Part shown: positions 1-64,000 of the stretch, in pieces
Layout of the letters: each line of letters starts with the position of its first letter
Numbering within the stretch: position 1 is the stretch's first letter
Assembly: GCA_965603825.1 (NCBI GenBank)
Contig: CBFDEM010000032.1
Coordinates: 248,001 to 312,000 of the forward strand
Origin: Blepharisma stoltei ATCC 30299
Taxonomy: Eukaryota; Protista; Ciliophora
Direction: 5' to 3'
DNA: 64,000 bases
Translations under genes and position numbers: made by a program
Notes under the pieces: model-generated
What the model saw: only the letters and a program-made list of their open reading frames with translations
What the model was told of the DNA's origin: nothing
The model's database searches: none

Positions 1-606
1 ATGCAAAAAGCTCCAACTCAAGTCAAAGTAGTTCTCTTAGGCGATTCTGGCGTAGGAAAATCCAGTCTCGTATTACGATTTGTAGCCGACAACTTCAAAA
101 ACGACGCAGATGCAACCATTGGTGCATCTTACATGGGAAAAATCCTTCAGTTCAATGATAAGATGATTAAGTTCAATATCTGGGATACAGCAGGCCAGGA
201 AAGATATCACAGTTTGGCCAAAATGTATTACAGAGACGCGAATGCTGCCATCATGGTCTACGATATCACTAAACGAGATAGTTTTGAAGGACTCAAAAGA
301 TGGCACAAAGAACTTCAAGAATTCGGGCCAAAAGACATAGTCGTCACTATTGCAGGAAACAAAGAAGATTTAGTCGAGACTGAAGCAGTGCCGCAGGAGG
401 AAGCAAAAGAATACTCGAAATCAATCGGAGCTTTGTATAGGAAGACTTCAGCGAAAACCAACTATGGGGTTGAACAAGTGTTCCGTGATATAGCAACTAA
501 AATGTGTCCGGATTTAGAAGCACAAGCCCCTGCTGCGAGGCCGTCAGGGACCATTTCTCTTCAGCCTAAACCTACACCAGCTGGCGGTAAGAAAAAGTGC
601 TGCTAA
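1..606 (+). CDS. Rab GTPase, Rab5/Rab22-like subfamily
   Basis: GDSGVGKS, TIGA, IWDTAGQERYHSLA, GNKED, TSAK motifs; C-terminal CC prenylation site. Confidence 0.93.
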   Translation: MQKAPTQVKVVLLGDSGVGKSSLVLRFVADNFKNDADATIGASYMGKILQFNDKMIKFNIWDTAGQERYHSLAKMYYRDANAAIMVYDITKRDSFEGLKRWHKELQEFGPKDIVVTIAGNKEDLVETEAVPQEEAKEYSKSIGALYRKTSAKTNYGVEQVFRDIATKMCPDLEAQAPAARPSGTISLQPKPTPAGGKKKCC

Positions 607-665
607 TTAAATACGTTCATTTACCAACATTTTCATTGCTTATTTTATTGAATTTTAATAACGTT

Positions 666-1580
666 ATGATAAGCACTATTCCTGTTCAACCATCATATTC
701 CATTGGGAAACAAAAACGGTTTGGACTTAGCTCAGCTATTTATAATGCTCCTGGGCCAGCTGCCTATAATATTCCAAGAGATCTAGCCAAGCGTTCTTCG
801 TCTTTTACAAGAGCTAAAAAACATGCAGCTATGCCTAATGGAAATCCAGGGCCTGCAAGTTATAATACTCCGGCAAAGATAGGAGAAGGGCCTAGGGCTA
901 TTATAATCTCAAGAAAATCTATGAGAAACCAAGAAATGATCCCAGGGCCTGCGGATTATTCGCCGAAGTATCTTAAAAGAAATATCAGTTATTCAATGAG
1001 AAGCAAATCAAGTGGAAAAAATGACGAAAACCTTCCTGGGCCTGGAGCTTATAGTGGAAACCCAGTCAAACCAAACTCGCCAAGGGCTACAATTGGGAGA
1101 GCTAGAAGATTGTCATTAAATTCTGATACTATAAACCCTGGCCCTGGGGCTTATGAATCTAAATGGGAACGGATAAAGAATCCGAATTATTCCTTTTCTC
1201 ACAGTTCTCGCGATGGGTTTCTGAACACCTCAGTACTAGAAGATGGAAAAGAAAGCGTGCGAACACATAGAAGGATAAAAACTTCCAAAGAAATCACACC
1301 TGGCCCTAGCGATTACGCCCCAAACTATAATTGCAATAAAATTTTATCCCCAAGAGCCGTAGCAGGGAGGTCTGTAAGGGATTCTTGAATAGCAGATAAA
1401 AGCAACCCAGGGCCTGGCAATTACACCCCTAAATCTGACTATTTTTCTCCAAGATTCAGCTTCTCTAGAGACCAAAAAACGCGTGTCACCAAAGATGTTC
1501 CAGGCCCTGGACAATATGATATCCCAAGTACAATCGGGAGCATTAAAAGTACAGCGTCATTGAATAATACATTTTCTTAA
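666..1580 (+). CDS. SHIPPO/ODF3-like PGPGxY repeat axonemal protein (304 aa)
   Basis: Repeated PGP(G/A)xY motifs continue in frame past TGA 1386-1388 (PGPGNY, PGPGQY) to TAA 1578-1580. Confidence 0.85.
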
Positions 1581-1612
1581 GTCTAAATGGTGCTTTATAA
1601 CATTTTTATTGG

Positions 1613-1951
1613 ATGGGAAAGCGCACAAAGAAGGTCGGGATCGTAGGGAAATACGCCACGAGGTACGGAGCTTCACTCAGAAAGATGGTTAAGAAGATCG
1701 AAATCTCTCAGCATGATACTTATGAGTGTGCGTTTTGTGGAAAGAAGACCGTCAAGAGAACTTGTGTAGGCATATGGAAATGCAAGCACTGCTGTAAGAC
1801 TATTGCTGGAGGAGCTTGGGCACCAACAACTGGAGCCGCTCTTACTGCTCGTCACAACATACAAAGGCTGCGCAAGTTAATGCAAACTGGAGCCTCCCAA
1901 ACTACAGAAGCAACCCCACAAGCCCAACCACAAGCTGCAGCTAAGAAGTAA
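1613..1951 (+). CDS. RPL37A: 60S ribosomal protein L37a (eL43) with Q/A/T-rich C-terminal extension
   Basis: [21 protein letters not shown]4 zinc ribbon, GGAW. Confidence 0.96.
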
Positions 1952-3136
1952 TTTAAGAATTTTCACATAGTTGAAGATAAGTTTGCGTTAAAATTATGGG
2001 AAATAAGAGATCAATAAAAGCATAAGTTTGAGGCTAAGAAGGAATAGGATGATTAGAATGGGGATAAATAATTAATATGGTCCGTGAGTTCAGTTAAGAG
2101 GAACCAGGAAATTTGCTATCTGAGTGTGCTGTTTATATGATAATGTGCCAAAAAAGTTTAGATTAATTTCATGGGGATCTGCACTTCATGATAAATGCAA
2201 AAGCTCAATGCAAGTTACTCCATATCAATATCATCATATGTGACTCTATGCCTTGAAAGGTATATTATGTGCTTATTATTGAAGTAGGTTACCATGCAAA
2301 GTGCTTTATTATTTGCTTCTATGGTAACTATCAGAATCTTCCAAGTTGACTCCGTTTCAAGAATTATAATGCACATCAAAAGTTAAAGCGCATGGCTTAT
2401 ATTATGCTTGATCAAGATTAGATATATATTAGCAATAAAATTGATAAACACTGTTATTTTGAAATCCAAAGAAGTTAAGCAAGCCTTTAAATTTCCTTTG
2501 CAATAATTATGTTGCTAAATCTCTTAAAAATTAACCATGATAAGATTTTTTCACTTAGTCTTAGAATTCATTGCTAAAGCAAATAATTAAAAATTAGAGA
2601 TATTTCATGATTATAGGCAAAGTTATAAATATGGAGATTTCTGCACATATCATCAGCTATACGTTGGCACAACCGCATATGACTGCGGATCTCCAAACGT
2701 CAAAGACTCTAAATTCTGTAGTATCAACTGAAAAATCATATAAAATTTCGTTCATAATTGAAGTGCAAACAGAGTTCTCCAAGGCAAAAATTTGAAAAAC
2801 ATGTGATGATTTTTATAATTTTCACAGTCAGCTGTGCTATTTTAGCCATGCCCCTTGCCAAGAAGGTCGCTTAATTGATATCATACCTAAATTTCCACTA
2901 AAACGCAATATGTCAACCTTTACGAATCATTCCTCAGCAGTAATCCTTCTTGCCACTTTAGAGAATTATTTGCAGTCCCTTACATATATTCTATCAAACC
3001 ACTATTTCAACAAATTTGATCCTTGAGTCCGCTTGATTCTTTCCTTTCTCGAAGTCAACAGCATAAAATCACGAGAAGAAAAAAGTGCAAAATTAATAAC
3101 AAAAATTTTTAAATCACTTACAAGAAATAAATAAAT

Positions 3137-4105
3137 TTACTGATTTTCGTCCTTAAATTCATATTGTTTCCACTCTCTCTTACTTCTATTAAAGCATAAA
3201 AGCTGTCTGCTATCATTAGCTGTGTAGATTGAGTTTTCAAAGGTGACAGAGTAATAAGGAAGTAGTGGAGAAATTCCACAAGGCATTTCAGCGATGCTAT
3301 CATACCCAAACTGAGAAATCAGCAAGGTTTCACTTATATCTTCTTCTTCGCTAGCCCCTCCAAATACCAGGGCATGCAAAGAATCAATAGGCATGGCGAT
3401 GTGAAAATACACAGGATAAGGCAACTTTATATCAGTAGACTTTCATATTTTTTCTGAGAGGTCATAAATTTGTATCAAGTCAATGGTTTGCAAGTCTCCA
3501 GATTCCACCCTAGCACCCCCAGTAACAAACACTAAATGGCCTAGAATATAGGCTCCTGGGTATTCTACTCCAATAGGGATGTCTTCCAACTCTTCTCATT
3601 TGTTTAGGTCGATTGAGTACTTTAAGAAGCTCCTATTATAAGCAATCTCGTAGCTATTGAAATTAAATATCTGCCTATTTCCTCCAATACAGAAAACTTC
3701 ATTTGTATCTCTCTTTTCAATTAACCGCATTCTCCGCTTAGGATAAGGCATATTTTCGCAAATAGTTACTTGTATAGTTTTTAAATCAATGATAAGGACT
3801 GATGCCACTTCTTCATTATTCAAGCAATTAATGCCGCCCGCCAGCATAATTTGGTTTTCTTTTAAAGGGGTGATCCCACATTCGCCATAGATTTCATGCG
3901 AAATGCTTATCAATGTAGGGGTTAGAGTAACTATATTTATTTGCATTAGGCTGTTTGGTCAGATTGGGATTACAATCATGGTCTCTTCTATGTCAGTTGT
4001 GCGGTTAAGAGCGGTTATTTTAGGAGGTTGGTGTTTTTCACTTCATTTTGGGGTCGAATTTTTAGATGATGGTACAATTATATGCTTTGTGTTTGCGCAG
4101 CCCAT
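3137..4105 (-). CDS. Kelch-repeat protein with MGC N-terminal acylation motif (322 aa)
   Basis: One frame when TGA=Trp; GG...W kelch pattern (LAGG, CIGG, VTGG, VFGG); TGA at kelch Trp positions. Confidence 0.8.
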
Positions 4106-4141
4106 TTTTATACTAATTTTACTATCTTTGAATAAACATTA

Positions 4142-4663
4142 TTAAAATCTCACTGGTCTTTTCGATTTCATTATCATCAGTTTATTGTATTCTTCTCTCG
4201 TTAGCTTTATTTTGAACACAAGTTCTTTCCAGTCTCCTTGGAGGTTAAATTGAGACTGAGAGGCAGATTCCAGCCTTTTTGATGGTTTTTGGAGTAAATC
4301 CTTGACGAAATCGTCAGTGGAGATTGACTTTGGCTTATCTGGAGCTTTTTCTATAATGATTTCTGGTTCATATGGCTTTTCAACAGGTTTTGGCTTTGGA
4401 ATTTCCATTTGAAGAAGCTTCCTCAGTCGAAGTTTTTGTTTTTCAAAGAATTGTATAAAAGGATGCTCTGCGTTTTCTTCAAAAAAGTCTTCAAACTCCT
4501 GAATCCTGCCTCTAATAGAGGCTTGAAGCAGAGTGAGTTCTTTTAGCTTTGATTTGTCACCAGTTCCCGCCTCTTGTAGGAGCATTTGATAAAGTTCACA
4601 AGCTCTAGACACTTCTTCAGCAATGCAGGGTATTAATTGTAATTTTAGTCTTAACCACAGCAT
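4142..4663 (-). CDS. hypothetical protein (173 aa)
   Basis: Uninterrupted ORF with protein-like composition between AT-rich spacers. Confidence 0.65.
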   Translation of the reverse strand: MLWLRLKLQLIPCIAEEVSRACELYQMLLQEAGTGDKSKLKELTLLQASIRGRIQEFEDFFEENAEHPFIQFFEKQKLRLRKLLQMEIPKPKPVEKPYEPEIIIEKAPDKPKSISTDDFVKDLLQKPSKRLESASQSQFNLQGDWKELVFKIKLTREEYNKLMIMKSKRPVRF

Positions 4664-4908
4664 CGTTAAATTATGAAATAATAATCAAATTAATAGATTT
4701 CATATATATGCAACAAATTTTATAGTGAATTTATATTACTTTGGCATTTATTATTGATATGAATTTAGCTATAGAAGCTCTCAATATTTTAAATAAAAAC
4801 CAAATTTCGAGTGTTGCGAAAAATTAATCAAGAAAATCATTTGCCTTTCTCAATAAAATGCGTCTATATACATAATTAATTCGAAAGACTAATCACTAGT
4901 TTAAAGCT

Positions 4909-6330
4909 TTATACAAAATCTTTTATTTCTTGCTTTCATAATAATTTTGATGTTTTTGACATAGATGAAATATCAGGAAAAAGGCTTCCTCTTCTGGACT
5001 CTCCTTTACAGAACTCTTGATTTTCAAGGCTAACTACTGAAAGTCTTCCTCTTCTTGGGTTCTCTAAGTTTGGTAGGTCTAAATATGTGAATTTTTCATT
5101 GTTTCTAGAAGAAATAATTGGTGATCTGAGCGTCATTATGGGCTGCCTTTTGGTATAAATATTAAGTCATTTATTTTGTAGCGCATCTCTCGGATTTGGT
5201 CGAAGAGATGGCTGACACTTTGTGAGAGCTAAAACCAAGCTAATTGCTTCTCTTGAAATTCCACGCCAATACTGCTCCTGAAATTGAATTATACCATCGC
5301 GATTTTTTAGAAGTGTTTCTCTTGGAGTCTTCCCTGAAAATGGAGCGCGGCCTGATAGCACCATATATAAAACTACCCCAGTGCTAAACACGTCAACCTT
5401 TGCGCCATATGGCATCTTCCTTAGAATTTCAGGCGCAACATACCCTGGTGAACCACAATTTTGTGTCAACTCTTTATCTGCAAAGCAGGCAAGTCCAAAA
5501 TCTATGAGCTTAAAGTCTGTTTCGCTTGACTCTGAGTTCAATAAAATGTTTTCAAGCTTCAAGTCTCTATGAACTACATTCATCAATTTCAAATAGTCTA
5601 GGATGCCTAAAAGTTTAGATGCAAATTTTGCAGCTTTTTCTTCTGTTAGAGGTCCGTGCTTGAGCAATCTTTGAAGCATATTTCCACCGGGCACATAATC
5701 TAGCACTAAATATATATGATTTTGTCCTTCATAGACTTTGTGAAGCTTTACTATGCCAGGGTGATCAATCATTCTCAAAATTTCGATCTCGTTGCACAAG
5801 GCTTGAAAATTATTTTTAGAGAGAAGGAGCTTTTTAGGAATGGATTTAATTGCATATGTCCTTGAATCTTCATAATCTTCAGCCAAATATACGTTCGCAA
5901 AGCTACCTGAGCCTATTAACGATTTTAGATCGTAGTCATGCTTTATGTCAGTCATTATCCCAATCCTGGATAAATAAGCCAACCATTCATCTAGCTCTTC
6001 AGACGTTTTAGTGTAAAAGTATTGGCAATAAATACCCTGGCTTAATCGGAATCCATATTTTATTCCGGCTTTATCCTCTTCAATAAATGGCTCTATTATT
6101 TTTCACTTTAAGCTTGAAATTTTTGTAATTCTAGAAGAAACGTTCTTGGAGCGTAAAATTGAGTTTTTGTTCAAATAGAAAAACTTTTCCTTCAAGACAT
6201 TTGAAGTTGACAGTTCTAGAAGGCTCCCTTGAAAAAAAACAGTGGAAGTTTCAGGTTTGTGCAAGTCTGTAAAATCTTCCCAAAAACACATGTCTTTGGG
6301 GTGGTAAATGTTACTGAAAATTGATTTCAT
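4909..6330 (-). CDS. CAMK-group Ser/Thr kinase with N-terminal PH-like domain, paralog A (473 aa)
   Basis: GSGSFANV, AIK, HRDLKLEN, DFG, APE; track ORFs join in frame through TGA at 6103, 5167, 4936; TAA at 4909. Confidence 0.9.
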
Positions 6331-6788
6331 TGAATATTTAATTATTATTGCATCACTTTTTTATAAATAATTGGACTAAGTAAATGGCTTAGATGACAGT
6401 TTAATGTATTATGGACTAGAGACTAACCTTAATTTTGAGATTCAAATTTAGATATAGTAGTAAGAAAATTTAATAAATTATTTTATCAATCAGAGGTAAG
6501 GTGATAATTTAATGTAATAATGCCATTATTTGTTTATTCTCCATCACTAAAAAATTATCGCCAAATTTATGAAATGCTGATCCTTAGTATTAAAAAATAA
6601 ATTGCCTAGTAAATATATAAACTCATAGTAGTTCTTTTTTACTCTTGAGCATAAACTAATTAAAGTTCTCAACTAAATTAATACATCAGAATTTATTTAT
6701 TTGAAATAAATATTAAATTTGAAGCTAAATTATGTATTAAAAACAATAATATTAATAAATGATAAAACGATTTATCAGTCTATTTTGT

Positions 6789-8189
6789 TTACAGCATAAT
6801 TCGTGTTGTTTTTTGTGTTAAATCTTCATCATTGTTGCTCATTTCATCAGCAATACTAGCAATCGCACAATTGTTTTCTATTATTTCACTATTTTTTTTA
6901 AAATAAAATTTATTTTGGTGAGCCAAAACATCTTCTTTAGCAATTTCTTTAATATTTTTTACTACAGTTTTGACTTTTTCATTATGCTTTGAATTTCTTC
7001 CTTTTGTGTTGGCTTGCATAGAAAATCAATCATGGCAAAGGGCCTGTCTTAAGCTAAGCCTTTCTAAAGGATTAGCTTGCAGCAAACCACTTACAAGGTT
7101 TATAGCTTGATTTGAAATATGTTTCCAGTGCTTGTGACTAAAATGAAATATGCATTCTCTGTTTTTTGCTAGTGTATGTCTTAAAGATTTACATAAAAAA
7201 GGAGCTTTTCCAGTCAAAAGGATAAAAAGTAGCACGCCTGTGCTGAAAATATCTACTTTTCCGCCATATGCTTGCTTTTTCAACATTTCTGGAGCCATGT
7301 ACCCAGGCGAACCGCATAACTGAGTAATACCTTCGCTGATTTTGCAAGCAAAGCCGAAATCAGCCAGCTTAAAATCTGTGTTTGAGCTTTCTGATGCTAG
7401 TAAAATATTTTCAAGTTTGATGTCTCTATGCAAGATGCCATTCTGTGATAAGTAATTTAAAACTCCAAGAAGATCTTTAATAAGAGCAGATGCTTCTTTT
7501 TCTGAGAATTTATAAAGAGAGTCAAGCCTTGATAGCAAATTGCCACCAGGCATATAATCGATAACTAAATGAATATGGGTTTCTGACTCATATACTTTAT
7601 GAAGCTTAACAATTTTGGGATGGTCTAGCATCCTCATTATTTCGATTTCGTTAATTAATTCGTGAACCAAATTTTTCTTAAGGACAACTGATTTACTGAT
7701 GGATTTTACAGCAAAAAATGTTTGGTCGTCTAGATCTGTTGCAAGATAAACAGATCCAAAACGTCCATTGCCTAGTTTACCTTTAATTTCATAGTTGTCA
7801 GCTATTTCAACCATAATGACAACCTTAGATAAATGGAGAAGCCAATTGTCTAAGTCTTCGCTTGAGTCTGTGAAAAAATCAAATTTCTGCTCGCCTTTTC
7901 TTATTTGGAAGCCGTATTTCACACCATGCAATCCTTCTTCGATAAATGGATCAATAATTTTCCAGGAAAGTAGGCACTTTTTTCAGACTGGCTGATATTC
8001 TGAGTCTGAAAAATATAAAAAATCACCAGCCAAATAATAAAAACCTTCATTTATTTCACTCTTCTGATTAAGCTCGATAAGTTTTCCTTTATATACAACG
8101 TTTAAAATTTCATTTGGATCCTTTGGAAATATTTCAGTTCAAAATTGATAGCTAAAAGAGTTGTCAACTGTTTCGAATATCGATTTCAT
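6789..8189 (-). CDS. CAMK-group Ser/Thr kinase with PH-like domain, paralog B (466 aa)
   Basis: MKSIF start shared with paralog A; GNGRFGSV, HRDIKLEN, DFG, APE; in frame through TGA codons. Confidence 0.9.
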
Positions 8190-8673
8190 TATTAAACGCA
8201 TTACGAAAATAAAAGGAATTAAAGGTTTAGGGATAATCTTTAGTGAAAATAATAAAATAAATTGATCAACATAAATTAAAGATTTAATAAGTTAATTTAT
8301 TATTATAGCAAATAAGAGGTTTTTAATTTTTGGTTTTAATTATATAATTAATGAGTGATTAAATTATTACTATTCTCATATTGATTTATTCTGAAGATTT
8401 TCTTGAGTAATTTTTAATTAGTAAAAATTGACATAAATTATCAAAGATGTACCAAAGATTCCAATTAAATTGAGCGAATTAGTTTGCTTATATTTAGGGA
8501 AGAAATAATGTAAAATTGTGAATTTATTTGAAAATTTATATATTCTTTGTAATAAAAATTAATTTTGTTGAACCAGGCTATGGAATTTGAAGAATATTAT
8601 TTTTTTTTTGAAGAATAAATCAAAGGTTAATTTTGATTTTATTTATAAAATATATTTATGAAAGTTAATGATA

Positions 8674-9795
8674 TTATGATAGTATTTTATCAATAACTCT
8701 GTTCAGCTTAGTTTCGAGCCAATCTCTATATCTTAATTCTTGAACAAATCTTGATGGCAGCCTCGAAAATCCTAATTTGCAGCCAAGTAGTGCTCCTGCA
8801 ATTGCAGCATTTGTGTCGGCATCCCCACCTTCTATAATAATGCTTCTAATCATCTCTTCATAATTATTTTGTCTAATCCCATAAAACCCGCATCCAAGCG
8901 CAAAGTATACATAACCCATATTTTTCCCGTCAATTGGTCTCATTTCATCTAGTCCAATATGCATATACTTTCTTAAAAAGCTTCTCTTAAATAATTTTCT
9001 GACTCTCATTCTATTTTTATCATATTCTTGGCTTATTTCAGGGCTACAAGTCGCATGTACTTCTCGATCAAGCCCTTCTCTATAAGATTTCAAAAAATTC
9101 TGTGCAATTTCACAGCTTGCTCCGATAACTTCATCAATATTTCTGACACCCTGAAGCATCAATGCAATGGCAACTGTTTGTGCAACGCTTGAAGCTAAGC
9201 TTCTTGGGTCTGCATGTGTGCATTTTCCTATCATTTGAGTCTGTCTTATTACTTGATCTATATCATGAAAATTAATAATGCCTAATATTGCAGATCTCAT
9301 TAAAGCTCCGTTTGCAGCAATTTCGCAGCTGCCATTTACTCACACTTCTAAGGCGGCACGATGAGGATTGCTGATAAAAGATTTATGAAGAATAGCCTTT
9401 TTAACAGTCTTTCCTATCCCCAAGCCTCTTTTGTCGCCGAGCTCAGGAAACCCATGACGTTTCCAATCCCTTATTTTTGCAGCAAAATCAAGAGTGCTGA
9501 ATCCGTTGGAGTCTAAGTAGGAATTGATGATAGCAACTAGCTGGTCAGTATCATCGCTTCAATCTCCTTCAGGAAAGTAGGATTTTTTTGGAACCCAATT
9601 TAATAGAGTTAAGGGCTGGTTTTCCCATTTAGAAGCAGCTCACTCAGAAGATTTACACTCAGTCCGAATTCCTATAGCATCTCCAATTGCTTGACCAAAA
9701 ATACATCCTCGTATCTTATCAATTAATTCTTCACGAGAGTAGGGAAGAATTACAGAGATGTGTCTTCTTAAGATTTCTGATGTTGACTGTTCCAT
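8674..9795 (-). CDS. ADP-ribosylglycohydrolase (ARH/DraG family, 373 aa)
   Basis: GCIFGQAIGDA, GD(W=TGA)SDDTDQ, ANGALMRS, THADP, GGDADTNAAIAGALLG. Confidence 0.92.
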
Positions 9796-10043
9796 AAATG
9801 GAAGAAAAATCTATATAAAATAATAAAACGACTCAATTTAATTGACTATATATTTGAGAGAAAAGTCCATAAAATGTTTTCTTTATTTTAAGTTTAAGCA
9901 AAATAATATTTAATTTAATGTTTATTGCACTTTTTATCAAAGGTAATAATAAGATTAAAGCTTAAATGCTGTTTATCAACTTATATAGACAAATCCAAAA
10001 CTATTCATTTTGAAATATCATTTCTTTAATGCATAAATAAACC

Positions 10044-10817
10044 ATGTGTGTTCCCTACCAATATTACCCAAGCCTTCATTTACGCTCTGATTACTCAGCT
10101 CCAAGATGAGTGTCATGAAAAAAGGTATCTCCTTCTTGTTTATTTAAACAAAGTGAAAAAAGAATTAGAAAAACTTCTCTACCCCCGCTAGTTAAACAAG
10201 AAAACTCACTTTTGGCTTCTTACTCAAGAGAAGAAGCAGAGACTTTTTCCTATGACCCTTTTTACGATTTAACGATTGATAGAAGAAAGTCTAAATCAAA
10301 GCCTAAGCCCGAGAATATTCTTATTAATGTAGAAAGTATAAGTGACGATGACCTTTTCAGCGATATGAATCCAAAACGCAAAGGGCGGAGCTTAGGGAAA
10401 AAAACAATTTTATTATCGAAAAAAGCAAAATTGCTGCTCAGAACCAAAATTGAATCGAATAAGCAATACCAAATAAAGACCCCTGAACCAATTTTTCATG
10501 ATTTTCGGAAGTCACCATCGCCTGAGTCTGCTTTAGTTAAGTCAACTTTGAGTATACCAGATTCAACAATTGAAAAAGTAAATCAAAAGCAAGTATATAA
10601 AGAAGCTTTTTATAGGAAAGAACAAACAAGAATTAAATTCACTGGAAACAGCAGTAGAGTAACTACGTTGAGAAGTAAAAACGAAGAAAAAATTATGAAG
10701 TTTAATAAAATTGCGCTTGGGATCAACGTAAAGGAAGAAAATGGTCTTAAAGATGCAAGCGAAAATACTGAAGGAAAACTTGTTATTTCATTACCGAAAA
10801 TCGAGAAATACGATTAA
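10044..10817 (+). CDS. hypothetical basic protein (257 aa)
   Basis: ATG 10044 in frame with track ORF through two TGA codons. Confidence 0.65.
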
Positions 10818-10941
10818 ATAACAATTTTTGTAATTTGTAGGCCTAAATGAGATCAAGCTTGCTAATAAATTATAAAATAGCTTGTCAGTTTTTTAAATAC
10901 ATATTTTCAATTATTTAAAAATTATAATAATTACCCAAAGA

Positions 10942-13188
10942 CTAATTATATATCTGTTGGTAAGGACATTGTCTTGCCAGATGCCCAAGCGTCTGACAAA
11001 TTTGGCATTTTGGCCCCCTTCTACAAGATCTCTTTTCATGCAGCTTGCTCCCACAATTATCACATCCTTTGCCAACTTTTTCGAATTTTTTCGCACTGAC
11101 TCCACGCAAATTCATTTCATTATGCAAACTTATCAAAACAAATGCATCTAACGACGCATAGTGTATTTGTGATAATCTAAGTGGCCTTCTCTCCCAATTA
11201 GAAATCTGCTCCCCTTTGCACAAATGCTTCCCTAAAATAACTTCACATAACCCTGCAAGTCCTCCAGAGTTTTCTTTGAACAAGTCTTTATACTGTTCCA
11301 ATAAATCTACAAAATTTTTGAATTCAATGTCAAAGCATGTCATATGAGGATAGTCCTTTTTAAAATGTCCTTTGTCACCTACAAAATTTATTCCTAACTT
11401 TACAATGGTTTCATTAGAAAATAGCTCAGCTAGCATATTGTTTAGTAGTGGGCTTCTATTTAACTTGATCATGTCTACTAGATAAACAACGTCTTCAAAA
11501 CCGATTTGAAATAAAGCGATCTTTGGCTTGTCAAATTTTACTCTTGCAGGCTTCCATTCACTGTCCAAGCCGACGATGCTTCCAGTTCAAACCATTTGGG
11601 AAAGCTTTGCCTCAGTATCTATAAAAAGGACTCTTTCCATAGGCAAAGATGATTTTATGCTGAAGTTGTTAAGAGGCCCATATATATCAGGGAAATTGTA
11701 TGGCCTGTATGGGATTTTTTCTAACTCTTGAATTATAGAGGAATTCAGCTGGCTCACAACTTGAGGGTACATATTATATAAATTTGCGGCAACCGCCCCA
11801 AAGTAGTCTTGCCTTTTCCTTGCATACTTATCATAGAAACTTTTTATCATAATCCCTATTGATTCAATATCATCAGACACCATATCAGCTAGCCTATACC
11901 ACCCAATTCCTTCAATGTACATAAGATAATTCATAGAATTTCCTTTTAGAACGCTCATCATTTCAGGAAATTCACTTATATCTATATCCAGCTTATCTAC
12001 AAGCTTTGCTGCTTCTTTGGAGTGTTTCTTGTTGCTCATCATTTTAATTGCTTTTTTAGCGAGCCTTAAATCTGTACCTACCAAGCAAAAAACTAAGTCG
12101 ACCAAATCGTTGGCTAAAAGCTTTGAAATGGCAGAAAATTTGTTCTCAAGGACTGAAGACAGCTCAAAATCATCAGCCATTTTTACCGCCTTTTCGTATT
12201 CATTTGTGTTTCATATAGAAAATAAATGGCTCGCTGCCTCTTCGATAGGGATATCGATAAATTTTGCTCGGGTAAGATGGATTAAAGATTGAGGATCTAC
12301 AAGTTTCCAGTTGTCCCTGAGAAGGTTTGAGAAATTTTCTTTAGAAAATCTGATATTTGAGAGGGATTTTATGAGGTTAATTGAGATATAGGCTTTAACG
12401 TTGCTGATGTTAAATGCGATCAGCAGGTCAAATGCTTGCTGGGCTATATCTTTTGAGGACTTTTTAAACGCTGCTACAAAGTGTTCAACCATTTCAGCTT
12501 GTTCCATTTTCTTTTTATTGTTTAACAGAAAATTAGCTGCTTCATCTGGATCACCATTTACTTTGACAATAAAAGTTTCCACGCTATAATTTTCTAGTTT
12601 TGCTTCTGGGCTCCTTATTTCCTTTGGCTTTGCTTCTGGTAATTTCCTCTCAGGTTGCTTTGGTATCTCAATTTTTGTGTTTTCTTTTTTCTCTTCCTTA
12701 TTTCCCTTTTGTTCCTCAGGGAACTCATAAGGAATTTGCTTTAAATCAATGAAGTGCCCAATTCCTCTCATTGGCCTTCCGCTACCTCTTCTACTTTGGT
12801 AATTAGGTTGCTCTTCATATTCTTCATTAAAATTCTGTCTTGAAATCCCTCTTCCTTGTCCTCTATCCCTATAGCTGTCTCGGTTTTCTGTGCGTCCTAG
12901 TTCCAGCCATACCTGCCTATTTCTGATAGAGCCTCCATCGGCGTAAACTATTTCTTTTGCAATTTCTTTACGTTCAGTTTGGATTACTGCGTTACCTGTG
13001 AATCTGCCTTGATAAACCATCCTGACTGATATTTCTTTTTCATCCTCATATCTCAGAGATAGCAATTCAAAAATTTCTTTCTCACTCCTGCAGGAGAATG
13101 CAATATTTTTCATTAGAAAAGAAAAAGGTGGGCTTGATGATTCTATTTGAGAAACTAGGGATTCCTGTCTTCTGGATAAATGTTCCAT
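10942..13188 (-). CDS. RRM + RG-rich + DEDDy 3'-5' exonuclease (Mut-7/EXD3/WRN-exo like) + 2 CCHC zinc knuckles (748 aa)
   Basis: Three track ORFs in one frame via TGA 12211 and 11587; IVGLDSEW (ExoI), LCKGEQISNWERRPL..Q.HYASLDA (ExoIII); CDNCGSKLHEKRSC and CQICQTLGHLARQC. Confidence 0.87.
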
Positions 13189-13414
13189 TTAATAAAATAA
13201 GGAAAAATAGGAATTTATGTATGAATTTCGGGATTATTTGAGATTTGCTGTTTTGATGCAAATTTTAATTAATTTACATCATTTTTCTAAATGTTTATAT
13301 AAAAAATTTTTTTTGATTTCCCTTCATTCAATTGCATTTTCTTATAGCGTTTAACAATTTTATAGCTCTCAAATTAATTATATGCTGACTAAAACTTTTA
13401 GAGATTAATTTAAT

Positions 13415-14590
13415 ATGGACTTAGATATAACAATACAACCTAAAGGACTTAAAAATAGAGGTGAGAACAACTGCTTCCTAAATGTAATCCTACAATCATT
13501 GTGAAACATAGAGGTTTTGAGAAATCAACTTATGTCCCAAACCAGGCATGTCCACGAAAAAAGCTTCTTTGAAGAATCAGAAGATCAGAATTTATGCTTA
13601 AAATGCGAAATCGAAGTAAATCCTATCTAGCACTTAATGGTTGAAATCCAATTCTCTGAATCAAAGTCTATCCCTTCCACAACTGTAAGAAGAGCTTTAT
13701 CGCAGCTAACCTCTAAATTTCAAGATAGAGCAGTAAAGAAAATGTAGATGGCATGCGCAGTTGAAGCCTTTGAAGAGATCTTAATGTACATACATAGAGA
13801 GTCAGTCTCCAACTCAATCTGTATTAATTCTTCATCAATTTATATAAAAGATCAACTAAACTCTACAATTTGCAACCCACCATGCATTTCTCATGCAAAT
13901 TTCACATTGCAAACAATAGATGAGTATTTTTGCTGTGGAAAAGATAGAACGGCACATATTCAAAATGAGTTTTTTCTGAGAATTTACGTGTCAGAACTAG
14001 AAGCTCAATATCAGATCTTTGCAAAGATCAATGAAAAGGTGCTGCCTGACTTAGATATCTTGATTGGTGAAGCAGTCAGAGAAGATTTGATGGTTAATTG
14101 CTATAATACTTGTGATGAGTGCTGCCAAAAAGTTGAAATAAAAAGAAGATGGATTACAACTCCACGAGTCTTGGCACTTTATTTGATATGAAACAGTGAT
14201 GTATCATTCAGTAAAACACTTCTAACGTGCCTGAGACATGAGCTTCGGACTTCAGTTATCTTCAGCGCTGATGCAGACCAAGAAATTTATAGAACATATA
14301 CTTTGAAAGGCCTGATTTGCTACAAAGAATATCATTATGTTTCTTTTTATTATAGCCCAATTTTCAATAAATGGTATAAAACTGACGATTCTTCTATTCA
14401 AAAAATAGATTCATGAAGCAAAGTTCTGTCTAAAATCAACAGAAACGGGTTCCAGCCTATTATTTTATTTTACGAAGCAGCTGCTGAGAACTCAATCTTC
14501 CTTGCAGATTCAAATGAAAGTGCCCAAGCTCCCCACGTTGAAGGAGAAGGAATTAGCAAAGGATACTTCGATAGCTGTAGCACATTTTAA
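13415..14590 (+). CDS. Ubiquitin-specific protease, USP53/54-like (381 aa, 2 introns)
   Basis: Cys box GLKNRGENNCFLNVILQSL(W); His box ICYKEYHY...WYKTDD; introns 13616-13630 and 13733-13747; ends CSTF. Confidence 0.85.
13616..13630 (+). other. 15-nt spliceosomal intron
   Basis: gtaaatcctAtctag; removes in-frame TAG. Confidence 0.85.
13733..13747 (+). other. 15-nt spliceosomal intron
   Basis: gtaaagaaaAtgtag; removes in-frame TAG. Confidence 0.85.
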
Positions 14591-14611
14591 TTAAAATTGC
14601 CTAATATAAAT

Positions 14612-16942
14612 ATGTCATCTGGCAGTCACCTTTCTAAAGAGCTTTTCGACCTCGTGAAATCCATTGGTGAGTCCAGGTCCAAACAAGAAGAAGACAAAAT
14701 TATCACTCAAGAGGTCAACCTCCTCAAAGCCAAAATCACAGAGCCCAGCATCCCTCCAAAGAAAATGAAAGAACACCTATTGCGTGCTATCTATATTGAG
14801 ATGCTTGGCCACGACGCCTCATTTGCTTATATCCACGCTATTAACCTTGCACAGAGTTCCAGCCTAATCGCAAAAAGAATTGGCTACTTGACATGTTCTT
14901 TATGCCTGTCCCAAGAAAGCCATTTGATCATTTTATTAGTCGCTACACTTCAAAGAGACCTGCAGAGCCAGAATTATTTAGAAGTCTCAGCGGCGCTCAC
15001 AGTGATTTGCAAGCTTGTGAATGTAGGAATGATGCATGCCATTAGCGACCACGTCGTCAGACTTTTGTCTCATCCAAATGAAATTGTTAGGAAAAAAGCT
15101 GTGATGGTGTTGACCAAGTTTATAAAACTTAACCCATCACTAATCCCTGACTATAATGAGCATTTCCGCAGGGCACTTTGTGATAAGGACCCTTCAGTCA
15201 TGGGAAGCTCCTTAAACGCTTTTTGGTCACTTCTGCAAGATGAAAAAATTAGGCCGCATTATAAAGACTTGATTTCTTCATTTGTGGTGATCCTGAAACA
15301 GATTATTGACCACAGACTTCCACGTGATTATGACTATCATAGGATGCCTGCACCCTGGTTTCAAATTCAGCTGCTAGAAATATTAGGAATGCTGGGACAG
15401 GACGACCAAAAAGCTAGCGAGCAGATGTATGAGATTTTAAGCGAAGTTATGAGAAGGGCTGATGATACTGGAGTTAATGCAGGGTATGCGATTGTTTATC
15501 AGTGCTTAAAAACTATTACTCAAGTTTATCCAAATCCAGCCCTGATTAACAGTGCTGCGCTTTGCATTTCAAGATTTTTGACTTCAGAAAACCATAACTT
15601 AAAATATACAGGAATTACTGGACTTATTTCCATTGTAAAAATTGACCCTACCCAAGCAAGCCAACACCAGATGGTTGTGGTAGACTGTTTAGAAGACACC
15701 GATGATACTTTGAAGAGGAAAACGCTAAATTTGTTGTTCAGGATGACGAATCCTAATAATGTAAGAGTTATCATTGAAAAACTGATGGGCTTTTTAAGGT
15801 CAACAAGCTTTGACTCACATTTGAAAGAAGAATTGGTGAACCAGATTACAGATATTGCTGAAAGGTTCGCTCCAGACTCAAGATGGTATTTAGAAACCAT
15901 GAATGGCGTTTTTGAGCTATCTGGAGAACATGTGAAACCTGGAATTGTCAATAATTTAGTAAGGTTAATTGATGAGTGAAGAGATGATCCTGAGTCTATA
16001 AGATATACGACAGAAGAATATTTAGCTATCCTAGAGCGATCAACTTCTGTCAATGATGCCATGATGCAGGTAGCAGCTTGGGTGTTGGGCGAATTCGCTG
16101 AGTCTCTTGATAGTGACCAGCAATCCCGTGTAATGACCATTCTATGCAAAGCTCTACATTGGAGATTTGAAGACAACCTTACCAAAGGATGGATCCTTAC
16201 AGCTTTACAGAAGCTAGGCCGAGGTGTTCCATCTGATGATGTTAGAGAGCTTGTCAGCAAATTTAGCTCATCCCGTAACGAAGATCTACAACAGCGCTGC
16301 TATGAGTTTGCAGGAGTCTGCACCAAGCTTACTTACCCTATAAGCTTCAAAGAAAACCTTGGCAAAGAGTTTGACCTGACTTTGAACTTTTTGGATGACT
16401 TTGTAAGGCAAAAATTAATGGAAGGAGCAAGACCCTATGATCCAGAAAAAAGCAGAAGAGGTCTAAGTTATTTGATAAATAAAGGCAGAGAAGAATATAA
16501 AGTGAGTGAGGCTTTTCAAGCTATGAAAATGGACCCTTATGAAGCTCCAAAGGTAGAAAGTGGAAGACCTTACTTGGTATCGACTCCTGGAGCACCACCC
16601 CTTCAAGAAGTTAGTGCAGATAGAGAATTTAAGGTGACTAACAGGCTCTGGACTAATGAAGGATACACTGGGAAAAAAGGGCAAGCTCCTGTAGAGCAGC
16701 CGAGACCAAATCAGGGTGGGATTAGTTTGCAGCCTTCGCCTTCTTATGCACCTGGAAGAGCCCAGCCTCCCAAACAGAAAACCCAAAAGGAAATTGAAAA
16801 AGAAAGGTTTGCTCAAAGTCTATTCAGCGGCGTAGGAAATGAGCCAGCTCCTCCACAACCACCTCAGCCAGTGCAAAGGCCTGATCCAAGACCACAACCA
16901 CAGCCGCAACAAAAAAGGATCAATGACCTTTTAGAACTTTAG
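14612..16942 (+). CDS. AP4E1: AP-4 complex subunit epsilon (776 aa; no obvious ear domain)
   Basis: LVKSIGESRSKQEEDKII, YIEMLGHDASFAYIHA, YDYHRMPAPW; in frame through TGA 15977. Confidence 0.92.
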
Positions 16943-17043
16943 ATAACGTAAATGATTAGAATTAATTAAAAATGTTTTTTTTTGTGGAATTATAAATTGT
17001 TTTCTTATTTCAAAACGCACTTAATAATTTTGTACAAATTAAT

Positions 17044-18723
17044 ATGAATAGACAGGATCTGAAAAACGCTCTGAGAGGAGCAATTTTTGACTCAGATGAT
17101 GCGCAAATTGCGATCATCTCAGCTGATATCGTTGCTTCAAATAAAGACAAATGCAAACGGTTTTGCAAGGTTCTTACTAATATTTTTAATTGCAAAGAGA
17201 ATTTGTTTTCAGCGAAGATCCAAGCGTTGAAAATTACCCGATCAATCGCAACCGGCAATAACCCAGGGTTTACTTATTACTTGGAAAGGAAACTTATGCC
17301 TATATTTAAAGACGTCCTTTTTAGCAAGGTATTTTTCACATAGGAACTTCAAAACATCATAAGTTTGAAACAAAGAAACAGAGACCTTGACCTCAGCCAG
17401 AAGACTGAAGCCCAATTTTACCAACTTCTGCACGAGTGCATCACTGAGTGGGCTAAAAATTTTGGGAAAAATAAAAAAGGCAAAGACAATATTTTCTCTA
17501 AACTCAGCTTTGCGGCTGAACCACTCTTTGAACACTTTTCGAAGCAAGAAGTTTTCAAAATTTCTAGCCACTATGACAATTATAAAGAGCTGATCAATAC
17601 AGTCATAGGACTTATGAATCGAAACGGTGACGTCTTAGAAATAACTAAGCAAATCAAGCTCATTAAGTCGTCAAGAAATGAGCTCAAAGCAAAGTTTGAC
17701 CAAGTGACAGAACAAAACATAAGCTCTCATATAAGAATTATAGATGAGCTTAATGAAGTGTGTAAACAGTATAACCAATGAAAAAAGACTATAAATAATC
17801 ATAGAAAATTGTCGACGCCTGATAATGATACTTCAGATAGCAGAGCTGATACTGAAGAGGCTGACATGACTAGTACATTAATTAGGCCACAGAAAGTTAA
17901 AAATGCAGTTCCTGACCCAAAACCGAAGCCAGCTCCTAGATGTGATAGCCCGATTGACTATGATGGGAAAATCACTGATGACTTTGAGCAAGACCCAAAA
18001 GGTCACTATAATATGGTTCCAGAAATTGATCTTGGATATGATCCAGAATGTGAAGACTGAAAAGAGCTTGTAAGAATTACTTAGAATAAAGATTATATCA
18101 GAATAAAAGACAAACTCAAAGAAAGGAAAAAATTCCTTAAACAAACTCTCAAAGAAAATGCTAAATTGCAGAAGTACAACGAACAACTGACAGTTCAGCT
18201 CAGCCAAAATAAAAAAGAACTCCAAGAAGCAGTAAATATTGCAAAGTCCATTAAAAAAGAAAAAAAAGAAATAAAAAACCAAGAAAAAGCCTTCCAAAGT
18301 GTTATTGATGAAGCTATAAAAACCAATGAAAACTTGGAAAATGAACTAAAATCACTCAAAAACAAATACAAAGAAGAAACCAAAGCTCATAAACGCAAAG
18401 ACGATGAGCTGAAACTATTAGCAGAAACAAATGAACTGCTTGATAAAAAGCTGACTTTATATATAAAAAATGAAATGAAACTGATTAAAGAAATAGAAGA
18501 TCTCAAAGCTAGCTCTAAAGAAAGTTCTTCAGCGCGTCATAGAAGATGCATGACTATTTCAAATCCTAGTCAGCCTGCTAATTCAGATGCTCCAAGCCCT
18601 GATAATATCCAATCTCAGCGCAGTACCGATAAAAAATTTTTTTCGCAGCAAGATGAGTCACAGTTAAGCTTTTATTCTGTTGAGAACCCTATATTCCAGA
18701 AGAAAAACACTGTAAACAATTAG
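17044..18723 (+). CDS. hypothetical helical/coiled-coil protein (549 aa, 2 introns)
   Basis: Four track ORFs in one frame joined by TGA=Trp and introns 17329-17343 and 18070-18084. Confidence 0.75.
17329..17343 (+). other. 15-nt spliceosomal intron
   Basis: gtatttttcAcatag; removes in-frame TAG. Confidence 0.85.
18070..18084 (+). other. 15-nt spliceosomal intron
   Basis: gtaagaattActtag; removes in-frame TAG. Confidence 0.85.
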
Positions 18724-18829
18724 AAATAAGCTATTTTAATAATTATATATTAATTTCTTACAACCGCGAAATTCTAACTACTGAAAAAAAAAAAGCGAAA
18801 TAATTCAAATTTTTGATACAAGAAATTAA

Positions 18830-20395
18830 ATGGGATGCTGTGAATGCAAATCATCAACGAAAGAAGAAATGACCAACCAAGAAAAAAACGCCTCACAACA
18901 GCTTTCAGCGAGTAAAACAGACGCTTCTTTGCAGGACCAATCAATAATCACACAGAAATTCAACAAAATGTTCCCCAATATCAAAGTCAGCACAAGAGCT
19001 TCAGTTAAAGTTATTCAAGGAAAAATCTATGATTTCTACGAAATAAAAGAACAGCTCGGGGAAGGTGCTTATGGCTGTGTAAGGCGCGCACTTCATAAGC
19101 AGTCAGGAGTAGAAAGAGCGATAAAATCTATAATGAAAACATATGTGAAAATTTCTGATGCAAAAAATATGCTTCTGGAAGTGGACATTCTGAGGAAGTT
19201 AGATCATCCGAATATTCTGAAAATAATTGAGGTCATACAAGATTTGAGATACTATCATGTGGTTTCAGAAATCTGCACAGGAGGGGAACTTTTTGATAAG
19301 ATAGTTAAGGCTCAGCGCTTTAATGAGCAGATGGCAGCTCATTATATGTACCAAATTTTGTCAGCTGTTAGCTACTGCCATCGACATAAAGTGCTGCATA
19401 GAGATCTCAAGCCAGAAAATTTATTGTTTCAGCATGAAGGAGAAGACTCCCCATTAAAAGTTATTGATTTCGGGGTTTCAAGGCTGCAAACACCTACAAA
19501 CCCGCAGCAGTTTCAAAGATACGGGCTGGCTTATTATACAGCTCCTGAAGCCCTAAATAGAGAATTCACTGAAAAAAGCGATGTATGAAGTTGCGGAGTT
19601 ATCTTATATGTGATGCTATGCGGGTATTTGCCTTTTAATGGAAAAAATGACTACGAAATAATGCAGAACATCCAAACACAAAAATTGCAGTTTCCTGAAA
19701 AGGAATGGAGTAAGATTTCAAAATCAGCTAAAAAGTTCATAAAATTATTATTGAAGAAAAATCCTGAGGAGAGGCCTACAGCTGAGGAAGCATTTCAAGA
19801 AAAATGGGTTCAAGGTAGAACTTCAACAAATGCCCCAAATAAGCCTATTCTTGTCTCTTCCTTGAGAAATCTCACGAGATTTCGCTCAAATATAAAAATC
19901 AAGCAATTTGCCTTTGAGTTTATTACTGCTCATATGACCGCCCAAACTGAAATCGATAACCTCCAGAACGTTTTCATGACACTAGACGCTGATGGAGATG
20001 GCCAATTAAGTAGGGAAGAGCTAATTGCAGGGGCTGAAATTCTGGATTTGCCTTTAAAATTCGACGTAGAGACTATACTTAAAAATTGTGACTTGGACGG
20101 AGATGGGTTTATTAACTATAACGAATTTCTAACAGCTTCAATAGACTGGAAGGCAACTCTTACAAGAAAAAAACTTGAAGCCGCATTTCGTGCCTTTGAC
20201 TTAGACGGAAACGGAGTCATTGAACTAGATGAGTTACGAAAGATGCTTGGTAGTGGGGAAGTTGACGATAATATCTTGCTAGAAGTCATGAACCAAGCAG
20301 ACAAAAATGGAGATGGGGTTATTGACTTAAAAGAATTCGAAGAAGCCATAGTTAGGCGAGGAACAATCGGGACCGGGAGCATTGTTCTTGATTAA
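18830..20395 (+). CDS. Calcium-dependent protein kinase (CDPK), 4 EF-hands, MGCC acylation motif (521 aa)
   Basis: GEGAYG, HRDLKPEN, DFG, KSDV(W=TGA)SCG; DADGDGQL, DLDGDGFI, DLDGNGVI, DKNGDGVI loops. Confidence 0.95.
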
Positions 20396-20438
20396 ATTAT
20401 TTATATTTACATCAGACTTTTTTTTATTATACTAAACT

Positions 20439-22001
20439 ATGTCAAAGCCCTTAAAGCACTCCAGTTCGATGCCTTCTCCGCGCATTATCAACGCAGCCAG
20501 ACGTGCGCGAAAAGCAACAAAGTCAAAAGAAGACTCCTTTGACGCGTCAATCCCTGAGCTTGAACAGCTTCGTGCATTGCGTGCAATTTTGAGGATGAAT
20601 CCAAAAGAGCGGACATCTGAAATGCTAAAAAAGCTATATGACTACACAATCACCCTGAAATTTTTCATGAAAATGAAGGAGGAGTACTCAGAAGAAGTGT
20701 GTCACTCGTGCTGCATGTATATCACTTATGAGTACCATCCTCCAAATTCTTTTATTTGCAGGCAAGGAGAAAAGGGGACTAAGTTCTATATCATTTTGAA
20801 TGGCTCGGCAAAGGTACTAATAGAAAACCAAGAGCATCACCTTTATAAGCAGCAAGTGGGAGAGCTAGGATCTGGGGACACTTTTGGAGAAAGAGCTATC
20901 ATGCTCGGAATCCCACGAGCAGCAAGCATTCAATGTCAGACTCCTTGCCATTTAGCTGTATTAAATGCAAGTGACTATAGGAAAATATTAGATAATATGT
21001 TTGAGGAAAAATTCGAATCAATTGTTGAAGTTCTGAAGAAATTACCCATTTTGCAAGGGTTTTCTAGGAATTATGTACAGAGATTAGGATACTATTTCAG
21101 ACAAAAGAAGTTTAAGAAAGGACAATTTGTATACAAAGAAAAAGATAAGAATGAGGAAATCTATATTATACAAGAAGGCGAATTTAGGATCTGTAAAAAA
21201 GTAGAAGTAACAGTCAAGTCTCCCAAAGCTTTTCCAGAAAAATCTACTCTGAAAAGAAAGCAATATCCATTAGTGACGCAGCTGGCTTCTTTATCTAAAG
21301 GAGAAATGTTCGGTGAGGAAGATATTTTGAGTGATTCAAATTTGAGAACCACTTCTAGCTATTGCCACTCAGATCTTGGTAAAGTACTGGCTATAACCAA
21401 AGATGATTTTTTTAAGCACATTGTAGTCACTGAAGAAGGCAAAGCAGCTATGAGGCAAAGAAATCTTCAAAAATCTGAAAGTAGAAGCCATGTAATGGAA
21501 AACAACTTGAAGCTTAAGAAAATGCATATAGGAGTCATTCCTTTAACGATCAGCTCCCCAGAACCCATGTACACTAGATCAGCTTCTCCATCTCCGAAAC
21601 TTCTCAAGCACCCACCAACTCCTTCTCTGCCAAAAATAAAAGAAGAGTTTGAAAGCTTCAATCACAAATCCATGATATCCAATGACACAGAGCTACTCAA
21701 AACAAGACCAAGCACAATGAAAAATATAACCATCGAGAAGCGCAAATCTCGACAGAAAAAGCCGATAAAAATCGAAATCCGTAACATCCACACATGAAAG
21801 CTAAAAGCAAAAGAGCCTTTAACGCCTATTGACATTCTCCAAGAGCAAGGCAAACTAACCCTCAACGAATTAAAACAAATGCAATATAGTGTAATCACAG
21901 ATGCATGGGAAGAAAAGATGCTCCATGACGGAATCACTTCACGCAGAAGGATGAAGCGACTGTCTGCGACAGAGCATCACATGTTTAGGTTGAGTTGATA
22001 A
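20439..22001 (+). CDS. tandem cyclic-nucleotide-binding domain protein (520 aa)
   Basis: QGEKG..FYII..G, FGE...PRAASI; second domain GEMFGEE; frame runs past TGA 21795 to TGA-TAA at 21996-22001. Confidence 0.88.
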
Positions 22002-22026
22002 ATATATTAAATTTTGTAGTAATAAA

Positions 22027-23091
22027 ATGGATCCTATCTCGTTTTCTGAAGAAATCCTAATTGACAGAGATGGAAATAAATACCAAATCAAAGATGTGGT
22101 AGGGATGAGCTTTAAAATTAGCTTTGAGGAACCCTCAAGGTTTGCGTTTGCTTTAAAGAAAGGTCATGAAGGAATCAGGATCTTCTCGAGATTTGCACTC
22201 TTAATTGCAACTTTGCTGTTTGGGGTACCGCTTGAGCTTTATATGGCACAATATTCGATATTAGTAGTTTTACTCCTGCTGTTCGGGTTTTTCTTCAAAA
22301 TTGTCCCAATTTATTGGAGAATCTATAAGCAGTGTCACGAAAAAGGCTTCAAGGTGTTTTATTTTGAAGACACTGTCGCTTTTGTCGCATTTCAGAAGAA
22401 AATCTGGTCCCATCGCCAAGCAAGACACATAGCTAAAAGAGGATTTATATTTGGAGAGGGAATGGAGCAGTTCATGTATACATTCGTACCATCAATTCTA
22501 TACAATTCAGACAGTCTACGAAGGTGGATAGGATTCGTCGGCCAAGTTATATATCCAATCGTCGTTATCTTGATTCCTATGGTGTTTGGAACTACATTTG
22601 TGCTGGCAAAAATTCTGAAACATTTCATCAAGAGCATGAGAAAAGACATTTTTATTAGGTTTCTCATTTCCAACCTGGATGATATTCTGGAAATCATAGA
22701 GAAACTTGCAAGGTCTATTGGGCCAACTAAATTGGTCATTTTTATTGTTGAGTATGCAGCAGATCTTTTGCTGCCAATTATTTTTGAGGTATTCAGATGG
22801 TTGAGAACTGAATATGTTTTAGTTATTATGCAGATTGATTATTTTAGGGAAAGATATGTTAAAGTATTTAAAACACTGACAAAAATGTACAAAAATGTGT
22901 CAGTTTGGGTAGAAAAATTGGGATTTCATAAAAAAGCTCAACCATTCATTAAGGGGTATAAAAAAATCGATAACACTCTAAGTCCTGGATTGTTGAAGAA
23001 AACAACAAATCAGATATATGATATTAAAGGCAACATCGAGGATGTGAAAGAGCAAATTGAGCTGCATAGAGATGATAAAAAGAATAACTAA
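22027..23091 (+). CDS. hypothetical membrane protein (354 aa)
   Basis: Uninterrupted ORF with several hydrophobic segments. Confidence 0.75.
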   Translation: MDPISFSEEILIDRDGNKYQIKDVVGMSFKISFEEPSRFAFALKKGHEGIRIFSRFALLIATLLFGVPLELYMAQYSILVVLLLLFGFFFKIVPIYWRIYKQCHEKGFKVFYFEDTVAFVAFQKKIWSHRQARHIAKRGFIFGEGMEQFMYTFVPSILYNSDSLRRWIGFVGQVIYPIVVILIPMVFGTTFVLAKILKHFIKSMRKDIFIRFLISNLDDILEIIEKLARSIGPTKLVIFIVEYAADLLLPIIFEVFRWLRTEYVLVIMQIDYFRERYVKVFKTLTKMYKNVSVWVEKLGFHKKAQPFIKGYKKIDNTLSPGLLKKTTNQIYDIKGNIEDVKEQIELHRDDKKNN

Positions 23092-23480
23092 ATCTAAGGT
23101 ATAGTAATTAAAAAATAAATAAGATGTCAAAGTAAGATATTTAATAGACTTCATTACATCTAGCTAAGATTTCCAGATATATATAAGCAAAGCAGATACA
23201 ATTACTGAAATATTAAAAGCCATCATTCAATTTAGGAAAAAATGATCTTGCAGAGTGTTGGTGTTGGAGTTATTAAATCAGTTGGCAAAAAACAATGGGT
23301 TTGATAGTTTCGGCACTAAATGGACTATTCTATGCGTATTAAGAATACTAAGCTCAAAATAAACAACAATAAAAATATTAAACTTAATGAGAAAATATCA
23401 TAATAAGCAATATTATTGGTATAATAATCAACATTAGCCTGATATATTTATAAATCCCAAAAGTTGAAAAATTCCTATAA

Positions 23481-24873
23481 ATGATTTTAATTCTTTTATT
23501 ATTCCAGTTAGCAAACTCAGAATGGGCAGGCTATTTTCACCTAAATGCAAGTCAAACTAAATACAACGTCACACTAGTGAGCCATCCAGTATCTCCTATA
23601 CAGAGATTTTTTAAGCATTCAAGCGAAGTCTGCTACATGACTTACAATCAAACCTGCAACCAAAAGGATTCTTTTTTCATTTTTGACATAGACTTCCCTA
23701 TAGACACCGCAAAAAATATTTCAATTACCCAAAATGCTACAGCTGTTATTTTGATTTTAAACGGGACTACTCTGTGACAGTCAAATATCCCTGCTTTTGC
23801 TATGTCACCTGGTGACGGTTCTTCCTTCCTGAAAGAGCTTTCCTCAACTAACTCTACACTATCAACAATTGATTATTTTTATATATGTAAATTCATATTC
23901 AGATCATTGTGAAGAATACTGGCCCTTAATTTCCACCTCAATCCTTTTCGTAGTAATTTGGCTTGGTATCATATCTATGTGGTGCTACAACAACCACTAT
24001 GCGAATGCAGACCATGCTCAGCTGTTTCACAAATCATCCTCAGTTGTGATTTTATTTAAAGTCCTCACCACAGTAGCCTGATTTTTTGAAACTAGAAATT
24101 GTCCTCCAACTCTGCTCGGAAATGAAGTGATTGGGCTGCTGAAAAAGCAAACAAGAAGCTTATATGAGACCTCCTTTTTCTTTTTGCTTATCTTGCTAAG
24201 CAAAGGATGGAGCGTGTCGCGAAATTCGATATCAAGGAAAGAAATGAACTACCAATTAATGTATTTGGTGCTAATCTATATCATGGATAGTGCTGCCAAT
24301 ATAATTGGGCCAGTTATGAACACTATAGCATTAATGATGTATTTATCGCTTTTCATTCATATTTCATTATACTGCTGCTCCACTATAAAATCCTTATTTA
24401 TTCAGGCAGAAGTCATTAATGAAGCAAGGGTTCTCCACTTACTACCAATTGTAGCTAAAAAGAAAAGGATATTTTACTCATTTACAGTCCTCTGCTTCTT
24501 TTACTTTTTTGGAGAGTTTTCAATCCATATTTTGCTGTCAGATTCAATTTTAGATATAGACATCACCTGGCAGATGAAATACGCGATGTGGAACCTTGCA
24601 CATGAATTTATGGAGGTTTTTATAATTGGAGGGATTTTATATTTATATAGAGCAAGAAATATGGGAAGATTTTTCTCGTTAGATTTATTGGACTCTGAAG
24701 AAGTCCAGCAGTTGAGAATCATTCCATTTTATGAAGCAAATACTGAAAAATCCAGCGAGGAAACTGGGCTTATCATATTTTTGCAGCCAGAGTCTACACT
24801 TTTGGTAGGAAAAGAAATAAAAATGAGTAAGGCTATAATTGAAACTGAGTCAATAGAACTGCAAGAAATATAA
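23481..24873 (+). CDS. signal peptide + lumenal domain + about 7 TM protein (GPR107/TMEM145/GPR180-like; 458 aa, 1 intron)
   Basis: Joined by TGA=Trp and 16-nt intron 23887-23902; LILLSKGWS motif; family assignment tentative. Confidence 0.7.
23887..23902 (+). other. 16-nt spliceosomal intron
   Basis: gtaaattcatAttcag; corrects a frame offset of one base. Confidence 0.85.
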
Positions 24874-24887
24874 GAATTTGACATAAA

Positions 24888-25772
24888 TTAAAAAATAAAA
24901 CATGCGCATAAGTCTCTCTTCATGACTTCTGGCCTTCGATTCGAAGGAGCTGGAATTTTTTCTTCATCAATTGCATCGCTGAACATCTTAACGTATGCAT
25001 GCTTGACTTTCTGTAGGCAGAGCCTGCATACCACTTGTTCCACCAGCCTGACTGGAACCATCGTCTGTATAAAATCTCTGATCTCTAAATAGTTCGATTC
25101 CAGCTCATTTATTTCCTTATTCTTCTCTATCATTTTGTTTCTTTTATCGTCTAATTCCATCTTCACTTTCCCCATCCACCTGGTCGTCGCGTTTTCTGTG
25201 TACTTGGTTGCGTCAAGTTGCCCCTTGATTCTCTGCAGCTCTTCATTCAATTTCTGCTTCTCCTCGCTTTCCTCTGCTAACTTCTTATTCAGATTTTCTT
25301 CTTCCTGTGAGGTTTTGTTGTAAATTTCGTTCAGTTCTTTTCTTAAAGCCTTTTCCTTGGTGCTTTCCTTGTGAAGCAGCTGTGTTCTGGACTCCCTAAC
25401 TTCTTTTGACCTGATAATATCATTCATAATCTGGTCTTTTATTTCTTGATCAGCATCCAATCTCTGTTTTAATAGTCGCTCATGCATGCATTTATCACAA
25501 ATCCTATCTAGTTCGTCTCGTGATTGCACTACAAGATGCTCTTTGCATGTGGGTTCTTGGCATTCTTTGCAAGTGTATTTCTTTTTGATGAGGGAAAAAT
25601 TGACATTGCAGATGTGGCAGGACTCAACAATGATTTCTTTCCCGCCCATGGCTTCAAGAAGGAAAGGATTGAATATCTTGACTGATTGCCGATTTGAGTT
25701 TGGCCGTGGAGGGAGATTGAGAGAAATTGTGGATTCTTCCTTTTGAGAGCTTAGCATATCAGATAGTTTCAT
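24888..25772 (-). CDS. FYVE-like zinc finger + coiled-coil protein with CaaX (CFIF)
   Basis: CHIC..FSLIKKKYTCKEC...CKEH...RICDKC; coiled coil; C-terminal CACFIF. Confidence 0.78.
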   Translation of the reverse strand: MKLSDMLSSQKEESTISLNLPPRPNSNRQSVKIFNPFLLEAMGGKEIIVESCHICNVNFSLIKKKYTCKECQEPTCKEHLVVQSRDELDRICDKCMHERLLKQRLDADQEIKDQIMNDIIRSKEVRESRTQLLHKESTKEKALRKELNEIYNKTSQEEENLNKKLAEESEEKQKLNEELQRIKGQLDATKYTENATTRWMGKVKMELDDKRNKMIEKNKEINELESNYLEIRDFIQTMVPVRLVEQVVCRLCLQKVKHAYVKMFSDAIDEEKIPAPSNRRPEVMKRDLCACFIF

Positions 25773-25873
25773 TTTTAAAATATAAGGGATTAATAAGTAT
25801 TATTTCTTAGAACTCTGCTGCTGCATAATATTAATAAAGAGAATCCTTAATTTGTGTTATTCATATATCATAA

Positions 25874-27361
25874 ATGGTGTCAAAAATTGACTATTATGAA
25901 CTGTTGGGAATTGACTCGTCTGCAACACAAGATGAAATAAAAGCTGCCTATAGAAAGCAAGCATTGGTATGACACCCTGATAAAAACCAAGACAAAATTG
26001 AAGAAGCTCATGAGATGTTCAAAGTCATAAAGGAAGCTTATGAAGTCCTATCAGATCCTCAAGAGCGTTCGTGATATGATTCACACAAATCTGAAATTTT
26101 ATCTGGCTCCAAGTCAGAAGAGATGGATCTTTGGCCCTATTTCTCAACCAATGCCTATCCAGGTGGCTTCACAGATGCTCCTGACGGCTTTTATGCAGTT
26201 TATAGAGATCTCTTTGAAAAAATCAATCTAAAAGAAAACACAGAGGCTAAGAACAAAACAAAATGCTCACAAAGGCCTAGTTTTGGGGGACAGAATACTA
26301 CTATTGACGAAATAAAAGAATTCTATAACTATTGGGCCAATTTTTCCTCAATTCGCTGCTTTGCATGGGCTGACACTTACAATCCTCAGGATGCTCCGAA
26401 CAGATATGTCAGACGGCAAGTAGAAGCTGAAAACAAGAAGGAGAGGTCAAAGCAAAAAAAGAACTTCAACGAAATGGTCAGAGAACTCGTCGGCTACTTG
26501 AAAAAGAGGGACGAAAGATGGGTAAAATATCAAGAAGAACTAAGAAATGAAAAAATAAGAAAGGCAAGGGAAGAAGAAATTAAGAAAGCAGAAGAGGCTC
26601 AAAAGAAAAAAGAATTGATGGAGCAGTTTAGAAAGGAGCAAGCAGAGAGATATGCACGAGAGTACGAGGAAAGAAAAAGGGCTGAAGAAGAGGAAGAAGG
26701 TGAAAATGCAGAAGAGGACAAAGGAATAGAAAGCGAAGAGGAAATTCAGCAATTTTATTGCGAGCTCTGCAAGAAAAAATTCAATAACAGCAAGCAGTTT
26801 GACAACCATGAAAACTCAAAAAAGCACAAACAAAAAGCCCAGGAGCTGCTGAAAGAAGTAAGGTTGCCTGAAGAGGAGCCTGTTTTTGTAAAGACACCAA
26901 AAAAGCCTAAAAAGAAAAAAGCAAAAGAAGAAGTAAAAATTGAAGAAAAGCATGAGAGTGAAATAGAAGAAAATGAAATGACTGAGAACATTGAGGAAGA
27001 CCATGAAATGAAGTTTTTTAAGAAAAAAGAAGAAATAAACGATGAAGATTCTGATGAGGAGCATAAAGTTATTGATAAAGTAGAGAAGAAAAGAGAAAAA
27101 TCCCCGATCGTATTTCCAGATAGGAAAGCTGGAAAAGCGAAGCAAAAACGAGAGAAAAAGCAGAAAAAGGCTGAGGAAAATAAAAATGAGCCTCAAATGG
27201 AAGAAGAAATTGAAGAGAGAAAAGTCGGAAAAGCCAAGCTGAAACGAGAGAAAAAGAAAGCAGTCTCAGAGTTTGTGTGCCGAACATGCACAGTCGATTT
27301 CGAGACCAGGAATAAATTATTCACTCATTTAAAAGAATCTGGCCATGCAATTGCAAAATAA
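25874..27361 (+). CDS. DNAJC21: DnaJ C21/Jjj1 co-chaperone with C2H2 zinc fingers (495 aa)
   Basis: DYYELLG...(W=TGA)HPDKN J-domain; FY..W..FS..R.FAWAD; two C2H2 fingers. Confidence 0.92.
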
Positions 27362-27402
27362 CTACACAAAATTAATTAAATATGTTCATGCTAAATTATT
27401 AA

Positions 27403-28401
27403 ATGAATGGATTCGAGCATTCAGATGCCTATTTAGAAGCATCATCAGCTGATGACCGCTACATCATAGTATATACACTGCTCAAGCTTGGCTTGATTAC
27501 AGGGAAAGTTATGATTTACACAAATACAGCAGAGACTGGCTACCGATTAAAGCTCTTTTTAGAGGAATTCCACATAAAGTCGCTCCTCCTTAACTACGAG
27601 CACCCTAAAAGCACTCGTCACTTAATGGTCACCAACTTTGTAAACCATAATGATGTTCTTGTGGTTATTGACCCTGACGAAGAAGAAAGCCAAAATAAAG
27701 GCTGCAAACGACACAAGATCTTTAAATGCCCAGTCTCAGTCCTCATAAACTTCGATTTTCCATCGTCAATATCAAACTATCGCAAGCGTGTCTCTGATGT
27801 GTCTGACGATATCAACACAAATATGTCAATTCTCAGTCTCATCCTCCAAGAAGATTTGCATCAATTGGAAAAACTCAATAGACGTCTGGAGAAAAAGGAA
27901 GAGAAGCCAGTAGAAAAACTAGGCTTGAAAATGGAAGAGTTTGAAAAATTCAGGTATCGCTGTGAAGATATTTTGAGGACAGTCACAAAGAAAGCTGTCC
28001 ATAATGCAAGAATGAACGATGTGAAAAAAGCGATATTAGCGACAAAAGAAGTCAAAGATAAATTTAATGAAAACCCACAGGATAAAAAACTGCTGGCAGA
28101 AGCTAAAAAGAAAAATAAGCCAAAAAGATATTTGGCATCAGTTCCTGATTATTTGCTACCTGCTCCTTTAAAAAGAAAAAGAAGTGAAACAACAGCTTTG
28201 GATAGGAAAAAATTTGAAGAGAAATTAGCAAAGAGACAACACAGAGCAGTTAGAGAGGTAGAACCTGGTGAAAAAATTGAGGAAACCCCAGAAAGCATAG
28301 CGTGGGAAGACTTGCCGCCAACTTCCAACAGAAAGCTATGGAAAATCCGCCATCACATGTCATTGAAAGGAGGTCCCAGAAAAATCCATAAAAAGAATTA
28401 A
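27403..28401 (+). CDS. DDX56/Dbp9-like protein, C-terminal RecA2 half only, motifs degenerate
   Basis: DRYIIVYTLLKLGLITGK...YRLKLFLEEF, NFDFP, FRYRCED..R.VTK, VPDYLLP resemble DDX56; no Walker A or DEAD motif. Confidence 0.78.
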   Translation: MNGFEHSDAYLEASSADDRYIIVYTLLKLGLITGKVMIYTNTAETGYRLKLFLEEFHIKSLLLNYEHPKSTRHLMVTNFVNHNDVLVVIDPDEEESQNKGCKRHKIFKCPVSVLINFDFPSSISNYRKRVSDVSDDINTNMSILSLILQEDLHQLEKLNRRLEKKEEKPVEKLGLKMEEFEKFRYRCEDILRTVTKKAVHNARMNDVKKAILATKEVKDKFNENPQDKKLLAEAKKKNKPKRYLASVPDYLLPAPLKRKRSETTALDRKKFEEKLAKRQHRAVREVEPGEKIEETPESIAWEDLPPTSNRKLWKIRHHMSLKGGPRKIHKKN

Positions 28402-28421
28402 TAGTAATTTTTCTAAAATAA

Positions 28422-28736
28422 ATGGAAGAAAAGCCAAAAGAAGACGTCCCTCAAGAAGAAACCTTAGCAGAAGGCCCAATGTCGTTGCTTGTTAAAGCTG
28501 TTAAGACAAATACACAGGTCCTTATCAACTGCCGCAACAATAGAAAGATCTTAGCCCGGGTCAGAGCTTTTGATCGGCATATGAACATGGTCCTTGAAAA
28601 TGTAAAAGAAATGTGAACAGAAGTGCCAAGAGGAGGCAAAGGGAAAAAAGCCACTCCAGTTAACAAGGAAAGATATATTGCCAAAATGTTTCTAAGAGGC
28701 GATTCAGTTATTGTTGTCCTCAAAAACCCTAAGTAA
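28422..28736 (+). CDS. SNRPD2: Sm D2 snRNP protein (104 aa)
   Basis: [32 protein letters not shown](W=TGA)[11 protein letters not shown]. Confidence 0.96.
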
Positions 28737-28778
28737 GGTAATTGACGATTAGTTTAAAAAGAAATAAGAAATTTTTAT

Positions 28779-30152
28779 TTATGTTGCTCTTTCAGAGCCT
28801 TCAATGTCTTCAGCCATTTTCAGCATGGTCTCCCCACGGTTTCTGTAAACGAAAAAGAAAAGTACAACAGCGAAGAATGAAAGGATGGTAGAAATGATGG
28901 CTAAAATTGGCCCAGCAGTACTACACACCTCCGGGGTTTCTGTAAAACTGTTGACCAAACTTCCGCAATCCCTGTCGAAGCCAGCTTGAGAAACTCCAAA
29001 CCAGATGGCCACTGCCAAAAAGTTAGCTAAGAAAGCTATCACTGAGTAAGCCTACATGAATTTTACATAATTGAGGATTGGCAAGCCATAGTCGTACCCA
29101 AACATCAACTGTATCAAAACTTGGGACAAAAATATTCCAGATGCCAATGCTATTGCTTGAAGGCTTATATAAGCATATGAAGCGACGCTGAGGGAGTTAT
29201 ACATATTGCAGGACCCAGAATTTCTGTCTACTGCACAATCGTAGCCAGCTAGGCAGTTCCAGCCGAGGTTATCAACGTTTTGCATGCATCCTGAGCAAGT
29301 AAGAAGACTTCCAGACCATGAATAGGTTTTTGGAGTCCTTTTGACCCAGCTACCAACACCCATTGAAGCAGAGCCGAAAATCATGCACATAAAGAGCAAT
29401 CCAAGGATGGTGACTGCCCAAGTTGGCATTGTCAAGCCAAGGTACCTGTTTTGATGGGATAAAATTATTGATGTCTTCGAGTCATCTTTGTGACTGAACA
29501 CTCGGTAGTTCACGATCATTCCAATTGCAATTAGTATCCCAATGCAAATCGCCAGAACTGGACCGCCTTTTGCACACATGAATGGTGTTGTAACAGTGGA
29601 ATCTGGATTTACTGAACAATCTGCTGACCATGTCGCTTCACTCAAAGAAAACCACAGATAAACTCCAACCAAGTGAAAGAACAGCATCAAGGCGCTAAGC
29701 CCATATATGTGAGAAGTTTTTCCATAGTTTCTGACAAAAATCGCTAAAGTAATTTTTTCTAAAAGTAGTAATGCAATAAAGATAGTAATTGACTCTAAGT
29801 AAAAGAAAGCATTGGAGGCTTGATAGCCATTATCCAGTAATTTACAATCTCCGACCAAACTCTGAGCGTCGCAAGCGAATTTCATAAAGCATTGCCAATC
29901 CCATTGAGCAAGAGATTCCGGACAATTGCTGCAAGTCACGAGACTCATTGTAAGTAGCTCGTTCCCTGATTTCATTTCTGCCCATTCAGGAAATCCTAAA
30001 CCTGTACATATGAGGGCTAAAATGATAATAAGTAGAGAAAAAGGGATCCAAAGGGTCCATTTAGGCCAAAACTTTTTCTGTTCCATATTGTGTAATGTAT
30101 TGTCGGTATTTTTATCAGTTGGAACTACGAAGTTTTTAAAGGTTACAGCCAT
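28779..30152 (-). CDS. membrane protein with two tandem claudin/amastin-like Cys-rich 4-TM modules (452 aa, 1 intron)
   Basis: Duplicated W..SL.TCS.C..W.C..C..C loop and C...GP.LAI segment; intron 29052-29066. Confidence 0.72.
29052..29066 (-). other. 15-nt spliceosomal intron
   Basis: gtaaaattcAtgtag; removes in-frame TAG. Confidence 0.85.
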
Positions 30153-30584
30153 TGAAAAAATAGTTAACGAGCTTCTTAATATAAAATTTTTGATTATTCA
30201 AGTATATTGTCCAGTGATGCTTAATTTTTATGTAAAAGAATGGGAATGAAAATGCATATAAATTAAATGCTATTTTACTAAAATTATTTGATAAAAATTA
30301 TTATCTCGCATTAATTACAAATTAAAAGGTAAAATTGGAGTTTCAAATTTATTTACCACAATGGTAAGAATAAATATAGCTGCTATTCATTTATTTTTGA
30401 AACCCAAATTCAGGTAATTCTCAATTCAAATGTTTATTCAAGCTTTAATAATTTAAAAAAGTCTCCTTTTAATTATCGATAAATCATCAACTTCCATTTT
30501 GTGCCTTTACTAACTTTAAAATACTCTAGGTGTAACTCATTATATTTAATCATCTTCCAGTCCTCCTAATTCTCATAATCAAAA

Positions 30585-32552
30585 ATGGAACAAAAGCAGT
30601 TTAAAGACCTAAAAAAAAATCTCAAGAATTCAACACAGTCTAAGAATTCAAGTTCCGGGGCCTTCAAAAACACGGCCTCATCTATTAATGAAGAAGACAG
30701 CACACAACTTGCAGGCTCTGAAGATGAAAATTTTGATTCCTTTTCAATAATGGGCTCAATCAGTGAAGGAGTCCAAGTTCAAAAGGTTCCCAAAGTTGAA
30801 ATGAGCCCGAGAATCCCAAGAGTGGAAGCTGCGCCTCCTTTTAAAAATCCAGGGACCCTCCCATGTCCCTTTTACCAAGATTCATTGCAAGAAGATTTCG
30901 TTGGAAAGAATTCTGACCTAGACAAGTCGAGCGAAACAACAGAATCTACACAAGAAAACAATGAGAGAATGAACCAAGCACTGTGGGATGCAGCTGATTC
31001 AAACCAATATGAGACTTGCAGAATGCTATTGGATAAATCCCTCAATGGGGACATGGTAGCCAATGTTAACAGCCATATGCCAGATGGACTGACAGCACTT
31101 CATTTGGCTGCTCTCAAAGGCCATGTGAAAGTGTGCGAAACACTTCTGGACTACGGCGACAACACTGATTTAAATTCGCGTGACCTGTTACAAAGGACCC
31201 CTTTGCATTTAGCTTGCTTGCATGCAAAACTCCAAGCTGCACAGCTGCTAGTGAGGTCTGGAGCGTTTTTAAATGCAGCCGATGTTGATGGGAACACTCC
31301 TTTACATTATGCAGTCCTAACTGAAGATAAGGAATTCTTACATTGAATATTATGCAGGTTTCCTGACTTAAGCGTGAAAAACAATGAAGGAAAAACCGCC
31401 TTTGAAATGACTGACAAAATGAGCATTCAAGAGCTGGCTGAAAACAAACGGCCACCACCGCCAGTACTTAACTTAACTCCTCAAAGAATAAAAATCAGAA
31501 ATTCTATTGATGAGCTGACTGATTTTATGATGCAAGGGGTCTCACGAAGAAATTGTCCATTTAGCATCCCAGAAACTCCTCAGCCTGAAAAGAAAAAAAT
31601 TTCTCCTCTGGACTTTCAAGCGATTCAGCAAATTGGAAAAGGAAGCTTCGGCGAGGTATTTTTGGTAGAAAAGAAAGACTCTCATGAGCTTTTTGCCATG
31701 AAAATTTTACAAAAAAGCAAAGTCATGCGTCAGAACATAGTCAAGTACGCAATGACTGAAAGAAATGTGCTCAGTTATATGAGACATCCATTTATAGTAG
31801 GGCTGAAATACGCTTTCCAGACACAAAACAAGCTATTTTTAATTTTAGATTATTGCCCAGGTGGAGACTTAGGATCGCACATTGCGAGAGAGAAAAGATT
31901 CAGCGAAACGCGTGCGAGAATTTATTTATGCGAAATTTTGGCAGCTTTAGAAGAGCTACATAGACGTGACATAATCTTTAGAGATTTGAAGCCTGATAAT
32001 GTAGTGCTTGACTCAGAAGGCCACGCTATGCTCACTGATTTTGGGTTGTCTAAAGAAGGAGTTTTAGATAACTTTTCAGCGAAATCTTTCTGTGGATCTG
32101 TCGCATACTTGGCCCCAGAAATGCTGAAGCGTCAAGGCCATGGCAAAGCAGTGGATTGGTATTTACTCGGAGTGCTGTTGTACGAGATGCTTGTAGGAAT
32201 CCCACCTTATTTTTCCCATAACAAAGATCAGCTATTCCACAACATCCAGCACTCAACACTAAAGATCCCTACCAGTCTGAGCTCAGACGCAAAGAACTTG
32301 CTAAAAGGACTGCTGCAAAGAGAGCCATCGAAAAGACTTGGAAGCCGAAGAGATGCAGAGGAAATCAAGGAGCATCATTTTTTTTATGGGATCAACTGGG
32401 ATTCGGTTATGAGGAGAGAACTGAGGCCTCCCAGACCGCCTAAGCCCGTTGTTGCACATGGGTCTGTGCCACAAGAAAGAGTAGTAGCTGCAGAAAGCTT
32501 GGTCAATAATGAAACGACGCACTTGACGGGCTGGACCTTTGTATCTGAATAA
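30585..32552 (+). CDS. ankyrin-repeat AGC kinase (S6K/PKB-like; 655 aa)
   Basis: TALHLAA/TPLHLAC/TPLHYAV ankyrins; GKGSFGEV, FRDLKPDN, DFG, SFCGS..YLAPE; in frame through TGA 31344. Confidence 0.93.
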
Positions 32553-32710
32553 TGTAAATTGTTAATTAAATAATGGTTATTATGCTAATTACTCTTCTTT
32601 ATTTATTGTGAAAGAGAATTTAAAAAAATTATGACAGTGGCCATGAATGATAAGGTTTTTTATGAATGCAGAACGCTGGGATAAGAATAAATTAACGACT
32701 GAGGTTACAT

Positions 32711-32992
32711 TTAAACTTTATTATCACTGGCTGCAGTTTTAGTTACAGAGGAATCAAATGATGTATTGCTTTCAGGAGTCATTTGACCTGTCTTTTTCCT
32801 TCTCCTTCTCCTTCCATTAGGAGATTTACTAGATCTTGTTTTGGTTGGAGAATGATATTCATCCTCTTTAGCACATCTTTCAGCCTCCTGTGTAAATGGG
32901 ATTCCAAATCCCATAACCACTTCTAGAGGCAGCTCACCATTTTCAAAAACTGGCCGACTGAATGTTTTTGGTTTAGACTTTGTTCCTCCCAT
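32711..32992 (-). CDS. small hypothetical protein with N-myristoylation motif MGGTKSK
   Basis: ATG-TAA ORF between AT-rich spacers; MGxxxS plus polybasic patch. Confidence 0.6.
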   Translation of the reverse strand: MGGTKSKPKTFSRPVFENGELPLEVVMGFGIPFTQEAERCAKEDEYHSPTKTRSSKSPNGRRRRRKKTGQMTPESNTSFDSSVTKTAASDNKV

Positions 32993-33074
32993 TATCTTCG
33001 ATGTTATTAATTTTATACAGAGTAATATGAAATTTGTTCATAGTATATGAAATTTATCATATAGCTACTTATAT

Positions 33075-34058
33075 CTAAACACTTCTACACCTAACTAGAC
33101 TTTGCATTTTTACCGGCTTTTCAAAATGTATATAATCTACTTCAACATGCCCAAAAGCAATATCCATAACCCAGGAGCCTATTTTCCTGCAATAAGCGCA
33201 GCACAACATCAATAAAGCAACCCATCCATCAAACACAAAAAATTTCCACTCCTCAATTATCCCGTCCAAGTAGCATGAAAGTGCAAAGATGCAGAGCCCT
33301 GCACTTACACTTCCAGCGCATGACAGCAGCGTTGCGATTTCGCCTCAGACGTCTCTTGCCTTCTTCCTACTGTTAAATAATATCAAACTACAAAATCCGA
33401 GCAATAAAAAATTTAAAATAATTGGCATCAGCGATATATATCACGGGATGTAAACCTTATAGTCTTCCTTCACTATCAAGATGACTATTTGTATCAGCCA
33501 CAGCAATGACGCTGACAGCCAAAACGCTAATCTTTCAATGTGTATAAAAATAAATTTTACAATTGCCATGATCAATAAAATCGTGATTGGCATAGTGATA
33601 ATCATAAAAGAATGCAAAAAAAATTGATCTTCAGTCGTTTCTATGTAGATGATTGACAAAATCATGGATGAAAGTCACAACATTCCGATAACAGCATTCT
33701 GAATTAGCCTTCCGACTGCAGATCTGTGTCATACAGAAAATCCTTGCTTTTGTTTAATTACATCACAAATGACAATTACAAACATTACGCTGCTAAAAGT
33801 CACCACTTCAGCCCCAACACATATTAAAGGAAGTAGTGCTAGCTCATATTTATCATAGCCTTCAGAAATCTGCATAAAAATTACAGTCACGATTGCAAAA
33901 GAAATTATTGGATGCAAAAACACAAAAAGCCCCAATCCAGTCTGAAAAACCAAGATTGTCCTATTGGAGTTCCCGAGCAGTATTCTATAGTAAAAGCATT
34001 TTCTTCTAAGTGATTTAGGAGGTTTTTGTTTCAAAAGCTGTGATGTTAGAAGATCCAT
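33075..34058 (-). CDS. multi-pass membrane protein, possibly TMEM185/TMEM60-like (327 aa)
   Basis: Three track ORFs join in frame via four TGA codons; LDGII..W..F and W....P repeats. Confidence 0.7.
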
Positions 34059-34115
34059 TTATTCTTTATACGTCTTTTCGTAAGTGAAGCATACTGCATT
34101 TACAAATAATTCAAT

Positions 34116-34784
34116 ATGAGAAGGTTCTTAAGCCAGGAAGCAGCGAAAAGATTTGACGATAAGCTTATGGGAGAACTTGGGTTTGCCACTGAATCTCTGA
34201 TGGAGCTTGCAGGACTCTCATGTGCCCAGTGCATATTTAAAGAATATATTCCTGATTCTGTTATTGTTGTGTGTGGGCCTGGGAATAACGGAGGGGATGG
34301 GCTGATAGCAGCTAGGCATTTATTTCATTTTGGTTTCAGACCAACTGTACTCTATCCCAAACCAACTTCAAACTTGGTTTTGACACGTCTCCTAACTCAA
34401 TGCAGGGTGCTTGGAATTCCTATTGTAGATCAATTAGATGATTACAGCTCTTTTAGCTTAATTGTTGATGCAATTTTTGGGTTTTCTTTTAGAGGTGATC
34501 TCAGAGAGCCCTTTAAAACAATTATCCAGAAAATTAAAGAAAGCGGGAAGCCTGTGGTGTCTCTTGATATTCCCTCAGGGTGGGATGTGGAAAACGGAAA
34601 CATTACTGGGGAAGGACTAGAGCCAAATGTATTGATTTCTTTGGGTGTGCCCAAACTGTGTGCGACTTATTTTAGAGGGATCCACTATATAGGTGGAAGA
34701 TTTGTGCCCTTATCGCTTGCTGAAGAATTTCAAGTTGATTTGCCTTTATACCCTGGGTCAGACCAAATCGTAAGGATTAACTAA
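34116..34784 (+). CDS. NAXE: NAD(P)HX epimerase (YjeF_N)
   Basis: LMELAGLS, CGPGNNGGDGL.AARHL, VDAIFGFSF, SLDIPSGWD, GGRFVP. Confidence 0.95.
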   Translation: MRRFLSQEAAKRFDDKLMGELGFATESLMELAGLSCAQCIFKEYIPDSVIVVCGPGNNGGDGLIAARHLFHFGFRPTVLYPKPTSNLVLTRLLTQCRVLGIPIVDQLDDYSSFSLIVDAIFGFSFRGDLREPFKTIIQKIKESGKPVVSLDIPSGWDVENGNITGEGLEPNVLISLGVPKLCATYFRGIHYIGGRFVPLSLAEEFQVDLPLYPGSDQIVRIN

Positions 34785-34874
34785 TGAATAATTAATTGTT
34801 TAAAGAATTCTTAGTGTTATGCCTTAATCTTGTATGAAAATTTTGGCTTCTTTGATCTCTCTCTTCTATCATAC

Positions 34875-34954
34875 CTAAATAGTCAATGACTGTTCTCAGC
34901 AAGAAGTTCGGCATCAATAATCAGACCCGAAAGATGGTAAATCATCGAACATAC
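34875..34954 (-). other. putative 80-nt snoRNA-hosting intron
   Basis: AAG|GTATGT donor 3 nt before the snoRNA stem; ttgactAtttag acceptor with A at -6 as in the tiny introns. Confidence 0.55.
34891..34951 (-). ncRNA. snR39B: box C/D snoRNA, snR39B/SNORD2-type guide for LSU rRNA
   Basis: Minus strand: UGUUC-GAUGA (C)...UUACCAUCUUUCGGGU-CUGA (D')...UGAUG (C')...CUGA (D)-GAACA; terminal stem UGUUC/GAACA; 16-nt guide complementary to conserved LSU ACCCGAAAGAUGGUGA. Confidence 0.88.
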
Positions 34955-35052
34955 CTTTATTCCAAATATGTCTCTTGAAGGCTCTAAGCAAAATTTATGG
35001 TTCCATTTATATTATTATATTGCCATTGTAATTTTATCTATTTGATTGAGTG

Positions 35053-36216
35053 TTAACTCTTATTCTTAATTTTTTTAATTTTTGTGGGCTTTCTCTCAAT
35101 TCCTTTAAACTCTGCTCTTTTTGTTTCAAATCCTATGATTTCATCATTTTCCATCCCAAGCATATGCATAATAATTCTTTCGACTGTCTCAATCTCAGGC
35201 ACTTGCGGCCCTATAAGCTCCATCATTCTCAAAACCATCACCTTTATCTGCTCAATTGATGCACTCTTTTTATCATTAACTAGCTCACTTAACGATTCAA
35301 TCTTTTCTTGCTGTTCCCGCTTTGTATTTTCTAGTATTTCGTTTTCTTCTTCCAGCTTTTTTAGTGTGTCATATACATTATGAGTTTCATCTGAGGAAAC
35401 AATCCCAGATTCAGTCTCAGTCTGTGTAGTCTCTGAGTTCATGCTTTTTGTTTCTGAGGAGAATTCTGCTTGGAATTGTGGAATTGAATTCAGATCAGAA
35501 CTTTCTGCAAGCTTCAGAAGCTCATCAAGACGGCGCAACTGATCAGGGTCATCAAGGGAACGACGAAAATCGATGAGATCGGAAGACTTTCGAGCGTAAT
35601 GAGTAGCAAGAGTTTGAACTGCGTCTAGCGTAGTCATGTCTTTCAGATCTGGTGGAAGAATTGTCTGAATTGAATCTTTAAAGCTGTCAGAATTGTCTAA
35701 AGATGCAATATACGCTGATGTTAGGATTTTGATAGCATCTTCCAAAGAGTGGGATTTCAAAGAGTCTGGGAGATATTCTTTAAGAGAGTCTTGGTAATCT
35801 GAGACTGCTTTAAGTGAGTTATCAGCTTTAGGTTCTTCGTTATTATTGATTTCAAGACTTTCTGGGATTTTATGAATAATCTCAGGATCATTCTCTGACA
35901 ATTCAGTTTCTGGTTCAATTTTCGGTGTGCTATCCTTTGATTCTTCAACTGGGATTTCTGTTTCCTTGTTTTCAATGGAGTTTATTGTTTTTACTGTTTT
36001 CGCATCTTTGTCTATCTCTTCATTGTTTTCTTGCCCTTTTCCTGTTGTCCCATTCTCAGCTTTATCAAACTGGCTTTCACTCACTATTTCTATTGCCTTG
36101 TCTTCTTCCACTTTCCCATTTTCAATTTCCAGCTTAGTTTCAACAATTCTATTAAGTTCTTCTTCACCTTTCGGTTCCTGATCTTGATCAGGATTTTCTC
36201 TATTTTTATCTTCCAT
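35053..36216 (-). CDS. acidic coiled-coil protein with possible C-terminal GRIP-like domain
   Basis: 387-aa ORF; IEQIKVMVLRMM...IIMHMLGM resembles GRIP pattern (tentative). Confidence 0.75.
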   Translation of the reverse strand: MEDKNRENPDQDQEPKGEEELNRIVETKLEIENGKVEEDKAIEIVSESQFDKAENGTTGKGQENNEEIDKDAKTVKTINSIENKETEIPVEESKDSTPKIEPETELSENDPEIIHKIPESLEINNNEEPKADNSLKAVSDYQDSLKEYLPDSLKSHSLEDAIKILTSAYIASLDNSDSFKDSIQTILPPDLKDMTTLDAVQTLATHYARKSSDLIDFRRSLDDPDQLRRLDELLKLAESSDLNSIPQFQAEFSSETKSMNSETTQTETESGIVSSDETHNVYDTLKKLEEENEILENTKREQQEKIESLSELVNDKKSASIEQIKVMVLRMMELIGPQVPEIETVERIIMHMLGMENDEIIGFETKRAEFKGIERKPTKIKKIKNKS

Positions 36217-36400
36217 TTATACAAGATAGTATTTAGCAATTCAAATAATTACAAGAATCAAATTTATTTTAATACAAACTCTTTCAAGCATTAATATATT
36301 TTCTAAATCTGAACTAATTAATTTTTTACTTCTATTTATTCCTCTTTTCAATATCACCAACCTTAAGAATTATATAAGAGTCTTTTGTTAGAATAAAAAG

Positions 36401-37510
36401 ATGCCAAAATTAGTGTTGTTGAGCTTAATTATGCTATGCTTCAGTTGAATTATTTATGTGATTTGCAACATGATGGACTTATTCATCCTTCCTTCATACC
36501 AGAACTATGAAGAATGTGAAGTAATTCAAACGAACGGTTCATTAGAAGATATCACATTTTATGGAAATATTGCTATTGGAGGAGAAGACGATAGAGTCCC
36601 TTTATTTACAGAGTCTTTTGCTGCAAGTAAAAGAAAAGAAGGCAGACTACTCGCAATTGACATAGGGAGTAAAAGCACATACGAAATTCCAATCCATAAT
36701 TTCCCCAAAGAAATAGGATTTCATCCTCATGGACTATTTTTATTCAAGAATGAAACTTTATATATTTTAAATCATGCGTTTAATAGAGGTGGAGAAAGAG
36801 TAGAAGTTATCAAGCTACAAGAAAACGAAGGAAAGATAGAAGCTACCTATTTAAGATCTATAGTCTTCGATGATGAATTCATAGCTCAATTTAATGATTT
36901 AGCTGTGATAGATGAAGACGAATTTTACATAACTCAGTCAATTCCTTATAATGAATCTCCTGAAGGCTTAGATCTTTCAGGCTGGCATCAAGCCAAGATG
37001 TTTTTGACAATGCAATTTACTAAAAGTTGCAATTTGTATTACTGCAAAAATGTGAACGGCAAAGCCGACTGCAAATCGCAAGATAAGAGTAACCTCTACA
37101 ATGGTATCAACATTTTAGGAAGCACACTTTATGTTACAGAATCTGTTTTAAAGCAAATCATTACATACAATATAACAGAAGATAGATCGCTTAAATTTAT
37201 TGAGTCTTTTAATGTATTATTCCATCCTGATAACATTGAAGTTTCGGATGAGCCAAACATTTTGTACGTTGCAGGATTTTCGAAGATCTCTGAATTGGCT
37301 GATTTCATGGAAAAGCTTAAAACCGTGAAGTATCCTGAACTCTCAAGTGGAGTATATAAACTGAATCACACGATTGGCGATGTGAGCAAAAAGAATATGA
37401 TAATGCAAAAAAAAATGCCGATAAGTGTTGCTGCAGCTAAAAACAATACCTTCATAATTGGTTCTTTTACACATGATATGGTTATGATTTGCCCCATAAA
37501 ACAATCCTAA
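36401..37510 (+). CDS. paraoxonase/arylesterase-like beta-propeller (369 aa)
   Basis: N-terminal signal/anchor through TGA; EDI, FHPHGL, NH, FNDL, NGI, DNIEV motifs. Confidence 0.87.
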
Positions 37511-37976
37511 ATAACGAAGTTATTTCTCTTTATTTCTAAAATTTTAAGCTAATCTCTTATATTTTCAAGTAATTAGTCTGACCAGAATTATAGTGTACAT
37601 TTTTAAATTATTATAAAATATTAATTTAAAGTCTTTATAAAATTAAAGAATGAGAACTTAAAAGTAAGAATAACTCTTCTCATATAGCATAGTTAAACTT
37701 TTCTAATATTCTCTGATGTAATTCGAGAGCTATCAAAATTTTTCATTATTTACTCCAGTTTTGATTGGTGGATTAATAATATATCCAACAAAATCGGCAC
37801 CAACTATATTATCTTTTAACTCTTCACTATCTTTATGATTGCTAAAACCGATACTGATTCTTTATTTTATTAATGATTTGCCATTAGCATTATTAATAAA
37901 TGTGTTCTGACATTTTTATTAAATTTACCGACTGATGTTGATTTATTAATGGTAAGTTTTAATTGTTAATAATAAT

Positions 37977-40880
37977 ATGTATACCATGCAGCCTATAATC
38001 CTTTGTATTCTATTCGCATCTGCTTATTGCATTGCAACCCAAGCAGAGCAAAACACAATGACTCCCTTATCAGATGATGAAGGAATTAATTTCCTAGAAA
38101 AAGGAAGTGGGGGCGGCAAAAAATGGTCATTCTTACAAATAGAAGACGCCGATGGGAAATCTGGAACATGGAGTTCAGGAGGATCACAATCTACAAGCAC
38201 AGGCTCAACAGTTCCAGCGAGTTCTGGTTCAGGATCTGGAAACGCTTCAGGCCAGCAAGGGAAAACTGACTCGCAATCTTCTGGTCAAAACAATCAAAAA
38301 CAGTCAACGGCTACTGGGCAGCAAAGTGGAGGGCAAAGCTATGGAGGAAGCCAACAAACCGGACAACAGGAGGGAAACGATTATCAATACTCTTATGGAG
38401 GAAGTCAACAAACTGGGTCAAGTGGAGCATCTGGCCAGCAAAATTATGGAAATCAGCAATCAACTCAAGGCGGATCATCTGGCCAGCAAAATTATGGAAA
38501 TCAGCAACCGACTCAAGGCGGATCATCTGGCCAGCAAAATTATGGAAATCAGCAACCAACTCAAGGAGGATCATCAGGACAAAGTAACACTGGCAATCAA
38601 CAACCAACTCAAGGCTACTCTTCAGGCCAAACCAATACTGGAAATCAACAGCCAAGTCAAGGCCAAAATAATAATGGCAGCCAACAACCAACTCAAAATG
38701 GATCATCAGGACAAAGTAATACTGGCAGTCAGCAGCCAACTCAAGGTGGATCATCAGGCCAAAGTACCGGCAATCAGCAATGAACTCAAGGCGGATCATC
38801 AGGACAAAGTAATACTGGCAATCAACAGCCAACTCAAGGCGGATCATCAGGACAAAATTCCAGCGGGAACAGTCAGTCAACTCAAGGGGGGTCATCAGGA
38901 AATCAGCAACCATCTCAAGGAGAATCATCCGGGCAATATAACTCTCAATCCACATCAACTCAAGGCCAGCCATCTTCTGGTGAAAGCTCTTCTCAAGGAT
39001 CAACATCTGGACAAACTTCATCCACTTCTAGCACTTCCTTCTTAGAAACAGAGCACAATCAATCAGGATATATAACATCTGGAGAACAGGGATACTCTAC
39101 AACAAATGGGAATAATGCCAATTATGGAGCCACTAATGGTGGAGAAAATTCTAATTATAGCGGCTCAGGATCTGGGAACACTGGAGGAGGAAATAGCCAG
39201 CAAGCAGGAAGTTCTTGTGCTGGAGGATGCTGTCAAGGAGGAAACTGCGGTTCAGCTGGGAGCGGTGGAGGAAGTCAGCAGGGATCTAATGGTAACTCTC
39301 AGCAAGGTGGAAACTACGGTTCAACTGGAAATACCGTAGGGGGTCAGTCTGGAAATGATAAATCTCAAGGGGAAAGCTGTGACTCTAAGCAATGTAGTAG
39401 TAGTTCAACTGGAGGAAATCAATCAGGGTGTGAAGGTAAAAATTGCCAAGGAGGAAAGGGAGTTTGGTTTTTGCAAAATCTCAGAGGCTCAGGAAGCTCA
39501 GATCAAGGAATAAATGGGTCAAATAATGGAAGTGGGCAACAAGGAAGTTCCGGATCTATAGGTGGACAGCAGGGTTCAAGTAGTCAAAACAGCGGAAATT
39601 ATGGAACGGAAACGAATACAATGGGCGGTCAACAAGGGAATTACGGATCTGGCACAATGAGTGGACAACAGGGAAATTATGGAACGAGCAGTCAGGGCCA
39701 AGAAAATTATGGAACAGGAATGGATACTAATAGCGGTCAAATGAATGGTCAGCAAGGCAGTTCTGGATCAAGTGGCCAAAATTATGGATCAGGAATGAAT
39801 TCCATGGGTGGTAGTCAAGGGCAGATGGGAAGCTCCGGATCAAGTGGCCAAAATTATGGATCAGGAATGAATTCTATGGGTGGCAGTCAAGGACAGATGG
39901 GAAGCTCCGGATCAAGTGGCCAAGGAACTTATGGAACAGGAATGAATACTATGGGTGGTAGTCAAGGACAGATGGGAAGCTCCGGATCAAGTAACCAAGG
40001 AACAGGAATGAGTAATATGGGCAATAGCCAAGGACAGCAAAGTGGAACCATTTTTATTGAAGATTATCAAGGCTCCTCAGGAAATGTAGGCCTTAGTTCA
40101 AATACTGGAACAACGGGCAACACTAGTGGCAACGGAAGCCAATCATGTACTGGCTGCAATAATGGTAGCTCTTGTGGCAATTCAAATTGTCCTAGCGGAA
40201 ACAGTGGCTCAACGAATAACTCTGGAGTCAACAATTCAGGAGCACAAGGATGTGGCTGTTCAAATGTTGGATGCGATGGGAAATGCAACAATTCAGAAGT
40301 GCAAGGATGCGATGGCTCAAATTGTGGAAGCAGTGGATCTACAAATGCAGGAGGATCAAATACTGGGACTCAAGGAGGTTGCTCAAATCCTGGATGCGGA
40401 AGTGGGTCAAGCACTCAAGGATGCTGCACAAACCAAGGACAAGGTACATCTTCAACTGGCAGCTCTCAAGGGGGGATGGGCAATAATCAAGGATATTCTC
40501 AAGGCTCCGGCTCAGATACAACCTCTTCAGGAATGTATGGTAATCAAGGTTCGACTTCAGGAGGAATGTGGAGTAATAACGACCCCACCATGGATTGGCC
40601 TGGCTCAGGCATTTCATTCTTAGAAAGCGATAATGACTTATCTGCTGAATTTAATGAACTTGATTTCATGGAAGTGGATAACGATGTCTTTGTTGAAATT
40701 TCTTCCGAACTGGATTGGGATGATTATGACATGGATGACTTTGACGAATGGAGGGCAAACAGAACTTCGCGTCGAAATGAAACTTCATCATCATCTGATT
40801 CATCAGAGCCAACTAATACAACAGATACAATTGGTGCAACTGGTACAACTAGCACGACTAGTGGTTTCTTCTTCTTTTAA
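37977..40880 (+). CDS. secreted Gly/Ser/Gln/Asn-rich repetitive protein with Cys-rich blocks (967 aa)
   Basis: Signal peptide; frame checked open from 37977 to TAA 40878 with a single TGA at 38781. Confidence 0.88.
38428..38900 (+). repeat. coding tandem repeat, 48-bp unit (SSGQQNYGNQQPTQGG), roughly 9-10 diverging copies
   Basis: catctggccagcaaaattatggaaatcagcaa recurs at 38428, 38476, 38524, then degenerates. Confidence 0.9.
39756..39995 (+). repeat. coding tandem repeat, 72-bp unit (GSSGSSGQNYGSGMNSMGGSQGQM), about 3 copies
   Basis: ggatcaagtggcca recurs at 39765, 39837, 39909. Confidence 0.9.
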
Positions 40881-40966
40881 CTGAAGAAGATTAATTAACA
40901 CTTTTATTAAAACCTCTCTCAATTAAAAAGAAACTTTTTTTTCATTCACTAAAATTGATACATTAA

Positions 40967-41992
40967 TTATACATTATTGTGTTTCTTTCTCAAAGAAAAC
41001 TGTCTTGTTTCAGCATTAAAATTTCTATGTAAGAATTTTATATAATCATCATCTAAATCTAAATTCATTGCTCTTTCAATCAGTTCGCTCCATTCCAGCT
41101 TGCGCTTTCCTCCATCCAGCACAGCCATGAAGCTCTTTCATTCTTTTTGAGACTGGTGGCAGATCTTTAGCTGTCCCAGAATTTCTATGGGGTCATCAGC
41201 TGCTAAGAGCTGCTCTTCAAGGCATCCTAATAGTACAATCACAATTCTATAGAAAAAACTTCACCCTTTCATAAAGAACTGCTCCAAGATGTTCACCATT
41301 TCTCTCACAGGCACTACACTTCCGAATAGTGTAAAACACCACTCAGCTGCGTACATTTCGCTTATTATCCTGTGCTCAGCAAAGTGCGTATGCAGCCTTG
41401 GCAATAAATCCAAACAAATCAGCTGAATTATCTGGCAATGCTTTGAAAGCCCAGGAAGTGCCGGCAAATAAATATCGCGCAGTTCGTATTCTTCCATGAG
41501 CCCGATAAATAACCAGAAAGCATCAACCTCACTGGAGTGCCACAATAAGGCGGCCACGATAAAGTTCATTCCTTGCACATAGCCGAGCACGTGGTCGTAT
41601 TTGCTGAATGCCAATAGCACCCTTCTCAAGGCTTCTTTGCCTTTCGATTTATTCGAGAAATAATTTTCATCAGGAAAAGTTCGATTTAAGTCGAGCTCAA
41701 TTTGCTTTACACTTGCGAGGTACTGCGGGGTTTCGAAGTTACTTTCCAATAAGTCTTGATAGATTTCATCAGCGTTTCTAGGCGGGCCGCACTTAGAAAG
41801 CCACATTGCTGCTCGGGGGCATGAAAGTAATGAATGCCGCGGGATAAACTGTAAATATTTGCGGGTAATGAAGCTTCTAGACTCAGAGTAGCAAGAGCAT
41901 TGAATTTCGTGGTTGTTTGTGTAAATTCTCATACTTTTGGAGGCATGTCTGTGATTAGGTGTATTGCTTTTGAAAATATTTAAGTTTTCCAT
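40967..41992 (-). CDS. TBC-domain RabGAP (341 aa)
   Basis: QIELDLNRTFP (Arg finger), GYVQGMNFI (Gln finger); extends past TGA 41261 to TAA 40967. Confidence 0.92.
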
Positions 41993-42161
41993 ATTATCTA
42001 TTAGCCGAATTCTCAACTATGTGTGATTTGCTTCAGACTTGACCCTGACAGCTTGTCTTTTTAAAATTAAACAACCTTATTCATTCTATAAAAACCAGTG
42101 GAATCTGCAGCATGGACTGGAATTATAAATTGTAAGATAATTAAGAATACAGTTACCCAAA

Positions 42162-42422
42162 ATGGCTATGAAATCAAGCAAGGTACAGGATTATCATTTT
42201 GGGACATATCCTCGGTCTATGATTCGTACTTCTGACTCCAACAGTAACAACAAGCCAAGACATGACCGATATGGGAATCTTTTCAAGTCCAAAGTGCACA
42301 AAGTGAGTTTCAAGGACAATATCCTTGCAGAGCCTTTGTTCGTCTTGTTCGAAGTCGAACCAATTGTATATCCTGATATAGAACCCAAACAAAAAAAGTG
42401 CTGTGCGTGTCAGATATTTTAG
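42162..42422 (+). CDS. small protein with RVxF-like motif (KVSF) and CaaX (CQIF)
   Basis: 86-aa ORF ending KKCCACQIF. Confidence 0.7.
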   Translation: MAMKSSKVQDYHFGTYPRSMIRTSDSNSNNKPRHDRYGNLFKSKVHKVSFKDNILAEPLFVLFEVEPIVYPDIEPKQKKCCACQIF

Positions 42423-42471
42423 CTGTTAATCGAGTAATTTAAGCTGTTTTTGCAATAATAAACATTTTACC

Positions 42472-43875
42472 ATGGAGTTTATTCAGTTTCTGACACAACT
42501 CCCAGCCTGAAGATACGCCAAAAACACATGGAAAGTCAAAGTCACAGCGCCTGAAGAATATAGTGCAATACTTGTGGAGTATGAAATAATGAATAACAGG
42601 CATTTGATTGACATTGTTCAAAAAATTCAAAGACTCCCATCACTGACTGAATCTGAAGACGCGCTGGGCCAAGTCACGATGAGTTTCCATTGAAGTGGGA
42701 AATTTTATATGGTGTATGAAGATTTCGAAGAAGCAGAAAATATCATTGGTATTGAATGGATTTGTGAAAGCTTCAGGAAAGGAATTGAGGGACTGGCTAA
42801 ACTAGAAAAAGATGGCACTTGGCATGGTGATATTTGTATGGAAAATTTCAAAAGAGGCGAAAAATGTGGAAAGCTTTTTGGATATGCATTGCCAAAACCT
42901 AGAAGTTTTGAAGGCTCTGGGAACGTGAATCCATATAAACAAGATATGAAAAATTTATGCCAGGTTTTATTAGATACTACAGGATGTCAAGAGAGCTTTG
43001 AAAAGTTAGCAGAAGCATATGGAGACTTGGAAGAATTGAAAATGATCAAAAGAATTGTGGAAAGTGAGCTTGAAACAATTCCTACTGCTCTAGATATTCT
43101 AGATTTAAAGAATTCATTAGCTAGAAGAGATAGATATAAAGATGGCACAGAAGATAGAAATATAAATGAAGGCCAAATGCTTTTTTTTACTAAAAATGAT
43201 TATCTTCAATCATTTTCTATCAGCCTGGAGCCAAAAATTTCAAAAATTATTAAGAATCCTTTAGGAAAAGGAAGCAGCATTGGCAAATTTAAGGGAGATT
43301 TGATAATAACTGGAGGATGTGGCACAGAAAATAATACTTTTAAATATAATGCTGAAAGTATGCTATTTGAAATTTTGCCTGCAATGCTATCAAATCATCA
43401 ATTTCACACATCAATTGAATTTTCAAACAGCCTCTGAGTAATTGGAGGGATTTCATCAAAGTCTTGTGAAAGTTGAGATGGAAATCATTGAAATGTGCAG
43501 CCAGAGCTCAGGTATGCAAGAGAAAGTCCAAGTGCTTATATAAGCGACACTTTATATGTTTTTAGTGGTGGAGTAGAGCGATTGGAAGGTAATTCATGGA
43601 CACTCCTAAGCATTGAACTAAACCTTATTGGATGCTTTGGATTAGTAAAGGACTCTCAAATCATAATTTTTGGTGGGAGAGAGTTAGCAACTTATAATGA
43701 TGAAATACTAATATATTCACTTGATAGTCCATCTATTCAAGAGAGACGTGAAGGGTTCACTGGCCTATTCGGTAGCAACCCATTCTATGAGTCTGGGAAT
43801 GCTGTTTGTGTCCCTTCCAATTCAGGAAAGATTGTCCAATTCAACACAATATCTAAGCAACTAATTCTTCTTTAA
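42472..43875 (+). CDS. degenerate kinase-like domain + Kelch repeats (467 aa)
   Basis: Single frame via five TGA codons; WHGDICMENF catalytic-loop remnant; ITGG/VIGG/FSGG/IFGG kelch repeats. Confidence 0.75.
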
Positions 43876-43885
43876 ATAATTCATA

Positions 43886-44464
43886 TTAAAAAACTCTACA
43901 AAGACAGCAGTTCTGAAGTCCTTCTCTTCCTTTTCGGTTGTTGATTTCTTCCTTCACTTTCCTTGCGCATTCAATGAATGCAGTTTCTAAGTTTTCCCTT
44001 GTCTTCGCAGACACTTCGAGCGATTGGCAATTTCACTCTTCCGCCAATTTTTTCGCAGTCTCTGCTGTCACTTCTCTTTTATTTTCTACATCACTTTTGT
44101 TTCCCACTAATACCAAAGGTATATGTGATGTGTCTTTAACATGGAGGATCCGATCCCGCATCTGCTTAGCGTCTTGCAGGGTTTGCCTATTAGTAATGTC
44201 ATAAACAATTATAAAGCCAATTGCCTGTTGAATTAGTGAATTTAAGTTTCCTACACTTGCATCTTGACCTGCTGTGTCAATCAGATAAAACATGATAGCA
44301 TCACCATCAACTGCCATTTGCTTTCGGTAATAGTCTTCTACAGTAGGCTCATAGTTTTCAGGGAAGCGATTTCTAGAGAATTGCAAACAGAGCGAGCTCT
44401 TACCAACGCCAGCTGCTCCTAATACTGCGACTTTAAATTCTAATGTCTTAGAACGCTCTACCAT
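43886..44464 (-). CDS. Ras/Rap-family small GTPase with CaaX (CRVF; 192 aa)
   Basis: GAAGVGKS, YEPTVEDYY effector loop, DTAGQ, GNKSD, EVSAK after TGA 44033. Confidence 0.9.
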
Positions 44465-44993
44465 TTTAGAAAGAGATTAAAAGATGCGTGAATTTAGTTA
44501 AGGGATGAAGTTTTATGTCAAGCTGGCTATTTTATTCGAATTAGTTAGATTAGTAGCCAATTTATTTAGCTAGATACTCAAAATCTGAATTAATCCAAAA
44601 CCACGGAGGCGGGAGAGAAGATTATTTTCAGCTTAAATTTTTCAATAGTAGTGATTTTTACAGCAATCAAATGATCTTTAAATCAGCTGAAAGCATGATA
44701 CATAAAGTGACTTGAATATTCCTTCACAACCTTCAGTTCACAATATCAATGATAAATTAATTTTACATTGAATATAAAGAGTTATAGCTTCAAATAGATT
44801 ATTGTGTTCAATTTGCTATAATAAAACAAAATTCAAAGGGTATATAGGAAATTCTATAAAGCTATTCGAAAGTTTCGATAGTTAATTGTCTTAGTGATTT
44901 AAACTTTTCAAATAAAAATCTAAAGCCAACTATTTTTGCCACTCATATTCACTCTTCTAAGAATCTTAGGTAATCTAATAGTTGGATATAAAA

Positions 44994-45350
44994 ATGTCTT
45001 CGCTGTTCGAAAAATACGGAGGTGATCCTTTCTGGCGCAGAGTTCTCGACGATTTTTATAATGTAAACATTACTGACCCTGCACTGCAAGCATATTTCGT
45101 TGGAAGGGATGTAGAGAGAGTGAAAGCTATGAATGCAGGTCTACTCAAGGCCGCACTTGGTACCGCAGAAAACCACTTTTTTACTTCAATTAAAAGAGTT
45201 CATGTCGGATTGGCGATTAGCTCTCCTGCATATGATAGATTTGTTTCCAATTTGTTTCAAATCTTAAGGGATAGAGGTGTTACTCAGGAAGATTTGGAAG
45301 ATATAAACGATGTTGTCTCATCCTTTAGATCAGATATCGTTACGATATAA
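44994..45350 (+). CDS. group I truncated (2/2) haemoglobin (118 aa)
   Basis: SLFEKYGG, DFY (B10 Tyr), YF (CD1), AALG, proximal His in RVHVGL. Confidence 0.88.
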   Translation: MSSLFEKYGGDPFWRRVLDDFYNVNITDPALQAYFVGRDVERVKAMNAGLLKAALGTAENHFFTSIKRVHVGLAISSPAYDRFVSNLFQILRDRGVTQEDLEDINDVVSSFRSDIVTI

Positions 45351-46435
45351 TCAAGGTTAACTAATTAGAAGATTAAGAAATAATCGCTCATTCACTGCAT
45401 AACTTAGCTAGCAATAATATCCACATATGCATTACTTCAACCTCTTTTGAATTCAATGCTTCGGTACTCTCAAATTAAACAGGTAATGGTTATTTTTTAA
45501 AGGATAAGAACGGGCTTTAACTTTGAGATTAAGCAAGCAAAGAGGTATAAATTGGTCTATCATGCTTCATAGCCACATAAACGCTTAGCATTTGATAGAA
45601 GTTATAAAGGAAAATAATATTGATACAAAAGAAGTTTAGTCTAATTATTGTGCTTTATATAAAGCCAATTCTAAATCAATCGCTTTGAAAAGCCCTGTTT
45701 CAATGTCGAAAAATAAAAGAGATAATTATATTTTTATATCAAAAAAATAGATAAAGAAACAAAATATTATGATAAATTTAATAAAAACAATTTTAATATC
45801 TTTTATAATTATTTAAATTAAAATCGATTGAAGTGATTGCTCAAATCTTTTATGCTAAACACTAATATACTTTTATTAGTGAATCAAGATCAAAACTGAT
45901 TATATAAATTATTAAGATATAAAGTACTGATTGATTATGCGTACTTTCATGAGCTTACAGTAAAGATAATGATTAATATAATTAGATGTTATTTACAATA
46001 AATCGTTTTAATGAATATTTTTAAGTACTTAAATCATAGAAATGAATTTTATAAGAAAATGAAATATTTCTCCTGTAAATGCATAAATAATGCAACCTTC
46101 TATCTATGATAATAATTTTGAATTAAATCCTTTGAGTTAGGAATTGAATTAATAACTTAATCTCAAAGGTGTTCTCTATTAAGCATTACAATCGCCCAGA
46201 AGAGTATGAAAATTAAGAATATATGGGCTTTGTTTGATAAATTTCTTTTATAAAAGTGCAATAGCCATCATATCTTATATATATAACGCCATAAAATTGT
46301 AGCTATTAGTTTTTGGCATTTAATATTAAATAAGAAGAATTATTAAAATTCCCTAATTAGTATTTGATTTAAACTTTCTTATAATTTATTATCCTATGAT
46401 TTGGTTAAAAACTTCATTATAATTTATGAATAATA

Positions 46436-48585
46436 ATGAATTATAAAGTAAGCCATGGAGCACATATAGCTAATATCAAGAAAAATCAATGTTTTCTAAC
46501 CTCAAAATCAAAATATCATTTTTTATGTGCTTCTAAATCGCCAAATGAAGCAAAATTATTTATCGCTAAAGTTATCGCTAAAGTTATCGCCAGGGATATT
46601 CCAAAACTAAAAGGAATTGACTCTATAGTGCACAGTTATTTCAATAGAATCAACATCGAGAATTATTTAGATATCATTATTCTTTTAGTTCCATTAATAA
46701 CTCAAAATTTGCAAGAAGATTTATGCAATGTCATCAAACTAACTAGATCTTCAGATTCCATAAATTTAGCAGCAATAAATGCAATTTTTATATTAAACAG
46801 GGCTGATTTTGAATTTAGGAATATAGATTTCAGTAGAATAAATATTTCAGGAGCTAATCTATCAGAAAGTTTCTTTTTCAATGTAAATTTTGAAGGCAGC
46901 AACCTCAAAGCAGTAAACTTCACTCAATCGAAATTATCCAACTGCAATTTTCGGAATTGTGACTTCAGAGATGCCGTTTTTAGTAACTTTATATTTTTTG
47001 GGAAGCATAAGAAGTTTATTAAAATCGTAAAAATTTCAAAAAATGACGAACTTCTCCTTGCATATAGCGAAAAATGCGCGAATTTGTGGAACTTAAAGAA
47101 AAAAACGTTTCTTAAGACATTATACATTGATATTCGTGATGCTGAATTTTCTCCATGTGGAAATTTTATTGCTTTTATATGTGATAACTTTTCACTCTGG
47201 ATATGAGATATAAAAAATAAAGTAAAACCCCAAAAAGTGCATGAAAAGATAAGCAATATCGCATTTTCTCCATACGAAAATATATAGTATTTAGCTGCAA
47301 TGATTTTGTCCAACTGAATTGTTTAAAGCATTTCAAAATGCGCAATAAATGAAGAATCAAAAATTTTCGCAACCTTACTTTTACTAAATGCGGAAAGTTC
47401 ATTCTAGGTGTCTCTGACAGCATATGGATAAAGCAGGTGTCTATTATAAGCGAAACTGTGGAATTGTTTTGTGACCCTAAATGGCATGAAATATGAGTAT
47501 ACTTCTTTTTGTCACCAAGTCATAAATATTTCTGCCTTATTGGTAAAAACTTTTCTATTCTGAATTCAGACACAAAAGAGCTGAAATTTGTATCAAAATG
47601 AAATCCATTCAAAAATCTGCAAGCAATTTCATGATCCCCTTATGAAGATAAAGTCGCTTTTGCAAATTGAGATGGAATATGACTGCTTGATGTTGAAAAG
47701 CAAATGATATCTGCTCAAATTAGAGCTTCATTTTGAAAAACGTGGGCACCGTGCTGACCAATTTGCTTTACAAAATGCGGCAGATATATAATTGTTGGAT
47801 GAAATGATGGGTGAATTAGGCTATGAGTATTAGAAAGCCAAAAAAATCAAAGAAAAATCGAGTTGACGGAAAATTATACAACTTCTGCAGCATTTTCTTC
47901 ATGTGAGAGTTATTTATATAGAGTTAACAATTGTGGCAGTGTTGATAGGTACGATATAATCAAAAAGCACTCAGAAAATTGAATTAAAGGTTCGGGAAAT
48001 TATTATGATAGTGTTGCAACGTTTTCAAGATGTCGAAAATATGTTGCTGTACAACAAAATTCTTGATCACTTGCTGTTTGAAATCTTGACACAAAAGAAA
48101 TATTTTGTGACTTTGAAACAAACCTTATTTCTAGATACGACTTATTAAGTTTTTCGGGTTCTGGAAAGTTGCTTTTTTCTAATAATTGAAAGTCAATGGC
48201 TATTTGAAACCTTGAGCAAAACAGTCTTGTATCAATATTAGAGTGTAATACAAATATGTTAGCCATTTCACTAAATGATAAATATTTCGCATTATCACAA
48301 ACATATAATAGAAGTATTGAAATATGAGAGTTTGAGCAAGATTATAAGAAAATTCAAAACTGAAATTCTGATAGGCCAATTAAGTCACTGCTATTTTCTG
48401 CTTGCTGTGAATTTTTATATTCTGGAGATTATGTAGGGAATGTTGAGATATGGGATTTTAGAAAGGCTGAAAAAATAAGAGCATTCGGAAGATGTAACCA
48501 ATCTGTCATATTCATGGCTATTTGTCCAAGAGGTTTGATCTCTAGGACATCAAGAAAAGTATTTTTATGGAACCCTCCCTGATAA
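46436..48585 (+). pseudogene. pentapeptide-repeat + WD40 gene with one frameshift near 47276-47281 (pseudogene or assembly indel)
   Basis: ANLS/VNFE/SNLK pentapeptides, then WD40 repeats; first frame hits TAG 47285, but a shifted frame stays open 47281-48585 with about 19 TGA, many at WD Trp positions. Confidence 0.7.
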
Positions 48586-48843
48586 AGGAGAAAAAATAAA
48601 AGAAGCACGTGCGAGTAGGGATAAGCGTTTTTACACAAATTTTGATTATTTGCAGTCATTTTCTATAACTAAGTCTGGCGAATGGGTTCTTTCAAAAGGA
48701 AATCATAAAGGTGTAGGGGTCTGGAAGCAAATTTAAAAAAATAAATATATTCCTTCCCTTTTCATTGTAGAATTTTGTTTGAAATAATGAATAAGAGAAG
48801 TAACTTATAGAAATTTAATGGAATAATTAGATTTAATATGAAT

Positions 48844-51800
48844 TTATGAGTTTAATGATGCGCTTTCAATCATATTCTCATACCTGTGCTTTGTTTTTCT
48901 CTTGTTGATGAAAATATAAGTGAAAACTCCTGCCGATATGAAAAGAAGAATGCCCAGACCAACAGCCAGCCACACCCACCATTTTTTATATCATTCTGAG
49001 CTCTTGCTGCTCCCATCTTTGCTAGGAGTTGAACCTTTAGGAGAAAACTCAACTTTAGCTGTTCCTAAAGATTCTTTTGAACCTGAGTCCTCGATGCTTG
49101 CTTCTAGCTCTAAAGTTTCAGAGTCCTCACGTCCGATTGGATTATAAATGACAAGTGGAAACGTTCGCAAAGTGGCACTCACAATTTCAGTAGTGCTGTC
49201 AAGGGAGGTCTGCACCATCAAAATCATTTCCACAATCCCCAATTTTTCAGAGTTTCCCAGTATAATTTTTGTATTGAGAAAGTTAGCGATATTAGTTTCA
49301 GGACTCTCAGAGCCAAGTGGGATTTCAGTGTAAATTGCATTGTCATTTGGCTGAGAATAATTGACAACTCTTAGGAAAGTCTGGTCAGTTTTATAATTAA
49401 AATAGGGATAAGCAAAAAGCTGTAAGCTCTCAATTGCTACCAAAGAATTCATCCAGAAGGCGTTTTCTTCGTTTATAGATGGAACTTGTCTAACGAAATT
49501 GATGTCTGTGTCTCCCAAGCGGAAAATATAGGCGTCCCCTTGATACTCTGTAGCAATGATAGTCATATTATCGCTCAGTAGAACAGCTGACATTAAATGA
49601 AGGCCTCCATAATCTGCAATCAGTGACTCAAATGAAATAACGCTAACCAAATCGTAGAAGACTGGATTTGGAGGCAGATTGTTGGTTTTTAGCCAAAGAA
49701 ATCCTGCACTTTCTTCAATCAAAATTAACTCAGTAGGACTTGTGTATAAAATTGAAGTCAAATAAAACTGGTTTAAGTCCAAAGACTCTGCATCCAGAGT
49801 GAAGTAAGGGTTTAATTCATACTGAGAGTCTTGCTTAACGAGTTGGTAGATCTTTAAGTCTTCTCCGTTATACACAAAAACTAGTGGGTAAAGTTGAGAG
49901 CTATCAACAACAGTCTCAATGATATATGCAGGATATGCAGATGGTATTGGAAATCCTGAAGAAAAGTCTGTAAGATTCAGTGTCATCAAGTAAGTGTTCC
50001 CATAAGTTGATGAGGATTTTGCAAAAACCTCACATGACATAATTAAAAGCTGAGGGAACCCTCCTACTGTATGAATTTTATAGCAAGAAGTGAAGTATGC
50101 TTGGTTGATATTTGCAAGATTGTAGATCTGTAATAGTTTGCTAGGCGACTCACTGGTGTTATATGCAAGAATTTGATTCGGCGCTGAAATATAAAGAATT
50201 TCTCCATAGCTGGCCATATCGTACGCAAAAGTAGTCAAGTTATTGAATGTTAAGGTTTCGCCCATGGAATACTTTCCCAGAATACATATAGGCTGGGCTG
50301 CATTGCAATAATCCGTTGGGTCGATTCTAGTTCCATTTGAATAAACAAGGCCAAATTCTATATTATTACCTATGAATGCTGACAATGGGATCGGAGTTGA
50401 GAATTGAGCATCAATAACTTTCACTTTGCTCCCAGAAGTCAAAACTGAGTTTTCAACGTCGAATCTATCATTGAGCTCAATGACTGTCCCTCTTGACAAG
50501 AAAGCAAAAGTGATGATTACTGAATCAGAATAAAGTTCGTTTTTTGCTATCAACTTGAGGTCTCCTGATACATTTTCATCGGGGACTTGAGTGAAGTTGA
50601 ATTCCAAAAGAGCCCAAGTCGAAATTCCAGTAAAGTAAGGCAGCATATAGGAATGCTGATAAAGAGAAATGTAATCCGAAACTTGGCCCACAGTATAAGT
50701 GCTCAGGTACTGTCCAGAATAGACAAAGAGAAGATTATTTTCTGCCTTGACTGCTGATATACTTCCGACCTGAGACAAGTTGATAGTTGTATAAAGGCTC
50801 TCGAATGTGTACAGATTGTGATAGTCGAACACGAGCACTTTATTTTGTTGAATGTTCTGGCAGAAGACTAGCAAGAAGTCCTCAGTAACTGAAAGTCCAG
50901 TGTAGCTACAGCCTGGCATCACTGGCAAAGTCTTTTCGTACACGAGCTCATTTTCATCTATATTGCAAACAATTATACTGAATGGGTCTGCTTCTTCAGA
51001 AGAAATAATAAACAAGTTTCCATTGGTATATGATATAAAAACACTACTTTCTCTATCTCCGAAGGTAGAGAAGAGCTGATAATCATATAGAGTTTGCTTT
51101 TCAGTAATATCTTTGAGATAAACCAATATCAGTCCGTTGACCAAATCATAGACATAAAGATTGCAGAAATCATTATCAGGAGAAATATCAGTAGGAGTGA
51201 ATTCTGTAATTCCATTAAGTGAATCGCTGCTAATTATCTGAAGAGGATTCAGAGCGATTGCATTGGACCCTACTGTCATATTGAATAGCTGAATTTGGTT
51301 GCCTTTCTCAGCATAGAATATATCACACACAAAACCAATTTTCTCGGAAAATAGGGTCTGGGTGTATGAAATGGTATTCAAGTAGGAAACTGTATAATCA
51401 GTATAGAGAACATAAATATCCCAGTCAACGCTAAATAGTCCAGTACTTGAACTTTGGGATGAGCATTCAATAAGGATATATTTATCCTCAAAGTTATACG
51501 TAGTAGCAAGAGTGGCAGTCTTAGTGGGATCTGAACACTTTAAAGTAGACTGCAAAAATGTCCCTTCGTTGGTTGATGAATAAAGGAAAGCATAAGATGT
51601 GGAGCTTGGAACGGCAACAATTACTCTCAATTTGTCATCAAAGTCTGATATAACGACTGGCGAGTACCCTGCTGTGGTGACCTGGGTTGATGAAATGATA
51701 TTGCTCTTCGGAGGCATGATGATATTGACTTCACACCCATCAATAGGATTACTCATATACATTTGGTAGCTCAAGTCCTGCCCAGACAAGTAGTTAGTCA

Positions 51801-53352
51801 ATGGGAGATAGAAAACCTGATTTAGCTTGGTTATGTTAATTTCTGTGTAGAGCTCAATAGTGTCTGGATTTAAAAACCCATCTGCTGCTGAGTTTCCTCT
51901 CCATGTGTAGATTGTATAATCCCTTGGATCAACTCCCTGTATACTTACATTTGGAGAAATCTGGCTAAAGGAGTTCCAGACTTCTAGTGTCCCATTAAAT
52001 GTATAGCCTGAGTTGCTTGAAAAAAGTGTGATCATTGGATTAGTGTCGATTTCATATGAAAACACATAATTTGGTGTGCTGAAAATAATGTAATAAAAAT
52101 CAGTATCGACATTGTAAGCAATAATATATGGAGGAGTTGTGTCATTGCTCGAGTCATCGTAAAAGAGTTCGTTGACTGGAATGTCATACAACAGGTTTTC
52201 ATACATTTCTTCATCGAGCATTGAGATTCTAAAAGTCACAGTGTTTGCATCTATTACATAGTAGCCAGTTATCAGCTCAGGAGGATACAGACTGATTCTT
52301 GGAAGATTGCTTAATATATAGGGTTGAGATGGATCTTGATATCTTGCAAGCTTCTTTATATAGTAAAACTCTGGTAATCCGTATAGGACTATTCCAGAAG
52401 CTGTTCCAACGTATAGAACGTCACCTTGAAAATTGCATGAAAAGATCTCTCCAAAATCTGTTGGGTCTGCAAGAAGGGATGTGATCAAAAGGGGCTGGTT
52501 TGGAGCTGAAAAGAAATTCGACGACTGGAATTGATATATCCCATTTGTCTGATCACAGATATAACCTCCAGAATTACTAAAAGCTACACTGATTGGGTTG
52601 AATTGCTTCTCCTCAACTGCACTTCCATTTATCTGGTTGAAAAGCTCAGCAGATCGCGACGTCAAATTGTAATGGAAAATCACAATTTGATAGTCTGAGT
52701 TGGAAAGGACAACAGCATGCCAAATTTCGTTATCCGAACCATAAATGCTTGCACCAATGATGCTTCCCTTAGATGTAATTGTAACACTCATTTCTGATAA
52801 GTAATTTACCTCTTCATAGTTAGTAACATTAATAAGGCCTGCTTTGAAACCTGCTGAAGTAGCTTGCAGTATAGCACAAACACTGCTAAGTCCATTAGAG
52901 TATGGAACTACGCTAATTATACTTGATTGGAAAGGAGGCTGGTATGAAGTAATCATTTGTGGGGCGGAAGCATCAGAAATGTCCCAGAGAGTTAAATTAT
53001 TTTCTTCTATAATGAAAATGGTACCTAGATTCATAGGATCTTGTCCTATTAACTCAAAACCGTTTGCTGATGGGATGCTTTGATTTTTATTAACAGAGCC
53101 AGCCAAGGTTATTCCTTGAGATAAATGAGGGAGTTCAGCTTGAGTATTATTAATGATTTCTCCGCTGAGACTATAAGTGAGATTTTTGCCTTGAATTAAA
53201 TCTTTAAGGTAAAAAATCCCTCCTGTGTTAGCTGCGACTCGAAGATCCTGAAGACCCTCTAGCTCAAAAATATTGTCGCCTGTAACTCCATGAAATGTCA
53301 GAAAGACACTAAGAATGAGTGTGAAACATAAAATTCCAATTTTCTCAACCAT
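48844..53352 (-). CDS. large type I membrane glycoprotein (1502 aa), beta-rich ectodomain
   Basis: Signal peptide; many NxS/T sites; after TGA 48991: WYKKWWVW, TM helix, KRK and a YENM tail. Confidence 0.88.
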
Positions 53353-53640
53353 TTTATAAGCAAGTAAATGCAAGAAAGCTCAGAAAGCAAAAGATGGGAT
53401 TAAATTATTTATGAAGTAAAACTGTAAGGACTTAAGAAGACATCTATTTTGTTTAAGATTAGCAAACCCACGCTCTCAAGGATGATCTAAACATCTCATC
53501 TCTTAAATTTTTTAACGCATACTGAAAAGATTTATTTTGCTAAGAACTTATAATAAACTGCAAACGTTTAATACAAACATTGTTCCAGATTCGCTACGCA
53601 AGGTTTTATTTAGTTTAAAATTAATTTCTAGTTAATACAA

Positions 53641-56334
53641 TTAGGCCCCATCACCAATCGATGCAGCAATAATCTCATCTAATGCTAGTTTTGTAGGAGA
53701 CTGACTCCTGCTTCTTGATTTTGCTTTGTCTTTGACTGCATATGCCGTTGAGTATTTATGCCCCTCAACTGCTTTGATGAGTCTCTTCTTCATTGCTTCA
53801 TCATCATTTTCTTTATAGTCCATCAATCCTCCTACCCACTTGGCCATAAACTTTTTCATTCTTGGACTTTTCTCCTCTGGCCTATGATTCAACTTTTCAA
53901 ACTCCCCATCATAGTAGCATTCTACGAAGTCATCAATAGGCAAAAATCCTCCTCCAACCTTAACAATAAGTTTGCCTCTTTCAAAGCTGATCAGAACTCT
54001 TCGTGTCCCAAACAAATAAACTCCTTTAGCTTCTCTAATAAAAGGCACAGGCACAACTTCATCTCTCGAGTTCAAAAAGGCTGAAAGAGCCTGATCAATA
54101 TTATCATCATCAGCAGGAAAGTAAACTGGGTTCTGCATCTTTAATTCGACCACCACCCTTCTCATTGCATTGAGATCATACTCTTTTTCTTCAAAAACAG
54201 CACTGAGGCTTTTATAAATTCTGTGCTCTTTCAAGTATAGCTGAGTCAGAGAAAAAAGGAAATCAGAAAAATATGAAAGTTCAGAGACCAGCAAATCTTT
54301 AGACTCAAAATCGTGACGTCCTTTTGATTGGACAATATCAAAGACATGATCAATGTTCTGTTTTTTCGCAAAAATTTCTTCAAGCTGCTTTATATAACCT
54401 TTGAGATTGTTGAGCTTGCTTTTGAGATCGCCAATTAGCTCTGATCTTTTTTCAATTTCCCCTTGGGAGCTTACTTTGAGGTTCTTGTATTTCTTGAGAT
54501 CTGATTCTAATTGTTGTTGAAGAGCAAAAGTTTCAGTTGAAAAAGTGTCTTTTGAGTTCCTTATTGATACGACTTGAGATTTAATCCGGTCAAGTGCGGA
54601 CTCATGTGATTTTGAAGCTTGCTGGAAAATGGAAAGAGTGCTTTTTTGTCTTGCTGAGACACCGATTTGGCCTTCAAGGATTTCTATTTCTTTTAATAAG
54701 GAGTCATTTTCCTGGTTAAGAGATTCGAGCTGATGACTCTTGGATTTAAGATCTTCCTGTAGAGAAGATTTGTTTTCTGCGAGTTTCAAGTTTTCAATAA
54801 TAAGCAAGTCAGCTTGCTTTGCATAATCTTGAGAATAAGCTTCAAAGTCCGCCTTTAGTCTGTCTCTCTTGTTTTGAGAGTTCTCAAATGCCTTACCGAG
54901 ATCTTGGATGTCTTCTATCAGCTGAGAAATTTCTGCCTCAGAAGAAAGTTCACCCTTTTGACTCTTTAGTTTTGCTAATTGTTGCAAAACTGACTCTTTT
55001 TCATGGCTAAGCATTTCATTCTTTTTCTTCAGCCCTTGAAATGACTCTTCATTTCCTCTTATTTCATCCTTAATCTCTTTAATTCAAGCTTCATAGTCTG
55101 CAAACTCTTTTTCTATTTCCTCTTTTGTTTCGTCTGCAGAAGATTCCAGAGTTTCTGAACCTTTTTCAATGTTTTCAGTTTGGCCACGAATAAGTCCTGC
55201 TTCTCTTGCAAGTGTTTCATATATCGACTGTTTTGATAGGAGCCCAACAATAGAAGCTATAAAGCCGTTTTTGGTTTTTAAGGACAATTTTTCCAAAAAC
55301 ACGTCTGAGTTCCCTGCTATTTCAACGAATTCTTCTTCCTCTCCTCCTTTAGAGGCAGAAGATATACTGCCTCCTCCAGCAACCCTTGTTGGAGACCTTG
55401 CGGTCAATTTTTTTGTTGGAGACCTGCTGCCAGATCGAGTGGGACTTCTTGATCTTAATCTTGTAGCATCATCAACAAGCTTGAGAAATGATTGGCCCAT
55501 TTCTTCTTTCAGCTTATCAAGAATGTTCTGGGTATATTTTTGGTGGTGCTCTGCACCTTTGATGTTGTCTAAGTAAGAACACTTCCCACTTCTTATAGGC
55601 CCAGATATAGGCAGGGGCTGAGGACGTGCTCTGTCAGGCTTTTCTTTCACTTCAGCTGCTATTTCAACTGGTTTGCTTTCAACAATGTTCTCAAAAGTCC
55701 TAGGTTCTTCAATTTGACTAATTCCAATATGCTGCTGAAAGTCTTCCACTGCTTCATTCATATTCTCTTCCGGATGTATAGGATGTGGTGCATGTTTATG
55801 CTCATAAATAACTTCAGAATGAATAGATATGTCATCAGATTTAGCAGCACTCTCTTTAACTTCAATATGCTCAAGGATAATTTCTTGCTGAGGCTCACTT
55901 ACATATTCAATATTATCAGATTCTTTTATCTCTACTCTAGCCTCAGGTTCAGAAAATTCGAAATCTTGACTTGAAGTTATAGCACCTATGATTCTCACTC
56001 GCAAGATCTTCTCTAGAGATGTTGAAGACTCAATCAGAGCTACAACTTCTCCTGGAACATCAAACTCAAACCATTGATCCATTCTCTGAGTCAGATCTGC
56101 ACCAAACACTTGCTCTAACGACAAGGTAACCGAGCCAAGCGCAATATTGCCAGTTTGAATGAGAAGGTGAATTTGGATTTTAGGGCTTAGCTGAGAAAGA
56201 AATATTTTTACAGGAGATTTTAAAGAAAGCGTTGCAACTTTACCTTCTAAACTTATTCTGCACCAAATTTCTTCTCATTTTCCACTCCATATGTCAACTT
56301 CTTGGAGTTTCAGACAAATAAACTTTGATTCCAT
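53641..56334 (-). CDS. C2-like + coiled-coil + GAR (GAS2) domain protein (897 aa)
   Basis: In frame via TGA; GVYLFG..RV......L.VKVGGGF..IDDF GAR motif; N-terminal LGSVTLSL...QWF. Confidence 0.83.
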
Positions 56335-56850
56335 TTAACGGTAACTGTTAACTTTATTAAAAATTGAAATTCGCAATTTTTTGAATTAATTCTGACTATT
56401 TATTTTTTAAAAGAAGCCTAACTTAAGCTTTCTCAATTCATGCCGTTATATTATAACAATCAATGCAATTAGCTTCATTAAATTAATATTGAAGAAATGA
56501 ATAATGAGGCACAATGTTGTATTTAATATAGCATTTTTAAGGCAGTGCATTTTCAAAATAAAATTGATAATTTTAAATAAAAAAATAAAATACAGCGATA
56601 ATAACACTATGAACTAAAGAATTATAAAAATAAATGAAATAAAATAGTTGAGCCTGTGCAACATTTTGCCTTTCAGTTACTTAATATAAGTAAAATTTCG
56701 GATTTGCTCTTTTCAAAATCCAGTAATGTCTTTCGATTAATTATTATTATTATTATTTCATACTCTAGCTAAAACTGATTTTTTATATAAAAACTGCTAA
56801 ATAATGTCAGCTCTTGCATAGATAGCTATATAATTTTAAGCAATAATTTA

Positions 56851-57673
56851 TTAAATCACCTCGGTTAAACATAATGGGCAAGTTTTCTTAGCTTTCAGCC
56901 ACTGATCAATACACTCAGCATGATACGAATGGTTACATTTTGGTAACAGCTTGGCCATTTCTCCCTTTTCCATGTTCACTAGGCAGATTGAGCACATATT
57001 TTCTGCTGTCAGTGGAACAACAGGAAGTTCCTAATTTGCTTTTACCCTCATTTGGTCTTCATTCAAGCCGACTGGGACATTTCCAATTCTCTCTTCCAAT
57101 GCAAGAAGTTGCTCATAAGTCATATTTTCTTCATTTCTTGCCATCAATCCCCTCAGGTTCATCACTATATCAAAATTACGCTGTGCTAAAACATCAGGGC
57201 CTTGTTGAGCGAACAAGTTCTCCAAGTCTTCTTCACTGATATTGATGACTCCGTCTTGAGAAGCCATTTCATTCCTCCTCTTCAGTTCTCTTTGTTCGTT
57301 TCTCAATCGGATAATTAGCTGTCGATTTTCTTCCATTTGAGTTGTTAAGTCGTCAATTTTCTTTGTAAAAATATACCTTTTGATTTTCCTGGGTGCGCTT
57401 TTTTAGCTTCCAATACTCTTCTTGTAAGGCTGCTGCGCTTTGTGAAGACCCGTTTGGCTTTCCCGATTGAATCCTTCTGGGATTTAGAACTGCCTGATGG
57501 GCAATTGGGACTTCTTTGGCTTCTTCTTTATCAGCAGGGATAGGCTTTATAGCCTTTCTAATTGGCTGCAACGGGGTTGCGATGTTTCTTTGCACTTTTC
57601 TTTCTTCGAATTGAGGATTTTTTCCTTGTTTATGGTTAAAGTTTGGCTGCCTGTTCATTATATTAATTATCAT
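56851..57673 (-). CDS. RING-H2 E3 ubiquitin ligase (263 aa, 2 introns)
   Basis: MTYEQLLALEERIGNV; CSIC...CNHSYHAECIDQW...CPLC; introns 57361-57376 and 57031-57045. Confidence 0.9.
57031..57045 (-). other. 15-nt spliceosomal intron
   Basis: gtaaaagcaAattag; removes TAG before the RING domain. Confidence 0.88.
57361..57376 (-). other. 16-nt spliceosomal intron
   Basis: gtatatttttAcaaag; corrects frame offset. Confidence 0.82.
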
Positions 57674-57907
57674 ATTTTAGACGAGACCAGCTTGGTTTTA
57701 TTGTAGAAAGTATCTAATAAACAGCTAATAAAGTCAATAGTCTTATTTCAAAATTTATCGGTACTTTGTTCACTATATCAAATATTTAATTTTTTATTTA
57801 ATGCAATCTATATAAAAAGGATAAAAATTAAGTCCTATGAGCATATTCAAGAAATGTTAACATCTGAAAATATTTATTATGAAATTATTAATAATATATA
57901 TTTCATG

Positions 57908-59396
57908 CTAATTTCCTATAATACTTGAAATCAAAATAAATAGCATAATCACTGTGTTTAACCCTGCTATCGCCAAAGAAAGATACTACATAAATGATAC
58001 CTTAGACGGAAAGGGAGCATCATAATTTGATGGAGTGTCATTCATCAATCTCACTGCTATATGCATAATTGGGATCGCAATTGGTTGAAGAATAAATCCG
58101 AATAATCCCACCCAGTTATAAATAAGGCTCTAAAGTAAATCATACGATATCATATATAAAAAAAGCAATAAAGAAAGGGAAAAAGAGACAAGCCGCTCGG
58201 AAGTAATAATGGGCGTTATTAGGAATATTCTTTGAGTCAACTCCATAATAAAGGGTCATCAGGTTATCTGAAAGAGGAAGCCCCATTAAAGGGAAGCTTG
58301 AAAATACATCAATTGCAGGAAACAATACGATCATATAGGCTATAAGATAAGTCCACCACTCACGGTCGCTTTGGCTCGCCCCAGCAGAATACTCTCTAAA
58401 TGACAAGGTGCATTCTCCTTCAACATCATGAATCGCAATGGGTACAATCATTCCAATCAAAGCATACAATACAAAGGACGTTACTGTCACGAGAACTATG
58501 ATTTTCTTAAGATTTCGCGACCTACACTTCATGAACTCAGATATGCTAGGAAACTGAACTTGAAAGAGAAAAGTGAATAAAATCACAGATGCCATGTTCC
58601 CCAGCTTACTCATCGTCGCTAAAGGAGGCATTTTAAAACTTTCGTGATCATCATCGTCAACTTGCTTTTCTGCTGCCAGTAAACCAATTGATGCAAAGAC
58701 TACAAGTGAAATTATGCAAAATCTCATTATAGTTAATGACGATTGAATCCATTTTTGCTCTCGAAGTCCTCGAATTGTTAAATAAGTCATAAAGAGACAG
58801 TAAATCATCAAATATATCCAGTAATTTGCATAGCAGGAATCAGAATAAGATGAATGATCATATATATTGCATTTGCCAAGAGACCCTAATGGGACATTCG
58901 ATGCAAACGAGCTTGCAAAGACGGTTGCATACCCAGCCTGAGCTCCTTGCAAATAGGGAATGAGCATCAAGATGTAAAACCTACTTCATTTGGATCCAAA
59001 AAGAATCCTTACACATTCACTGATATCAAACCTTCTGTTTGATATTGTGGGTCTGTAATTAGGGGAGTTAGCTATCAAGGTTTCTTGTGGACTGATTCCT
59101 AAAATAATTTGTTTTCATGTTGGTCGGTCTACTTTTATGCCTTCTTCTCTCATCCTTGAAATGATTTCTGCTCTGCTCATTATTTCCAGTAGCTGCATGC
59201 CTAAATAGTAATTTTGGAGTGCCATGAATATCATAAAAATTAAAGAGATCAATCATCCGCTAGTTGAAAATGAATAGGGTAACGCCAGAAAACCTGCTCC
59301 TACGACTATATTAATAGAAAAGAAATACCCAGTTACCAGTCCGAATTTCTTCACCCCTTCTATTGAAACATCTGCAGTCATTTCAAGGATCGACAT
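57908..59396 (-). CDS. amino-acid transporter (AAAP/TMEM104-like; 485 aa, 2 introns)
   Basis: NIVVGAGFLALPYSF..SG(W); about 11 TM; introns 58130-58145 and 57986-58000. Confidence 0.87.
57986..58000 (-). other. 15-nt spliceosomal intron
   Basis: gtatcatttAtgtag; removes TAG before the last TM. Confidence 0.8.
58130..58145 (-). other. 16-nt spliceosomal intron
   Basis: gtatgatttactttag; restores TM-coding frame; A at -7 rather than -6. Confidence 0.78.
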
Positions 59397-60085
59397 TTTT
59401 GACTTTATCAATTAATTCATTCCACAATAATATAAAATTATTAAAGAAATCATTACTCATCCGCTACTCAAATGAAATAGCAAAAGATAAATTCTTTTCA
59501 TGCCAAGAGAGAAGGGACGATATAAAGCTCATAAGATTTATATATTACTATTTGTAAGATCAAGACTATGCCCATCTTGCTAAGCATTTTACATGCTTCT
59601 ATTAGCAATGAACATTAGACAAGTTACCTTGCTAAAATCTCGCTAAAATATCATATCAGGAGATAAGCTTGAATAATGAAATGCAATAATCCTTTTGGTT
59701 TAAATAACACTAATGGCAAATTCGAAAAGATAAATGCCACAAAAGGAAAAAAGCGCTGATTGGCTTATGATTACACTCATAACCTTATGACAAGTAAGGC
59801 AGAAAAGGTAAAGAGGCCTGCTTCTTGCACATAAAAAGCAAGAAAGAGCTTGAATTAAAGAATTTGCAGATAATGGAGGTTCTGATTTTAACATCAAAAA
59901 AGAGTTTTCCTATCTGCCTCCACTTACTACTGCAGAAGAATCAGAATAGCATAGGAGCATTATTAAAAACTCGAAATAATGAAGATGCTCTATAATTATT
60001 TAATTTTCAGTTGATTAGAATTTAAAATAACTGTAATCGCAATAAACTTACACATTTAGACTTCAATACAGGGATTTTAATTAAA

Positions 60086-61429
60086 TTAAGTCATTGATAG
60101 TAGACAAACTCCTTCATGCAAAGTTTTAAGATGCTCTATGGTTTCTTTTAAATAGTAAACCCATTTCGATCTCTGTTCTTCATTTTCAGCCCAAAGAGTA
60201 ATTTTCGTTACCCTGGAGATAAGTATGAACCCAAATCCATTCTTTGCGTCTGATTCTTCTTCTACGCTGGAATCATAAAATAGTCTTATAGCGTCTTTTT
60301 CTCTCAGGGCTTTATCGTTTTTGCTTGCATATCAGTACAATCCTTGAGTCCTTAATATAAATCATTTTGGGTTCAAAGATTTGAAAATCGCTCCTTCTTT
60401 TTTGAGCTGTCCTTCCATAACTTTATCACCCATATAATCTCTGCTTGTCGTGACATTGCAAACGTGCATTTCCGAAAGATCAGGCTCTTTTATGACTAGA
60501 TCATCCTCCAGGTTGCGTATCAGATAAACTGCAAGAGATAAGGAATGATACCATTCCATCACCTCTCATATATTAGCGCTTATTAGCAGCTTGATTCCTT
60601 CACTAATAACTGAAATCATCACAGAGTTGCCAGAGTCTACCAAGTCAAGAGAAGTGCTGTCAAGGTGGAGCTCCAGGTCAAAATGAGAAGAATTGCTACT
60701 TGGAAAAATCAGTAGCTTTTTCATATATAGGACCAGTCATTTTTTTTGAGGCTTGGACTTTCCGACGACAACTTCTACTGTGCCTTTTAAATGAGGGTAC
60801 CGCTTGTCCAGCAAAATCAGCATTTTTTGGTATTTTTCTTGTGTCACTATGTCATCTTGCTCGCTTGAAGGATTGATGGCGTCGAGAGTTTTCTCCACAT
60901 GGCATCACTTATGCCCTAGAATTGGGTGCCAAATATAGCTCTCTAGGAACAAAACTTCTGCGTCATTAACCATCTTCCTGATCTCTCATCGAGTTACAGG
61001 GCCTCTTGTGATGGGAAATCGTTTTGAGACTTCATCTATGTAAAATCAGTATTTATTAAGGTCGTAAGTAGGCCGTTTCTTTTCTCTGCGCTCTCTTGCG
61101 AAGATCATTTGAATATATTTCGACTCAATATACCAGTATCGAACGCTTCTATATAGTGCTTACTCGAATTTGAAGATCTTTGGAGTGGCAATTCACGGAT
61201 CTAGGTTAATAAGCAGAGAATCGTTTACTTTTTTGTTCCCTCTTGAGAGCAGGAAGGTGATTTCTTCGCCCAGAAAAGGCTCATGCAATCTGCGAATTGG
61301 CATATTGAACTGGGAATGAGTTTTTGCACAGGCTTTGCACACAAGCACTCCAAATTGCATATTGACTCCTTCAATTTTTTCGCTGTCACAATCTGCACAA
61401 TATTGATTATTATTCAGAAGCTCTTCCAT
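60086..61429 (-). CDS. ArfGAP-like zinc finger + GYF_2-like + two PH domains (442 aa, 1 intron)
   Basis: CADC-x16-CKAC, GNKKVN, YIESKY; WFY...RGPV...IW...W; EGQLKKEG...WFILR...W; many TGA=Trp; intron 61149-61163. Confidence 0.82.
61149..61163 (-). other. 15-nt spliceosomal intron
   Basis: gtaagcactAtatag; removes in-frame TAA. Confidence 0.85.
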
Positions 61430-61915
61430 CTCTTTGTATATATTTTCTATTTATTAAAATATATAGAGATGTTATCATTAAGAAGTATATAAGTGTAGTA
61501 ATATCATTATCTCAATTGATCTTAAGTATCTGAGAACTCTTATTGAAAGCTTAGCAGCATGCATTATTAGCATTGAAGATGATCTATGAATATTTAAATA
61601 TTCAGGATTGTTCACGCATACTTATAAGAATTATCTTTCATTCCAGAACTTGATAACAAGCATTTTTGACTGACATAAAATATATTATAGCTTGATATTA
61701 AAATAATGTTATTAGTTTTCTGTATGAATTTCGATACTCGAAGCAAAGAGCATGCAAAATCGTCTTGGCTTGGCTAGGAACCAAGATTTGCAATTACTCA
61801 AATATTTAAATGATAATGACGAATATTTTTAAACTTTTATCTTTTAAAGGATATATAAGTAAAACATATGCATAAACAATTTATTTACTAACTATCTTCA
61901 CTAGACTCGAGCAGT

Positions 61916-63046
61916 TTAACATATATACATAAAATCATGATGGAGTGAATTTTCGTTGATATCCAAGCAAGAATCAAAAAAGGAGTCATTTTTACTCTCA
62001 TTCTCTTCAATGATGATTCTCAGCTCTTTGTCAAATTTTCCTGCGGCTTTTCTTATTTTTTCGATTGTTTCTTCATCAAAATTGCTTCCTGCTAAGTTTA
62101 AGACCTGAATAAAATTTACTTCTAAATATCTTTTGGATAAAATAAAGTTGACAAGAATTTCTCCTATCTGTGTATCATCCAAATCATTATATTCCAAATG
62201 AAGTTCAAGCAAATTTTCAGACGGGTGCAATGAATCTAGCAAGCAACCTACACCTTTGTTTCCCAAGCAGCAGTCAGCAACATCAATGATACTCAGAAAC
62301 CGCAAATTTTTTAACGCTCCATGCAACTTGGAAAAGGCAGCAGGGTCGCTGATGAAATTGTCTGCAATTCTTAAAATCTGCAGCTCATCGTTTTTTACCA
62401 ATGCTTTACTTAGCGCAATAATCCCTTGCTTTTTTATATCGTTTTTGCTCACACATATTTCCCTTAAGCTCTGCATTTCCCCGAAGACCTCACTCAAGCT
62501 GACAATTCCAGCGTCCTCAAGTTTTGTGTTTTCTGCAGAAAAAACGAAAAGTTTCAGCTCTGCAGAGTTCTTCAAAGACTCCGCCAACTTCACTCCTCCT
62601 TCAGCACCTAGTCGGTTGTTATCGATCCTCAAAATTTTTAACGTTGGGGTATTTTCCAACAAAAAGCCGACAATATCTACAGCCTGTACAGTTAAAAAGT
62701 TGTTGGAAAGGTCCAACTCTTCGAGTTCGCGAAACCCCAGAAGCGTTCTGCTCAAAGTGTCCAGTATTTTTGGGGTGTAAAAGTCATCCCATTCTCTGAA
62801 AATTGAGCTCAAGTTTGCAATTGTGATGTTCGAGCACTCTTGGATGGCTTCTGCAAGCTCTTCCATAACGTCATCAGAATAAGTATTGTGTCCCAGAATA
62901 ATTTCTGTGATGCTTTGGCTGTTCATTTTCACAGTTTGGCATAAATCATAAATATCTTCAGTAGTCTTATAATCTTTTCCAACAGGAGGGATCTCAAATA
63001 CTGTGATTTCTTCAAACTCCTCCTCTTTAGAAAAAAGTAAATTCAT
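61916..63046 (-). CDS. RanGAP-like ribonuclease-inhibitor-type LRR protein
   Basis: 28-aa LRRs (LDLSNN, LRIDNNRLG..GG, LRIADN, DVADCCLG, LEYNDL); probable intron 62105-62119. Confidence 0.82.
   Translation of the reverse strand: MNLLFSKEEEFEEITVFEIPPVGKDYKTTEDIYDLCQTVKMNSQSITEIILGHNTYSDDVMEELAEAIQECSNITIANLSSIFREWDDFYTPKILDTLSRTLLGFRELEELDLSNNFLTVQAVDIVGFLLENTPTLKILRIDNNRLGAEGGVKLAESLKNSAELKLFVFSAENTKLEDAGIVSLSEVFGEMQSLREICVSKNDIKKQGIIALSKALVKNDELQILRIADNFISDPAAFSKLHGALKNLRFLSIIDVADCCLGNKGVGCLLDSLHPSENLLELHLEYNDLDDTQIGEILVNFILSKRYLEVNFIQVLNLAGSNFDEETIEKIRKAAGKFDKELRIIIEENESKNDSFFDSCLDINENSLHHDFMYIC
62105..62119 (-). other. probable stop-free in-frame 15-nt intron
   Basis: gtaaattttAttcag; removal gives the LRR consensus YLEVLNLAGS. 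Confidence 0.75.
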
Positions 63047-63253
63047 TTATAAACCCATCTAGCTAATATAGTAATAGAGAAAATTTAATAAAAATTAATA
63101 ATAACCAAAATTTCCAAAAATTATTTTTTTACCTTTGTTCGTTGTTGATGATTCTCTTTTGGAGCATACTGGCGTATTTTATATCAGTAGGCCATATTTA
63201 TGTGAAGCAAGTCCGATTTCTTTAATTTATTTTAAAAATTGATTATAAAAGAA

Positions 63254-64000
63254 ATGGGTAGTAATGTTTCGGCAAACACAAAAATCTTATTAGACTCAAT
63301 TGACGCAGGACAAGAAGTTGATACTCAAACGCTGCTCAGGTTCGGTGCTCAGATAAATGCCTTAAACTCTGAAGGCTACTCTCCTTTGCGATTAGCACTT
63401 GAACGTGGAAGAGTTAAGAGCTTTAAATCGCTTTTTAAGGCTAGCGCTCTGATTATTCCAGAACTTCCCCAAAAAATGACCCCACTCCACAGAGCAATTG
63501 AGCTCGACCACTATAAGCTTGCCTGAATGCTCCTTCGTGAGCATTCTTTATTCGGTAACTTCAAAAACCAACAAGATGCGTATGGAAACACGCCCCTTCA
63601 TATTGCAGTCCTTAAAGGAAACTCAGATATGGTAGCTTTGCTGCTGAAATACAACGCTAATCGAGATATCTTGAATTTAGCTGGGAAAACTCCTCATGAA
63701 CTAGCTCTTGAGAGTAGAAGCCACATGGCTGATGAAATAATAGAACAATTTACCCTGGAAGACTGCATTTCGAAAAGAAGCAGAACTCCACTTCAGGAAG
63801 AAAATGCTCCAAATAGAGAGCAAAGATCAACTCAAGGCTCAAAATCAACACTCAAGGTAGAAGAGAGCATTGATGAGCCCATTACATTATTAGAGCAAGC
63901 ACTGGCAGGAAGCAGGCTAACTATAATTAAAGGTGAAGAATTAGAGTTTCAAGACGTCCTGAATAGAGGCTCAAGCTGCATTGTATTCAAAGGAAAGTGG
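63254..64000 (+). CDS. ankyrin-repeat kinase (TKL-like), 3' end outside window
   Basis: MGSNVS myristoylation motif; TPLH ankyrins through TGA 63524; ends in subdomain I LNRGSSCIVFKGKW. Confidence 0.85.

Follow-up and report, generated by a model that had tools for sequence, protein, structure and literature searches.

The maturases plasmepsin IX and plasmepsin X (PMIX and PMX) and ASP3 are essential to malaria parasites and Toxoplasma and count among the main targets for drugs against them. Among the ciliates, the closest described cargo is formed by the Grl proteins of Tetrahymena and the TMP proteins of Paramecium, which are acidic, heptad-repeat, lattice-forming proteins from multigene families. 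To our knowledge, the cut-site rules of ciliate granule cargo are poorly defined. PMX and PMIX substrates carry the tetrapeptides SFIQ, SLVQ, FFIQ, NFLQ, SMLE, SFLE, SFLD and SFVQ; PMX itself cleaves at the P1|P1′ bond, and all four positions matter (PMC7146544). Autocleavage occurs at NFLD (PMC9352755). In Toxoplasma, the ROP proteins follow an ASP3-dependent consensus, S-phi-X-E (SFVE in ROP1 and SFTE in ROP13), and ASP3 terminomics gave no clear consensus (PMC5595437). Maturation of the Tetrahymena mucocyst proproteins requires the aspartyl cathepsin CTH3 (PMC4142616). An earlier note on the locus described here had cited an apicomplexan S-F-x-E/Q maturation motif and the proteolytic maturation of ciliate granule cargo, and both statements agree with the literature (PMC5595437, PMC7146544 and PMC4142616, respectively).

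The window analyzed here, a stretch of 64,000 nucleotides of Blepharisma stoltei DNA, contains a complete coding sequence at 37977..40880 on the + strand, as are all features given below. It comprises 967 sense codons from 37977 and a TAA stop codon at 40878-40880, as judged from the open frame, codon usage and contigs from sequencing runs that cover most of it without joints. TAA and TAG are absent from all 967 codons of this frame, whereas the other five frames carry 7 to 46 each, and its synonymous codon use agrees with that of other long ORFs of the genome. Contigs from four runs aligned to 38384-40891 free of joints, covering the gene body and matching neither flank; no contig of these runs covered the 5′ 400 nt, where the signal peptide is encoded. 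The frame contains one TGA (38781..38783), at a repeat position usually occupied by Pro, which was retained in the run contigs spanning it. We read it as Trp from the translation, the spanning contigs and the use of TGA across the genome, where other long ORFs use it as a sense codon 5.2 times per 1000 codons and dozens of aspartyl-protease genes contain it within their reading frames. UGA is known to encode Trp in B. stoltei (PMC9942806). No intron was seen within the coding sequence. Intron-like strings of 15/16 nt at 39991 and 40012, one of which ends in CAG, were rejected as introns; removal of the 16-nt string would throw the reading out of a frame that remains open over ~290 further codons. 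At 39030, a contig carried a loose end of 30 nt, which had no match in the reference genome even when 3 mismatches were allowed and which reads like a variant of the 16-aa repeat unit described below. The 967-codon product looks like a real, secreted, low-complexity modular protein that is probably transcribed.

The architecture proposed in the earlier note (signal peptide, low-complexity modules, 16-aa and 24-aa repeats, two Cys blocks and an acidic tail ending in GFFFF) was present throughout. The signal-peptide-like N-terminus spans residues 1 to ~23 (37977..38045), with the hydrophobic core IILCILFASAYCIA and small residues at -3/-1. It scores 2.92 for hydropathy, a heuristic value rather than the output of a dedicated predictor, which places it among the top of 181 ORFs of the genome. 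About 75% of the 967 residues are G/S/Q/N/T. Tyr accounts for 2.8% and is regularly spaced in short tandem repeats. Module A (residues 53-355, ~30 kDa) has no Cys and is built around ~10 tandem 48-nt (16-aa) G/S/Q/N/T/P repeats (38424..38900). Module B (residues 356-498, ~14 kDa) houses the first Cys block (39216..39446), with 8 Cys at residues 414-490 and three C-x4-C loops among them. Module C (residues 499-693, ~19 kDa, 15 Met) contains the 72-nt (24-aa) Met-containing G/S/Q/N repeats (39703..40037), and module D (residues 694-881, ~18 kDa) the second Cys block (40146..40427), in which 14 Cys at residues 724-817 include four C-x4-C loops. The acidic tail (40626..40877) carries EFNE, DFME, VFVE and DFDE, then a short segment that is basic and rich in S/T, and ends in GFFFF. 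Repeat modules, presumably gel-like, alternate with small putative disulfide-loop (C-x4-C) modules on a single chain, an unusual material. Structure prediction of residues 270-967 indicated disorder throughout (mean pLDDT 31.8), the only helix, a weakly predicted one, lying at about residues 914-927, inside the acidic tail. Apart from the N-terminus and the terminal Phe residues, the product contains no hydrophobic run or internal transmembrane helix. A GPI-anchored or membrane protein was rejected as well: the C-terminus consists of four Phe behind a polar S/T-rich stretch, with no hydrophobic stretch of ~15-20 residues.

For homology searches, the product was used as two separate pieces rather than as one 967-residue read-through. 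Neither piece matched a Pfam family at E ≤ 0.1, and searches of the own genome for paralogues returned only self-matches within the repeats. A word-index protein search gave no match for residues 270-967 or for the acidic tail alone, an exhaustive phmmer search of residues 270-967 against 1.84 billion representatives gave none, and the protein atlas gave no usable match. Scans of metagenome contigs with the N-terminal and C-terminal pieces likewise found no relative. The earlier description of the protein as silk- or glue-like holds for composition and not for descent: neither Pfam nor the protein atlas revealed homology to a silk, sericin or glue family.

We then mapped the x-F-[LIMV]-[EQ] motifs, and translation confirmed 8 of the 8 that had been listed in the earlier note. 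NFLE (38088..38099) and SFLQ (38127..38138) sit 15 and 28 residues downstream of the signal peptide and are candidate sites for removal of a short propeptide. Translation and composition change-points place SFLE (39036..39047) at the border of modules A and B, WFLQ (39465..39476) at that of B and C, and IFIE (40050..40061), five residues past the last 24-aa repeat, at that of C and D. A second SFLE (40614..40625) separates module D from the acidic tail, at the strongest composition change-point, and DFME (40662) and VFVE (40686) lie within the tail. The four internal sites, from the first SFLE to the second, coincide with composition change-points more often than random positions do (permutation p = 0.025), but several other change-points carry no motif; the previously noted position of the motifs near module borders is borne out only moderately. 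In the six core sites, the flanking sequences are non-homologous and the codons differ, indicating that each site arose independently rather than by duplication of a single element.

The motif is also far more frequent than the composition of the protein would give. The mature protein contains 8 F[LIMV][EQ] motifs, compared with a maximum of 3 in 20,000 global shuffles and of 4 in shuffles within 20-residue blocks; when the acidic tail was excluded, 6 were left against a shuffle maximum of 3. With the signal peptide and the FFFF end set aside, x-[EQ] follows every one of the 10 Phe, and in 8 cases it is [LIMV]-[EQ]. Among the 181 ORFs, this protein is the most extreme outlier, its excess over the composition expectation having a Poisson p of 5e-12. 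The motifs also match validated protease sites. Tetrapeptides of the form [S/N/x]-[F/L/M]-[L/I/V]-[E/Q/D] occur eight times in the protein; SFLE equals the RAP1 site, and the remaining tetrapeptides are one position off Rh5, Rh2 or EBA181 sites, with NFLE resembling NFLQ of Rh5 and SFLQ resembling SFIQ and SFVQ (PMC7146544). Entry into the secretory pathway, as expected of a PMIX/PMX/ASP3-type substrate, is suggested by the signal-peptide-like N-terminus on the same heuristic score.

Only one other protein among the 181 ORFs was an extreme outlier (Poisson p = 3e-6), and all others fit the composition expectation. It is an acidic secreted polyprotein encoded in the same genome (contig 63, L041:3183-5336) and is unrelated to the G/S/Q/N protein. 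In this protein, MFLQ lies nine residues after the signal peptide, and FFIQ, SFVQ, SFVQ and LFLQ each open one unit of ~145 aa; 6 of its 8 Phe lie in a motif. Of these tetrapeptides, FFIQ is known as a site in Rh1 and SFVQ as one in EBA181 (PMC7146544). The two proteins thus share a signal peptide, an early F-[LIV]-[EQ] site, sites at unit or module borders and a near confinement of Phe to the motif, but their compositions are unrelated: the acidic polyprotein is A/E/D-rich, with 33% acidic residues, no Cys and no Gly-rich repeats. It is an orphan, with no relative in a word-index protein search. Its units being genuine repeats, the sites in it are in part duplicates of each other, whereas those of the G/S/Q/N protein are independent. 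The earlier note had proposed enrichment of the motif in signal-peptide proteins as a check; in our small and biased sample of 181 ORFs, signal-peptide-like ORFs other than these two proteins showed no excess, with ~11 motifs against 14 expected.

On balance, and at a probability near 45%, we favor a disordered precursor of matrix or mucus that is cut at its x-F-[LIMV]-[EQ] sites by a secretory aspartyl protease. The interpretation offered in the earlier note is supported in part: the secreted low-complexity modular protein, the accurate apicomplexan motif background, the need of ciliate granule cargo for CTH3 and an equally punctuated second polyprotein speak for it, whereas the lack of enrichment in the other signal-peptide-like ORFs of the sample, the blank searches for an orthologue, the cathepsin D/E-likeness of two A1 proteases of the genome and the lack of silk or glue homology do not. 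The favored reading is further weakened by the missing consensus in ASP3 terminomics (PMC5595437), the change-points that carry no motif and the uncovered 5′ end of the gene. In the favored model, the intrinsically disordered structural precursor would enter the secretory pathway and lose its signal peptide. A pepsin-family (A1) aspartyl protease, secretory or endolysosomal, would then cut the tetrapeptides after Phe (P1) and before the aliphatic P1′ residue, as plasmepsin IX/X does on identical tetrapeptides and with a dependence comparable to that of the Tetrahymena mucocyst proproteins on CTH3. Predicted disorder along the whole chain should leave the candidate sites open to the protease. 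Cleavage would trim the chain at both ends, by a short N-terminal propeptide and by the acidic C-terminal tail, and release the four modules A (~30 kDa, Q/S/G repeats), B (~14 kDa, 8 Cys), C (~19 kDa, Met repeats) and D (~18 kDa, 14 Cys). The repeat modules could form a hydrated gel or mucus, which the Cys modules might cross-link through disulfides. As for the destination, extrusome content (of a mucocyst or pigment granule), mucus or a cyst wall is our guess; we found no study of the Blepharisma extrusome or secretome proteome in the literature.

A possible but less convincing alternative is that the protein is secreted and stays uncut at the motifs, the F-[LIV]-[EQ] islands being short linear motifs that act as stickers in gelation or assembly, as binding sites for a sorting receptor of the sortilin/VPS10 type, or as hinges or nucleation points between modules. 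After removal of the signal peptide, the motif tetrapeptides are the sole hydrophobic patches of a chain predicted to be fully disordered, and acidic residues are concentrated directly downstream of them; both features would suit stickers or receptor sites, as would the lack of a general motif excess in the other signal-peptide-like ORFs. Prodomains and short motifs are also known to mediate granule sorting in Tetrahymena and Toxoplasma. However, the four constrained positions coincide with a known protease specificity, identical tetrapeptides included (PMC7146544). Moreover, one or two sites lie right behind the signal peptide in both proteins, which fits propeptide removal better than assembly, and the motif opens every unit of the acidic polyprotein, as is typical for polyprotein linkers.

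We consider it rather improbable that the chain is cut at or beside the motifs by an enzyme of another class, a cathepsin L-like cysteine protease or a subtilisin, with the likeness to PMIX/X sites reflecting convergence on accessible hydrophobic dipeptides. A cathepsin L-like protease would cut after F-L or L-E because it prefers a hydrophobic P2. The N-termini of ROP1 and ROP13 map after Glu (SFVE|A and SFTE|G) and were first ascribed to the subtilisin SUB2 (PMC5595437), and CTH3 may work indirectly by activating other proteases, with cysteine cathepsins co-expressed with mucocyst genes (PMC4142616). On the other hand, PMX cuts such tetrapeptides directly at P1|P1′ (PMC7146544), and A1 proteases (PF00026) are greatly expanded in the genome, with at least 75 loci. 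What lowers this alternative is solely how exactly the motif matches. Among the at least 75 loci, the two A1 proteases compared with known members (L019 and L021) matched cathepsin E/D best (238-246 bits), with 107-146 bits for PMX. A few cathepsin propeptides carry K-[FL]-[IL]-Q. We discarded the motif at cathepsin pro/mature junctions as support because K-[FL]-[IL]-Q belongs to a conserved propeptide segment and is uninformative.

The notion that the locus holds no meaningful feature, whether because low-complexity DNA happens to stay open in this frame, because the gene is decaying with TGA as a stop, or because the motif was defined post hoc, is very improbable and largely refuted: an in-frame TGA, a motif definition that came after the sequence had been viewed, the lack of a homologue in protein searches and the uncovered first 400 nt would accord with it, but 967 codons free of TAA and TAG in a 66% AT genome with 7 to 46 stops in the other frames, a typical codon use, TGA as a regular sense codon (PMC9942806), run contigs matching the gene body and neither flank, and a p value of 5e-12 that withstands any reasonable correction for motif choice oppose it.

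Returning to cleavage by a secretory aspartyl protease, we put forward a wider hypothesis, itself doubtful, of an alveolate-wide processing code: an x-F-[LIV]-[E/Q] code cut by secretory A1 proteases would predate apicomplexan parasitism, and a free-living heterotrich would rely on it to divide two or more unrelated low-complexity polyproteins into structural modules. If this is true, the PMIX/PMX/ASP3 maturase system descends from an ancestral maturation pathway for alveolate extrusome or matrix cargo. The presence of apicomplexan tetrapeptides in two unrelated secreted ciliate polyproteins makes a shared alveolate maturation code a feasible experiment. Blepharisma suits such work, with bulk culture, collectable secretions and cysts, and explicit predicted neo-N-termini.

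Among known systems, the wall-forming proteins of coccidia (GAM56 and GAM82 of Eimeria, and Cys-rich oocyst wall proteins) are secreted as precursors that are cut into smaller peptides and then cross-linked into a resistant wall. Like the candidate polyprotein, these coccidian precursors are alveolate secreted precursors with Cys-rich modules. They are, however, rich in Tyr, linked through dityrosine and probably processed by a subtilisin, whereas Tyr is sparse in the Blepharisma protein, for which a cyst-wall role is conjectural. Low-complexity gel, silk and glue proteins (sericin, prion-like G/S/Y/Q domains and invertebrate adhesives) resemble it in composition, in short tandem repeats with regular Tyr spacing and in predicted disorder; the likeness is compositional only, and punctuating motifs and C-x4-C blocks are not among the features of these families. 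The Grl and TMP proproteins, too, are secreted by ciliates as precursors from which several structural polypeptides are believed to be cut, and their maturation depends on an A1 protease (PMC4142616). No membership of the Blepharisma protein in these families was detected by the Pfam scan and the search of its own genome: unlike them, it is a G/S/Q/N polymer with Cys blocks encoded by a single-copy gene, with no family match and no homologue in three protein searches. The substrates of PMIX/X and ASP3 (RAP1, Rh1, Rh2, Rh5, Ripr, EBA175/181 and SUB1; ROP1 and ROP13) are folded adhesins or kinases, in contrast to this low-complexity repeat polymer from a free-living heterotrich, which has no homology to them and whose sites are candidates read from the sequence. 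Nevertheless, they likewise are secretory proteins with the same tetrapeptide class, and they share with it a site shortly after the signal peptide and further sites between domains (PMC7146544, PMC5595437 and PMC9352755).

The 967-residue protein encoded at 37977-40880 (+) contained eight x-F-[LIMV]-[EQ] sites, each at the position given in an earlier note (NFLE 38088, SFLQ 38127, SFLE 39036, WFLQ 39465, IFIE 40050, SFLE 40614, DFME 40662, and VFVE 40686). Across 20,000 trials on the mature sequence, no more than three sites appeared in global shuffles and no more than four in 20-residue-block shuffles; outside the acidic tail, six sites were observed as against a maximum of three in the shuffles. 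Only 0.15 sites were expected by composition (Poisson p = 5e-12), making this protein the most extreme of 181 genome ORFs (62,000 residues). The first six sites (the core sites) had non-homologous flanks and varying codons (TTC CTA GAA, TTC TTA CAA, TTT TTG CAA, TTT ATT GAA and so on), and thus are independent rather than derived from a single linker by duplication.

Residues 1 to about 23 were signal-peptide-like, and 75% of the remainder was G/S/Q/N/T. Repeat and Cys mapping bore out the module layout described in the earlier note. A short, charged N-terminal stretch after the signal peptide was followed by module A (residues 53-355), an S/G/T/Q region that includes roughly ten repeats of 16 aa; module B (356-498; an N/G/Y stretch and 8 Cys); module C (499-693; Met-bearing 24-aa repeats); and module D (694-881; a block of 14 Cys). 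The C-terminal part consisted of an acidic tail, a small segment that was basic and rich in S/T, and the final GFFFF. Disorder was predicted throughout; residues 270-967 had a mean pLDDT of 31.8, and a single short helix fell within the acidic tail. Seven Cys pairs across the two Cys blocks had C-x4-C spacing, forming hexapeptide loops (e.g. C-x-G-x-N-C) scattered over 39216-39446 and 40146-40427. Since the Cys number was also even in each block, this pattern, which matched no named Cys-rich domain, suggests that the blocks may form small disulfide loops or cross-links. Two core sites lay 15 and 28 residues downstream of the signal peptide, and the other four at the A|B, B|C, C|D, and D|tail borders. 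After masking of the motif residues, the four border sites coincided with composition change-points more often than random positions did (p = 0.025), but other change-points of the protein lacked the motif, so that the proposed placement near module borders has moderate support.

The coding interval needed no splicing and was a single frame of 967 sense codons closed by a TAA stop. TAA and TAG did not occur within it, as compared with 7 to 46 occurrences in each of the other five frames, and its synonymous codon choice matched that of the genome. The published B. stoltei somatic genome (41 Mbp, 64 telomere-to-telomere sequences, 66% AT, introns of 15-16 bp) uses UGA for Trp (PMC9942806). In the assembly used here (41.46 Mb, 64 contigs; the window is contig 32, 248001-312000), TGA accounted for 5.2 of every 1000 codons in long ORFs and was found in frame within dozens of otherwise intact aspartyl-protease genes. 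The only in-frame TGA of the present gene (38781-38783, +), at a 16-aa repeat position normally occupied by Pro, should likewise be read as Trp. Logan contigs from four runs of one 2022 study, whose kind (RNA) is only guessed, covered 38384-40891 piecewise at an identity of at least 99%, retaining the TGA and lacking joints. Since they were absent both from 37700-38383 and from the 89-nt spacer that precedes the following gene, the pattern resembles that of a transcript with weak expression rather than of genomic DNA, with the first 400 nt of the gene, including the signal peptide, outside the contig cover. One contig of run X1 followed the gene to 39030, just before SFLE, and then continued with 58 nt of differing sequence that was absent from the reference genome with up to 3 mismatches allowed; one frame of this continuation resembled the 16-aa repeat in variant form, and it may represent an allele with another number of repeats, a difference between strains, or a chimeric assembly. 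Among the contigs listed, those of two runs broke between about 39990 and 40046, which we put down to repeats. Two strings in the Met-repeat region (39991-40005 and 40012-40027) were shaped like the 15/16-nt introns of the genome (GTA...AG) and are probably not spliced.

The adjacent genes (RabGAP-TBC, YjeF_N, kinase, and ankyrin) were ordinary and unrelated, and the present gene is not part of a gene cluster. Directly upstream, at 36401-37507 (+), lay another secreted orphan, an ORF of 369 codons that had a single in-frame TGA, a strongly signal-peptide-like N-terminus, and no Pfam family. Further ORFs were found at 46436-47206 (+), with pentapeptide repeats (PF00805, E = 1e-11) of a type better known from bacteria, and at 48991-53373 (-; 1460 aa, no Pfam family at E <= 0.001). 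Searches with residues 1-268 and 270-967 as separate pieces, split at the TGA, yielded no relatives of the present protein in its own genome, protein databases (residues 270-967), a protein atlas, or metagenome contigs; because matches are difficult to obtain with low-complexity sequences, the evidence for true absence is weak.

Inspection of the regions 3' of 20 aspartyl-protease genes located another protein punctuated in the same way. This 718-aa acidic polyprotein (L041:3183-5336, a stretch of contig 63 at about 526182-528335, +) had a signal-peptide-like start, 33% D+E, an A/E-rich composition, and no Cys. MFLQ followed the signal peptide at a distance of nine residues, and FFIQ, SFVQ, SFVQ, and LFLQ stood exactly at the starts of units of ~145 aa. 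Six of its eight Phe residues were inside the motif; at p = 3e-6, it ranked second only to the present protein among the 181 ORFs sampled. The polyprotein had no sequence in common with the present protein and, without a relative in a database search, was an orphan; its gene was tail-to-tail with an A1 (pepsin-family) protease gene (contig 63, 528659-529597, minus strand). The same punctuation in two proteins of opposite composition argues that the motif is functional, and is the strongest argument added here.

We favor, at a probability of roughly 0.45, a disordered secreted precursor that is cut at the motif sites by a secretory or endolysosomal A1 protease, its modules forming a matrix or mucus. 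The chain would enter the ER as a disordered polymer leaving its only Phe-aliphatic dipeptides exposed, and the protease would cleave at F|[LIV]. Cleavage would take off a propeptide 16-29 residues long as well as the acidic tail, which may hold the precursor soluble or direct its sorting, and would release four modules, two of them gel-forming repeats and two carrying disulfide loops, for assembly as mucus, extrusome matrix, or cyst wall. In a literature search, no proteomic work on secretions, extrusomes, or cysts of Blepharisma was found. The F-[LIV]-[EQ] islands could instead serve as uncleaved assembly or sorting motifs, a possible but less probable explanation. The genome had 84 A1 (PF00026) matches, roughly 75 genes (at least 75 loci), in a very much expanded family with several tandem clusters (for example, on contig 13, 547-557 and 878-885 kb; on contig 26, 110-126 kb; and on contig 20, 305-311 kb), and many of these ORFs, at 430-590 aa, exceeded plain cathepsin D in length. 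The two A1 proteases compared, of roughly 75, were far closer to cathepsin E/D than to plasmepsin X (PMX), with the divergent, longer members outside the comparison. Cleavage by a cysteine cathepsin or subtilisin is rather unlikely. That there is no real feature is very improbable, and the p value for the present protein withstands correction for after-the-fact motif choice. In a small sample biased towards protease loci, the motif was not in excess in the remaining signal-peptide-like ORFs, the two punctuated proteins left aside (about 11 observed versus 14 expected).

Maturation of secretory proproteins at hydrophobic-acidic tetrapeptides is a process already known, and the earlier note gave both precedents correctly. 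Tetrahymena mucocyst proproteins need the aspartyl cathepsin CTH3, whose family is expanded in alveolates (PMC4142616). In Toxoplasma, S-phi-X-E occurs in rhoptry proteins (SFVE|A in ROP1, SFTE|G in ROP13) that require ASP3 for maturation, although ASP3 terminomics did not yield a clean consensus (PMC5595437). Substrate peptides of PMX and plasmepsin IX (PMIX) contain SFIQ, SLVQ, FFIQ, NFLQ, SMLE, SFLE, SFLD, and SFVQ; PMX cleaves P1|P1', and alanine replacement indicated that every tetrapeptide position matters (PMC7146544). PMX also autocleaves at NFLD (PMC9352755). In the literature searched, CTH3 and ASP3 were named together solely in the 2014 paper (PMC4142616), and no publication connecting the PMIX/X motif with ciliate cargo was found. 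A processing code shared across alveolates is a hypothesis. The SFLE of the present protein is identical to the RAP1 site, and the FFIQ and SFVQ of the acidic polyprotein to the Rh1 and EBA181 sites, respectively. Together with the second punctuated protein, these exact matches to validated sites strengthen polyprotein processing as a plausible reading of the sequence.
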